Below, in pieces: positions 1-64,000 of a DNA stretch of 64,000 bases (positions within the stretch are counted from its first letter, which is position 1; each line of letters begins with the position of its first letter). This DNA comes from Euprymna scolopes (taxonomy: Eukaryota), in NCBI GenBank assembly GCA_053919585.1, contig CM132804.1; one strand, 5' to 3'. The notes beneath the pieces are model-generated. The model worked only from the letters and a program-made list of their open reading frames with translations, made no database searches and was not told the DNA's origin. The position numbers and the translations under genes are program-made.

Positions 1-512
1 ATTTGATTGTAGCGGGAAGTGTTTGGGTCGCGGAAGAATTCAGATTGAAAAGATGTGAACGCCAGAAAAGAAATAAATCGAGGGGGAAAAGAAGAATAAA
101 ACATTATATAAAAGAATTAAAACTAAGTGTTAACTTGTTTGAAAAAAGGGTTAAAAGGGTTAAAAGGGCAGTTGGGTGCAAAGAAAATAGAGAAATGTAA
201 ACAATTGCACATAGTGAGAAAAAGAAAGTGGAAAGAATGTCAAACAAAAGTTCAGATTAGAAAGAAAGGGAATCAAATTAACCAAAGAAATAAACTAAAG
301 AATGTTAGAAAAAAATGCAAAGGTGAATAGGTACAAAGACAGAAATGAAAGAGAGAAAAGGTTGTTTGGTTTGAACCAGAAATTTTACAAAGGATTTAAG
401 GGAAGAATTCTTTTAGATAGTTTTCGTTTATTTCATCTCTTCTCCTCCTTTGTGTTCTTCTCAATTCCGTTTTGATCATTTATTATTTATATATATTTTT
501 AACTCAATTTTC

Positions 513-1205
513 ACCCCAAACAAGGCATAGTGCCACTTTGAAGTGGGGGGGGCTACTACCGGGGACATAAGTTGCCGGGATATTATGAAGAGAGATACGT
601 AGCCAGATATCTGTTCACATTGCACTTAAACTTCTGCATGTCAGTGCAGTTAAAAAAGCAGAATCCTGGAAGGGAGTTCTAAAGTCTAGCAGTTCTGGAG
701 AAGAAACTATTGGAGTAGAAGGCTTTCTTACAACTAAGGATCTCTACACTGAAGGGGTGGGATTTAGCTGCTTGTCGGTTTTGTCAGAGTATTCATGTCG
801 AGAGGGCACAATTGCTTGCAGTTCGTCAGAGCATTCACCATTAAAGTACTTGTAGAACAGACAGAAGTATGCAACATTTCGTCGATCGGACAGACGCTTA
901 AGCATAGATGACAGTCCAGGACCTATCAGATTGGCGACTCTCTTTGGACCCTGTCAAGGAGTGAGAGACATGTATCAGATGCACCAGCCCAAATGTGGCA
1001 GCAGTACTCCATACATGGGCGAATCGTGGCCTTTTAGAGGTACAAAATACTTTCAGGCGTAAGTACTTTCTAGCACGGTAGAGAGAGCCCACTTTCTTCA
1101 CAGCAGCCTTGGCAATGCTCTCAATGTATCTATTCGAGTTCATGTTCCCTTAGGCCGAGAAGTTAGGAGGAAGTTCTTTCGGGTAATGTGTTCTTGGCCA
1201 TTGCT
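513..1205 (-). mobile_element. CR1-group (L2/Crack-like) LINE family A, 3' remnant
   Basis: ORF 898..1143 reads YIESIAKAAVKKVGSLYRARK. Downstream frames encode a YSNSF..RTARL.NSLP-type motif and DMQKFKCNVN. The 3' UTR (gtggcac..tgccttgtttggg) is shared with copies at 3383, 44615, 53070 and 56815. Confidence 0.85.
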
Positions 1206-1206
1206 A

Positions 1207-2530
1207 TTAGTGGTAGCGAAGGGTTCTTTTAATTATTGAAGCGCCTAATGTTGAACAACCCCCAGTAGTTCGGTAATGAATATAGATACCATCAGAGCAA
1301 CCCCCAAATGTCATCCGAGAGTCCATGGCGAAATATAACGCAAAGAGTGTAGGTGCTAGAATGTCTCCCTGCTTAACACCACTTTCTACTGAGATAGGAT
1401 CAGCTAGCTTTCCCCGAACCTTAATCATAACCTTCATATCATCGTGGAAGAGCTTTAAGATGATTACAAACTTGTCAGGACAGCCAAGCTTTTTCAGAAT
1501 CTCCTACAAAGAATCCCTATTGACTGTATCAAAGGCCTTGGTTAAATCGATGAACACCTGATACAGACCCCTTTGTTGTTCTATACATTTCTCCTGTAGT
1601 TACCTGGCTGTAAAAATCATACCCACTGTCCCTCGACATCTTCTGAAACCACATTGCGACTCAGGCAAAACATCGTCAGCAATATGCTCCAGCATTCTGT
1701 CTAGCATGATCCTACAGAGCACCTTACCGAATACTGACAGCAAAGAGATGCCCCGATAATTTCCGCATTCATCTCTGCTACCCTTCCCCTTGTATAGCAC
1801 CACCATCAATGCATCGCGCCTACCCTGCGGAACACACTCATCCCGCCAAGCAGTTCGCAATGAGTCCGCTAAGCGTTGCATCATCTTGGGTCAAGAACAT
1901 TTAAAGATCTCCGCATGCAGACGATTCATGTCAGGAGTCCTTCCATTGTTCACATCGTGGACAGCTGCTTCAACCTCCTGGAGAGAAGGAACCTCTGCCA
2001 AGATATCCTTTACCGGATTGCTAGGAATCGACCTAACAAACTCCTGATCAACGTAAGAAGGTCTGTTCAGGAGGTCATCGAAATGATCCTTCCATCTATG
2101 AAGAATGTCGATAGGATCTTGAAGAAGATCATCACCATCCCTCGAGCGTACAGGAGTGATATGTGATCTGGATGGTCCGAAAACCGCACGCAGTAGGCTG
2201 TATAAGACATTTGTGTTATTCGAATCCGAGGCAAGCTGAATTTCCTCTGCTTTCTGCCTCCACCATTCATCCTGCATGTTTCGCAACATCCTCTGCACTT
2301 CGCGCTTGATTGCTTTAAAATTGTCCCTCAATGGATCTTGCTCACCATCCGTCAAACGACCCACGAGATAAGCATGCAATGCCCTGGCGTTTGAATCAAG
2401 CAGAGCCTGAATTCAGTATCACTCTCATTGAACGAATCCTGATGTTTACGTTCACAATAACATAATACTTTCTCACATACCTCATAGAAAGACTCCTAAA
2501 AATCAGGCCAAGTGTTTTCTCAGTCAATCT
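1207..2530 (-). mobile_element. RTE-clade LINE reverse transcriptase pseudogene fragment
   Basis: Broken ORFs contain NYRGISLLSVFGKVL, LPESQCGFRRCRGTVGMIFTAR and GVKQGDILAPTLF, typical RTE/BovB-like RT motifs, interrupted by stops and frameshifts. Confidence 0.9.
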
Positions 2531-2553
2531 CTTCGATCTCTTTAACTAGTATA

Positions 2554-2894
2554 TCTATAAAAGTGAACGTGTCTGTGTGTCTGTTAACATTTCCCTACGC
2601 AATAACTCTGTCAATTTTTAGTCTACAAACTCGAAATTTGATATACAGGGTATTGAGATTTGGGAACATCTATGTGATCGGTATTCGGCCAGAAATTTGG
2701 CTGTGAAGGGGTCAAAGTTATACGATGTGACTTTTGAGAACTCTACCAAACTTCAACAATTTTGGGTCTAAACACTTGAAGTTTTAGATATAGGTTCCTT
2801 GGACATGAATCTAACTTAATAACTTGATTTGAGCCAATAAGAATATATGGTAAGGGGTACTAATAGGGGTCAAAGTTTTAAAAATGTACCTTTT

Positions 2895-2930
<36 letters not shown>

Positions 2931-3355
2931 TATTTTGTTTTTTTGTCTTTTTGCTCACCATACACCTCCAAACACCCGGACAACGTCGGGCACCCATGCT
3001 AGTATATCTATAAAAGTAAACGTGTCTGTGTGTGTATGTCTCTCTGTCTGTGTACATTTCCATACGCAATAACTCTGTCAATTATTTTCTACAGACTCGA
3101 AATTTGATATACAAGGCACTGAGATTTGGAAAAATCTATGTGATCGATTTTCGACCAGAAATTTAGCTGTTAAGGGGGTTAAAGTTATACGATTTGATCT
3201 TTGAGAGGTCTACCAAACTCCTCCGACAATTTTGGGTCTAAACACTTAAAATTTTAGATATAAGTTCCTTGGACATGGATCTAACTTAATAACTTGATTT
3301 GAGCCCAAAACAATAAATGTTAAGGGGGCATAATAGGGGTCAAAGTTTAAAAAAT
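2554..3355 (+). mobile_element. Two head-to-tail non-autonomous Helitron copies
   Basis: Copy 1 starts TCTATAAAAG at 2554 and ends with hairpin cccggacaacgtcggg plus CTAG at 2999-3002. Copy 2 restarts TCTATAAAAG at about 3007 and is truncated near 3355. Confidence 0.75.
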
Positions 3356-3382
3356 TAGATTATCTTTGTTTATTCTTTATTC

Positions 3383-3720
3383 AATCCAAACAAGGCACAG
3401 TGCCACTTTGATGTAGGGGGCTACTATTAGGGACATAAGTTGCAGGGATACTGTGTAAAGAGTTGAGCAGCAAGATGTCTGTTCACATTACACTTGAACT
3501 TCTGCATGTCAGTACAGTTGGGAAAACAGAATCCTGGAAGGGAGTTCCAAAGTATAGCAGTTCTGGGCGAGAAACTATTGGAGTAGAAGGCTGTTGTGCT
3601 TCTAGGGATCTTTTGTGTGTAAGGGTGGGATCTTAGTGCTTGTCGGGTTTGTCGGGGGGTATTTATCTCGAGGGGGTACGAGTGCTTGTAGTTCGTCGGA
3701 GCATTTTCCATTGTAGAATA
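3383..3720 (-). mobile_element. CR1-group LINE family A, 3' end
   Basis: ORF 3427..3735 reads FYSNSFSPRTAILWNSLPGFCFPNCTDMQKFKCNVNRHL, followed by the family A 3' UTR. Confidence 0.85.
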
Positions 3721-4959
3721 TGCAGATGGTTGCAATCCGTTGAAAAAAATTACCTAAAAGAAAAGTAGATTTCGATTTGTTTTAGGGGGTAAACTGCCCT
3801 GGATTAGGTCGTAAAAAATAACATATATTCTTTTTCATATGTAAATTGGTCAAGTAAGATTTTTTTTTTATTTTACATTAGAAAAATATATTTGTTTTTT
3901 GTTTGTTTGTTTTTTTTGTTTTTTTTTACAACAATCCCCACTTGCAAAAAAAATGCAATCGAAATAACCGTTTTAAAAAATTGGGACGCTAAAAACGTAC
4001 ATGGTTTATTTTACCTTCGGTTTTATATCATTTTGTTTGTATCAGAATTCTTTAAAAAGTAATATACAGAAGTGCAAGGAAAAAATGAAATACGGAAAAG
4101 AACAATTTGTTAAATGGCAATATAATTTTTGTGTATTCATTATTTGAAATAAAAAAAATAAAACACTGAAGGGAAACGATTTTATTTTAAAAAATACTTT
4201 CGGTTTTATTTGTTTATATTCGTTTTATTTATATTAGAATGTATAAATTTATTTAAAAATATATAAAATAAGAAAGAACACAGTCCGTTAATTGCCGATT
4301 AAGAAAAGATCTTTATAGCTTTATTTGCATTTATTTATACATACGCAGAATTTTTCACACCGGAAGCTGTAAACCGGATGGACGGGTTTAACTCCCCCAG
4401 CAAGAAGATTTGCGTTTTCTGTTATAATAGATATAAAGTAATTGGAAACTAACTCCCTATGCTTGAAATTTATCACAGAAATATAATTCTGACAATGGGT
4501 TCGGTGGGGCGAGAGTTGTGAGGCTGGCCTTCTATTTTTCCATTAGTCCTCACATTCCAAGAGCGATAGTTTTGATTGCGAGAAAAATGTTGGCGTATAA
4601 GTAAAAAAAAAAAGAAATAAGAAACAAGTTCCTCGGGGAATCAGTTTATGCGGTTCCCTAGCGTCTTAAAAAGCTAGTGCCAAATAGTGCCACGCATAAT
4701 GAATTTTAAATAAAACCTCCTGTTATGCACTTTCTTATCATATTCGTTTATTGTAAGATATATCGATATCCCCTGTAGGGGCAGCTGCGCGTGTAATTGT
4801 GTGGCAAGGATAGAGCAATCCCGAACCACACCTCTCCTGAATCGGTGATCTGACGGGAACTGGTGTGTCAAACCTGATTATGTTGTAAGATATTATATCC
4901 GAATAGTATGAAAAAAGCACTTATACCTAGCATCTCAAAAAGAATATCCAAAATATCAC

Positions 4960-5690
4960 AAAATAAAGAATTATTCAATAAAAAAAGGAATATTACAACC
5001 AAGCCTTAGCTAGATCAGGATATAAAGAACAAATTAAATTTGTTAAGGAAACTCAACACAATAACATAGGTACAGAAAGAAGAATAAACAATGCAAATGT
5101 AATATCTTACAACATGTCGACGAGGAAATATAAAAAAGGAAAAAAAAAAAGATCAAAAACAAATGAAAAAATAAAACATACAATGAACACGAAAAAGAAA
5201 AATGAAAAGCTAGACCATAATAAAACTGAAAGAGAAGGTAAAAAGAAAAATAGAAGGAAGAGCCAGACGTGGTTCAATCCACCGTTCAGCCACCATATAA
5301 AAAATAACATCCCAAGGAAATTTTACCAAATTATAGAAAAAGTTTCCCGCAAGATAGTAAACTAAGTAAGATAATTAATAAAAATACTGTTAAACTATCC
5401 CTCTCATCGTCTGCTAATTTAACAAATACCATAATTGGCTCAAATAACACAAAATTAACCAAATTTATGAAAAACAGAAATAGGACAGAAAATGAATCTA
5501 ACAATGTAAAAGAATGTAACTGCCGGGACCCTAATGAATGTCCAATGAGGAGGAACTGTCTAACTTCAAACGTAGTATACAAATGTGAAGTTATAAGAAA
5601 TAATTGAACTAAAGTATATATGGGAAGCACCGGAACTTGCTTTAACGACAGATATCGTAATCACTTAGCATCGTTTAAAAATGAAACTGA
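4960..5690 (+). mobile_element. Penelope-like element (Naiad-type) linker and GIY-YIG remnant
   Basis: WFNPPFS motif, ECNCRDPNECPMRRNCL Cys cluster, then VVYKCEV..VYMGSTGTCFNDRYRNH (GIY-YIG-like), in broken frames. Confidence 0.8.
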
Positions 5691-7084
5691 GAAAAAAAAA
5701 GAACACCAAAAATAACGAAAACAACAACAATGTAAATAAAAACGAAAAAAAAAACGGTAGAAAGGATCATAACAATAGTGACAACCCCAACTACTATAAC
5801 GAAAATAGAAACAGAACCAATAGTAATAGCGAAAACAAAACATGCATACATATGCATACGCGAGATCTTCTTCCGATGAGAAGCGTTCAGCTTTAAAATA
5901 CCTTGATATAACGAGCATATAAACCACGATTATTGCTTTTCCTGTAAGAATTATATTTCAGTAAAAAATATATATTGTATATTGTTTCTGTTTTTTTTTT
6001 TCCTCCGGTGATGTTTTCTTTANNNNNNNNNNNNNNNNNNNNNNNNNNNNNNNNNNNNNNNNNNNNNNNNNNNNNNNNNNNNNNNNNNNNNNNNNNNNNN
6101 NNNNNNNNNNNNNNNNNNNNNNNNNNNNNNNNNNNNNNNNNNNNNNNNNNNNNNNNNNNNNNTTCTTCTGTTTATGTTTTTACCATTTCTTGTTCTGTTA
6201 TTCTCCTTATTTTACCTCGTTTTTCTTTTATAATTCTTCTATCATTCCAATTTTTCTTCGTCCATCTTTTTCTCGGTCATCCTTGCACAACCTCGACCTG
6301 TATAAAAGGATGCGCACGGCGCACCATGCACCACCGTACACTGAGTAGTTCCATAAATTCCCCTGCCACGGTTTCCCGGACCCCAAATAAGCTTCTATTA
6401 TCGCTCAACAACAGAGCGTTACAATTACCAGATGACCCCAGCCGCCATTAAGTGTTATAATATCTTAACGTCTGTCATGCACGCTCGGTGATTCCAACAT
6501 CTGACATTTGAACGAAAAGCAACCCTTGCGTTGCCTTAACGAGAAACGATAAACGACGTCCATTTTGTTTGTTTCCATACACGCATGCGTGATCTGGCCT
6601 TTGTTTAGGTTTGCCGCAGTTTGATGTTTGCGTATTAGTTGTGCGGGCCTTTTCCGCTGATACTGTGATTCGTACGATTCCCTAGTCGCCCATGTTTATG
6701 CCCCTTTGGTTTTTCCCTGTTTCATTGATGCGAGGGATATTTGCTGTCTTCGTTTGCCGCTGTGTTTCAGTTATGCGTGAGTAAACCTGTTTAGTTTCAA
6801 TAAGGATAATAAGAAAACCAGTTATATGTACGTTTTTTTTGTTGTTTTTTGTTTTTTATACAAACGTATACTGGAAAAAATGTCAACTGTTGAGTCACCC
6901 ATTGAGTTCGGCTTAGATGGTTTTAATCCGGAAAAAGGCGATCAACAAAACAACAATCTCAATCCCGCAAAAAAAAAATGTATTGTTTAGGAGGATAGCC
7001 AACTAGGACCATACCAAACAATTCCTAATTCAAACAAATCAGCTGTAGCTCGACCTTGCAATTAGAATGTACAAAGAATTGGCC

Positions 7085-7343
7085 GGTTGGTTTTTTGGTT
7101 GTTTTCGTTTTATGGCATATCAACCCTTTTCGGGTCATTTAATGCCAAATCCAGTGATTTTGAAGAAAAATATTTTTGCAAGTCGGTTTCTATTTAACCC
7201 ATAGTTGGGACCCTAACAGATGCTACCACTCCGGGTCAGAGTGGACCTGGGAGCAATGACAATTAAAGGGTGACTTCACACTCTTCAAAGCCCACAAGCT
7301 GGGACCTCACCATCGGATATAGTTAAAATCATATCCAGGACCA
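7085..7343 (-). mobile_element. Interspersed SINE-like repeat with (AACC)n tail
   Basis: Homologous to 45625-45904 and 62948-63224. Possible TSD ggccggttggt / ggtcggttggt. Confidence 0.7.
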
Positions 7344-7849
7344 TGGTCGGTTGGTAGTTAGAGAACTAAAATAAAGGCCCTTTATATAAATGCGCCTTAC
7401 GGAAGAATGATATAACCTAGGACCGATTTTATGTGGTAAACCAGCTCCTCGCAGGAGGCATACTGGACGAGTATAAAAGAACTTCGACTCGGGTTTTCTT
7501 TGCAACGACGATATTTCTTTCCCCATTTTATTGGCCGTGACTTTCAATCACGTGATCGTTTCTTGAACGTCATTTACGCCTTCAACGTGATCTCGAACGT
7601 TCTCCCCGTCTCTAACGTGATCTCCTTTTTAAAGTCTTTATTTTTCCCTATTGGTAACGTAATTTCGCATGCATTTGCATATGTGAGCCCGCTCTATGTT
7701 ACAAACCATCTTCTGATGAGAAGCATTAAGCTTCAAAATACCTTGGTATATGAGCATATTAACCGCAAATTATAGCCTTTCCTTATTACATCGATAAATA
7801 AATCTATGTATACCAATATATCGCATTGTTTTGTCTATAATGCTATTTT

Positions 7850-9050
7850 ATAGGCTATCCAAAAAAGTCACTGAAGGATTCTAGACTTTAAGAGATTCTT
7901 TATTTTTAATGATATATTTCTGTCACTTTAACACAATCTGAAGAAGACATTAAAAAAAGCAAAATTCAAGCCATATTTATTCATGAAAAATAATGTCTTT
8001 TAAATGTTTCCCATTTTCAGCTTCGCATATTTCTGCTCTTTCCAAAACATCATTCATGACAGATTGCAGAATCTCTGGATTGCGATTTAACTCCCTTATT
8101 TCGTTCCTGATGTTTTTCTTCAATTCTTACAGAGTTTGGGGTTTGTATGCATAGACTCTCTTTCTTTAAGATATCCGCACAAGAAAAAGTCGGGGTTAGT
8201 AAAGTCTGGGTAACGTGATAGCCATTTGACATTGCCATGGCGAGAGATAATGTTGTCGCCAAAGCATTGACTGAGAAGCTTTATGGTGTCTTTCGCCGTA
8301 TGTGCCGTTGCACCGTCTTGTTGGAACCATAATCCGGGCCTATTTTGAATTTGTGGGCGCAGGAAGTCTGTAATCCGGTATCTCTCTCCAGTAACAGCGA
8401 AAGAATTTTCGTCTTGGTCTTCAAAAAGAATAAAGTCCAATAATCTTCTCCTCCGTTACTGCACACCATACAATGTACTTTATGGGATGCAACTGCTTTT
8501 GATAAATTGCTCTTGGATCATTCAGAGCCCCAAAATGTGTAACTTTGTTTGTTAACAAATCCCTTAAAATGAAAATTGGTTTCATCTGACATAATAGACG
8601 TTTTCAGAAAATTGGGGTTATTTCGGACAAGTCCTTGCATTTGAACTGCAGATTGAACCCTTGAACAAGCTGCACTTTATAAGGAAAGAGTTTTAAACTG
8701 TGCAGAATATTGTGTAGTGAGCGTTCACATACCCCAGCTTGTGTGGACCGTCGTCGAATCGATGTTTCAGGATACTGCTCCACGCTGTCTCGCATTCTTT
8801 CCCTATTTTCAATTGTGATGATGTTTCAAGGTCTGCCAGCACGCGGAAGATTAACTACAGCTCCATGGTCTTCAAATCGGCGCACAACATTTCGAATTGT
8901 GTTGTGACTTGGGCCAGCTCTTACATGAAATGCCGGCGATGAGTTCTTTTAGTCAAAAAAAGTGACCACTGATTTTGGTAAAACAATTTCACAACTTGCG
9001 TACGTCATTCAATACACATAATTAATTTTCAGAATAGTATCTGTAAAATA
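7850..9050 (-). mobile_element. Tc1/mariner DD41D (rosa/Visitor-type) transposase pseudogene
   Basis: Motifs MSDETNFHFKGFVNKQ, WFQQDGATAHTA and PDFTNPDFFLCGYLK. I count 41 residues between the second and third catalytic Asp. Frameshifted. Confidence 0.85.
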
Positions 9051-10234
9051 TCTGAAATAGAGAAAAAATAATCATTAATAGTAAAATGACAGAGATTTTC
9101 AATAATTAGTATAACAACACAATATAAATAAAATAAAATAATATAAAACTAAATAAAAAACAACAAAACATTAAAAGATAGCAAATTTAAATAATCAATC
9201 TCAATTAAATACAATGCATTACAACTGACTTAGAAAAAACATCGGGGTTAAATTAGAACTCGCTCAATATAATAGATCACATGGTTATCGTTCTTAGTAA
9301 GTAGTTTCCATTTATTAATAAAGTTTAACATTCTATTGCCTTAATCGTTTCTGCAACTAGAACGCAGTAAATACAAACAAAAAATCATAAAAATAATTAT
9401 GTTTTAAATACAAATCATTTATAAGTACACATACAAATTAATAAATAACTAAATAAACAGTGCTGAATTTGTAAATGTCCCACACTAAAAATATCTAATT
9501 ATATTGAAATAGAATTGAATAAAATTCTTGCATAACACGTTCCAAGCTATTATTTGCTGCTAGACTGTTAGAGTTTACAGAAGTACGCTTGAACCAAAGT
9601 CAAACACATTTCTGACGAGTAGATCTTTCTCGAAATATTATAGAATACGCGTATTCCATCAGACCATTTGACGGAGGTAATGACAGTGCAAAAATAAATA
9701 TAATTGTGTGTATGAAATGTATAAATGTATACGCATGCATTTGTAGTTACATTAATAAAACTATTCTTCATCTGCTTCAGTTTGTATCTTTCCGTTACCT
9801 CTACATTGTACTGCCTTTTTCTTTCATATTGCATATATATACACGCAGTTATTAAATTATATTTCCTATTTTATTTATATCAATCCTTTAATTTATGAAG
9901 CTCAATATAACTATAGAGCATATTCAAATAAATAAAAAAAAACTTGAAACCTTATACTATCTTCGAATTGACGTAACTAAAAGAAAACACAATTGCAACA
10001 TCTCTTCTGATTTTTCCATTTTTTAATCGTGTTCATATTTCTTTATTTTCTTTTAAAATCGAGGTGTTGTTTTTCCACTGATGAGTCAAGAGCGGAATAA
10101 ATTCAAAAATGTAAATACTTGAAAAAAATTATGTTAAAAATTGAACATTTCAACATATTAAAAAAAACGGTAAGATGAACAACATCTTTAAATTTGGAAT
10201 ATAGACATTTGCCATTTATATATATATTATATAG

Positions 10235-10271
<37 letters not shown>

Positions 10272-10317
10272 TGTGTTTGTCGTATTTTGGCAGCAAGTCA
10301 TTATTCATTATTTATTT

Positions 10318-11360
10318 ACCCCTCTATTACAAAAGACACACTAGAAAAAGCATTGAGTTTGCACTAAAATACAAAAACATTAGCAATCTGGAAATAAAAA
10401 CTATCATGTATGCGAGGCAAACCCTCTTGATCTATAAAGGGAAGGCCTGGGTAAAAAATTCGAATCCAGAATATCAATTTGATGGTTCAATGGGATCCTA
10501 CGACGGTGCAGATATCTGCGACTTGGTTCCTACAATAAACACTAAACGAAAAATTCCCAGATCATACATTAGGCCTTTATAGGGATGATGGTTTTTGCCT
10601 TTCATGCGATCACAACGGGACTAGTCTAGATAAGCTTAGAAAAGATCTACCCAAAACATTTCATGAAACTAGCTTTTAAAATAACAATTGGCACCAACCT
10701 ATACGAAGTAGACTTCCTAGATAAAACTCTAAATCTAAATAATAGGACACATAGATCCTTCCTCGCACTTAAATGAGACCCTAAGGTACATAAACAAAGG
10801 AAAAACATGGTTGCAAATATCAGCAGAAGAATCTCCACGCTCTCATCAAATGCCGACATTTTCAATCAAGCAGCTCCATATTACAATGAGGCGCTACAAA
10901 AAAGCGGATTCACAAAAAGCATCAGATACCAGCCAACCCAACATCAGCTAACAAAAAACAAGCGCAACAGGAGGCGAAACATCATTTGGTTTGCACCTCC
11001 ATTTTCCCTCAACACGAAAACACGAGTCAGACATTCGTTCCTGAAACTGCTAAACAGAAATTTCCCTCCACAACATAAGCTGCAAAAACTATTCAACAGA
11101 AATACGGTTATTGTCAGCTATTCTACCACCCCATCAATAAAAAAAGATCCTCGCAAGGGAACGCAATGAAAATGAAAATGCGGACTGCTCTTGCAGATTC
11201 AAGGAAGATTGCTCATTAGAGAGAGGATGCAGGGTGAAATCCCTTGTATATGAAGCGACACCTACGCATCAGGCTAGTGATATACTAGAAATATACATAG
11301 GTATGATACAAGGGACGTTTAAGCAGAGATTTTACATGCATAACAGTTCCTTTAGGGCAA
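10318..11360 (+). mobile_element. Penelope-like element (Naiad-type) RT and GIY-YIG remnant
   Basis: MGSYDGADICDLV, LYRDDG, RRRNIIWFAPPFS, CSCRFKEDC and YIGMIQGTFKQRF motifs across frameshifted ORFs. Confidence 0.85.
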
Positions 11361-11367
11361 AATCAAT

Positions 11368-12010
11368 ATTGTTTATTAAATTGTTAGGTGAAAGGACAGA
11401 ATAGTTACAAAATACCGTCCCCATGTTAAGAATGTCTTTCTAAATAACATTATTTCAACACGGTATTTTCTATGCATAAGCACCATCTATTTCTGTTTAT
11501 TAAATCGTTAGGTGTAAGTGTAGAATAGATGCAAAACTCCCTCCCCATTTTAAGAATAGCTTTCTAAATAACGGTATTATTTCAGCACAGTACCTTCTCT
11601 GCATAAGTACCATTTTTTATTAAATTTTTAGGTGAAAGTATAAAATAGATACAAAACACCCTCCCCTTCCCATGTTAAGAATGGCTTTCTTAATGACATT
11701 ATTTCAGCACGGTACCTTCTCTGCATAAGTACCATGTTTTGTTTATTAAATTCTTAGGTGAAAGTATAGAATAGTTACAAAACGCCCTTCCCATGTAAAG
11801 TATGGCTTTCTAAATAATGTTATTATTTTAGCACGGTACTTTCTCTGCATAAGTAAGATGTTTTGTTTATTAAATTGTTAGGTGAAAGTACGGTACTCAT
11901 GCAGAGAGTGATCCGTGCTGAAATAATTACGTTATTATTTAAAAAGCCATTCTTTACATGGGGAGGGGAGGGTGTTATGTACCTAATCTGTATTTGAACC
12001 TTACAATTGA
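11368..12010. repeat. About 120-bp tandem repeat (about 4.5 copies) followed by an inverted copy
   Basis: Unit tttattaaattgttaggtgaaagta...ctctgcataagtaccat repeats to about 11890. The reverse-complement unit starts near 11891. Confidence 0.85.
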
Positions 12011-12849
12011 ATAAAAAAACATATAATAAATCTTTAATTAAACGGGGAAATACGATTTAAAAAATAGCGCGGATCATTAGCGCCAAATATTATTTAAGCA
12101 CGTTCCCAATCCGTATATATTTCTTCGAAAAAACCTGTACTTTCACCTAACAATTTATAGTGTAATTAATAAAAAAGTTGATATTTTCTTATATCGAAAA
12201 ATAAAAAACAAAAACAAAAAAACAAAAAAAAAACAAAAAACAAAAACACGCAAGCGAGCAATTTTTTTTGCCTTATATAATAAAGAAAAAAAATTAAATT
12301 AAAAATTTGGAAGATAAAAAATGAATAATGTTTTTTTTTTACTTATCGAGTAAACAGAAAATGAAATCTTCTAATTCGTTTCCTCAAATCGACACGTGGT
12401 TAGGCATGGGGGTTGTTTATTCCGAAAGCCGTTCTTAATATGGTGAGGTTGAGAGTGTTTATTCATGGCCGCAAGTGAACTATAGTGCTAAGTACAGGTC
12501 TTTATATCTCGAAAACTACTTTCCTCTGCAAATTTTAAATGAGATTTTCTTATTCAGCATAGTCGAAATTTGTGGAGGTAAACCAAATGTAAAAAAAAAT
12601 ACCCCCCACAAAAAAGATATCGTGAAATTTAAATTTAAGCGCGGTACCAAAAATAAAATTAGACAAGAAAAATACCCCCTTCGGGTTTGTACTTGCACAA
12701 AGACTTGAAAAAGTTGTCAACAAAAACAAATATATAACAAGTAAATATTTTCAAAGGCAAGATAAGTTACTTTTCTACCTAATTGGATAATTTTTAGTGT
12801 TTTTATTAGGTTTGTACGACTGTACATATAGATTCGAAAAATAAGTGTA

Positions 12850-13735
12850 TAACAAATATTATCAAAGGCAAGATATGTTACTTTATTACCAAAATGGATA
12901 ACTTTTATGTTTTTTTTTAATGTAAAATGTTTATTCGGCTCGAAAAACACAGCGTATACTGCTATATTAGAAAATTACAAATGGCGGCAAACTGTGTTAA
13001 ACAGGTTAAGTTTGGGAAAATGAGTTAAAACTAAAAAAAACTATACAAAATACTGTTAAAAACCACCAAATGCATGTCTGTCTATGTCACGGTAACATAT
13101 ATTGAGTGAGTTCCTGACAGTAGTTTGTATAGTTTTTAGTTTTAACTTATTTTCCCAAACTTAGCGTGCTAAACACAATTTGTCGCCATTTGTATTTTTC
13201 AAATATACAAATAAACACTACATGTTTTTGAACCGATTAAAAACACTAAAATCTTATCCAGTTAGGTAGAAAAGTAACTTATATTGCCTTTGATAACATT
13301 TATTTGTCATATTTATTTTTCAACATCTTTTTGTTTCTGTGTTTAGTAATACAAACCCGTTTTATTTACTGTAACGTTTAGTCGGCTCGAAAAACAGTGT
13401 TTATCAGTTTATTTGAAAAATGCAAATGGTGGCAGACACTGTTGATGCTGTTAAGTTTGGGAAAATGATTTAAAATAACAAACTATAAAAAATACTGTCA
13501 GAAACCCACCGAATATGTCAGCCTATGTCACGATAACATATAATCAGTGGGTGTCTGACACTGTTTTGTATAGTTTTTACCTGATTTTCCCAAACTGAAC
13601 GTCTTCAACAGCGCGACCATTCGTCTTTTTTCAAATACATCGATAAACACTGAGTTTTTTTAGCCGATTAAACATTTTACATTGAATAAAAACACTTAGC
13701 CAGTTAGGTAAAGACGTAATTTACCTTACCTTTGC
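12850..13735. repeat. Tandem pair of long imperfect palindromes
   Basis: Arms about 12935-13063 / 13111-13240 and 13381-13510 / 13548-13670. The loops are homologous (ctatgtcacg.taacata). Confidence 0.75.
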
Positions 13736-14071
13736 TTTTATTTATTCGTTTTTGAACAACTTTTTCGAATCTGTGTATGGTAACCTCCTCCCCTCACCCA
13801 AATATTAATTAAAAACTCACATTTTTTAATATAATTAAAGAAAACAACGTTTCAACGTTTCAGCAACTTTCGGCTTAATCCACTGAATGTTGGTCGAGCC
13901 CAAGCCATGATTAACGGTAACTCAAGAGGATCCGGATCCAATTCTGCAAGAGTACCATTTTTTTTTTTCATTTTCCCCTTTTTTTTTACTTTTTGGAGTG
14001 GATTGCTGAACTAAGAATATAAGAAACACGCATTTTCTCTTTTTATTATAATTTTCCATTACACTAAATTG

Positions 14072-14102
14072 AGCCACAGTAACGCGTGGCAGGGTACATC
14101 TA

Positions 14103-14103
<1 letters not shown>
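14072..14103 (+). mobile_element. Helitron 3' terminus
   Basis: Hairpin gccacagtaacgcgtggc followed by CTAG at 14100-14103 and then T. Confidence 0.65.
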
Positions 14104-14156
<53 letters not shown>

Positions 14157-14971
14157 TTGTTACAACAGAAATACTTCTTACATTTTAAAATGTCAATAAT
14201 ATTGGCACTTAGCTATGTTCATTAAACATAGCTAAGTGCCAATACTTGTCATTTAATGACATAGCATTTCCTGTCTGATACATCGTCGCTTACAATGTTA
14301 AGCCTTAGAAGTCAGCAAATTATTTTCACTCAAGTCACCACTTATCAACGCCGAAAGTGTACTTGTATAAGCAAAAGCTCTAATACTTTGTTTAAATAAT
14401 ATTAAAATTATTTTTTCATCCTGTTGTCTCTTACTTTTGTTAGCCTTTGATATATAGTAGGTAATTGTGTAAGCGTCTCTCTCTTTTTCTCCATCTATCT
14501 GTCTCCCTCTCACTCGTACNNNNNNNNNNNNNNNNNNNNNNNNNNNNNNNNNNNNNNNNNNNNNNNNNNNNNNNNNNNNNNNNNNNNNNNNNNNNNNNNN
14601 NNNNNNNNNNNNNNNNNNNNNNNNNNNNNNNNNNNNNNNNNNNNNNNNNNNNNNNTACACTGAACATACTAATGTTACGTAACAATTAGTTTTTGGCATA
14701 TAATTTTCACCCCTCCCCATCCATTATAATAATGTAATTTAATTACGCTGACCCCTTTCTTGTCTTCCTCCCGTCTTTCCATTTTCCCCCTTTTCCTTTC
14801 TCATTCTCTTTCTTTTCTTTTTTCCTCATTTCTCGTCTTCCTTTTTTTTATCGCCCCTTTTTTCCTTCCTTTTTAGCTATCACCCCCTCGTTCTTCTTTT
14901 TAAGTCTATAATGTCACTTAGTATCACTCTTCCCAGTTTAAGTTAGCGAGTAAATGTTTTAATTTTATAAT

Positions 14972-15045
<74 letters not shown>

Positions 15046-15049
<4 letters not shown>

Positions 15050-16012
15050 CTGTCCCAAACGATGCTGACGGATTTGAAATTTTATCAACTTCTTTAATAT
15101 TTAAGTTATGCTTACCAATTTTCATATGTAGGTAGATGAGCCTCTCAGTGATTTTTTACATACAGTAAGATACGATAGCTTAATTATTCTAATTTTATTT
15201 ACACAACTTAATCATGGGTATGTTTTTCACAAGGTCTAATTTTAGTTATGAAAAATGATGTTACTCAAATGTCCACCAATTCCGATTACTTCATCCGCCG
15301 TTACTCCACACCATACTGTACATTTTGGAGGGTGTAATTACCGTTGTGCTCTTGCGTGGGGAGTTTTTGATCCCCAAATCCTGCAATTTTGCTTATTTAT
15401 GAACCCATTCAGATGAAAATAAGCCTAATCGGACATAATGAGGTTTTTGAGAAAGTTTGGATCCCCATTGGCCAAATCTTGGAATTGCATGGCGTATTCC
15501 ACCTTTACCCCGGATCGTTTGGCTGAAGCTCTTGCACCAATTGAATTTTATATGGAAATTTACCCTCTTCATGAAGCATTCTATGAAGAGATGATCGAGA
15601 GACCCCAATTTGACTTGATCTTCTTCTTACTGATGTGGATTGATCCTCGGCCACACTCTCTGCTAATCTCTAACGATTCTCATCACTTCTTACCGTACGG
15701 GGTCTTCTAGATTTAGGGAGGTTACAGACAGACCCTTGCTCATGAAATCGCGCCATCATAGCTTTTATTACATTGGGAGTAGGAGAATTTCTTATGTTAA
15801 AGTTTTGTCGATATTCTCTTTAAGATTCTGATATTGACTCATTCAACCGAATATACGAATCTACGATAAATATCCGCTCCTCGGTTACGTAACAACTCAT
15901 GATGACCTTGGAAGGGTTACTGTAGATGATCTGAAAAACTTAAAGAAAAATATAACAAAATTAAGAAAGTTATGAATTTTTTTTAACCATCAACTTCTTT
16001 TGGGACCCCCTG
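15046..16012 (-). mobile_element. Internally deleted Tc1/mariner element (DD41D-like)
   Basis: Imperfect TIRs (cagactgtcccaaa / tttgggaccccctg) flanked by TA. The minus strand encodes IMSD*AYFHLNGFINKQNCRIWG. Confidence 0.75.
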
Positions 16013-16504
16013 TATATATATATTTCTCTCCCTTCATTTAAGAACCAGCTATTTTGAATAGCAAGCAAGCTTTATTTCTGTCGCCTGAGGATGCGNNNNN
16101 NNNNNNNNNNNNNNNNNNNNNNNNNNNNNNNNNNNNNNNNNNNNNNNNNNNNNNNNNNNNNNNNNNNNNNNNNNNNNNNNNNNNNNNNNNNNNNNNNNNN
16201 NNNNNNNNNNNNNNNNNNNNNNNNNNNNNNNNNNNNNNNNNNNNNNNNNNNNNNNNNNNNNNNNNNNNNNNNNNNNNNNNNNNNNNNNNNNNNNNNNNNN
16301 NNNNNNNNNNNNTCATCACCATTCTCAATGCACATATGCTGGGAAGTCAATGGCGTAGTAGGTTTGGTGCTAATTTGAGTGATTAAATGTATTTGATAGA
16401 AAAAGCAAAATAATATATGTTCAATTATAATAGAAAGAGTGAAGATAGAACTGTAAGGAAAACAACTATGAAAGAAATGGAATAAAACTGTAACGTATAG
16501 TTAG

Positions 16505-16760
16505 TTAATTATTGTTGTCCATCCATGCTGATGACGACGTCTTCTACATTTATTGATTAAAAAAAGATTTTTTTTTTTATTGGCTCCGTGACTCCGTTGA
16601 TGACTGTGAAGTTCGATGTGTAACCTATACTGCTTTGCACAAATATAGTTCAGGAAGACGGGATTTGCGTTTCGATGGTGAGTGACTGCCGCTTGTCGGT
16701 GGCTCAGTGTGCGACGCTCTATAGCTCCTCGCTCATGCTCGTTGTTGAAGAAGGCCATCC
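16505..16760 (-). mobile_element. RTE LINE 3' end fragment
   Basis: ORF tail YICAKQYRLHIELHSHQRSH resembles the decayed RTE C-terminal Cys/His motif, followed by a short 3' UTR. Confidence 0.5.
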
Positions 16761-17307
16761 CGCTATAAGACTAATAAAAGGAAAAAAGAAAGCAAAAGAA
16801 AAGTTAAAGGGATAATGAAAGAAATAGAATAAAAAGAATGAATCAATAAATCTGAGAATAAAATGGAGAAGCTATTAAAATCAAAAAAAGAGGCGGGGGG
16901 AAGCATGAAGAAAAACTCAATAAAATCTGAGACAGAAAAAGAAAGAAAATTGAGAAAATAAAATCGAAAGTAAAACAAGTCGAATATGCATGGTTTCCCG
17001 TAAGTGCACAGTGAACGAGGTATAAAAAATGACTAAGTTCAGCATTGCCCTCCCTTTCCCCACATTTAGCCCCCAAAGTCCCTAGGGGACGTCAAATACT
17101 GGTGAAAATGAACAAACGGTGCAGTTTTAGGCCTTAACGTATGTAAATTTGAGTTCTGCACCATGCAAAAAACGAAATGACTAAGTCCATCATTTGCACC
17201 CCTCCATTTAGCCCAAAACGCACCCAAGGCCTTAGTTGCAAAGGGGGTTCATATGGAAAGAGATGACGGGTTCATATCGGAGACATGTATAACGGGGACT
17301 CAGAACA

Positions 17308-17308
<1 letters not shown>

Positions 17309-17362
<54 letters not shown>
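17309..17362. repeat. (GAT)n microsatellite
   Basis: Direct perfect repeat. Confidence 0.95.
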
Positions 17363-18482
17363 GGAACATTTATAACAGACTGGAAAATATGATGCAACAG
17401 TTCTTAACACATATCGAGGGGAGGAGATTCATTATTATGATAACGATGATAATGAGGGTGACATTTATAACAGTTCTTTTAATATCATGACGACTGTGAT
17501 GATAAATACGGAGGGAAACGTTTATAACATACTGGGATGATTCTTGGGGACTTCATATTAATTTTACGAAGCTGGGACATATTGATGCAACAGTTCTTAA
17601 CACATATAGAGGAGAGGGGATTCATTATTATGATGAAGAAGGCACATTACTTGTAAGGGGGGTCATACAAGAGTTCGTTTAAAGATGAGCATGCAAAACA
17701 CATTTACTTTTTCGGTTGTAAAGACGACACGAAAGACAACAGTTACAAAATATAGATGATTTCTTTATTCCTTAACCGGCCGATTGGTGATGTCAAGAAT
17801 TCAAACCTCTTCGACTACATGGTATACTCTTCTCCCTTCGCCTCTAAGAGGTTCCCAGTCTTCAACTGACTCTATCACCGTGTGTGGTCTGCTCCGATTA
17901 TCGGATCCTCTCTAACTTCGAACCCTCGGTTCCTATATTGAGAAATCTCCTTTGTTTATGACGTCAGAAGTGTGGTTCCCAACGTGACAACTTTCACGTG
18001 GATTTACATATGTTTGTCTAAACACACTTTTGGCAACAAAGAATTTCCAATTCTTAATATCTTACCTATTTTTAAACGATATTTTTTTAACTCGCATTTC
18101 GCATTCTTTTAACTGAAATACTTAATATCCAGTTATTCTAAAAAAAAAAATGGGCAATCGCTTTTTTTCCGACATAAATAATATTTAACTATTTCTAAAA
18201 GAATTAACAATGGACTGCATTTCTAGGATTTGAATTATTCATTTGCCTACAGGGTTCGATTCCAGCCTTTTCCTAATAATATTTTCATTTATCAAGTCTA
18301 CCTTCTTATTTACATGAGAAGGGGACAGCCCTTCTTATCTAACGCCTTAACATATTTAAATTTGGATTCATCAGCATGTAAAATTGCTAAATAAACATAC
18401 ACAATATATTAATTTTTATTTTTATTTCGGACTATTAGTCTCATCTTTATTAGTTGTTGTTTGTTTGTTTTTATTGGTTTAC

Positions 18483-18519
18483 AACGTTTCGGCCAACTTC
18501 CTCTGGCCTTCGTCAGGTG
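18483..18519 (-). ncRNA. Minimal hammerhead ribozyme (PLE-type)
   Basis: Minus strand reads CAC-CTGACGA-AGGCC-agaggaagtt-GGCC-GAAAC-GTT-G: intact CUGANGA and GAAA core, helix II, and a palindromic AACGTT in place of helix III. Confidence 0.75.
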
Positions 18520-19319
18520 GTAACCAATAAAAACAAACAAACAACAACTAATAAAGATGAGACTAATAGTCCGAAATAAAAATAAAAATTAACATAAAAA
18601 TGCTCATCTCAAAATAAAAAAATAAAAAATAAAAAAAAATTCCAATTAAGGAATAATATATATATATACACAATATATTTTGGAAAAATATGGTAAAATC
18701 GCCCCCAAAACGGAGTGTTTTATTAGCCTTAAAATAGCCCCTTGGGCACACCCAAGAGTTATCACGAAGTATAGAAAAACAAAATTATATAGAAATCAGT
18801 TAGTTACAACTTTTCAGAAAGTTTTATAAAAATTCAAGGCGTCAATTTTTTTAATAAGCACAAAAGTGTCAATTTTAACCTGAAAGGCACCCCTGGGGGA
18901 AAACCGGAGTTTTCCCGGAAAATCCGTCCTGTGACGTTTTTTACTCATACCATGTTTAATGTTTATGCAAAATTTCAAAAAATTCCAAGGCGTATTTAAT
19001 GAAAAAAATTACAGACAGACGAATGAACGAACGGACGTGGGTGAGTTTACAAGTCCACCCTCCTTTTGTCGGGGGACCGATAGGAAGGACGATCGAAACA
19101 CAAAAATGGATATCAAATGAGACTTTGTCAAAAGAATCTTAGAAGCATCTTTAAGAAATTTTAAAATTTTGAATAAACAGACATTTCGAAGACATTTGGC
19201 CTGTTTGCTCCAAATGTTGAATGGATATCAGATAGAAGTAAGAATTGCAGGAAAGAAAAAGAATAAAATAATTAAAGCACGAAAGAATTAGAAAAACGAA
19301 GAAAATTGCATTATTTGAA

Positions 19320-19790
19320 TTATTCGAGCTACTTTCCTTATTTTAAGTGTTAGTTTCAGAACGTTTTGGTCGATGCAGCCTCCGACCTTCTACAATCGCA
19401 TTTTGTTGAAATCGGAAATATTTCTTTCGAACTCTGAATTCTGCACGGAATTCGAACAAAACCTTTTTATTTAATACATGTAGCATAATCACGTGTTTTT
19501 CAGCCATGACCAAGTAGAGGGCTACAGTAATTCACATGGCAGACGGATAGGCATTTGGAAAAAAGCTAGCTGTAAGTTACACTCTTATGAAGTTCAATCC
19601 TTAATTTGGACGATATTCAAAAATACAATTGCGAATTACTTAGTGCTTCTACCTGACCATGACTGACTGAACGAGAGCAATCAACCTCCGTGGATGAAGT
19701 AAAGGCTTATGTTTGATAACTGTGAAGATTCCCGAAGAAAGAATAGAAAAAAAAACAGGTGCTTTTCAAGTCCAATGTAAATAAATTCTC
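19320..19790 (-). mobile_element. Penelope-derived non-coding repeat with decayed hammerhead
   Basis: Homologous to 21560-21800 (inverted), 30450-31060, 59080-59310 and 62700-63420. Carries an aacgttt.ggtcgat..ctccgaccttc motif. Confidence 0.55.
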
Positions 19791-20029
19791 GTTGAGCCGC
19801 TTTCTTAAATAACAAAATTCTACCTCATCATCACATATATTACGAATCTGTCTCGCTATCTACATGTCACTCAGTAACTCTTATACTCAAATGGCTTTTG
19901 GGTCTTGATAAGTGATATCATCTTAATAAAAATAGAAATTAGGAAGTAGACTTTGGTTTTACTTTCAACATTCTTAGTTCTTGTTTTTTTTTAATTTTGT
20001 TCTCTAGTACTCACTTTCTATAAGCGATG

Positions 20030-21035
20030 TTCGTTTTTTTACCACTTATTAAGGACCTGAGGCCTCTCGAGGATAAGGGTTAAAAGTGTACAGTGGTCAA
20101 AATTGCATATAGTAATCGTTAGAAGTGTAAATTTGGTAAATTGTATTACTTGAGCGGAACGGCTCATCAAGAACTTGTTTACATTGGACTTGAAGACATC
20201 CATATTGTAGTCAGCTGGAAAGCAGGTAAACGGAAGGGAGTTTCACAAATGTGCAATTCTTAGAAAGAAGCTTTTTTTCATAGAATCTACGTTTAGGTTT
20301 AGGCACGGATAAAGAGTGGGAGAAATTATTGATGGTGTTTACAACCAAACGAGTGTTTCTCGTGAATGTTTGGCGAGGGGAGCATAGATTAGAGCTCAGA
20401 CGAGCACTTGCCATGAAAATAACGATAAAACAGAGACAGGCTCGCAATGTCTCTTCTGTGATAAAGAGGTTGCATAGAAGAGAACAGGGCATACCCCACT
20501 AGGCTACGAAGGCTATTCTGAACTCTGTCAAGGCAATAAGTCTTCCTAGAAGCTCCTGTCCATATGTGACAGCAATACTTCATCCTTGGGCGTATCTAGC
20601 TCTTATATAGGTAGAGAATTGCATCAGTAGGTAGATATCTCCTGGATCGATAGAAGAATCCCATCATTTTTCCAGCGACCTTGGAAACGGATTTGATGTA
20701 CGTATTCCATTTTAGATCAGGAGTAAAGGTCAAGCCCAGAAGCTTGTGAAAACATGGAGCCTTTCCACGATGAGAGCCATTAATTTCAATTAATGCCAGA
20801 TGTGGATCAGAATGTTGTTGATGTAAAGAGAGAAGCTTGGTTTTAGATGCATTAAAAGTAACTAGTCATCCCCCCCAATTAACCACATGGTCAAGATCAG
20901 AGAAGAGAGAATCGGAGAGAACTTTGTCGCTTACGGCCTTTGATGAGCTACCATAAATGGTAGTGTCAGCAAAAATGTCTACGAATGATGTAAGGATGTG
21001 ATTTGGAAGATCATTAATATAGATCAGGAAGAGAG
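20030..21035 (-). mobile_element. CR1-group LINE family B, 3' remnant
   Basis: MKYCCHIWTGA..LDRVQNSLRSLVG..RRDIASLSLFYRYFHGKCSSEL. 3' UTR shared with 24465, 25925, 31890 and 47345. Confidence 0.85.
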
Positions 21036-21854
21036 TTCCCGAAAAAAGAACTGTTGTTTACTGGGTCGGAAAATCTCGATCATACGGATCCGTAGCCAGT
21101 TTGTGTTATTACCTTAGATCAAGTGGTCCCGTGCATTGTCTGGAACCATTTCCATAAAAAAGGAATACAATTCCAAGACATCGTAGAAGACAAATTTGTA
21201 GAATGCGTGAATAAATCTGAGTAAAAGTGAAACAAATCACAAATTCACCAATGGTAATTCTACGCTTGATTAATGAATTTTGATCCATAAATATTCATCT
21301 TGTCGATCGGTCGTCTCCGTCTTGTGGGCCTTTTGTCACGGTGGCTTGATTTTCAAAGCTATTTACATTCGATAATCAAACTTCAAGTTATAAGATGCCT
21401 GGACGTCATCATATTTTATTCAGAGCATAACTTTGCGAACAACTCGACTGGCACATTTAATTGAATAAACATAGTAAATATTAGCGCTTATGGGTGTCCA
21501 TAACTGAAATCAGTCAACCGTGAAAAGGAAGTTTTTCACAAGTTGTTGAAGAAAAGTTGTTGTGTAGAACGCCCAACAAGAATGTATTTACATTGGACTT
21601 AAAAAGCACCTGTCTTTTTTATTCTTTTCTTCTTTATGTGATATCCCTTCGGTAATCTTCACAGATATCAAACGAAAGACTTTACTTCATCTATGGATGC
21701 TGGTTGCTCTCGTCCCGTCCTTCATAACAGGTAGAAGCACTAAGTAATTCGTAATCGTATTTTTGAGTATAGTCCAAATTAAGGATTGAACTTTCACCCT
21801 TCTTATAGTAATCATCAATACACAATCTCATTCATATATATGTATGTGTGCGTG

Positions 21855-21902
<48 letters not shown>

Positions 21903-22114
21903 CACGCACACATACATATATATGTAGCCTCTGGTAGTATCTATTTCAGAATATGCATTTTATATATATATATATAAATATAACTACTTCATTTACTCAC
22001 ATAAAATTAATATACGAAAGTATAGATTTATGCATAAACTTTAAGTATTTACTTCAAAAGTGCTCAATACGTAGGTAGAGCTAGTTAGTAATTTATAAAA
22101 TATATATGGCGATC

Positions 22115-22166
22115 AAGCTACACTGAATATTCGGCGTTTCATCCACTCTAGGATTCGTCAGGCTTA
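22115..22166 (-). ncRNA. Type I hammerhead ribozyme downstream of a Penelope-like ORF
   Basis: Minus strand reads AAGC-CTGACGA-ATCC-tagagt-GGAT-GAAAC-GCCG-aatatt-CAGT-GTA-GCTT: helix I AAGC/GCTT, helices II and III, GUA cleavage triplet. Confidence 0.75.
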
Positions 22167-22501
22167 TGCGCGAATTCTGTGGTTGTTTCTCGTTTTTATA
22201 TATGTTGAGGATTTTAGTTAGCCAATCAGCTTTCTAGTATCCACCGCGCCCCTTCCAATCAGCCAATGGGTATGCATTTTATCGAACAAAGGATCTGTTT
22301 TAAAACTAGTTTAGTGGTTTAAGGCAGACATTTTTTATATATATAAATATACATATGTGTACATACATAGATGCATATATATATAGACATATATAGATAC
22401 ATACATATATGTGTGCTCGTTTATGTATATTCATGTTTATTTAATTTATTTATTTGTTTATTTTCTATAGTTTTTGTTAGTTTTTAAACTATTTTGTATC
22501 G

Positions 22502-22735
22502 CTATCCTAGAGTAAATTTTATTTTGTGAATACAGTTATTTGCTATTTCTCTTCTACAGTTTAATAGATTTTGGGGTTCTTTAAAGTACAGGATAGCAAA
22601 TTTTTCATGAAGGCATAATTTACATGGGCCGTCTAAATGCCTACACGTGGTAGCTTGTCTTATTATTTTCCATTCGACTATCGGCGAATGTCCGCTTTCT
22701 TTGAGTCCCCAGTATTTATTCGCTAGTGTTGTTTT
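22502..22735 (-). mobile_element. Naiad-type Penelope-like element C-terminus
   Basis: WKII..CKLCLHEKFAIL..LLNCRREIANNCIHKIKF. Flanked by an inverted duplication (about 22130-22330 versus 22815-23004). Confidence 0.75.
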
Positions 22736-22965
22736 TATACCATGTAAATTATGTGCATATATGTATGTACACATATGTATATTTATATATATATATATAT
22801 ATACATATATAAATGTATGCCTTAAACCACTAAACTAGTTTTAAAACAGATCCTTTGTTCGATACAATGCATGCCCATTGGCTGATAGGAAGCTGATTGG
22901 CTAACTAAAATCCTCAACCGAAGAGGACCATATAAAAACGATAAACAACCACAGATTTCGCGCAT

Positions 22966-23004
22966 AAGCCTGACGAATCCTACAGTGGATGAAACGGCAA
23001 ATAT
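22966..23004 (+). ncRNA. Hammerhead ribozyme core, inverted partner of 22115-22166 (cut by gap)
   Basis: AAGC-CTGACGA-ATCC-tacagt-GGAT-GAAAC. Confidence 0.65.
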
Positions 23005-23168
23005 NNNNNNNNNNNNNNNNNNNNNNNNNNNNNNNNNNNNNNNNNNNNNNNNNNNNNNNNNNNNNNNNNNNNNNNNNNNNNNNNNNNNNNNNNNNNNNNN
23101 NNNNNNNNNNNNNNNNNNNNNNNNNNNNNNNNNNNNNNNNNNNNNNNNNNNNNNNNNTACTAGAGGCT

Positions 23169-23476
23169 ATATACGGCACAATCGCGTTGACACACCGGTT
23201 CTCGCCAGATCAACGAAGTTAAGCAACGTTGGGCCTGGTTAGTATCAGATGGGTGACCATTTGGGAATTCTAGGCGCTGTATGTGCTCTCCGCTTATCTC
23301 TGCATTTGTTTCCAGTCGTCCTGTACTTCACTTGCCACTGGTATTTAACAATGTCGTCTCAGGAGAGGTGTGGTTGGAGATTGCGCACTTACTGCCACAA
23401 AAATTTCACGCGCAAGCCACCCTTCGTTGGTATCCATCGTCTGTCCAAGACTGATGGAGCATGCTACTTTTTTTAT
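23169..23476 (+). mobile_element. 5S rRNA-derived SINE (SINE3-like) or 5S pseudogene with body
   Basis: 23169-23284 aligns with 5S rRNA (gaagttaagcaacg, gggcctggttagta, gatgggtgacc, tgggaa, gctgta). A non-5S segment follows and ends in a T-run. Confidence 0.75.
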
Positions 23477-23689
23477 AACCTATAATTTAGTGATTCAACT
23501 ATGTTTCAGAAACTGTTATTTTAATCGGCCACGTTAGCCGCAATTTCAGGTAAACCACCAAGTGACCTATTTCTTATGGATAATCATCAAGGTCCTCAAA
23601 TTTTAATTAGACAAGAATTCACAAATTTTTAAAAATTAAACTAAGTAGCCGATTATAGCTGAGGGCAAAAGGAAGGTTCTATTTTCATT

Positions 23690-23880
23690 CGCTGCTAGAG
23701 CGAGGTGTAGAGATGGACGCCACTTCATTCCCATAACTTCTCACTTGCCTTGCCTTATAATGTTTAATGTTTATCAAGAGCGCATCAAATATCAATTTTA
23801 AGTCCTCGGTATTACTCGAACCTCGCTCTCCAGGTCCATTAGCAAACATTCTTACAATTATGACAAAATGGTCGGTTAAC
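23690..23880 (-). mobile_element. Decayed tRNA-derived SINE-like fragment
   Basis: Minus strand has a tRNA-like head (aatgtttgctaatggacctggagagcgaggttcgag) with a B-box-like GGTTCGAG. Confidence 0.35.
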
Positions 23881-24297
23881 AGAAATAAAATGAGACAATA
23901 CTTTTCCACATTTCAGAAATAAAACTAGATAATAACTATCAATGCTTTATTAATAAAAATTGGCCAATAAAATAAAAATGCATTTTAGGGACTATGTTGA
24001 ATTTTAGATTAATATCAACGCTAAAATATTTAAATTACCCATCATCATAGCGCGGATGCGCGTATATAAACGCATGCGAAGTGACGTCACCGGTGTAGAA
24101 AAAAGGACGATAAGAAGAGAACAGGAAACGTCAAGCACAGAGACGTCATAAGGTTCGAGATCTCGTGAGAGAGCCGGATAACGTTCTGCATCACCTAGGT
24201 GACGTCACGACTGTACCAATCTATCTATACTCCTATAATTTTCTTTATGTGTGTGTACTCATATTCATATTAAGCCCCTTTTCTTTTCTATTAAGGT

Positions 24298-24460
24298 ATT
24301 TATTTGCTTCCCCACGAAAGCAACTGTGACACAAGCTCGTTTTTAATGTGGGGAGAAACCCAGCTTCTCTTAAAACAAGGGTAAAACTCTGACAGTATCC
24401 AAAAAAATAGTAATTGTCTCAGTATGAATGGTTTCCCCTGTATTGACCAAGGGCCAATTA
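24298..24460 (-). mobile_element. U2-headed SINE family, headless copy
   Basis: Body and tail (tatttgcttccccacg..gacacaag.tcgtttttaatgtggg) match the copies at 37251 and 47095. Confidence 0.7.
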
Positions 24461-24464
24461 ACTT

Positions 24465-25060
24465 TTCTTTTTTTTACATGGAAATCACCACTTATCAAGG
24501 CCCAGAGGCAACTCGGGATAAGGGTTATAGCCTGTACAATAATCAATGGGATAATATCGTAGTAATCGTTAGTAATGGATATTTGATAAAGTGTTTGACT
24601 TAAGGGGCGGTTTATCAGGAATTTGTTTAACACTAACCCTAACACTAACCCTAACCCGAAGACATCTAAGTTGTAGTCAGGTGGGAAACAGGCAAACGAA
24701 AGAGAGTTCCACGGGCATGCATTTCTAAGAAAGAAGCTTTGTTCATGGAATCTAAGCTTTGATTTAGGCACAGATAAAGAATGGGGAAAATTATTGAAAG
24801 TGGTTTCAGCTAGACGAGTTTTTTTTCGTGAAAGACTGGCGAGGGGGACCAGAGATTGGAGCTCAGATGAGCGCTTGCCATAGAATTAACGATAAAACAA
24901 AGACAGACTCTCAACATCTCTTCTGTGGGAGAGATATATCAGGGAAGAGAAACTAAGCCACGAAGTCTATTTTGTACTCTGTCAAGGCAAGATAGGCTAT
25001 TTTTAGCAGCTCCTGCCCAGATGTGGCAGCAGTATTCCATCCTTGGATGTACTTGGCTTG
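24465..25060 (-). mobile_element. CR1-group LINE family B, 3' remnant
   Basis: MEYCCHIWAGA and FHEQSFFLRNACPWNSLSFACFPPDYNLDVF motifs. Confidence 0.85.
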
Positions 25061-25460
25061 AAATTGAATCATCAGAACAGTTTATTTAATATATTTTAAT
25101 CTCTCTCGTAGCATTTTGAAAATGAGCAATTCCCTTTTCAGCGTAGTTATGTAATTAAAATTCGAGTGCCTGTAGACATCACAAATGCGTAGCATAATTA
25201 TAAATTCGATTTTGCAAAAACACTCTAAGTTTTAATGGTTTAGATATTAAATGAGCTAATTGCTACTAATATGTAAGAAATAAAATAATGTGACATCTCC
25301 CAGCAATTCAAAAGTGTAATGAAGTAATAATGTTCAAATTGTCACATGTATAAGTAGAGAATAATCTTCAATATTCAAAATTAAACTAACAATTTAATAT
25401 TAAAGTCAGGATTTTTTTAGATGAAGGTTGATTGTTATGTTTTGTGTTGAGCGTTATTAG

Positions 25461-25606
25461 TGCAACGTTTCGGCTAATTTGACATTTGACCGTCTTCAGG
25501 CATGTTGGTTGTTGTTTGGAAAAAAAAAGTAGAAAAGTTACCCCCTTCTTTCCAAACAAAAACCAACATGCCTGAAGACGGTCGAAGCCCAAACTGACCG
25601 AAACTT
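25461..25606. ncRNA. Inverted pair of minimal hammerhead motifs
   Basis: Plus strand: TGC-CTGAAGA-CGGTC...GACC-GAAAC. Minus strand: TGC-CTGAAGA-CGGTC...AGCC-GAAAC-GTT-GCA. Confidence 0.65.
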
Positions 25607-25924
25607 CGCACAAATAACACTCACGATTATGACAATTGTGCGATCAATACAAGTAATATAATTTGATATTAATTCGTAATATTTCAGAAATAAAATTAGT
25701 CAACGGGCTAAGAAATAAACTAGTACAATAATTATGAACAGTTAAAAAGGGGCGATAATAACTCCTAGAATTAAGATATTAAAACATTTTTTTCAATTCT
25801 TCAGAGCGAGAATGATATAGAATGAGAAATAGTTATTAGTGACGCTGAATAAAATAATGTAATTATTTTAATTTTTCTAGAATAAGATATGATAAAACAA
25901 TTTAATTGTTTAAAAAATAATTCG

Positions 25925-26405
25925 TAGCTTAGTAGGGGATGTCCTTTTCTCTTCCCTGCAACCTCTATCCCACGAAAGGAACGTTTCGAGCCTGTCTGTT
26001 TTATCGTTATTTCGATGACAGGTGCTCGTCCGAGAACCAATCTCTGGTCCCCTCTCACCAATCTTTCACAAACAACACCCGTCTAACTGAAACTACTGTC
26101 AATAATTTTCTCCACCCTTTATCTGTGCCTAAATCAAAACCTAGATTCCATGAACAAAGCTTCTTTCTTTGAACTGCAGGCCTGTGAACTCTCTTCCGTT
26201 TGCCTGTTTCCCATCTGACTACAACTTGGATGTCTTCAAGTCCAACATAAACAAATTCCTGATGAACCGCCCTTTTAAGTAATCCAAATTTGCCAAATCT
26301 CTATTACTAACGATTACTACATTATCCCATTGATTACTGTACACGCAATAATCCTTATCCTCGAGTTGCCTTCGGGCCTGGATAAGTGGTGACTCCTATG
26401 TAAAA
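25925..26405 (+). mobile_element. CR1-group LINE family B, 3' end
   Basis: LFYRYFDDRCSSE..FHEQSFF, family B 3' UTR, A-rich tail. Confidence 0.85.
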
Positions 26406-26698
26406 AAAGAAAAAATATAATAGAATAATTTCCCATGTTTCAGAAATAAAATCATACGAAATGGGAAATACATTAGTGTTACAGAATAGAATAAGGTAAT
26501 TATTTTCATTGTTTTAGAATAAAATATGACAATAATTCTAATTGTTTGAGGTATAAAGTAGAATAATTTCCCATGTAATTTAAAAAAATAAAACGATATA
26601 AAATAAAATAATTTCCAATGTTACAGAATATAATGGAAGCAATTTATTAGATATGACTATAATTTTTTGTTTTATATTTAAAATAGCATAATAATTCT

Positions 26699-26770
<72 letters not shown>

Positions 26771-27039
26771 AAACAATGATTCTCAATGTTATAGAATAAA
26801 ATAAAATAGTAATTTTCGGTGTTATAGATAAACTATGCCACTAATATTCAATTCTACGGAATTAAAAAATATGCTAAGTATAGGGCGAAATGATAAAATT
26901 TTACCAAGGAACATTGAACGGCATGTAAGAATATATACAGAGTGGAACAATAAAATTGTCGTCCAAAATAAGACAACACTACCGCTTTATTTTAAAACTT
27001 TTATTTTAAAAAATCAATTCAGGTAACTTAGCTATGTAG

Positions 27040-27660
27040 TAGAGCTGACATTTATTCAATGTAGCCGCCTTAAGCCTCATCACCGCCTCGACACAAGTTC
27101 GGAACTAGAAGCAGTCCTCTTCCACAAGTGCTCGCCGAATACTCAGCGAATGGCGGCGATCAGGCTGGCATTGCTATTAGGGAGGTGATGTCCTCGACGT
27201 ATGATTAAACGAAGTAGTCCGGCGGTTTCAAGTTGGAGGAGGAGGAGACAGTGAGTGAAGGGTACAACCTTGTAGCACTTCTTCTGAATCCAAGTCTGGA
27301 TCTCTTTGGACTTGTGGATCGGCCCTGAATCCTACGGCCACACTTGGGGTCAGCCAGCGGCCACCTGATTTCACCAGGGGATCACCACACTCTTCAGCAC
27401 ATCCAGGTACACTTTAGTGTTGACTTTTAAGCCGACTTCGAAGATGGGATATGACATGATATTGCCCCCACTTGAAACCACACCAAAGACCATAAACGTG
27501 GCCGGAAACTTTGTTTTCATCACCCTGGGCACGTGCCTGTTATTCGTGGCAATCCAGCGATGCATTTTCAGCGTGTTAGCAATGGTTCTGTTGCCATAAC
27601 TTGGATCAATAGAGAGCATGATTTGTACAGCGGTGTATCTCCTATCTCGCTCGTTGAACA
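27040..27660 (-). mobile_element. Tc1/mariner (maT/DD37D-like) transposase remnant
   Basis: KTKFPATFMVFGVVSSGG..VNTKVYLDVLKSVVIPW, then decayed DSGPIHKS and PPDYFV. Subfamily assignment is tentative. Confidence 0.7.
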
Positions 27661-28424
27661 TTGTGTCACTTTAAGACATGATAGAAGGCGCCTATAGCTA
27701 TTGGGATTTGAACACAACTGTCCAACTTGTAGATGGTCTGTAACCAAAAAATAAAATCGGTTTTCAACAAACGGAAATGTAATCTTGTCTTTTCTAGGGC
27801 GATAATTTTATCGTTCCACGCTGTAATATGTGACATAGTTTCAGTTGCAGACCGATAGCAACTTTGCATTCTAAAAGTTGCTGTGATTTGAAAATGTTGA
27901 ACATTAGTTAATGATTTAGTGCCGCTTTTGTTATATTTAGTAAGACTTATTTTTTTTTTGTTTTTTTTGTTTTCTTTTTGTTGGTCAGAGAAGTGGCAAT
28001 TAGTATTTGCAACGAGAAAAGAAATGATGAATTTACAAAAGACGAACATAAAAAATAATGACTTCGAAGAAACGTCGACTTTCCTTTTATTTTTTTAAGT
28101 GGAATAAATGAATCCTTTTGTTGCTTTAAATTATACTCTTTCATCAAAAACGTATATCGACAGACGAAACAAAAGCCAAAAAAAAGTGTCTTGTTTTCAC
28201 CCTCGCATTAAAAAGGAAAATTAAATTTACGTAGTAATTAAGAAAATAAGTTTTTTTCGTTCCAAGGATGGCTAACTACAAGTCGAATGATTCCTCTGCA
28301 AGTACGTCCATTTAAACTCTCCTGTCCAGTCGAGAAAAAAAAAATATTGTCTGTCTGGAAAGAACAGAGACACCCTTTGAGAATAAAACTATATAAAGAC
28401 AAGGTTTACATAATGCATAAAAAT

Positions 28425-28605
28425 TAGGGCTAGGACAACAGCATATTCTTTTCATTGTTTTGACTCTCGGGTGTATATCCGTTGATATCTTATATGCTTT
28501 TATATAGAGTGATGTGGTTCTCGGTTGATTAACTGTGTCAAACTGTGTCGGATATATACTTGAGAGTCAAAACTATGATAAGAATATCCAGTTGTTAGAG
28601 CCCTA
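28425..28605. mobile_element. Palindromic MITE with TAGGGC termini (hAT-like)
   Basis: Long TIRs tagggct..acaac.gcatattctt. Related copies at 28719-28867 and 34937-35109. Confidence 0.75.
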
Positions 28606-28718
28606 ATAATAATCCAGTATTGCATAGGTATATGGCAAGGAATGATCCACGCCGACCAATTATTACGAAGAGTTTTCAATATCTAATGCTAAATGTAAAT
28701 TATACATGTGTAATGTAT

Positions 28719-28867
28719 TAGGGCTATGACAACCGCATATTCTTTTCATTGTTTTGACTCTCGAGTATATATCCGATACAGTTAGACACAGTTAGCATAT
28801 AAGATATCAATGGATACACACTCGAGAGTCAAAACAATGAAAAGAATATGCTGTTGTCATAGCCCTA
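28719..28867. mobile_element. Palindromic MITE, second copy
   Basis: tagggctatgacaac...gttgtcatagcccta with near-perfect arms of about 55 bp. Confidence 0.8.
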
Positions 28868-28964
28868 GTAACGAGTTTTATCCCTATAGATTAAGTGGAA
28901 AACTGCAGGTATACACAAATCGTGATTTTTTTTTATTTACAGTTGTTTGAACAGAGTAAGGTGT

Positions 28965-29418
28965 GAAATGAAGCATGTTGAGTGTCACGCAGTGATCCGG
29001 TTTTTTTTATATTTGATAGGACGCACACGAAGGCAAACTTTTGATGAACTGAAAGAAACATACAGCAAGCATGTCCTATTACACGACCTTGTAAATTGCT
29101 GGCATCGTGAATTATTACATAGTCGGAAATCTTATATTAACTATTATATAATTATTATAGAGAGCAAAAATATGAGGATAGTATAATCTATATATTAATA
29201 CAATAGCGTATGTGTTATTTTCTGTGTCACGCTTACATCCGGGTCGTTTTATTGTTATGTACTTCCATTTCTTGTCATAAATTATTTTACCAAGAATTTT
29301 TCATAAGTTTTGGTTTCGGTTTCGATTATAACTCACGGTATTCCAGTAATCTATGTTTTTTATAAATATTTTTATTAAAGATTCCTCATAATTTCGATTA
29401 TGGGTGACGGAACTCAAG

Positions 29419-29489
<71 letters not shown>

Positions 29490-30070
29490 TTTTTATTCTG
29501 GTTCCGATTCAAGCTAATGCACCCAAGTCATATGAATATTGTTTTTTTTTATTTTTTATAATATATATAAATCGATAGAACATTAATGCTATAATAATAT
29601 ATAAGAAATCTGCATGAATTATAATATCATACTTAAGCGTACTTTACGACTGGGTTTTGCCGAGCGTTCGTGTTCGCTTAGATAAATACTTTTGTAGTGT
29701 TCACAAAAAAATGCTACAATAATATCAGAGCATCTCCATTTACACTGAGCATCTACAGAATGTCAACATCAATATATTACCATGTTCACTAGGTCCCCTG
29801 TGGAATTTCCACGGGTCCCGCTAGTTATATTAATTAAAACATAGTGGAAACAGCTCCCAAGCCTAGTCTCTCGACTTTCTGTCATTGATGAGGCATCTGT
29901 CATTCAGGATACGGCTGCGATTTTGGAAGGTCGACGTGTGACTACCATTCGCATAGACCAAGGTGCCAAGTTTAGTGCAGCATCTGTAGTAAATAATCCT
30001 TTATGACAATTTGCCTATATGTAAGGTGTCTGTCAGATGGATTCTCAGGTTGCTGATACGTTTCCTTTCT
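28965..30070 (+). mobile_element. mariner transposase N-terminal remnant, interrupted by a Helitron
   Basis: MKHVECHAVIRFF..TFDELKETY..VNCWHRE (first HTH) resumes near 29845 as ETAPKP. A later decayed KVSVRWILRLL resembles the mariner WVP motif. Confidence 0.6.
29187..29824 (+). mobile_element. Complete non-autonomous Helitron (family H1)
   Basis: A|TCTATATATTAAT start, hairpin cctgtggaatttccacggg, CTAG|T end, internal (TA)n. Confidence 0.85.
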
Positions 30071-30194
30071 TAGTTTTCAAAGTCTACATCTGGTTAGAGG
30101 ACGATACAACGATGGGGTGAATGCATAAGTAGCTGGTTCTTCTTTAGATAAGAGATAATAACTATGTCAAGTTTCAATTCCCTACTACTAAGAT

Positions 30195-30373
30195 CTTTTG
30201 GCCAACATCAAAGTGTAGTATCTGTTCTTCCGATGCTGCACTTCCATTTCTTGTTTTCTTTCGGTGGAGGATCAGTCCTTCACGACTGAGACATTTTTTT
30301 TTATTTCTGTACATTTTCTCCACGTTAAAAAACGACCCTGGTGTCTGTCCCGTGGGGAGGCATAGTAAATGGG
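30195..30373 (+). mobile_element. U2 snRNA-headed SINE-like element with TSD
   Basis: Head cttttggccaacatcaaagtgtagtatctgttctt matches the U2 5' region. TSD tactaagat at 30186-30194 and 30374-30382. Confidence 0.8.
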
Positions 30374-30449
30374 TACTAAGATAAGTGGCTTGGGGCCATT
30401 ACTTATTGAACGCCCGTTCTATTTTTCTGAGTTTTTACATTATGATTAC

Positions 30450-31060
30450 TTATTTGGATTATTTGGATTATTCTGACCACTGTTCTAAACTTTAGTATTA
30501 TTCGCATAACGTTTCGGCCGATGTTACCTCCAGTCTTCTACATGTATCTCTTGTCAGACTTGAGTAGTGGTAAATATATAAAGTACGATGTAAAATTCAT
30601 GTGTGAGTGGCAGATGAGGTCTATTGAAGAGATGGCCATCCTCTCTATAGACACAACTAACTAAGGACCAATAACGTGGCGACTATGACACAACCTTTTG
30701 AATGACAGACATCTAGAAATAATTAATATTATTTGGATTACTTTGGACTACTGCTCTCATCTTGAGTGTCATTTTCACAACGTTTCGGTCAATGTAACCC
30801 CCGACTTTCTTCGGGTGTATCTTGTCAAAGTCGGGAATATTTCTGTCGAACTTAGGAATTTGGATGGAATTTTCAGCGAACTCCTTTATTTACTTCACGA
30901 GGATAGAATGCTCCTGTCCCATCGGCTATGACTGGATAGAGGTTTATAGTAATTTGCAATTGTATTTTCGGTTGCCCAGACTAAGAATCGAACCTTCAAC
31001 TTTCAGGAGAGTATCATTTTTACAATTGATTTTTCAAGTTCTCTTACCACTGCGCCACGG
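30450..31060 (-). mobile_element. Penelope-derived repeat, two copies with decayed hammerheads
   Basis: aacgtttcggcc..cttc at 30509 and aacgtttcggtc..ttcttcgggtg at 30779 (reverse complement CCGAAGA...GACCGAAACGTTGTG). Confidence 0.55.
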
Positions 31061-31563
31061 GTCCGTAATCAATCATCATCTATAAAAATTAAGAAAGGTA
31101 ATCTCGTAATATCTAGCAGATAAGTCTCTCAGTTCACAGTAGCTTTATATCCTTATCTAATGTATCAAGTGAATTGACAATAGAACAACAAATGATAAGA
31201 AATCCTGGGTTAAAAAAGCTGGTATTCGATGATAGGAACATGAAATATTAGGGGCCTATCTTCTAACACGCACATAGAATGATTGGAAGATGAGAATAAA
31301 GGCTGACGTCATCACTATTAGAGAAATCATAATCAAAAAAGGAGAGTGCATAATTTTCAACAAAAGTAGCAATAATTTATGATTCAAAAGCGGAAACATC
31401 TTGCAACGCGGTGCTTGTTATTTAATACGCAAGGACACCACCTTCAAAAGGAAGTGGGTACTTGTTGCTTCTGTTTTCATGAGACCGTCCTCCCATTAAT
31501 GACCTCCTCCATTTTAGGGGCTGCTTGAATCTCCTCATTATTTTATCGTCCTTTATTGTATTA

Positions 31564-31706
31564 CTAGCCCGGGTGTCCGGCGATGCCCGGGTGTTTAGAG
31601 GTGTTTTTTCTTGGGCAAAGAAAAAAGTGGTAGTAGGCAGGCAGGTTGGCTGGAATCCGTAGGGAGAAAAAGAACGTGGAAAAAAAACACGTGACGTCTT
31701 TGCCGT
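31564..31706 (-). mobile_element. Helitron 3' fragment (family H2)
   Basis: Reverse complement of about 58472-58612, including the hairpin and CTAG. Confidence 0.75.
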
Positions 31707-31889
31707 CTTTCTGAAATAAAACAGCGTCACACTTTGCACATGAAAATATTTCAAATATTTATACTGGCGGTTTTGTTTTCTTAATCACATTCATCCAGAG
31801 GAAGTCTCGAAATAAAGACGAAACGTTCATGAACACATAACACAGGTTGTTTCTTTTTATTTCTCTATTTTGTCTCCCTCTCAGTACAG

Positions 31890-33155
31890 ACCGCTAAGTT
31901 TCCTGCGCGTTATGAGTAAGTTGCTGGAATCTTTGTTAAATAGAGAAGTAATCAATCATCTTAGCAAAAATAACCTTCTTAGTGACACGCAATATAATTT
32001 CCGTTCTGCTAGATCTACAGCAGATGGGCTTAGAGTTATATCTTAGAGGATTAGCGAATCTCTCAACGGAGACTACCTTTCTAGGGCAATTGCTCTTGAC
32101 ATATCTAAAGGCTTTGATAGAGTATGGCACAAAGGTCTACTTCACAAAATCTCCAGCTACGGAATAGTTGAAAATGTCTTCTCAATTATAAAATCATTTC
32201 TCTCTGATAGACTCATAAGAGTAGTGGTTGATGGGCAGAAATCATAAGCTCACAGTATTAATGCTGGAGTCCCTCAGGGGTCCATCCTGGGCCCAACTCT
32301 CTTCCTGATCTCCATTAAAAATCTTCCAAATCACATCCTTATATCATTCGTAGACATTTAAGCTGATGACAATACTATATATGGTAACACATCTAAAACC
32401 GTAAACGACTAAGTTCACTCCGATTCTCTCTCCTCTGATCTTGAGCAAATGGTACAATGAGGAAAAGGTGGCTTGTTACTTTTAATGCATCTTAAACCAA
32501 GCTTTTATCTTTACATCATCAACGCTATTATCGCCATATGGGCTCAATTGAAATGAATGGCTCTCGTCCTCGGGAGGCCTCATGTTTTGCCAAGCTTCTG
32601 GGCTTGACCTTTTCTCTTGATCTGAAATGGAACACATACATTAAATCCGTTGCCAAAGTCGCTGAAAAAATGGTGGGATCCTTCTCTCGATCTAGTAGAT
32701 ATCTCACTCCTGATTCAATTCTCTATCTATATAAGAACCAGGTACGTCCAAGGATGGAGTACTGTTGCCACATCTGGGAAGAATATGCTAGAAAGTACTT
32801 ATCCTGCCTTGATAGAGTTCAAAATAGACTTCGTAGCCTCGTAAGGGATGTCCTTTTCTCCTCCCTACAACCTCTTTTTCACAGAAGAGATGTTGCGAGT
32901 TTGTCTCTGCTTTATCGTTATTTTCATGGACGCCTGTGGAATTGTCTTCCGTTTTCCTGCTTTCCAGCTGACTACATTCTGATTGTAGTCAAGTCTAACG
33001 TAAACAGGTTTTTGATGAGCCGTTCCACATAAGTTAACAAATTTACCGAATTTCCATTACTAACGATTACTTTATTGTCCAATTGTCTACTGTACACTCT
33101 TGAACCCTTATCCCCGAGTGGCTTCTTGGCCTTGATAAGTGGTGATGACGTTGTA
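31890..33155 (+). mobile_element. CR1-group LINE family B RT remnant (longest copy)
   Basis: [32 protein letters not shown] and RPRMEYCCHIW motifs, with multiple stops. Confidence 0.9.
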
Positions 33156-33196
33156 AAAAGTACTATTTCCATTATCCTTATCATATATATATAAAT

Positions 33197-33255
<59 letters not shown>

Positions 33256-33481
33256 GCAGTTAAAGTTGTTTGCTCATTTAATGCGAGCAGACGGCTTGAA
33301 AAACAATCGTGCAGTAAAGTAAAATCCCCGGAAAAAAGAGCAAAAAGGAAAATAATGCACACAATTAACTGACAGTCTGAACATGGTAATTGGAACCACG
33401 ACTACAGATCTCATCAAAAAGACCGAATGCAGAGGGGACTGGATGACCATATTTGCTATAACACACCTGATCCCCGGAGAA

Positions 33482-33542
<61 letters not shown>

Positions 33543-33659
33543 CTACTTCATTTGATCACATGAATTAATATACGAAGATATAATTTTATCAGTAAATATT
33601 CAGTATTTACTTCAACAGTGCTCAATACATAAGTTATGAAAATATATACGGCAATTAAG

Positions 33660-33748
33660 CTACACATCGTTTCATTCTCGTGAGAATCTGTCAGGCTTAT
33701 GCCTGACGCATTCTCCCGAGAATGAAACGCGGAATATTTGGTGCAGCT
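33660..33748. ncRNA. Back-to-back decayed hammerhead pair (family of 22115)
   Basis: gtttcattctcgtgagaatctgtcagg / cctgacgcattctcccgagaatgaaac. Both cores are mutated. Confidence 0.5.
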
Positions 33749-33774
33749 TAATTGTCATATATATTTTCATAACT

Positions 33775-33819
<45 letters not shown>

Positions 33820-33857
33820 CTTTGATATAGACGGATATACATATATATAAAACATCC

Positions 33858-33897
<40 letters not shown>

Positions 33898-34498
33898 ACA
33901 TACATATATATGTATGTATAGATATATAGATAGGTAGAAAGATAGATAAATAGATGAAGACAATCTTTGTTGATTACTCATTTTCAGCCGAACAAGCCCC
34001 AAATGTCTCCTAATGTCACGTATCAATTGGTTCGCCGTCGATTTATTTTTTTTGTATTAAAGTGCATTTCGATTAAATCACGTTTCCCAATTTACGGCAA
34101 ATAGATTTCCACGTTTACTCTTTATTTTTATTTTCTCTTATTTCCGTTCTTCTCAACTTTGTTTTTTGTTTTATTAATATTTTACTAGGCATTCTTACAC
34201 GTAGGTCAGTCTAAGTGATTGCCTACTGGCAATAACCAGTGATGTTCCCTGGAATCTGAACGAAAATTCACCTCCTATTTCCAGCACTCTGCATCTCCTT
34301 CAAGTAAACGATGCAAAATCACTTTTGATTATTGCAGCATCCGATTACCTATTATTTCTACCTTGCAACGACCGTTGGTATTCTCTGAACTCTTAAGGTG
34401 GATGTCAAGTTGAGGATTTCCCTCTTCAGGCCTTCCAGTCTTCTTTGGGGCTTTACGGCTATCTTATACGTTGATTTTTCTACTGATACGAGAATAAT

Positions 34499-34566
<68 letters not shown>

Positions 34567-34606
34567 ACTAAACAGGTACACACACGCGCGCCGCACGTGC
34601 ATACAC

Positions 34607-34645
<39 letters not shown>

Positions 34646-34936
34646 TGTTGATCAGATTCTTTTTATGCTTACTGAAGTAAAGTTTTCGGGACAATTTTTC
34701 TGTTGTTTATTTTTTTTTGACGAATACAGATATTGCTGAATAGTGAAACCACTATAATAAATAGCAACCTCTTTACTTGTAAATAAAAAATATAGTTCTA
34801 TTCTTATCGAGTATTTTCGATTGAGTCATTTAATCGTCTCTAGGTTAGATATATGTCTGGTTGGTTCATATTTGTTGATTTCGTCAAACGGTTCACCAAT
34901 GTTTTTTTTATATACGCATGGGTGATGAGTAAGGTA

Positions 34937-35109
34937 AGGACAACAGCATATTCTTTTCATTGTTTTTACTCTCGAGTGTGTATCCGTTAGTATCGTATAT
35001 TCTTTTATATAGAGTGATGTGGTTCTCAGTTGATTAGCTGTGTCTAACTGTGTCGGATATATACACTCGAGAGTCAAAATAATGATAAGAATATTCTGTT
35101 ATAGCTCTA
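34937..35109. mobile_element. Palindromic MITE, third copy
   Basis: Similar to 28425-28605. Confidence 0.7.
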
Positions 35110-35327
35110 GTGATGAGACACCGCATACGAGACGTGAACAGATTGAAAGTGAGTGATTATTTACAATTACAAGTATTATAAAAGTTAAAGGATTTTTTTC
35201 GAGTGTATTCTGTTAATTTATTTCCTATTTTCTGGTCATATCATTTCAATAACTAATATCAGGGCTCGTACCGCACCACCACTTATCACTTGAAGAGTTG
35301 ATCCATTCTGTCAAAAATATGATCTTC

Positions 35328-35395
<68 letters not shown>

Positions 35396-35989
35396 CAGCT
35401 CTCTCTCCACCCTCTCTATCTCTTCCTCTTGCAAATTTCGTCATTTTTTATTGCCTTTTTTTAAGTGGAGAAAAGGGATTAATACTGTTGTGTTGTCGGT
35501 TCGTATCCTTGAGTGTGTTTATATAATGAATCTGTTGTTAAATGCCGGATCTAACTGGACTACCTGTCACACGACACGCCCGCAATATAGAGGCACACTT
35601 TGAACCATTAATGAGCGCAATTAATCAAAGGCAACATTGTTAAAGAACAAAAGGTCAAATTAGGTACGACCTGAGAGGATTATATTTCGATGACTTACGT
35701 TTGCCTTTTCATAACTTGCTTTCTTTACACAATTTCACCGCCACATATACTTACTATTCTCGAACACAATTTTTATTTTTGTTCCTTTTCTCCACACTGG
35801 TGTCTAACTCTATCCCGTGGGGAGAGAGTGTAAATAGGAACATAAGAATATAAGAATGCGATTTACGAACGTTAATGAATAAAAAATGTGAACTTTAAAC
35901 ATGGCGGCTACGACTTAATATTTTATTTCTTTGAACTTCTTTTTTCCCATTAACATCATTTATTTTATTTTTCGCAAGAAACGACACGT

Positions 35990-36163
35990 TTGCCTTTAGG
36001 AACAAAGTGTAGTATCTGTTCTGATACAAAACTTCACCTTTTCTGTCCTCAGACAATGGAGGAGAAATCCTTCATGATTCAGATAATTTTTGTTCCTATC
36101 CAGAGTGCTTCTTTTTGTGTAGCTGGATATTTCCTCCCATTAAAAACCGACCTTGTATCTAAC
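35990..36163 (+). mobile_element. U2-headed SINE copy, split by a P-like transposon (resumes 38140-38176)
   Basis: Head aaagtgtagtatctgttctgatac. The tail gcctccgtggggaggcaagtaaata lies after the insertion. Confidence 0.75.
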
Positions 36164-36486
36164 CGTGGCTACCGAGAGTAAAGAAGGCCGGTGCACATGA
36201 CAGCGTGACGTCATTATCAGATTCACTTGTAGGAATATGCTCTAGGATATCAGCAGCAGTTTCGTCTAGTTTTCAGTTTGCTGTTTAACATGGTGTATTC
36301 TTGCGTTGTTACAAATTGTCGGGGAAATTATGCAAAAGGCCCCAAAGTACATATATTTTCTTATCCTGAACATTCTCGATTTGGATACATGCCATTAGAA
36401 GGGAAAATTTTATTCCAACCAAATATAATAAAGTAAGTGATGTTATTTGTTAATAATTAAACGTGTAGTGAATTAGAATTGTATTC

Positions 36487-36863
36487 AAGTGCTTTCATAA
36501 CATTTGATAACATTGTTAATATAAATTAAAGTACTTTCATAACGTTTGATAACATTGCTAATATAAATTAAAGTACTTTCATAACGTTTGATAACATTGT
36601 TAATATAAATTAAAGTACTTTCATAACGTTTGATAACATTGTTAATATAAATTAAAGTACTTTCATAACGTTTGATAACATTGTTAATATAAATTAAAGT
36701 ACTTTCATAACGTTTGATAACATTGTTAATATAAATTAAAGTACTTTCATAACATTTGATAACATTGTTAATATAAATTAAAGTACTTTCATAACGTTTG
36801 ATAACATTGTTAATATAAATTAAAGTACTGATAACGTTCGATAACATTGTTAATATAAATTAA
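36487..36863. repeat. 42-bp minisatellite, about 9 copies
   Basis: Unit aagtactttcataacgtttgataacattgttaatataaatta, nearly invariant. Confidence 0.95.
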
Positions 36864-37250
36864 TGAAACAATACTATTTATTGCTAATACAGCAAATATT
36901 ATGTTGATATTTTTAACTGTTTATTTTCTTATAAGGCTAAAAAGTCTATCAGGAAGGTTGAAAATTTAATTTAATTTTGTTTTAGGTTTTAAAATTATAA
37001 ACAAATAATTTTTACATGAGAATAATTGTCAAAATGTTTTGTTAATAATAAATAAAACCTTTCATTGAGTATGTCCAAATATTTTAAAGTTCTATATTTT
37101 TTCTAAAGTCGGTTTGAAAATTATTCACCTCGTGGCTATTAATGAAATTAGCCGTGACTGAGCGTTATATATTAAAATTGATTGTTTCTCTTTAGAATTA
37201 TAAACAAATACTTTTTACATGAGAATATTTGTCAAAAATATTGTTTTTAA

Positions 37251-37451
37251 TTTATTTACTTGCCTCCCCACGAGGCACAGTTAGACACAAGGTCGGTGTT
37301 TAATGTGGGAAGATTTAGCTCCCCAAAAAAGGTCACTCTGGATAGGAACAAAAATAAAATTAAAATTGTCTCGGTCATGAAGGATTTCTTCTCCACTGAC
37401 CGAGGACAGAACAAATAAAGTGTAGTATCAGAACAGATACTACACTGTGAT
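37251..37451 (-). mobile_element. U2-headed SINE copy
   Basis: Minus strand atcacagtgtagtatctgttctgatactacact...gcctcgtggggaggcaagtaaataaa. Confidence 0.8.
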
Positions 37452-38578
37452 TATTATTATTGTAAATGTTTGTTTACTATTTTTTCTTAGATTTTAGCAA
37501 TAGTTTACATTATGGTAGGAATGTTTTCTTTAATTATGCTTTTAGGTATGTGAACATCATTTTCGGCAAGAGGATTTAATAAAGAAGTCAAGATTCGATG
37601 ATAAAACGTTGTGAAATAAACACGAAAGATGAGAACATTAGTCCGAATAATCTCTAAATTTCCAAAAAATAATATTCAACCCATGTGATTTTTCTCTAAA
37701 TTAAATTAAAAAAATATTTCTGCACTAGTAACTTTTATTGTTTGTTTGTATTTAAATTATTTTTTTTATTTCAATTTTGTGTATTTTATCGTTTGTTTTC
37801 ATTCTTAAAATTATTTATCGATGGTTTTCACTTTTAAAATTATTCATCGTTGGTGTGTAATATGTTTTTTAATTCTTTGTTTCCTAACTTCATAATTCAG
37901 TATTAAATTGTATATTGCTTTAAAATGACTTAATTTTGAATAGATAATATTTATATTTTATATTGAATAAAGTTCAGTTTAAGTATTAATCGAACTGTGT
38001 TTCTTTTTCTTTTTAAAAATGTTTTATTGCTCTTTTTCAAATGGCCCTGATATAGTACTGACAGTCTGACAAATCTTACCTGCATTGCCTGCAGACATTT
38101 TTCAGTTAACAGGCCTTCTTCTTACTCTCAGTGGCCGTGGTCTAACCCTGCCTCCGTGGGGAGGCAAGTAAATAGAACTATTTTTGTTAGCCGTCTTTCT
38201 TGATCACCCATCACCATCAACAAAAGAAATCCGTAAATCAAATTATACCATTAAACCTATTTTTCATTTATAAACTCACATTGTCTAGGGTTCGATTCTA
38301 GCCTTTTCTTGATATCAGTTTCACTTATCTAGTCTGCCTCTTTACTTATACGAGAAGGGGGCAGTCCTGCTTATGTAAGATTTAAGAATAGAGTAAAATG
38401 TGTTTCAAGAGGTTTATCAGTTATCTTCCTTTAATATTGTTAAGTTATCTCCCTTTAGTATTGTTTATACCGTTCAATGTTGAGAAACAAAATCCTTCCA
38501 ACACATTATTAAATAATACAAAACAACTGAAATATATTATTGAACCAAATGTTATTTAAACACTAATATAATAAAATA

Positions 38579-38910
38579 CTAGTGGGACCTGTCGAAATTC
38601 AACAAGGGACTCATTCATATGTAATATATTGATGTTGACATTCTGTAGATGTTAAGCGTAAACCAAAACGCTCTGATATTATTGTAGCTCTTTTGTTAAA
38701 ACTACAAAAATGTTTATCTGAGCTAGCTGGGACGCGCGGTATAACCTGGTCGTAAAGTACGTTTAAATATATTATTTTAATTCTTGCAGATTTCGTATGT
38801 ATTATTATACATTCTATCGATTTTTATATATTATAAAGTTGCGATTACAAAAATTACAAAAATGTATGCGTCAGCTTGAATCGAAACTGAAACAAAAACT
38901 TATGAAAAAA
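38579..38910 (-). mobile_element. Helitron family H1, 3' half
   Basis: CTAG at 38579-38582 with a decayed hairpin. Homologous to the 3' part of 29187-29824. Confidence 0.75.
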
Positions 38911-38959
38911 TATAATATCAGCATATACTATTTACGATATATTCATCATGAATATAGAT

Positions 38960-39367
38960 GAAAGGTCGTTTTTGTAAATGGAGAACAAGAACGAAAATAA
39001 AAATTGTCACAGTCGTGAAGAATTTATCCTCCACTAACTGAGAACAAAAAAATTGAAGCGTAGTGTCAGAACAGATACTACACTGTGATCTTGGCCCGAA
39101 GGCCAAGAAGTATTTATTTGCTTCCCCACTAAGCAAATTATGCACAAGGCCGTTTTTTAATGTGAAGAAAGAGGGAAGGGGGAGGGAAAAGGGTATCAGC
39201 TCCCGATGGGTGGGAAATGGGAGCTGGAGAGTGACAATTGGTATGAAGGGTTTCCCCTACATTGACCAAGGTCTTATATGTTGGGTTGTCCCCATATATG
39301 GTCTTTGCTAGCAGTATCTGCTGAACCAGATACTACACTTTGATCCTGGCCCGAAGGCCAAGAATAC
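38960..39367 (-). mobile_element. Two head-to-tail U2-headed SINE copies
   Basis: Heads ATACTTCTTGGCCTTCGGGCCAAGATCACAGTGTAGTATCTGTTCT (from 39113) and TTCTTGGCCTTCGGGCCAGGATCAAAGTGTAGTATCTGG (from about 39364). Confidence 0.85.
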
Positions 39368-39769
39368 CGACATATTTATAAGAAATGTGCAGATATTTAT
39401 AAGAAATATTAATAAAAGAAATATTTTTCAATGCTTTACCTATTTATTTAGGAATTACTTGCGATAAAACAATATATGTTTATAGAACCTTTTATGTTCG
39501 CGTAAATATCCACTCACAGAAACGTAGTCATTTTTCTTTGCGGTACAAGCTAAACAAATATGGCTACTTTGCTCATATTTGGTATTTATGCCGACTTAAA
39601 ATGCTTAAATCAAGTGAGACAGAGCAACTCGCTCATTTAAATTTGGCGCCTCCAAGGTATGGTTGCTACAAGTATGGTAGAGATGAACTTATTTGAGAGG
39701 GTGGAGCTTAAAGTTCGGTTCTTAGCGTGCGTTATTTTTTTTTTTTTTTTGTTTATTTTTCAGGAACCC

Positions 39770-40395
39770 CAGTGCGCATCATAGAATGGACGAAATTAGA
39801 ACGTGCTTACGAAGACACCTCATCTCCTTGAGGGGCGATCTGTATTGACCAGCACGGTCCCCTGATTTATCACTGTGCGACTATTGTTTTTATGGGGATA
39901 TCTAAGATCAATTGTTTACAACGATCGTCCAAGCACCTTGACTCACCTGAAAAACAACGTCCGTCCAGCTGTCACCAACATATCTATTGATATGCTGGAA
40001 CGAATTGACCGAAACTTCAGAGTTCGATTAACTCAGTGTATGTGTGTGTGTGTGCAGTCAGCACCAACACTATTCAGGGTTTAACCGGCTTCCTCCTTCG
40101 GAGGAAGTTTCATGGGATTATGAAATTCGCAAGCGGCCCCCAGTCGCATGTATATCCCCGTTAGGGGAGATGACGACGTTAGGTTTTTGCAACTTTTTGC
40201 AGGGAGGTGTCGACGTCCTCCTACATACAGCACCTGGACTTCCCAAATTGGTCACCCATTTTAGTAATGACCAGGGTGAACGTTGCTTAACTTCGGTGAG
40301 CTGACGGAAACCGGTGTGTCAACGTGATTATGCCGTGTTAACTCAGTGTATAGAGAAGAAAGGACGCCATCTTACTGATATCATCTTTAAAACTG
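39770..40395 (+). mobile_element. Tc1/mariner (DD41D-like) transposase C-terminal remnant
   Basis: PARSPDLSLCD..FLWGYLRSIVY..RVRLTQC, continuing after the SINE as IEKKGRHLTDIIFK. Confidence 0.8.
40042..40337 (-). mobile_element. 5S rRNA-derived SINE (SINE3-like) with (CA)n tail
   Basis: 5S-like head about 40337-40224. 14-bp TSD ttaactcagtgtat at 40028-40041 and 40338-40351. Confidence 0.9.
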
Positions 40396-40537
40396 GTAAA
40401 AAAAAAATTAAATGTTGTACTGAAGTTCTAAAGAATTACATGCATACCAGGCTTACTTGTATTTTAATTGATATTCCAAATAAGCTATGTGCTCGGCTCC
40501 GTCCTGTATCTTCTGTTTAATGTAAAATTATCATATA

Positions 40538-40795
40538 CTAGCGGGGCCAGTGGAAATTCCACAGGGGACTGATTCATATGTACTATATTGATGTTGGCAT
40601 AGTGTAGATATTCAATGTAAAGGGAGATGCTCTGATAATATTGTAGCTATGTTGGTAAAACTGCAAAAATATTTAGCCATGGCTAGGTCGTAAATTACGC
40701 TTAAATATGATATATTAATTCTTACAGATTTCGTATACGTTATAATAGAGTTAATGTTCTATCGATTTTTATATATTATAAAGTTGCGCTTTAAA

Positions 40796-40836
<41 letters not shown>

Positions 40837-40878
40837 CTTGGGTTCATCAGTTTGAATCGAAACCGAATCCTAAACTTA

Positions 40879-40932
<54 letters not shown>

Positions 40933-42046
40933 CTAGCAAAAGTACCCGTCGTTGACTGGGTTCAAAAACAGGCTACAGAAAATGGACTCTGATTTATGAA
41001 AGTATGATAGGTTATGAAAAGGAAGGGTTGTAAATTTGGGTTGGATTTGGGGGCATCAAAACCGAAGCAAAATATGATGAAAGTAAAAATAAAATATATA
41101 AACCCCATAATTTATTATACCATACCTGTTCACACTGAAACACTTATCACAATATTCTGTGGATCTATATTAAAAAACCTTGTTAAACTTTGTGACATAT
41201 TACATTCTATGGAGGTCACACGCGAACGAACACCCCATAATTTTATTATACCATATTTCTTCAAACTGAAACATAATTATCACAGTATACTTACGCAGAT
41301 AGATATGAAAAGTCTTTATTAAAGTTTGTGCCTATTCCCATTCTATGGAGGCCAGGCGCGAACGCAGACCCCACAATTTTATTATACCATCCCTATTTGA
41401 GTTAAAACATATTTATCAAAGTATTCTTATGTACATCTTTATCAAAAACACTTGTAAACGTTTTGTTTTTTTAATTTTAAATTTTTTATTTCCATACTTT
41501 GTGGACCAGGCGCGAAAGCAGACCCCACAATTTTAATGAACCACCGTTCTGCCAGATCAAACATACCCATTCCTGTGTCTCGATACATCTTCTATCATTA
41601 TATGTAATCAGTTTTTTCAAATAGTCAACCATATAGGAGCCTATTCGTGACCAGACACACACACACACACATTCAGCTTAATATTATAGATATAGATATA
41701 GATATATATGACTTTAGTTCGTTCGGCTATAATCGAAACCGAAACCGAATCCCAAACTTATGAAGAATTATTGATAAAATTATTCATCAAAAATAGATTA
41801 CTAATGTGCCATCAGCTAAAATTGAAACCGAAACCAAGTCTTATGAAGAATTCTTGATAAAATTATTTTAAAAAAATAGAATATTGGAGTGTTATTAGCT
41901 CTAATTGAAACCGAAACCAAGACTTATGAAGAATAAAAAAGATAAAATTATTTATTAACAGAAGAGGGAAGTTCATAACAATTAAACAACCAGGATATAA
42001 GCGTGACACAGAAAATAACACATGCGCTATCGTATTAATATTAAGA
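40538..42046 (-). mobile_element. Helitron family H1, with a nested Helitron
   Basis: CTAG at 40538-40541 with hairpin gtggaaattccac, 5' TC at 42046, internal repeats of about 70 bp. Confidence 0.8.
40933..41690 (-). mobile_element. Nested non-autonomous Helitron (different family)
   Basis: 5' TCTATAATATTAAGCTGAATGTGTG, hairpin acccgtcgttgactgggt, CTAG at 40933-40936. Sits in the host (TA)n tract. Confidence 0.75.
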
Positions 42047-42532
42047 TGAGTATGGGCACTAGTATATAGTTAAGTATTTATATACGCACGTCTTGCCAAT
42101 GCTGTATATATGAAAAGTATTGTTTGGAAAGAAATCAAGATACGCTTTTCAAAGTCTAAACACATTCCACCATTGCGTGCAGAATTCGACCTATTGTATT
42201 TCTCCTAATTATCTCACAGCCATTTCATTCGGCCTGCGTATTATGTTTTTCCTTTCCAGTACGTCCAATATGAAAATCTCCTTTCGAAACTTTGCAAGTA
42301 TTTTTGTTGTAGTTATTATGTCTCTTGTCGAATTGGAGGTGAAAACATTCTAAAAATACTGAAATGAAATGCAACCGAGTAAACATGTTTGTTCAGTTAA
42401 CGTAAACCCGACAGTAACCTATGGGTGCATTAGGTTGAAGGTTACGAAGAAGGTTGAAGGTAAGAAGAAAAAAAGAAGAAGAAAAAGAAAAGGGTGAAGA
42501 AAGAGAGGAAAAGAAGAAAAAACGAAGTAGAA

Positions 42533-42583
<51 letters not shown>

Positions 42584-44614
42584 AATAATAAGAAGAACAA
42601 GAACAACAAGAAAAATGAGAGGAAGAAGAAGAAGAAGATAAAAAGAAAAAGAAATAAAAAGGGAGGAAAGAAAGGAGATGAAAAAGAAGACAGCGTAGAA
42701 TAATAAAAAGAAGAAAAAGAAGAATGTTTAGAAAGAAAAAAGAAAAAGAAAAAGAAGAACGATCAGACAAAAAAGAAGAAAAAACGAGAAGAAAAAATAG
42801 AAAAAAGAAGAAAAAGGGAAGAAAGGGAGAAATGAGAAGAAAAANNNNNNNNNNNNNNNNNNNNNNNNNNNNNNNNNNNNNNNNNNNNNNNNNNNNNNNN
42901 NNNNNNNNNNNNNNNNNNNNNNNNNNNNNNNNNNNNNNNNNNNNNNNNNNNNNNNNNNNNNNNNNNNNNNNNNACCGGACACATGATTTGGAGTGCGTGA
43001 TTGATCTGATTGGTGTAGTCGAATACGATGGAATACACAATGTTTAAATTCTTTGGATGTAATTTACAATCAGTTTTGAATTATCGGTTGATAAAACTTG
43101 AACCCATTCGCGTTGACCTTTCCCAAATAGAGATAGTGATATGGGAACATTTGTGGATCAACTTCAAATAATGTCATAAAAATTGTACTAACGAGAACGG
43201 ACACAACATGAAAATGTCAAATGCGGATTCAATACGAAGACATTGGTATTTCAAACGTTGACAGTATGAATTTTGTGAATTCGTCATAAATATACATACA
43301 AAATTTGCTCATACGACCACATAAGTATAGCATATACCAGCAATGATGCGCCAAACTTTAAACTACACGCATGCGCAGACAAGATTCCGTACGATATAAA
43401 AAAAAGAGGGAATTCGCATTATGGTAGGACAGTTTTGAAATAGTACCAAACCTCAGTTTGAGAAAGGGTCGAATTATCATAATAAATGACAACACAAAAA
43501 ATGTTTTTCAAAGATTTCGTTGTTATTTGAATAATGAATTAATATATTATGTAAATGAATAATGAACGTTATGTTATTTGAATAATGAATTAATGTTATG
43601 TAAATGAATTTAAAGTGTAAAATGAACTAGGATTATGTTAAAACAATAGTGCTGCTGAACAATGTTAACCTGTAAAATTGGGGGCCAACATTAAAACATG
43701 TAAATATATGCAAGAGAATATTTTTTATGTGCAGAATGAATACTGTTTTCATAAAATCGCTTAACAGCTAAAGCAAAAAGAAATGCTATAAAATATTTAA
43801 TTTAAAATACAAATTAAAATTCAAGAATCGAGTCAAATTTGTATTAAGGGAGTTATTTCCCGTGGACTGTAATAAATTATCTCCCTTTAATATTGTTTAT
43901 ATCTAACAATGTTGAGAAATTGATTCCTTGTAACACATCATTAAATAATGCTAAACAAATTAGTTATATTATATTTTTTCAATTAAATTAACCATTTAAA
44001 TGTATAGATTCAATACTAACTTGTAATTTTATTTTATGTAAAAACTTATCCAGAGTTTACATTTTGACATAGCTCTGTATTTGTCACATAAAAAAAATTA
44101 CTTTGCGTCTTTCCTCGTTGGAACGTAACTAAGAAGCGTTTTAATAACTGCTGTAATTTGTTTGTAATTATAAATTATTGCAAATTTGTTCTCTCAGCAG
44201 ACTGTAGTCTCAGATGCAAACAAAAAAAGAAAAGAAATGGCTGCTGCTGGCGATCTTATTAGCTCATATGCAAATGAGCTATTTCCGGTTTAAATTTAAA
44301 AAAAGAGAGAGGTTTTTCAGAGACTGTTTATTATTAAGATGTAATTAAGATGTTGACGTAGCAAGTGTGTCGAGTTTTGGAGTGTTGGAGTTGCGAATTT
44401 TGACAATAGTATATCGAGTTTTGAAGTAGCATGTTTGGACACTAGTGTTGAATTAGGAGTCGTGAATTTTGAAAGCAATATGTCGAATTAAATCCCGGAA
44501 ATTGTTAATTAGAAATGCAGCATAGTTAACAATCTTTCATGGAAAGTGTAGAATAATTAAGACTTGATTATTTAACAACATTGTTTTTTTTTTGAGGGGG
44601 GGTTATTACATTTT

Positions 44615-45017
44615 CACCCCAAACAAGGCACATTGCCACTTTGGTGTAGGGGGCTACTATCAGGGGCAGCAACTGCTGGGGCACTGATTTGGGCAACTGC
44701 TGGGGCACTGATTTGGGCAACTGCTGGGGCACTGATTTGGGAAGTAAGATGTAGGTTCACGTTGCACTTGAACTTCTGCATGTCAATACAGTTAGGGAAG
44801 CAGAGACCTGGAATGAAATTCCAGAGTCTAGCGGTTCTAGGGAAGAAACTACTGGAGTAGAAAGATCTTTTACATCTAGGGATCTCTACTGTGTGGGGGT
44901 GGGATTTAGCTGCCTGTCGGGTTTGTCGAGGGTGTCTACGTCGTGAGGGCACAAGTGTTTGCAGTTCGTCAGAGCATTCACCATTAAAATACTTGTAGAA
45001 CAGGCAGAGGGATGCAA
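44615..45017 (-). mobile_element. CR1-group LINE family A, 3' end
   Basis: FYSSSFFPRTARLWN..DMQKFKCNVN, with a 24-bp unit triplicated at the ORF end. Confidence 0.85.
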
Positions 45018-45624
45018 TAAATATTCACAGGTTTTTTATATCAATTTATCCTGTTTCTGTTTGTATGCGAGTGATACAACATTTCAAATTTTTACTTTTA
45101 TTCAATCATTTAAAATGTTTTAATAAGCACTTGTTCATATTAGAGTGAGAAAGAAACCCTACTAAACTAAGGCCATTATTATTTTACTCAACGCAATATC
45201 TTTGATTTTCCTTGCATGAAAAATCAATCTTATCTATAAGTCTAATTTCCTGAGGTTGCAAATAGAGACTTAATTGCTTTAAAAAAAACAGTCTATTACA
45301 AATGTTCATTTAAAAAGTTATTGTCTTTCATTCTTTAAATTCAAAGTTCTGTACTCGGCCAGTAAAAGAGAGATCCTTCTAAATAAAAGCAACTTCTATT
45401 TTCTCCAACGCAATGTCTCGACATTTTTATCACATGAAAAACAAAACCATTCAGCTTAAGTTTAACCTCGTGGGGAGGAAAGTAAATAGACACTTAATTA
45501 CTTAAAAAGTGCTTTATTTAATGAATTAATTTACTTAATGGCTTAATTAATTAAATTTAATTTAAAAGTTATTGCTTTTCATACACAATGTTTTTTTTCA
45601 TGGGTTTATTCTATATATTTTAAT

Positions 45625-45904
45625 GGCTGGTTGCTTTTTGTTTTACGACATGTCAACCCTTTTCAGGTTATTTAATGCCAAATCTAGTGATTTTGAAGAA
45701 TTCTTTTTCAATAGAATATATTTGTTTTTTGTTTGTTTCAAGTCGGTTTCTATTTAACCCATAGTTGGGACCCTAACAGGTACTACCACTCTGGGTCAGA
45801 GAGGACCTAGGAGCAATGGCAATTAAAGGGTGGCTCCACACTCCCCAAAGCCCGCAAGCTGGGGCCTCACCATTGGATATAGTTTAAGGTTATATCCAGG
45901 ACCT
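45625..45904 (-). mobile_element. SINE-like repeat with (AACC)n tail
   Basis: Homologous to 7085-7343 and 62948-63224. Confidence 0.75.
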
Positions 45905-46998
45905 ATTTAAATTGAATCTCTTTATTATTAAAATTTACTTTATTTTAAAAAAGAAATTAATTCATTTTTATTTTAATTAGTTTTCTCCTATTGTGTCAAA
46001 ACTTACCGAGAGGAAATATTTTAAAGATCAGATAGCCAAAAAGGACTCACTGGTGCTTTCTTGCTTGGACCAATATATAAAACTGCAATGAAATTAAAAA
46101 GAGGACATAAAGATTGGAACGACCAAAAAAGATTATGTCCATTACCTAATGATGCGTTAACATCTCAGAACAAGGATACCGTTCTTTCCTACTCTAGCCG
46201 TAATAGTTATTCAACAGATGTCGCATATTTTGAGTCTTACAGTCTTATTAAAAATTCGACACCCGGTACTTGTACTGGGCTGGTCACTGAAGTGTGGTGT
46301 ATGCACAGATGCTGCACTCAAATTAATTGCCCTTAGTCAATGGAGGGGGAAACCCGTATATAGTAAGGCAATATTATTTTTGCAGAATGTCCCTTTTGAG
46401 GGGAGCTGGTTATCTCCCACAGTAAACCGACCTTGTATCACATTTTTTATCATGGGAAACAAATAAATAACCAGTCTTACTAAACTTTCTTGATATGCTA
46501 TTGAATTAATAAGAGGTGATGTTTCATCAAATTCAATCTTGCTAATGCTTTGCTCTTAGACGTGTAGGTGATAAGACTTTACAAATCTAATGTCTATACA
46601 AAGTATATAATCAAATATAGCAAAGTCAAGAATGCTAAAAAAATGCTTATAGGAGACATGATGAAACAATAGAAAACCTTTATTTTGGGGGTTGATGTAA
46701 GAAATGATGACGATACACTTTTGTATAAATAGTTTTGGAGACCAAATGTAGAGAAAATATTTCCTAAATACAAAAGAGATTGCAATGCTAACTAGGGGAA
46801 TGAAACACAATCACAGGGCCATCTCTAATTATAGTGCAACTAGTGATGTTTTTGAAGAGGAAGTTGCTGGTTTCTTAAAGTAATACAACAATGTATCTGT
46901 AATTAAGGTTATTTTAGTAGACAACACCAATACAGGTTGGATTTGATAACACTTTTTGAGAAGAAACATCTACAGACACAATTACACATCATTAGTTG

Positions 46999-47072
<74 letters not shown>

Positions 47073-47094
47073 ACTTCTATTTAGAGTTTTATTT

Positions 47095-47293
47095 GCGTCG
47101 CCACGAAAGCAAATCCGACACATGGTCGTTTTTAATGTGGGGAAAAAACCAGCTCCCCTAAAAGTAGGCAAAAAAAATAGTAATAATAATTCTCCCAGTA
47201 TAGAGGGGTTTCCCTCCATTGACCGGGACAAACTACCTTAAGTGCAGCATCTGCAGAACAGATATTACACTTTGATCCCGGCCCGAAGGCCAA
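47095..47293 (-). mobile_element. U2-headed SINE copy with TSD
   Basis: Head ttggccttcgggccgggatcaaagtgtaatatctgttct. Direct repeat agagttttattt at 47083-47094 and 47294-47305. Confidence 0.8.
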
Positions 47294-47344
47294 AGAGTTT
47301 TATTTTTTTAGGTTCAAGATGTTTTGAAACTTTCACTGTTGTCA

Positions 47345-47885
47345 CATCTGGGCAGGAGCTGCTAGAAATACTTATCCTGCCTTGATAGAGTTCAAAATAG
47401 ACTTCGTAGCCTCGTAGAAGACGTCCTTTTCTCTTCCATGCAACATCTTTCTCACAGAAGAGATGTTGAGAGTTTATCTTTGCTTTATCATTATTTTCAT
47501 GGCAAGTGCTCGACTGAGCTTCAATCTATGGTACGCAACTCCAAACTTTCACAATAAACACGCGTCTATCTGTAAACACTATCCCCCCACATTTTATCTG
47601 TGCCTAAACCTAAACGTAGATTCCATGAGCAAAGCTTCTTTCTTAGAACTGCACACCTGTGGAATTGTCTTCCGTTTTCCTGCTTTCCAGCCGACTACAA
47701 TATGTTTGTCTTCAAGTCCAATGTAAACATGTTTTTGATGAACTGTTCCATTTAAGTCAACAAATTTACCGAATTTCCATTACTAACCATTACTATATTG
47801 TCCAATTGACTACTGTGTGCTCTTAAACCCTTATCCTCGAGTGGCCTCTTGGCCTCGGTATGTGGTTATGCCTATGTAAAAAAAT
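47345..47885 (+). mobile_element. CR1-group LINE family B, 3' end
   Basis: HIWAGAAR..LDRVQNRLRSLV, family B 3' UTR, A tail. Confidence 0.85.
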
Positions 47886-48045
47886 ATTACCCCAACAAGC
47901 ATTTACATCAGTTGGTTGTCCTCTGAATGCCTGCTTTTATATTAAAGAAATAAGCGAACGTATACGTTAACAGAGACATCTACTTGAACATGTAATAGGC
48001 ATTACAAGAGAGAAAAGCAATTTCTGCATGGAAAACTGGCTCTAC

Positions 48046-49926
48046 AAATCAGACAATATGGTTAACTAATGCTATCAGACCAATATAGTTAACAATATAG
48101 TTAACTAATGCTATCAGACTAATATGGTTAACAATATGGTTAACTAATGCTATCATATTAATATGGTTAACAATAGGGTTAATGAGACTAATATGTTGAC
48201 CAATATGATTAACTAATGCTATCAGACTAATATTATGAACAATATGGTTAGCTACTGCTATCAGACTAATATAGTGAACGATATGGTTAACTTTTGCTAT
48301 CAGACTAAAATGGTTAACAATAATTTAAACTAATGCTATCAGACTAATACAGTTTGAAATATCATTAACAAATGCTATCAGACTAAAATCGTTAACAATA
48401 TGTTAAACTAATGCTATCAGATTAAAATGGTTTACAATATAGTTAACTAATGCGATCAGACTAAATGGTACACAATATGGTTAACTAATCCTATCAGAAT
48501 AATATGGTTAACAATATGGCTAGTAATGCTATCGGACTAATATGGTTAACAATATAGTTAACTAATGCTATCAGATTAATATGGTAAACAATATAGTTAA
48601 CTCATGCTATCAGAATAAATGGTTGACAATATTGTTAACTAATGCTATCAGACTAATATAATTAACAATATGGTTAATTAATGCTACCAGACTAATATTG
48701 TAAACTATATAGTTAACTCATGCTATCAGAAAATATGGTAAACAATATGGTAAACAAATGCGTTAAGACTAATATGGTTAACAATATGGTTAACAATATG
48801 GTTAACAATATGGTTAACAATATGGTTTACTGATGCTATCGGACTAATACGGTACACAATGTAGTTAGCTAATACTATCAGACTAATATATTTAACAATA
48901 TTCTTAACTACTGCTATTAGACAATAATAGTTTAATATGGTTAACTAATGCTATCAGACTAGTATGGTTTAATATATATTTTACTAATGCTATCAGACTA
49001 AAATGGTTTAAAATATGGCTAACTAATGATATCAGGCTAATATGGTTAACAATATGGTTAACTAATGCTATTAGGCTAATATGATTGGCAATATGCTTAA
49101 TTAATCCTGTCAGACTAAAATGGTTAACAATATAGTTTACTAATGCTATAAGACTAAAATGATTGACAATAGGATAAACTAAATCTATCAGACTAAAATG
49201 ATTGAAAATATAGTTAAGTAATGTTATTAGACTTATACGTTTTACAATTTAATTTACTAATTTTAACAGTCAAATAATGGTTTACGATATGGTTAACTAA
49301 TGCTATCAGACTAGTATTGTTAACTATATGATTTATGTTATCAAATTAACATGGTAAACAATATAGCTAACTAATGTTTCAGACTAATAGGGTTAACAAT
49401 ATCATTAACAAATGTTATCAGACTCACATGGTTTACAATATTGTTAACTAATGCTATCAGACTAATATGGTTAACAATATGGTTAACTAATGTTATCAGA
49501 CTCACATGGTTTACAATATTGTTAACTAATGCTATCAGACTAATATAGTAAACAATATAGTTTACTAATGCTACCAGATTAATATGGTAACAATATAGTT
49601 AACTAATGGTATCATAACAAAATTGTTGGCAATATTGTTAACTAATGCCATCACAGATTAATATGGTTTATAATATGTTTAACTAATGCTATCAGATTAA
49701 TATGGTTGAAAATATAGTTAACTAATGCTATTAGACAAAAATGGTTTACAATAGGTTAACTAATGCTTTCATATAAATATGGTTAACAATTTGGTTAACT
49801 AATGCTATCAGGCTAATATGATTGACACTATGGTTAACTAATCCTGTCAGACTAAAATGGTTGACAATAGGATAAATTAAATCTATCAGACTAAAACGAT
49901 TGAGAATATAGTTAACTAATGCTATT
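48046..49926. repeat. 39-bp satellite array (about 48 units)
   Basis: Consensus actaatgctatcagactaatatggttaacaatatggtta, diverged tandem copies. Confidence 0.95.
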
Positions 49927-50034
49927 CGTATCAGTGACCTGTGATACGTGTTGCATGTAGCGCCATCTTGTCGGAAAAAGAATTGCATTTTGCCTTGTAG
50001 TGTCAGTACGTCGATAAGAGAAAGATAAGCGATG

Positions 50035-50262
50035 TCGGACTACTTTTAAGTGGGCCGCTTAATCTGAAAAAAAAATAGAGATAGATTATAGAGATCGGGA
50101 TATTTTTGAGTGGGTCGCTTGATCTGAAAGAAAAATTGATTCGAGAAAAAGAAATATGGCTACTTTTTAGTGGGCCGCTTAATCAAAAAACATCGATTAT
50201 AGAAAGATTAGAAAATTGATTGGAAAAAGATTAGATAGATCAGGCTATTTTTAAGTGGGCCA
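50035..50262. repeat. Tandem repeat of about 60-95 bp (4 cores)
   Basis: Core tactttt.agtgggccgcttaatc. Confidence 0.75.
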
Positions 50263-50389
50263 CGCTGGGTTTAAGATAAAACGGGATGAGCTTTATAACC
50301 TGCAACTGTATATTTTAAATACGAACAATAGTGTTACGAAATAGTCACCGGAAATTAAACACATTACGTTACAAAATTTACAGTGTAAA

Positions 50390-50513
50390 TATCGAGCTTC
50401 AAACTGATAGCAATCTCATAAAAATCCGTCGCCTCTGTCGAAAGTTTCTGTGAGACATACATACATACATACATACATACATTTAAACAGATAGGTGAGA
50501 TTTATATTATAGA
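50390..50513 (-). mobile_element. Helitron family H2, 5' fragment
   Basis: Reverse complement tctataatataaatc..gtttaaatgtatgtatg matches the start at 58186. Confidence 0.7.
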
Positions 50514-53069
50514 TTATTGTACAGAATGTACGTTTTCAAGTTTCACAATAAGTAGAGACATTTTCTTTTATTTAGTCTTCATTTACATATCTATCCATTC
50601 GGTTTATGGAGAAATGTTCAAATTAAATTTGTGATTTCAAAATCGAATCTTTGCTAATGAATATATTTATTTATTTGCTTTTCTGTTTCATAACAAACAA
50701 TATTTACCTGGTCTTTCAATCTTTTAAAATGCTTTCACTGTTTTAGCTTAATTAATGGGATAAAAAGTAGAATGTTGATCCTACCCATAAGTAATATGTG
50801 TGAGGGGTCAATTTTTAATTTAGTTGTATTCTATTATGTCTACATTATTTATTTTGTTTAAATAAAAGCAAATGTCATTTTCTAGTTTAAATATTTAAAT
50901 TGATAAATCCTCTCATAATACTTACTTCGTGTTTCACGTTTTTCCTCGTCTTTCAAATTTGATGGGAACATTGTTTATTTGTTCCCCTGGTTTATTCACC
51001 TACATTTCTGCTTTGTGCCAGACTTTCTGTGATGGCAGCGAGGTAAATAACGAGTCCAGCAGCAGAAGTCATCTGTAAGTAGTCTTAAGAGGTTTACTAT
51101 TCCAGGATTTGCCTTCCTTCTTTGGAAAGGAGTTAGGGTAAATGTTAAAAAAGGATATTTCAGTTCATTTTTATAGACGAACGTTGATAGCATTTTGTCA
51201 AATAAAGATTCGATTATGAGATTTAATTTTAAACATAATTAGCTATTATACCAATAAAAACTTTCCCATATCTAGATAAATTGATTTTTTAAAAACAGTC
51301 CTAAACGATAATGTATTCTTCCTTCCTTTATTCTTAATGTTCCGTTTTCTCTTGTCTAAATGCCTTCGATTGAATGCCTTTACCATTAAACCGGCAAAAT
51401 CTTTGCCAGTTGCAAATAGATAATTATTTTGACTTCAAATCACTGTGTCTATTTCTGCGCTTTTAGACATTATCTAAACTGGATTTAAACCCTTCAATCT
51501 CACCTTACCACCATCTTTGAATCCTAATATGCACTAATATTTTATTTTTCAACCTTAGCTCAGATCATTTCTTCTAATTCAAATTAATTCAAAAATTGAG
51601 CAGATACTCATTGTCTTGCAAAATACATCTCCAAATTCTAATGAATAGGGGAATTGTATCCTTAAACGTTAGCAACTCTTATTTAAGTGATGTATTCAAT
51701 ATCTATAATTTCAATATGTTCACATCTACTATAAATTAGTCCATATTTCTATTTATACTAAATTATAAACAATTAATTCATCACAGCTTATACTTTACTC
51801 CCAGTTATATCTTTACTGAATTCTGCTTCAAATCATACTACTATATTCTGTATTAAGTAGATATATTTTATTACCCCTCTTATCGTCACAAATATTCAGA
51901 GTTCGTGCATCAAATGTTTTAATTCTTATTATCAATTAAGTCATACCTTAACATGCTATCCTATTCCTAAACTAACATATAAACAATATTTTAACCATAT
52001 ATTAACTCCTCTCTCTCAGACCAACCAGTTGCAAATTTAGCTGCTTCCACCGCAAGAATTTTTACTTGCAAATTTAACTGCTTCCACCGCATGAATTTTT
52101 ACTTACCCCTTTTCCAGTAACAATGAAATGGAAAGCATAGTAAAGTCCTTTTCAATTTTGGAGGAGTGTAACTTTTCAGTAGATAGATAACGTTTAGCAA
52201 CTAACCCAATAAATATTACCTACCCATGCGGGGTCGCAAAAATACCTTGTTTAGGACCTAGGCACGGGGCTAACCCTCTCGGTGCTGATGGATCCGTAGA
52301 TATTCTCAGGTCATCCGTCTAGGAGAAGGAAAACTCTGAAGTTAAACCTGTGCTACTGACGCTTCTTGGAACAAGATAAAGGGAGAAGCCTCTTCAGTCC
52401 TGGTCGGCGGCCTTCCTAGAACTGGTGACTCGAACAAATTACCGTTTTTCAAACCTAAACTGCTAAAGGAGTAGATAGGCTCTGTCTATCGCCCGGATTT
52501 CATACTCCTTCTTTGCCTATTAGCCAAGCGCTGAGATATGATCACAGGGATTCAAAAGAAACACTCAATGGTTGACCTTGTTTTCTGACTAAAGTAATGA
52601 ACGCTATTCCCCATCCGCCACATTCCCATCCCCTAAAACTGAGCCCTTTGGGAGTGCTTATGTGCCATATATGCCAATGCAATTGGATTTGGTTGATTTT
52701 TGTCTGACGGGTTGAGGGTACCAATTTGACAGTTACTGGTTGTTGTTTCCGACTGAGAGTACAGGTACCCTAACTATTTGGTAGCGCTTAGATCGGCTGC
52801 TCCATCATCAGTTGTATAATATCAGAGAGTTGTAGTGCTATGCTGCGCATGGAAAGAGACCCTGCAGCCATGTCCGTGGGCTTTTCCGATGCCACAATCC
52901 TGTAGATGAAGAATCTGCTGATGGTCTGCATATGCTGCATATTTAGTATTCTGCACAACCACTTTGTCTAGAACCTCCCACCCTTTAAACTGAAATTTTA
53001 AAATTAAATAAAACGGCAGTTCAATGAGAAATTACGATCGGCCCAGGCGTAAACTCAAACAAAACCAAT

Positions 53070-54112
53070 TTGCCTCCTCTCTTGAACCTTGCATTCACGA
53101 ATATCTGCGGGCTTAGAAATAATTTAGACGATGTTGAATCATTTCTCCTAGCAAACATATTCTTAAATGATCTCACTGATAAACTTGTTTCTTAGTTGGG
53201 TATATTTGCTGATGACATCACGCTCTATAACAGACAGGAGGGGGAAACAAATGAACACATATCTAAGACAATGACAAAAACACTAGAGGATTACCTCCAA
53301 TCTGTAGTGAAATGGGGATAAAAATGGATGGCCACATTTAATACTGCCAAGACTAAGCTTGTTTCTTTCAATAATTAAAAGAAATCTGAACCACCAATAG
53401 CTTTAACTAAGGATACATTACCTAAAAATCCTTCTTTCAAACTCCTCGGCTTAACGTTCACAAGGAACATGAGTTGGAACAGATACATCGAGAGCATTGC
53501 CAAGGCTGCTGAGAAGAAAGCGGGCTCTCTCTACCGTGCTAGAAAGTTACTTACGCTTGAAAGTATCCTGTACCTCTACAAGGCCACCATTTGCCCATAT
53601 ATGGAGTACTGTTGCCACATTTGGGCTGATGCCTCTGCTACTAATATCTCACTCCTGGACAAGGTACAAAAAAGAGTCGTCAACCTGATAGGTCTTGAAC
53701 TGTAATCTAAGCTTCAACCTCCGTCCCATCGGCGAAATATTGCACCCCTCTGCTTGTTTTATAAGTATTTTAATGGTGGATGCTCCGACAAACTACTAGT
53801 CCTTGTACCCCCTCGACATAAATACTCCCTACAAACCCGACAAGCAGCAAATTCCTATCTCTATACAGCAGAGATCCCTATATGTAAGAAAGGTTCCTAC
53901 TCTAATAGTTTCTTCCCCAGAACTGTGGACTTTTGAATTCGTCTCCGGTCTCTTGCTTTCTCAATTGTACTGACACAGGTCAGAAGTTCAAGTGTAATGT
54001 GAACAAACATTTTGCTGCTAAACTTCCTTCATAGTATCCCTGCAACCCGTGTCCCCGATAGTAGGCCCCTACATCAAAGTGGCACTCTGCCTTGTCTGGG
54101 TTGAAAATGTAA
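53070..54112 (+). mobile_element. CR1-group LINE family A, internally deleted
   Basis: LNLAFTNICGLRNNLDDVESFL (APE start) joins FLNDL..FADDITL, then CPYMEYCCHIW and the family A 3' UTR. Confidence 0.85.
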
Positions 54113-54794
54113 TAAGAAATATATTAAAATTCGCCTGCAAATCCTCACAGACTGAACAAGACAAGTAGAATACATGCAGTCACATAGAAAACCCCATCGA
54201 TAAACAGTGAAAATCTACAAATACGCAAATATTCTCACACACACTAAATAAACACATACATATTTTGTAAGGTTACACACATTTACACGCGCGTTAAAAT
54301 TTAGACACTCGAAACCCAACATTTTATGGGAGAGTACGTCGCAAGGAATATAGGACAAGTAGTAACTCTCCAGTTTTTCTAAGAACGATATTAATTTCTG
54401 CGCACTTGTGTTCATAAGAGACTCCTGGTAGGAGGCTAAACAATGAATTTGGCCAGAAAACGTGATTAAGGGACACGTGCGGAATTTTTGTGTGATGAAA
54501 GACGAGAAACAAACAAAAAATGATCACAAGTCTATGAGAGGCCGGAAGATTACGTCAAATCGAGTGACCACATTCTTGCTAAACAATGTGATTGGAAGTC
54601 GTCATTGTAGGCCACATAAGAAGACACAAGACAACAGCAGCACAAGTGGAGAGCTACACACCACCAACTAACCCCGTCATGCGGCAGATTCGTCAATCTG
54701 TTATTAATAACTTTAATGTACAGAAATAAACAACGAATATGTTTATAGTCAAGCTGCGTGTGTTCTCTATTCCACTGATGAGTGTTTAAATATT

Positions 54795-54897
54795 TTAAAA
54801 TTAAATTGTTATTTTGAAATTAAATTTTTATTTTGAAATTAAATTGTTATTTTGAAATTAAATAGTTATTTTGAAATTAAGTTGTTATTTTTAAATT
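54795..54897. repeat. 20-bp tandem repeat
   Basis: ttttgaaattaaattgttat, about 5 copies. Confidence 0.85.
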
Positions 54898-56774
54898 ATA
54901 CTTATACGAAATTGACGATCAGCCATCCTCATCAACATTTCATCATCAGACTTAAATATAACACTAGCCGAATAAAATATGATCGAGCTCCTTCTTTTTG
55001 GCCCTTATCTTCTTGAACAGTCCGCGGTCTGCACACACGTTATTTTTATATCCTTAGCTTTTTTTTTCTTACGGTGACGTCATTTCGCACTCGAATCGGC
55101 ATCTGCATACAGCCGTCATTGTCTGCTACAATATTACAAAGAGGATACTCTCGCTACGGAAAGATGAGGAAACATATTCGTAGTATTTGACTGCAATCCA
55201 TTCTGCGAATGAAGGAGCGAACTCTATTTGCTAAACCTTATGTACCAGTCGAGGTGTAGCATAATGCGGATGCATGTATGTAAATGCATGAGAATTAACG
55301 TCAACGAGAAAAAGACTATGAAATAAGGACAAACATCTCGACAAAGACGAAATAACGTTCGAAATCTCGTGAGACTTGAGGAGAACGTTCTAGATCACAA
55401 GGGTTACGCCACAGCTCTAACGACAAAAAAAATCTTGATTAAAAACCCACAAAGCGAATCGTAGTTGTTCTTTTGTCCACTCTGTGATCGATGCCACGAC
55501 GTGTATACAAGTCTACAACGTTACAGAGGTCCTATCCTTGACAATTATTCCGACAGAGTTTAAGCCAATTCTGTGGCATTTTAGCTGTCCAGCTGAGCAA
55601 TTAGTCCTAAGTAGTCTTAAGAGGTCCACCATCCCAGGGTTTGTCACTCTTCCTTGGAATAGACTTTGTTTATTACTACAGTCTGGACGTCCATAGTGGG
55701 AAATGCACATGGAACTTCCCAGGCAATTTATAAGAGGCCAAAGTGCCACTAAATCTAAGATGTTGGCTTATCTATATCACTTTCCAGCCATGTGCCACAT
55801 TTTCCTGCGTTTGGAAGTTAAATATCGAGTCAAAGAGCAAACACTATTTGCTAACACAGTCTATGCCAATCAATGATCCGTCAATGAAAATCAATCCGAC
55901 ATAAACTAGGCCATTTCGCTTGTCCGTTGTAGAATTAATCCTACGTAGTCCTCTAAGGTTCACCGTCAAAATCTTTGCCTTCAGTTTTTGGAAACGTTAG
56001 TTGCTAACTTTCTGAGGCATCACCACTACAGAATTCGCAGTCCTTCTTTAAAGTTTGGCGGGCCAATGTTCAAACTTTTTGTTCGAGTGTAAAAAGAAAT
56101 TCACCATAGCTGCTAACGTTTTCAACTCCCATGTGACGTCTACATTTAAAAAAAATCGTTCTGTGAATTTATTGATAAATGCCATTAAAATCGTTAAAAA
56201 AAAACACTTGAATGTACCCTCTCTCTTCCTTCATATTGAGCCGACACTCCGAAAAATAAATTCAGAAATGATAATAAAAATACCGCCATTTTAGCCGTCT
56301 CACATTGTAACCTGTGCATCCCCGCCAGAGAAGTTTTACTCATTTGCATAAACAAACCGACCACCAATCAGGCGCACAAATGGTACCCAAATATTACCAA
56401 TATTCCTGTCTCCTCTACCCTTACATTATCCCAACCTTAACAGATAAAGAATAAACTCAAACTCGCAACGTAGCTATTAATCGTAATGTTATTTATTTTT
56501 CTTCTCGTTCTCCTGGAAGTAAAATGGCATAACGACCGAGATTTGACATTTCCGGTTGGGAGTGTGTTCGTCAGCGGTTCATTACCGAAATCAATCCCCG
56601 CATTATTATGTTAAGGTTTTGTTAACTATTCTTACATAGCATTATTGTTTAGAAAGACATAAACTGGGCCATTGTTTAGAAAGACATAAACTAGGCCGGG
56701 AGTTTTATTAAAATGTTTATTTGAGTTTATATAAAATACAAAACACTCCAATTATAATGAATACTTAAAAATAA

Positions 56775-57825
56775 AAAAGTCAAGTATCGTGCTGAAATTG
56801 TGCTTGAAACAAATAACATTAATGCGGGAGTGCCTCAGGGGTCGATCCTTGGACCATTATTATTCCTGATAATCATAAATGACGTCAATGATAATATTGT
56901 GTCCATGATGGGCATATTTGCTAATGATACAACGCTTTATAATATGTATGAAGGGAGAACAGATGTACATAAATAAAGACAATAGCAGAATCGTTAGAAA
57001 ATGATGGCCAGACTACAGTGGAATGGGGCAGCAAATGGATGGTAACATTTAATGCTAAAAAAACTAAGCTGCTCTCCTTTAACAATTACAAGACGCCTCT
57101 CCAAACCTCTATATCCATGACAAATAACACCCTACCTGAGAATTCTACCTTCAAACTCCTCGGCCTAATATTTGCGGGCAATATGAACTGGAACAAATAC
57201 ATAGATGACATTTCAAAGTCTGCTGCAAAGAAGGTGGGTTCTCTCTATCGAGCTAGAATACTACTAACACTTGAGAGTATCATGTACCTCTACAAGGCCA
57301 CAATTCGCCCATGCATGGAGTATTGTAGCCACATCTGGGCTGGTGCATCTACCATTAGTCTCTCCCTGTTAGATAGGTTCCAAAAAGAGTTGGCAATCTA
57401 ACCAGTCTCTCTTTTTCGACTAAGCCGCAGCCCCTGTCCCATCGCGGCAATGTTGCATCACTGTGCCTGTTTTACAAATATTTTAATGGAATGTGTTCTG
57501 ATGAACTCGTTTCACTTGTACCCCCTCGACGTACATATCCCCCACAAACTCGCTTAGCAACAAGATCTCACCCCTTCACTGTTGATGTCCCTAAATGCCA
57601 GAAAGCTTTCTATTTCAGTAGCTTCTTCCCTGGAACAGCAGGACTTTGGAATTCCCTTCCTGCTGCCTGCTTCCCTGGCTGAAGTGATATGCAGACGTTC
57701 AAATGTAACATGAACAAATAGGTTGTTAATCTTTCCTAGACATGACCCCAAATAGTAGCCCCTCATGTCCAAGTGACGATATGCTTTGTAAGGGGTGAAC
57801 ATGAGTAAATAAATAAAATAAAATA
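56775..57825 (+). mobile_element. CR1-group LINE family A-related RT and 3' end
   Basis: [42 protein letters not shown] motifs and a (TAAAA)n tail. Confidence 0.9.
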
Positions 57826-58185
57826 AAACATTCATTTCGAACGCGCCCCTGTCATATCAAAGAACCTACTGTTGCTTTTATATGTCAGGCCTTTCAGTCT
57901 GTGTGGTAATAAAAGTTTTCAAATCCACTCAGGATGTAAAGCTGCGTAGTGGTCAAAATCGCTTGTTCTATCTTTCATCGGATTACTTTGATTAGCGATT
58001 ATTGATACTTATCAAAGACATTCTGATTCAAAACACATTTAAGAACACTGTCAGGCAGATAAAGTATATTCGTGTAAAATTTCATAAAAAGTGGTTCAGG
58101 CGTTTAAGAGTTCATAGGGAAATAACTCACAGACACATAGAAACATAGACATTGCTCCTTTTATATAATAGTAGAGATAGAGATA

Positions 58186-58612
58186 TCTATAATATAAATC
58201 TTACTTGTCTGTTTAAATGTATGTATGTATGTATGTATGTTTGTCTGATTTAAACTTTTGACAGAAGCGACGGATTTTAACGAGATTAGTATTGTTTTGA
58301 AGCTTGACCTTTCGAACGACGAATATCGAAAAATTGGCTAAAAGCATTAACTGGGCAGTTTTCTACAGGGAGGGACCGCTTTTTCAGTGATATTTTCGAA
58401 AGGCATTTCCCGCTTTTCGATTGACTAGCCTTCATTTAAACCTTCGCCACTTCCGGTTTAGCGATGGATGCAACGGCAAAGACGTCACGTTTTTTTTTTC
58501 ACGTTATTCTCCTCCTTGACGTTACGGGTTCGAGCCTGCCTGCCTACTACCACTTTTTTTTTGCTCAACACACACCTCCAAACATCCGGACAACGCCGGG
58601 CACCCCAGCTAG
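58186..58612 (+). mobile_element. Complete non-autonomous Helitron (family H2)
   Basis: A|TCTATAATATAAATC start, hairpin ccggacaacgccgg, CTAG|T at 58609-58612. Another Helitron-like 5' end faces away at about 58080-58177. Confidence 0.85.
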
Positions 58613-59985
58613 TTTGTAATGAATTTCCAAATTTCCATTGAAAAAAAATCCATTTTCACAATGTTTCATGTGCCCAAGATTTTACGTCTAAAAAACACAG
58701 AGAACTGATTTTCATAATTTACTGGTGACTAATCTCAGTCGCTATGTCGTAGTATACTTCTCAATGTAATGAGAGAAAGGTAAAATACAAGCAAAAAAAA
58801 AAAAAACTAGAGAAAAAAAAACGATTTCAAGTGAGAAAAAATCTATATATGACCTCTTCGGGAAGAGAGGTCGATTTTTGCAGCCGCTATTGTTCGTTCA
58901 TGTCGAATAGGAAGAAAACCGTCGTTTTTCTTCTGCAGAGTTCCGGTTCCGGCATCGTGTAGAGAGAACAAATAATCAGGTAAAATAAATAAATAATGTA
59001 ACAATTCCAAAATCGTCCGATCAAGAGGGAAGGAAAAATATCATAAAAACAGATAAAATGTACTAAATAATACGTCATTATTTGGATTCATCGGACTACT
59101 ATTATCATCTTTTTACAATGTTTCAGTCGGGCTTCTTCAGGTGTGTATATTATTTAATTGAAATTCGTGGCGCAGTGGATAGAGACGTTGAATCTATACG
59201 ATTCCAGGTGAGAATTGTCTGAAGATATCGGTTTCAATACTACCCCAAGCCGGCCAGAGGTTTACTTTGCTAAAAAAAAAAACAATAGTTAGAAGAATCC
59301 AAATAATAAGAACTAGCTGGACATGTGGAAATTTCACAGGGGACTCTTTCATATGTAATATATTGACAAGAATAAAAAAGCATTGGAAATGCAAAAGGAT
59401 ATAGGGATGGTATGGCAAAAAGTATCCAAAGAAGATTGCTATGAATGGCTAGGCACATGGAAATAGAATTGCATCCAAAGTATAACCCTATAGCTTTTCT
59501 CCAATCTTCATTCCGTGCCATCATTACGGTTGTAAAAAGCTATAGGGCTATACTTTGGATGCAATTCTATTTCTATGTGCCTAGCCATTCATAGCTATCT
59601 AGTTTGTATACTTTTTGGCATACCATCCCTATATCCGTTTGCATTTCCAATGCTTTTTTATTCTTGTTAATTAGTATTTTTACTTACAGTCTTATTTTTA
59701 AACTTACATTCATGATAGTATTGTCTTTTTTAGGAGGCGGCTCATTGCCGCCTCCATTAGTAGCAGGTCGCTTCCTGCTGGGTTTTAGGTCTTTGGGTTT
59801 TGGGCCTTAGGAGTTGCCTCTTGGTCCTCCATCGGTTCTATATTACATAGAGAGTGCTACCGCCTCTCTGATAAAACAGTTAGAGTATTATAAAGTTCTA
59901 AAATGTTCATACCTTCACTATTAAATTTTTCTTGGTTCATTCTTTGGCGTTTTAGCAAAGATTTGGCAGTTTTTGATATTTATAT

Positions 59986-60565
59986 TTATAATAGTTTGTG
60001 CATGAGGCAGCTTTTTCCCCTTGGGATCCCTGTTATACTGTGCTTTTGAGTCAGCACATGAGGCAGCCTTCTTTTTTTCTTGTTCTTTGTTATAAAGAGC
60101 ACGTGAGGCAGCTTTTTTCCCTCGGAATCCCTGTTATACCGTGCTTTTGAGTCAGCACGTGAGGCAGCCTTCTTTTTTTCTGGTTCTTTGTTATAAAGAG
60201 CACGTGAGGCAGCCTTCTTTTTTTCTGGTTCTTTGTTATAAAGAGCACGTGAGGCAGCTTTTTTCTCCTCAGAATCCCTGTTATACCGTGCTTTTGAGTC
60301 AGCACGTGAGGCAGCCTTCTTTTTTTCTGGTTCTTTGTTATAAAGAGCACGTGAGGCATTTTTCCCCCTCGGGATCCTTGTTATACCGTGCTTTTGAGTC
60401 AGCACGTGAGGCAGCCTTCTTTGTCTCAGGATTTGCATGATACTTAATTTTTATTATTTCAGCATTTTTCTGATAGTATTCTTTTTGCTCAGATAATACC
60501 TTGACTTTGTTTTTTTCATAGTCTATATTTCGCTGAGTTTTTTTACTACGTGCTGACTTTGGCAT
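59986..60565 (-). pseudogene. Frameshifted basic repeat-protein ORF (KKKAASRALYNKEPE / AASRADSKARYN)
   Basis: ORFs 60338..60565 and 59986..60438 overlap in different frames and are built from alternating 39-bp and 51-bp units. Confidence 0.6.
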
Positions 60566-61127
60566 TTTTTATTAAATGTAAACATATAACACTTATGTGT
60601 ATCTTACTATAATATCACTTATCTTATAGCAAGACAACTCTCGTAGAATTGACATACTGCCCCGTCACCAATAGTTAAAGTGTGGAACGGTATATACACC
60701 AATAGTGTAGTTGTTATCTTTATATGAAGTCCTAATCAGTGACAGTGTGAGGTTACTTGGTTAATTTATTGTAGTTTATTTTAAAAAACTTACTTGTTTT
60801 TATTAGTAGATCGTGTATAGAAGCCACAATATCTAGGGCTTTGATTTTGATTCTTTTTGGTCAGCTTCCAGTGAGTTCTTAGAAGATGACTTTCTTGCAG
60901 TTTCTTTTGCGGTTAATTTAACTTATTTCCTTTGGCGTTTGGTGAGTTCTTAGAAGAACTGGTCTGATCTACCTTTCTTAGCGAGCGAAGAGATTAAGCT
61001 GCATTTAACAATGGTTGCTATAGTGTATTTTTGCGCATGCGTGAGAATTTCAAGTTTCCTCCTTATTTTTCAATAGTTTGACAGTAGTCATGTGTCTTTC
61101 TGCCAAGAGCGACAGACGTCAGTGTTA

Positions 61128-61200
61128 GCCGTGATCATCTAGAGGTTAGTACCCCCACGTTGTGGCCGTGCTAACCTAGGTTCGAATCCTGGTCACAGCA
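61128..61200 (+). tRNA. tRNA-His(GUG), probably pseudogenised
   Basis: GCCGTGA...TCACAGCA cloverleaf, anticodon GTG at 61162-61164, B box GGTTCGAATCC, T4 at 61207-61210. Acceptor, D and anticodon stems have mismatches. Confidence 0.85.
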
Positions 61201-62224
61201 TTGACATTTTATACATATTTTACAGTCCAAAATCTGAAGAATTATTTGTTTTTATAACATTGTTTTTTACATCGTACTTGCTGATAGGTTACTCTTATAA
61301 CAATTTTGATCAACTGAGATAAAGATTTCGTGGTTTCATTAACGCTGGTGGTTACTGTTTAAAGAAAAAACCTTAACGTTCACCTCAAATATTCAGCGTC
61401 CAAGAAATATAGGCCACTGGCAAACTGGAACGTCTGTGAGCATCCGGTGTATTATTTGGAGCTGTCCCTTTTGAGAGAAGTTCCGTGTTCGAAGTGGTCT
61501 GTCTACATTGGGTATATAGTGTTTAAAACTTGTTATTACACGTAATCTCATTTAATTATGGAGTTAGCTAAAAAGCGATGGGTCACTGCACTTCTCCGTG
61601 TAAAGAGCAGTCGACGATTGATGCTTGAACTGTTGTCAGAGACCGTTCGTACACCGAGATACATCGTCTCAAATGAAAGAAGAAAGAAGAAGAACAAAGA
61701 AGAAAGAAGAAAGAAGAACAATTGGCCATTTTTGTACCCTTTTTTTTTTTTGCTCTCTTTTGACATTTTAACCGACGTTCTGACACTCGCTGGATTCGTA
61801 AGACGCTTCTCTGTAAGAATATGTGCTTTTTGAAACTTATACGTTGATTTTAGTTGAGATTTGGATAGTTTTGTTTTGTAGGCGTATATAGGCGTGTACG
61901 GGCCATCCCTATATAGAGAGTGCTACCGCCTCTCTGATATTGGCACTCTGTAGATGTTCAGCGTAAATGGAAATGCTCTGATATTATTGTAGCTTTTTTG
62001 TTAAAACTGCAAAAGTATTTATCTAATATAGCACAAATGCCATGTTAAGCCCGGTCGGAAAGTACGCTTGAATATGATATTTTAATTCTTGCAGATTTCG
62101 TCTATATTATTATAGAGTTAATGTTCTATCGATTTTTATATGTTATAAAACTGCTATGTCAAAAAAAAATATATATATATCTATATGACTTGGGTCCATT
62201 AGCTTGAATCGAAACCGAAATAAA

Positions 62225-62283
<59 letters not shown>

Positions 62284-62947
62284 CTTGACTTCCTTCAGCC
62301 ATAAACGAAACCAAAACCAAGACTTATGAAGAATTCTTGATAAAATTATTTATTAAAAATAATAGATGATTTAAGTGCCATCAGCTATAATCGAAACCGA
62401 AACCAAAACTTATGAAGAATTCTTGATAAAATTATTTATTGAAAAATAAATAGATTGTTTAAGTGCCATCAGCTATAGTCGAAACCGAAACCAAAACTTA
62501 TGAAGAATTCTTGGTAAAATTATTCATGACAAGAAATAGAACATAACAATTAAACGACCCGGATGTAAGCGTGACACACAAAAGAACACACACGCAATCG
62601 AATTAATATATAGATAACCAATCTTTACCTGAAAAAGTCAGAAACATAAGGCGAAATTAATATTAAAAACTTAACAGTGCCAAACCAACAAAAAAGTACG
62701 TACTACTTGGACAATTCTCACTACTGTTTCTATTTTAGGGTTTATTTTTATAACTTTTCCTCAGAGTAACCTCAGACATTTTTCAGGTGTATCTTGTCGA
62801 ACTCAGGAATTTTTTCTTGAACTAGTGGATCTTTCTCTTGATGCCCGGATTTTTGTACGGAATTTCAAACGAAACCCTTTATTTAATCCATGGAGTTATC
62901 ATGATCTCGCTCTGTCAATCATGACCAGAAGAAGTCCTAAGTAATTT

Positions 62948-63224
62948 GGTCCTGGATATGACCTTAAACTATATCCAGTGGTGAGGCCCCAACTTGTTGG
63001 CTTTGGGGTGTGTGGAGCTACCCTTTAATTGCCATTGCTCCCAGATCCACTCTGATCCAGAGTGGTAGTACCTGCTAGGGTCCCAACTATGGGTTAAATA
63101 GAAACCGAGTTGAAAACAACAAATATATTCTATCAAAAAAATTTTCTTCAAAATCTTTGGATTCGGAATTAAATAAGCTGAAAAGGGTTGATATGCCGTA
63201 AAACAAAAATAACTAACCAACCAA
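62948..63224 (+). mobile_element. SINE-like repeat with (AACC)n tail and TSD
   Basis: 12-bp TSD cctaagtaattt at 62936-62947 and 63225-63236. Confidence 0.85.
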
Positions 63225-63575
63225 CCTAAGTAATTTATTGTTATCCCTGTGAGTTAAATAAAGAGTTCCGTTTGAAATTCCGTGCAGATTCGCGAGCTCA
63301 ATAGAAATATTTTCGAATTCTACAAGGTACCGGTAAAGAAGGTCAGAGGTTATATTTGACTGAAACATTGTGTGAATAACACTCAAGATGAGAACAATAG
63401 TCCGAATCATTCAAATAATATGAATCATAAATCCTCATCTCAAAAATTCAGAAAAAACAACATAAAGTGCTATTCTAAACTTACGCGTGTGAGAAGATTA
63501 GGAAAATGCCATCGAGAAAGTAACTGAAGAAATTAACTGCTATTTCAAACTTAAGCTCAACAAACGGAAATACTA

Positions 63576-63662
63576 TTATGTTGGTGCAAAAATAATGTCG
63601 TTTTTGACGTGTGTATATATAAATATCTTATTAAAAATGACATTATTTTTGCACCAATCTAA
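63576..63662. mobile_element. MADE1-like mariner MITE (87 bp)
   Basis: TA|ttatgttggtgcaaaaataatgtc ... gacattatttttgcaccaatctaa|TA. TIRs resemble the Hsmar1-type TTAGGTTGGTGCAAAA. Confidence 0.8.
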
Positions 63663-64000
63663 TATTTCAGATTTGACAGACAGATCAACAAAAATACTAC
63701 CACAAACTTAAGCACAAAAGGTACGCGAAACCACAAGGCTTAATTTAACAATAACAGACCAGCGCAAGTACATTTTTCTTAAGTTTAAGCTTGACCGTCC
63801 GACAGGAAAGTTGTTTTGCAAGCAAAACGGTTACACATTTATTATCAAAACTTTCTATTTGGACTGATCTTTTAAAGATATGAAAAAAAAAGTTTAAAGT
63901 TAATGCATAGGGTGAGTTATCAATATATAGTACTGTTTCCTTGTATCACAACTCATCAGTGTGACTAGACAATCACCTTTCCCCAGCCGTGGATTGACCC

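Follow-up and report, generated by a model that had tools for sequence, protein, structure and literature searches.

U2-headed SINEs of a mollusc genome and their link to LINEs that home into U2 sequence

Why should a short repeat that begins like the U2 spliceosomal RNA recur about ten times within a 64,000-nucleotide window (the whole stretch of DNA analysed here) of a mollusc genome (GCA_053919585.1, contig CM132804.1)? A sequence-only reading had proposed that these repeats, two of which lie in 38960-39367, belong to a very abundant, retroposed SINE family headed by the U2 5' end, and we first confirmed that the repeat is real. A 21-nt core of the head, allowing 3 mismatches, matched at 30204, 35998, 37434, 39072 and 39327, while 0 matches are expected by chance, and seven copies could be aligned over about 190-260 bp. 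BLAST searches with a family consensus or with window copies recovered 30200-30376, 35766-35841, 36000-36094 plus 38140-38175, 37253-37451, 38964-39109, 39111-39365, 47088-47293, 24297-24452, 45466-45488 and 46306-46467, which include all the full and partial copies listed by that reading. Both target site duplications (TSDs) it had named, of 9 and 12 bp, are exact: TACTAAGAT at 30186-30194 and 30374-30382, and AGAGTTTTATTT (+ strand) at 47083-47094 and 47294-47305. Two of its points needed correction. The two copies in 38960-39367, described there as one repeat occurring twice, belong to different families, and the tail is not a TAAA-type repeat but a fixed end, ...GTAAATAGGAAC in family A and ...GCAAATAAATAC(C) in families B and C.

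In a second step, the window copies were sorted into three related non-coding families, A (about 190-230 bp), B (about 260 bp) and C (about 220 bp), each of which carries a head equal to U2 nt ~5-47, a body of its own and a shared ~60-nt tail (...ACATTAAAAA-CGRCCTTGTGYCTAA...GTGGGGARGCAA-TAAATA...). Family A occurs in a short form of ~190 bp and a long form with an extra ~40 nt. The copy at 30195-30373 (+) is a full-length short form (81% identity to the A consensus over positions 15-192) with a head decayed at its 5' end, flanked by the 9-bp TSD, while 35766-35841 (+) is a 5'-truncated copy (consensus positions ~103-192) with an internal deletion that ends in ...GTAAATAGGAAC. The copy at 35990-36169 (+) is a long form with a decayed head, the body and the first part of the tail. 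It is cut off in the tail by an inserted ~1.96-kb element at 36170-38131, which has terminal inverted repeats (TACCGAGAGTAAAGAAGGCC... / ...GGCCTTCTTCTTACTCTCAGTG), a probable 7-bp TSD, TCTAACC, and a 42-bp tandem repeat at 36399-36902; the rest of the tail (...GTGGGGAGGCAAGTAAATAGAAC) lies on the far side at 38132-38176 (+). The inserted element itself contains another long-form A copy at 37253-37455 (-), whose head is 5'-truncated and starts near U2 nt 27. The copy at 38927-39114 (-) is a short form with the best-preserved head in the window (CTTCTTGGCCTTCGGGCCAAGATCACAGTGTAGTATCTGTTCT) and a decayed tail (89.7% identity over 146 nt). It is preceded head-to-tail by the family B copy at 39110-39369 (-), which has a U2 head, its own ~160-nt body and the tail ...GGGGAAGCAAATAAATAC abutting the 5' end of the next copy's head. 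Family C is represented by a full-length copy at 47095-47293 (-), whose 12-bp TSD partly overlaps the AAATAAA of the tail, by a headless (5'-truncated) copy at 24296-24460 (-) ending in ...GGGGAAGCAAATAAATACC, and by a headless C-like copy at 46306-46467 (+) that is 70% identical to the 47095 copy over its positions 54-219. An isolated tail fragment (GTGGGGAGGAAAGTAAATA) lies at 45466-45488 (+). Just upstream of the 24296 copy, at 24470-24545 (-), lies an unrelated short repeat (...AACCCTTATCC-CGA...GGCCTTGATAAGTGGTGA...TGTAAAAAAAA) that ends in an A-run; this different, A-tailed retroposon family was also seen just downstream of the SINE copy at one other genomic locus. None of the seven ORFs of 130 aa or more in the window overlaps a head-bearing copy and none has a Pfam hit, although one of them, 24370-24771 (-), overlaps the headless copy at 24296-24460. 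No LINE copy was found in the window.

The heads were then compared to the U2 of the same genome (5.9 Gb, 925 contigs). A conserved 36-nt U2 pattern matched 1,185 times, mostly in a tandem array of 764-bp units (contig C9, about 168.86-168.97 Mb), and the gene in the unit scored 161 bits against Rfam U2 (RF00004). The SINE head matches this U2 at 42 of 45 positions over nt 5-50, including the extra A of that U2 in GATCAAAGTG. After nt 47 the similarity stops, as the best local alignment of the SINE body to the rest of U2 scored 16 compared to 15.3 +/- 2.3 for shuffled sequence. The first 4-6 nt of full-length A copies (AAGAGA...) match neither U2 nt 1-4 nor the U2 upstream flank. In E-value mode, Rfam U2 hit 38927-39114 (-) at 45.8 bits, against a gathering score of 46, and four other copies at 25-33 bits; the 45.8-bit alignment to the whole model is carried by the head plus generic hairpins. 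The heads also share changes that real U2 lacks (CTTGGCC-UUCG-GGCCAAG, which keeps stem-loop I as a perfect 7-bp stem), showing that they are inherited by the family and not recopied from U2 each time. In predicted folds of all three families, the branch-point-recognition part of the head pairs with the first bases of the body in a 10-12 bp hairpin.

Retroposition and abundance were assessed across the whole genome. A BLAST search with one window copy gave 3,007 first-look candidates, of which the best 40 were 84-88% identical. In an alignment of 29 such copies (on average 91% identical to their majority consensus) with their flanks, the unit has a sharp 3' end (...GTAAATAGGAAC) without an A-tail. 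TSDs of 7-15 bp of ordinary, non-U2 sequence bracket head, body and tail in many copies (genomic loci L003, L004, L018, L020, L023 and L029), with a few variable bases between the TSD and the head. A 30-nt family A body motif, with up to 3 mismatches, matched 43,937 times. The B/C tail joined to ATCTGTTC (U2 nt 39 onward) was found 59,293 times, mostly in arrays spaced 183-218 bp, and the B tail joined to the 5' end of a head, the junction seen at window position 39110, was found 340 times. Each reversed-pattern control gave 0. Overall, the proposal of an abundant, retroposed, U2-headed SINE family in an invertebrate is supported, and the accompanying remark that Keno and Utopia elements insert into U2 close to where the similarity ends was correct and turned out to be the key.

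The spacing of U2 units in the array showed gaps of about 7.9 kb. One of these (locus L043) reads, in U2 orientation, U2 nt 1-47, then a 7.6-kb element, then U2 nt 22-199. The element encodes an 880-aa ORF1 with a zf-CCHC knuckle and a 1,145-aa ORF2 with Exo_endo_phos, RVT_1 and zf-RVT domains, and a second, diverged copy within the array (locus L044) has the same ORF2 domains. The array is interrupted at intervals by ~7.6-kb insertions of at least two diverged families of APE-type, L1/Tx1-like LINEs; in L044 the LINE tail abuts nt 1 of the next U2 gene and not nt ~24. A genome search with the ORF2 C-terminus gave 23,350 first-look candidates, and more than 100 scored copies had 97-100% amino-acid identity, on nearly all large contigs. 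At 30 LINE 3' ends in 29 of the 30 loci examined, the LINE end ...AAATAAATAA is followed by GATCAAAGTGTAGTATCTGTTC (U2 nt ~24-47). What comes next is the rest of real U2 (3 loci), the 5' end of another LINE copy (10 loci), a family A body (5 loci), a family B body (4 loci), a family C body (5 loci) or other sequence (3 loci). This junction of LINE tail to U2 nt ~24 occurs 2,834 times in the genome, often at 7.6-kb spacing, again with a control of 0. The LINE therefore recognises the U2 motif wherever it lies, and the SINE heads act as dispersed landing pads. B/C units do the same at nt 39, which is the 3' flank published for Keno and Utopia (PMC4640811).

The family B 3' region is similar to the LINE 3' UTR (z = 9.1, with 0 of 300 shuffles reaching it), whereas the A and C bodies and tails showed no significant similarity to the two LINEs that could be read. 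Among homologues of ORF2, 89 hits were found, none with an informative name. In the ENA assembly ERZ21867824 (protein P0001, 62% identity) the related LINE also stands in head-to-tail tandem, with ORF1 and ORF2 repeating every ~6.8 kb. Two other relatives, at 58-60% identity, have no U2 motif at their ends. On one ENA assembly contig (relative of ORF2 at 60% identity) the related LINE is bracketed by a 22-nt direct repeat, ACACCTGTGAACTGCGTGTCTT, and has no U2 motif; a relative apparently has a different specific target, as is usual in the Tx1 group. The 5' part of the LINE was present in contigs of several small sequencing runs, and at 0.37-0.44 of words in three runs recorded as poly-A RNA, which is only suggestive of expression because a multi-copy LINE could also assemble from sparse DNA.

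Taken together, we interpret the repeats as copies of a superfamily of short, non-coding, non-autonomous, SINEU-like retroposons that belong to one system with Keno/Tx1-like LINEs of the same genome (probability roughly 0.78). The upstream U2 piece left at a LINE insertion ends at nt 47 (or 48), exactly where the U2 similarity of the SINE ends. We infer that the head is the upstream half of the LINE target, which would have been carried into the transcript of an element sitting in a U2 gene (read from the U2 promoter, or by 5' transduction) and then inherited by deletion derivatives that kept the head and a LINE-type tail. Which LINE moves which SINE family is likewise inferred, and the assignment to Tx1 or Keno rests on domains and target only, not on an RT phylogeny. 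As every LINE or SINE copy brings a fresh copy of the target motif, new LINEs and B/C SINEs insert into old heads and build nests and head-to-tail arrays. How the SINEs are transcribed is also inferred: transcription by pol III may be unlikely, since two T5 runs lie in the family A consensus. No tRNA, 7SL or 5S model hit the copies. Some results fit this interpretation less well. The tail end of family A (...GTAAATAGGAAC) differs from that of the young LINE (...AAATAAATAA), its own partner LINE was not identified, and the 3' junction of the young LINE lies at U2 nt ~24 (nt ~22-25) and not at nt 39 as published for Keno. The copies in the window are old, dispersed members with ordinary TSDs, so that at least part of the spread, family A above all, was not U2-site specific, and for A the head was not needed as an address.

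An alternative explanation, which we consider unlikely, is that the head was added by template switching, whereby the reverse transcriptase reached the 5' end of a LINE or SINE RNA, jumped onto U2 snRNA, and the chimaera then became a master copy, the link to the U2 target of the LINE being a coincidence. Kojima proposed template switching for the recurrent 5' addition of U1 or U2 pieces in crocodilian SINEU (PMC4494074), and the recurrent junctions of a tail directly onto the 5' end of a head, namely the 340 in the genome and those at window position 39110 and at loci L019, L026, L022 and L008, are of the kind that RNA-to-RNA jumps would produce. However, a jump onto U2 RNA should start at the U2 3' end or at scattered internal points, while here the U2 piece ends at nt 47 in families A, B and C and in both LINE families, which is the upstream target boundary of the LINE itself. 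In addition, the few bases after nt 47, (T)CAG, are shared between LINE 5' ends and SINE bodies. It is even less probable that the head is not part of the mobile unit and that headless elements always land just downstream of pre-existing U2 fragments. For the young LINE and for B/C units in arrays, the sequence upstream of each unit is indeed the head of the target, with a duplicated piece of U2 nt ~24-47 or nt 39-47, and headless copies exist in the window at 24296, 35766 and 46306. Yet TSDs of ordinary sequence enclose head, body and tail at many independent loci and at window positions 30195 and 47095, which contradicts this view for families A and C, the heads carry family-wide diagnostic changes not present in the 1,185 real U2 matches, and headless copies are what ordinary 5' truncation would give. 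Ordinary U2 retropseudogenes, or decayed copies of a variant U2 gene, are refuted despite the 45.8-bit alignment of 38927-39114 to the whole U2 model, as the real U2 scores 161 bits, similarity beyond nt 47 is no better than to shuffled sequence, and about 44,000 copies share a non-U2 body and a LINE-like tail.

The closest published parallel is SINEU (SINEU-1, -2, -3) of crocodilians (Kojima 2015, PMC4494074), which are also short non-coding retroposons with a 5' head taken from U2 snRNA and recurrent head-to-tail additions. They carry oligo-T runs inside that argue against pol III transcription and are tied to Tx1 LINEs that share U2-derived 5' ends, with Tx1-Mar clustering with the U2-specific Keno (PMC4494074; PMC4758252). 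In that case the target is a Mariner transposon, the heads are mixed U1/U2 pieces, their origin was left open, and the 2015 paper found none outside crocodilians. Here the host is a mollusc, the head is a single fixed piece (nt ~5-47), the preferred target is the U2 motif itself, including the heads of the elements, and the copy number is in the 10^4-10^5 range. Similar to Keno, the U2 snRNA gene-specific Tx1-group LINE (Kojima and Fujiwara 2004, as cited in PMC4494074 and PMC4640811), the LINE read here is of the APE type and inserts at a fixed site in the 5' third of U2 genes. However, the young LINE makes a ~23-26 bp duplication and is dispersed on nearly all chromosomes, because SINE and LINE heads supply targets outside U2 genes. 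Keno is reported from vertebrates, lancelet and cnidarians, and in the literature searched, and without comparison to Repbase, Dfam or SINEBase, we found no paper linking SINEU or Keno to molluscs. Utopia, the U2-targeting NeSL-clade LINE with a restriction-like endonuclease (RLE), shares the target gene and nearly the same site and is also found in tandem within U2 arrays (PMC4640811), but the LINE here has an AP-endonuclease domain at the start of ORF2 and no RLE, so it is not Utopia. Ceph-SINEs of squids and cuttlefish (Akasaki 2010; re-analysed in PMC5786205) are abundant SINEs of cephalopod molluscs with a shared body domain, tRNA heads and RTE-derived parts; the two Ceph-domain motifs quoted in PMC5786205 are absent from families A, B and C.

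SINE heads are normally explained as internal pol III promoters, whereas snRNA heads have no internal promoter, and the only published case in the literature searched left their origin and transcription open. The present heads end exactly at the cut site of U2-homing LINEs in the same genome and are reused as insertion sites tens of thousands of times, which gives a concrete possible origin, a captured target flank that doubles as an address. It would also show how a transposon restricted to a low-copy target can escape that limit by spreading its own target. In practice, these units, possibly well over 100,000 in the genome, would be missed or misfiled by SINE finders that look for tRNA heads. 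Published surveys call SINEs scarce in decapodiform cephalopods (PMC8967140), a comparison that applies only if this genome is one. More tentatively, the LINEs and their SINEs could form an autocatalytic homing system, in which the elements carry the recognition site of the LINE (U2 nt ~22-47) at their 5' ends, so that every insertion adds a target and the number of landing pads grows with copy number. The head would then be kept because it lets the new cDNA join the cut target by homology, as upstream rRNA sequence does for R2. If so, captured target flanks, and not promoters, would be the general origin of snRNA-headed SINEs, and this would explain how a LINE specific for a low-copy gene reached thousands of copies on nearly all chromosomes.

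The window also contains other repeats. Two 5S rRNA matches above the Rfam gathering score lie at 23169-23285 (+) and 40222-40340 (-) (70.6 and 57.1 bits), the first directly after a run of N. They share only the ~120-nt 5S part while their flanks are unrelated, so they are not one 5S-headed family and look like dispersed 5S pseudogenes or retrocopies. A near-perfect ~100-nt palindrome at 25485-25586 hit several plant and animal miRNA models on both strands, below their thresholds, and looks like a MITE-type hairpin rather than a miRNA gene. An unclassified dispersed repeat of at least 500 bp is present in three or four copies (61-90% identity) at 25884-26406, 32793-33159 and 47366-47882, with inverted matches at 24658-24952 and no Pfam domain in the overlapping ORFs. 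Finally, a satellite-like array with 39-bp and 77-bp periods spans about 2 kb at 48004-49964.
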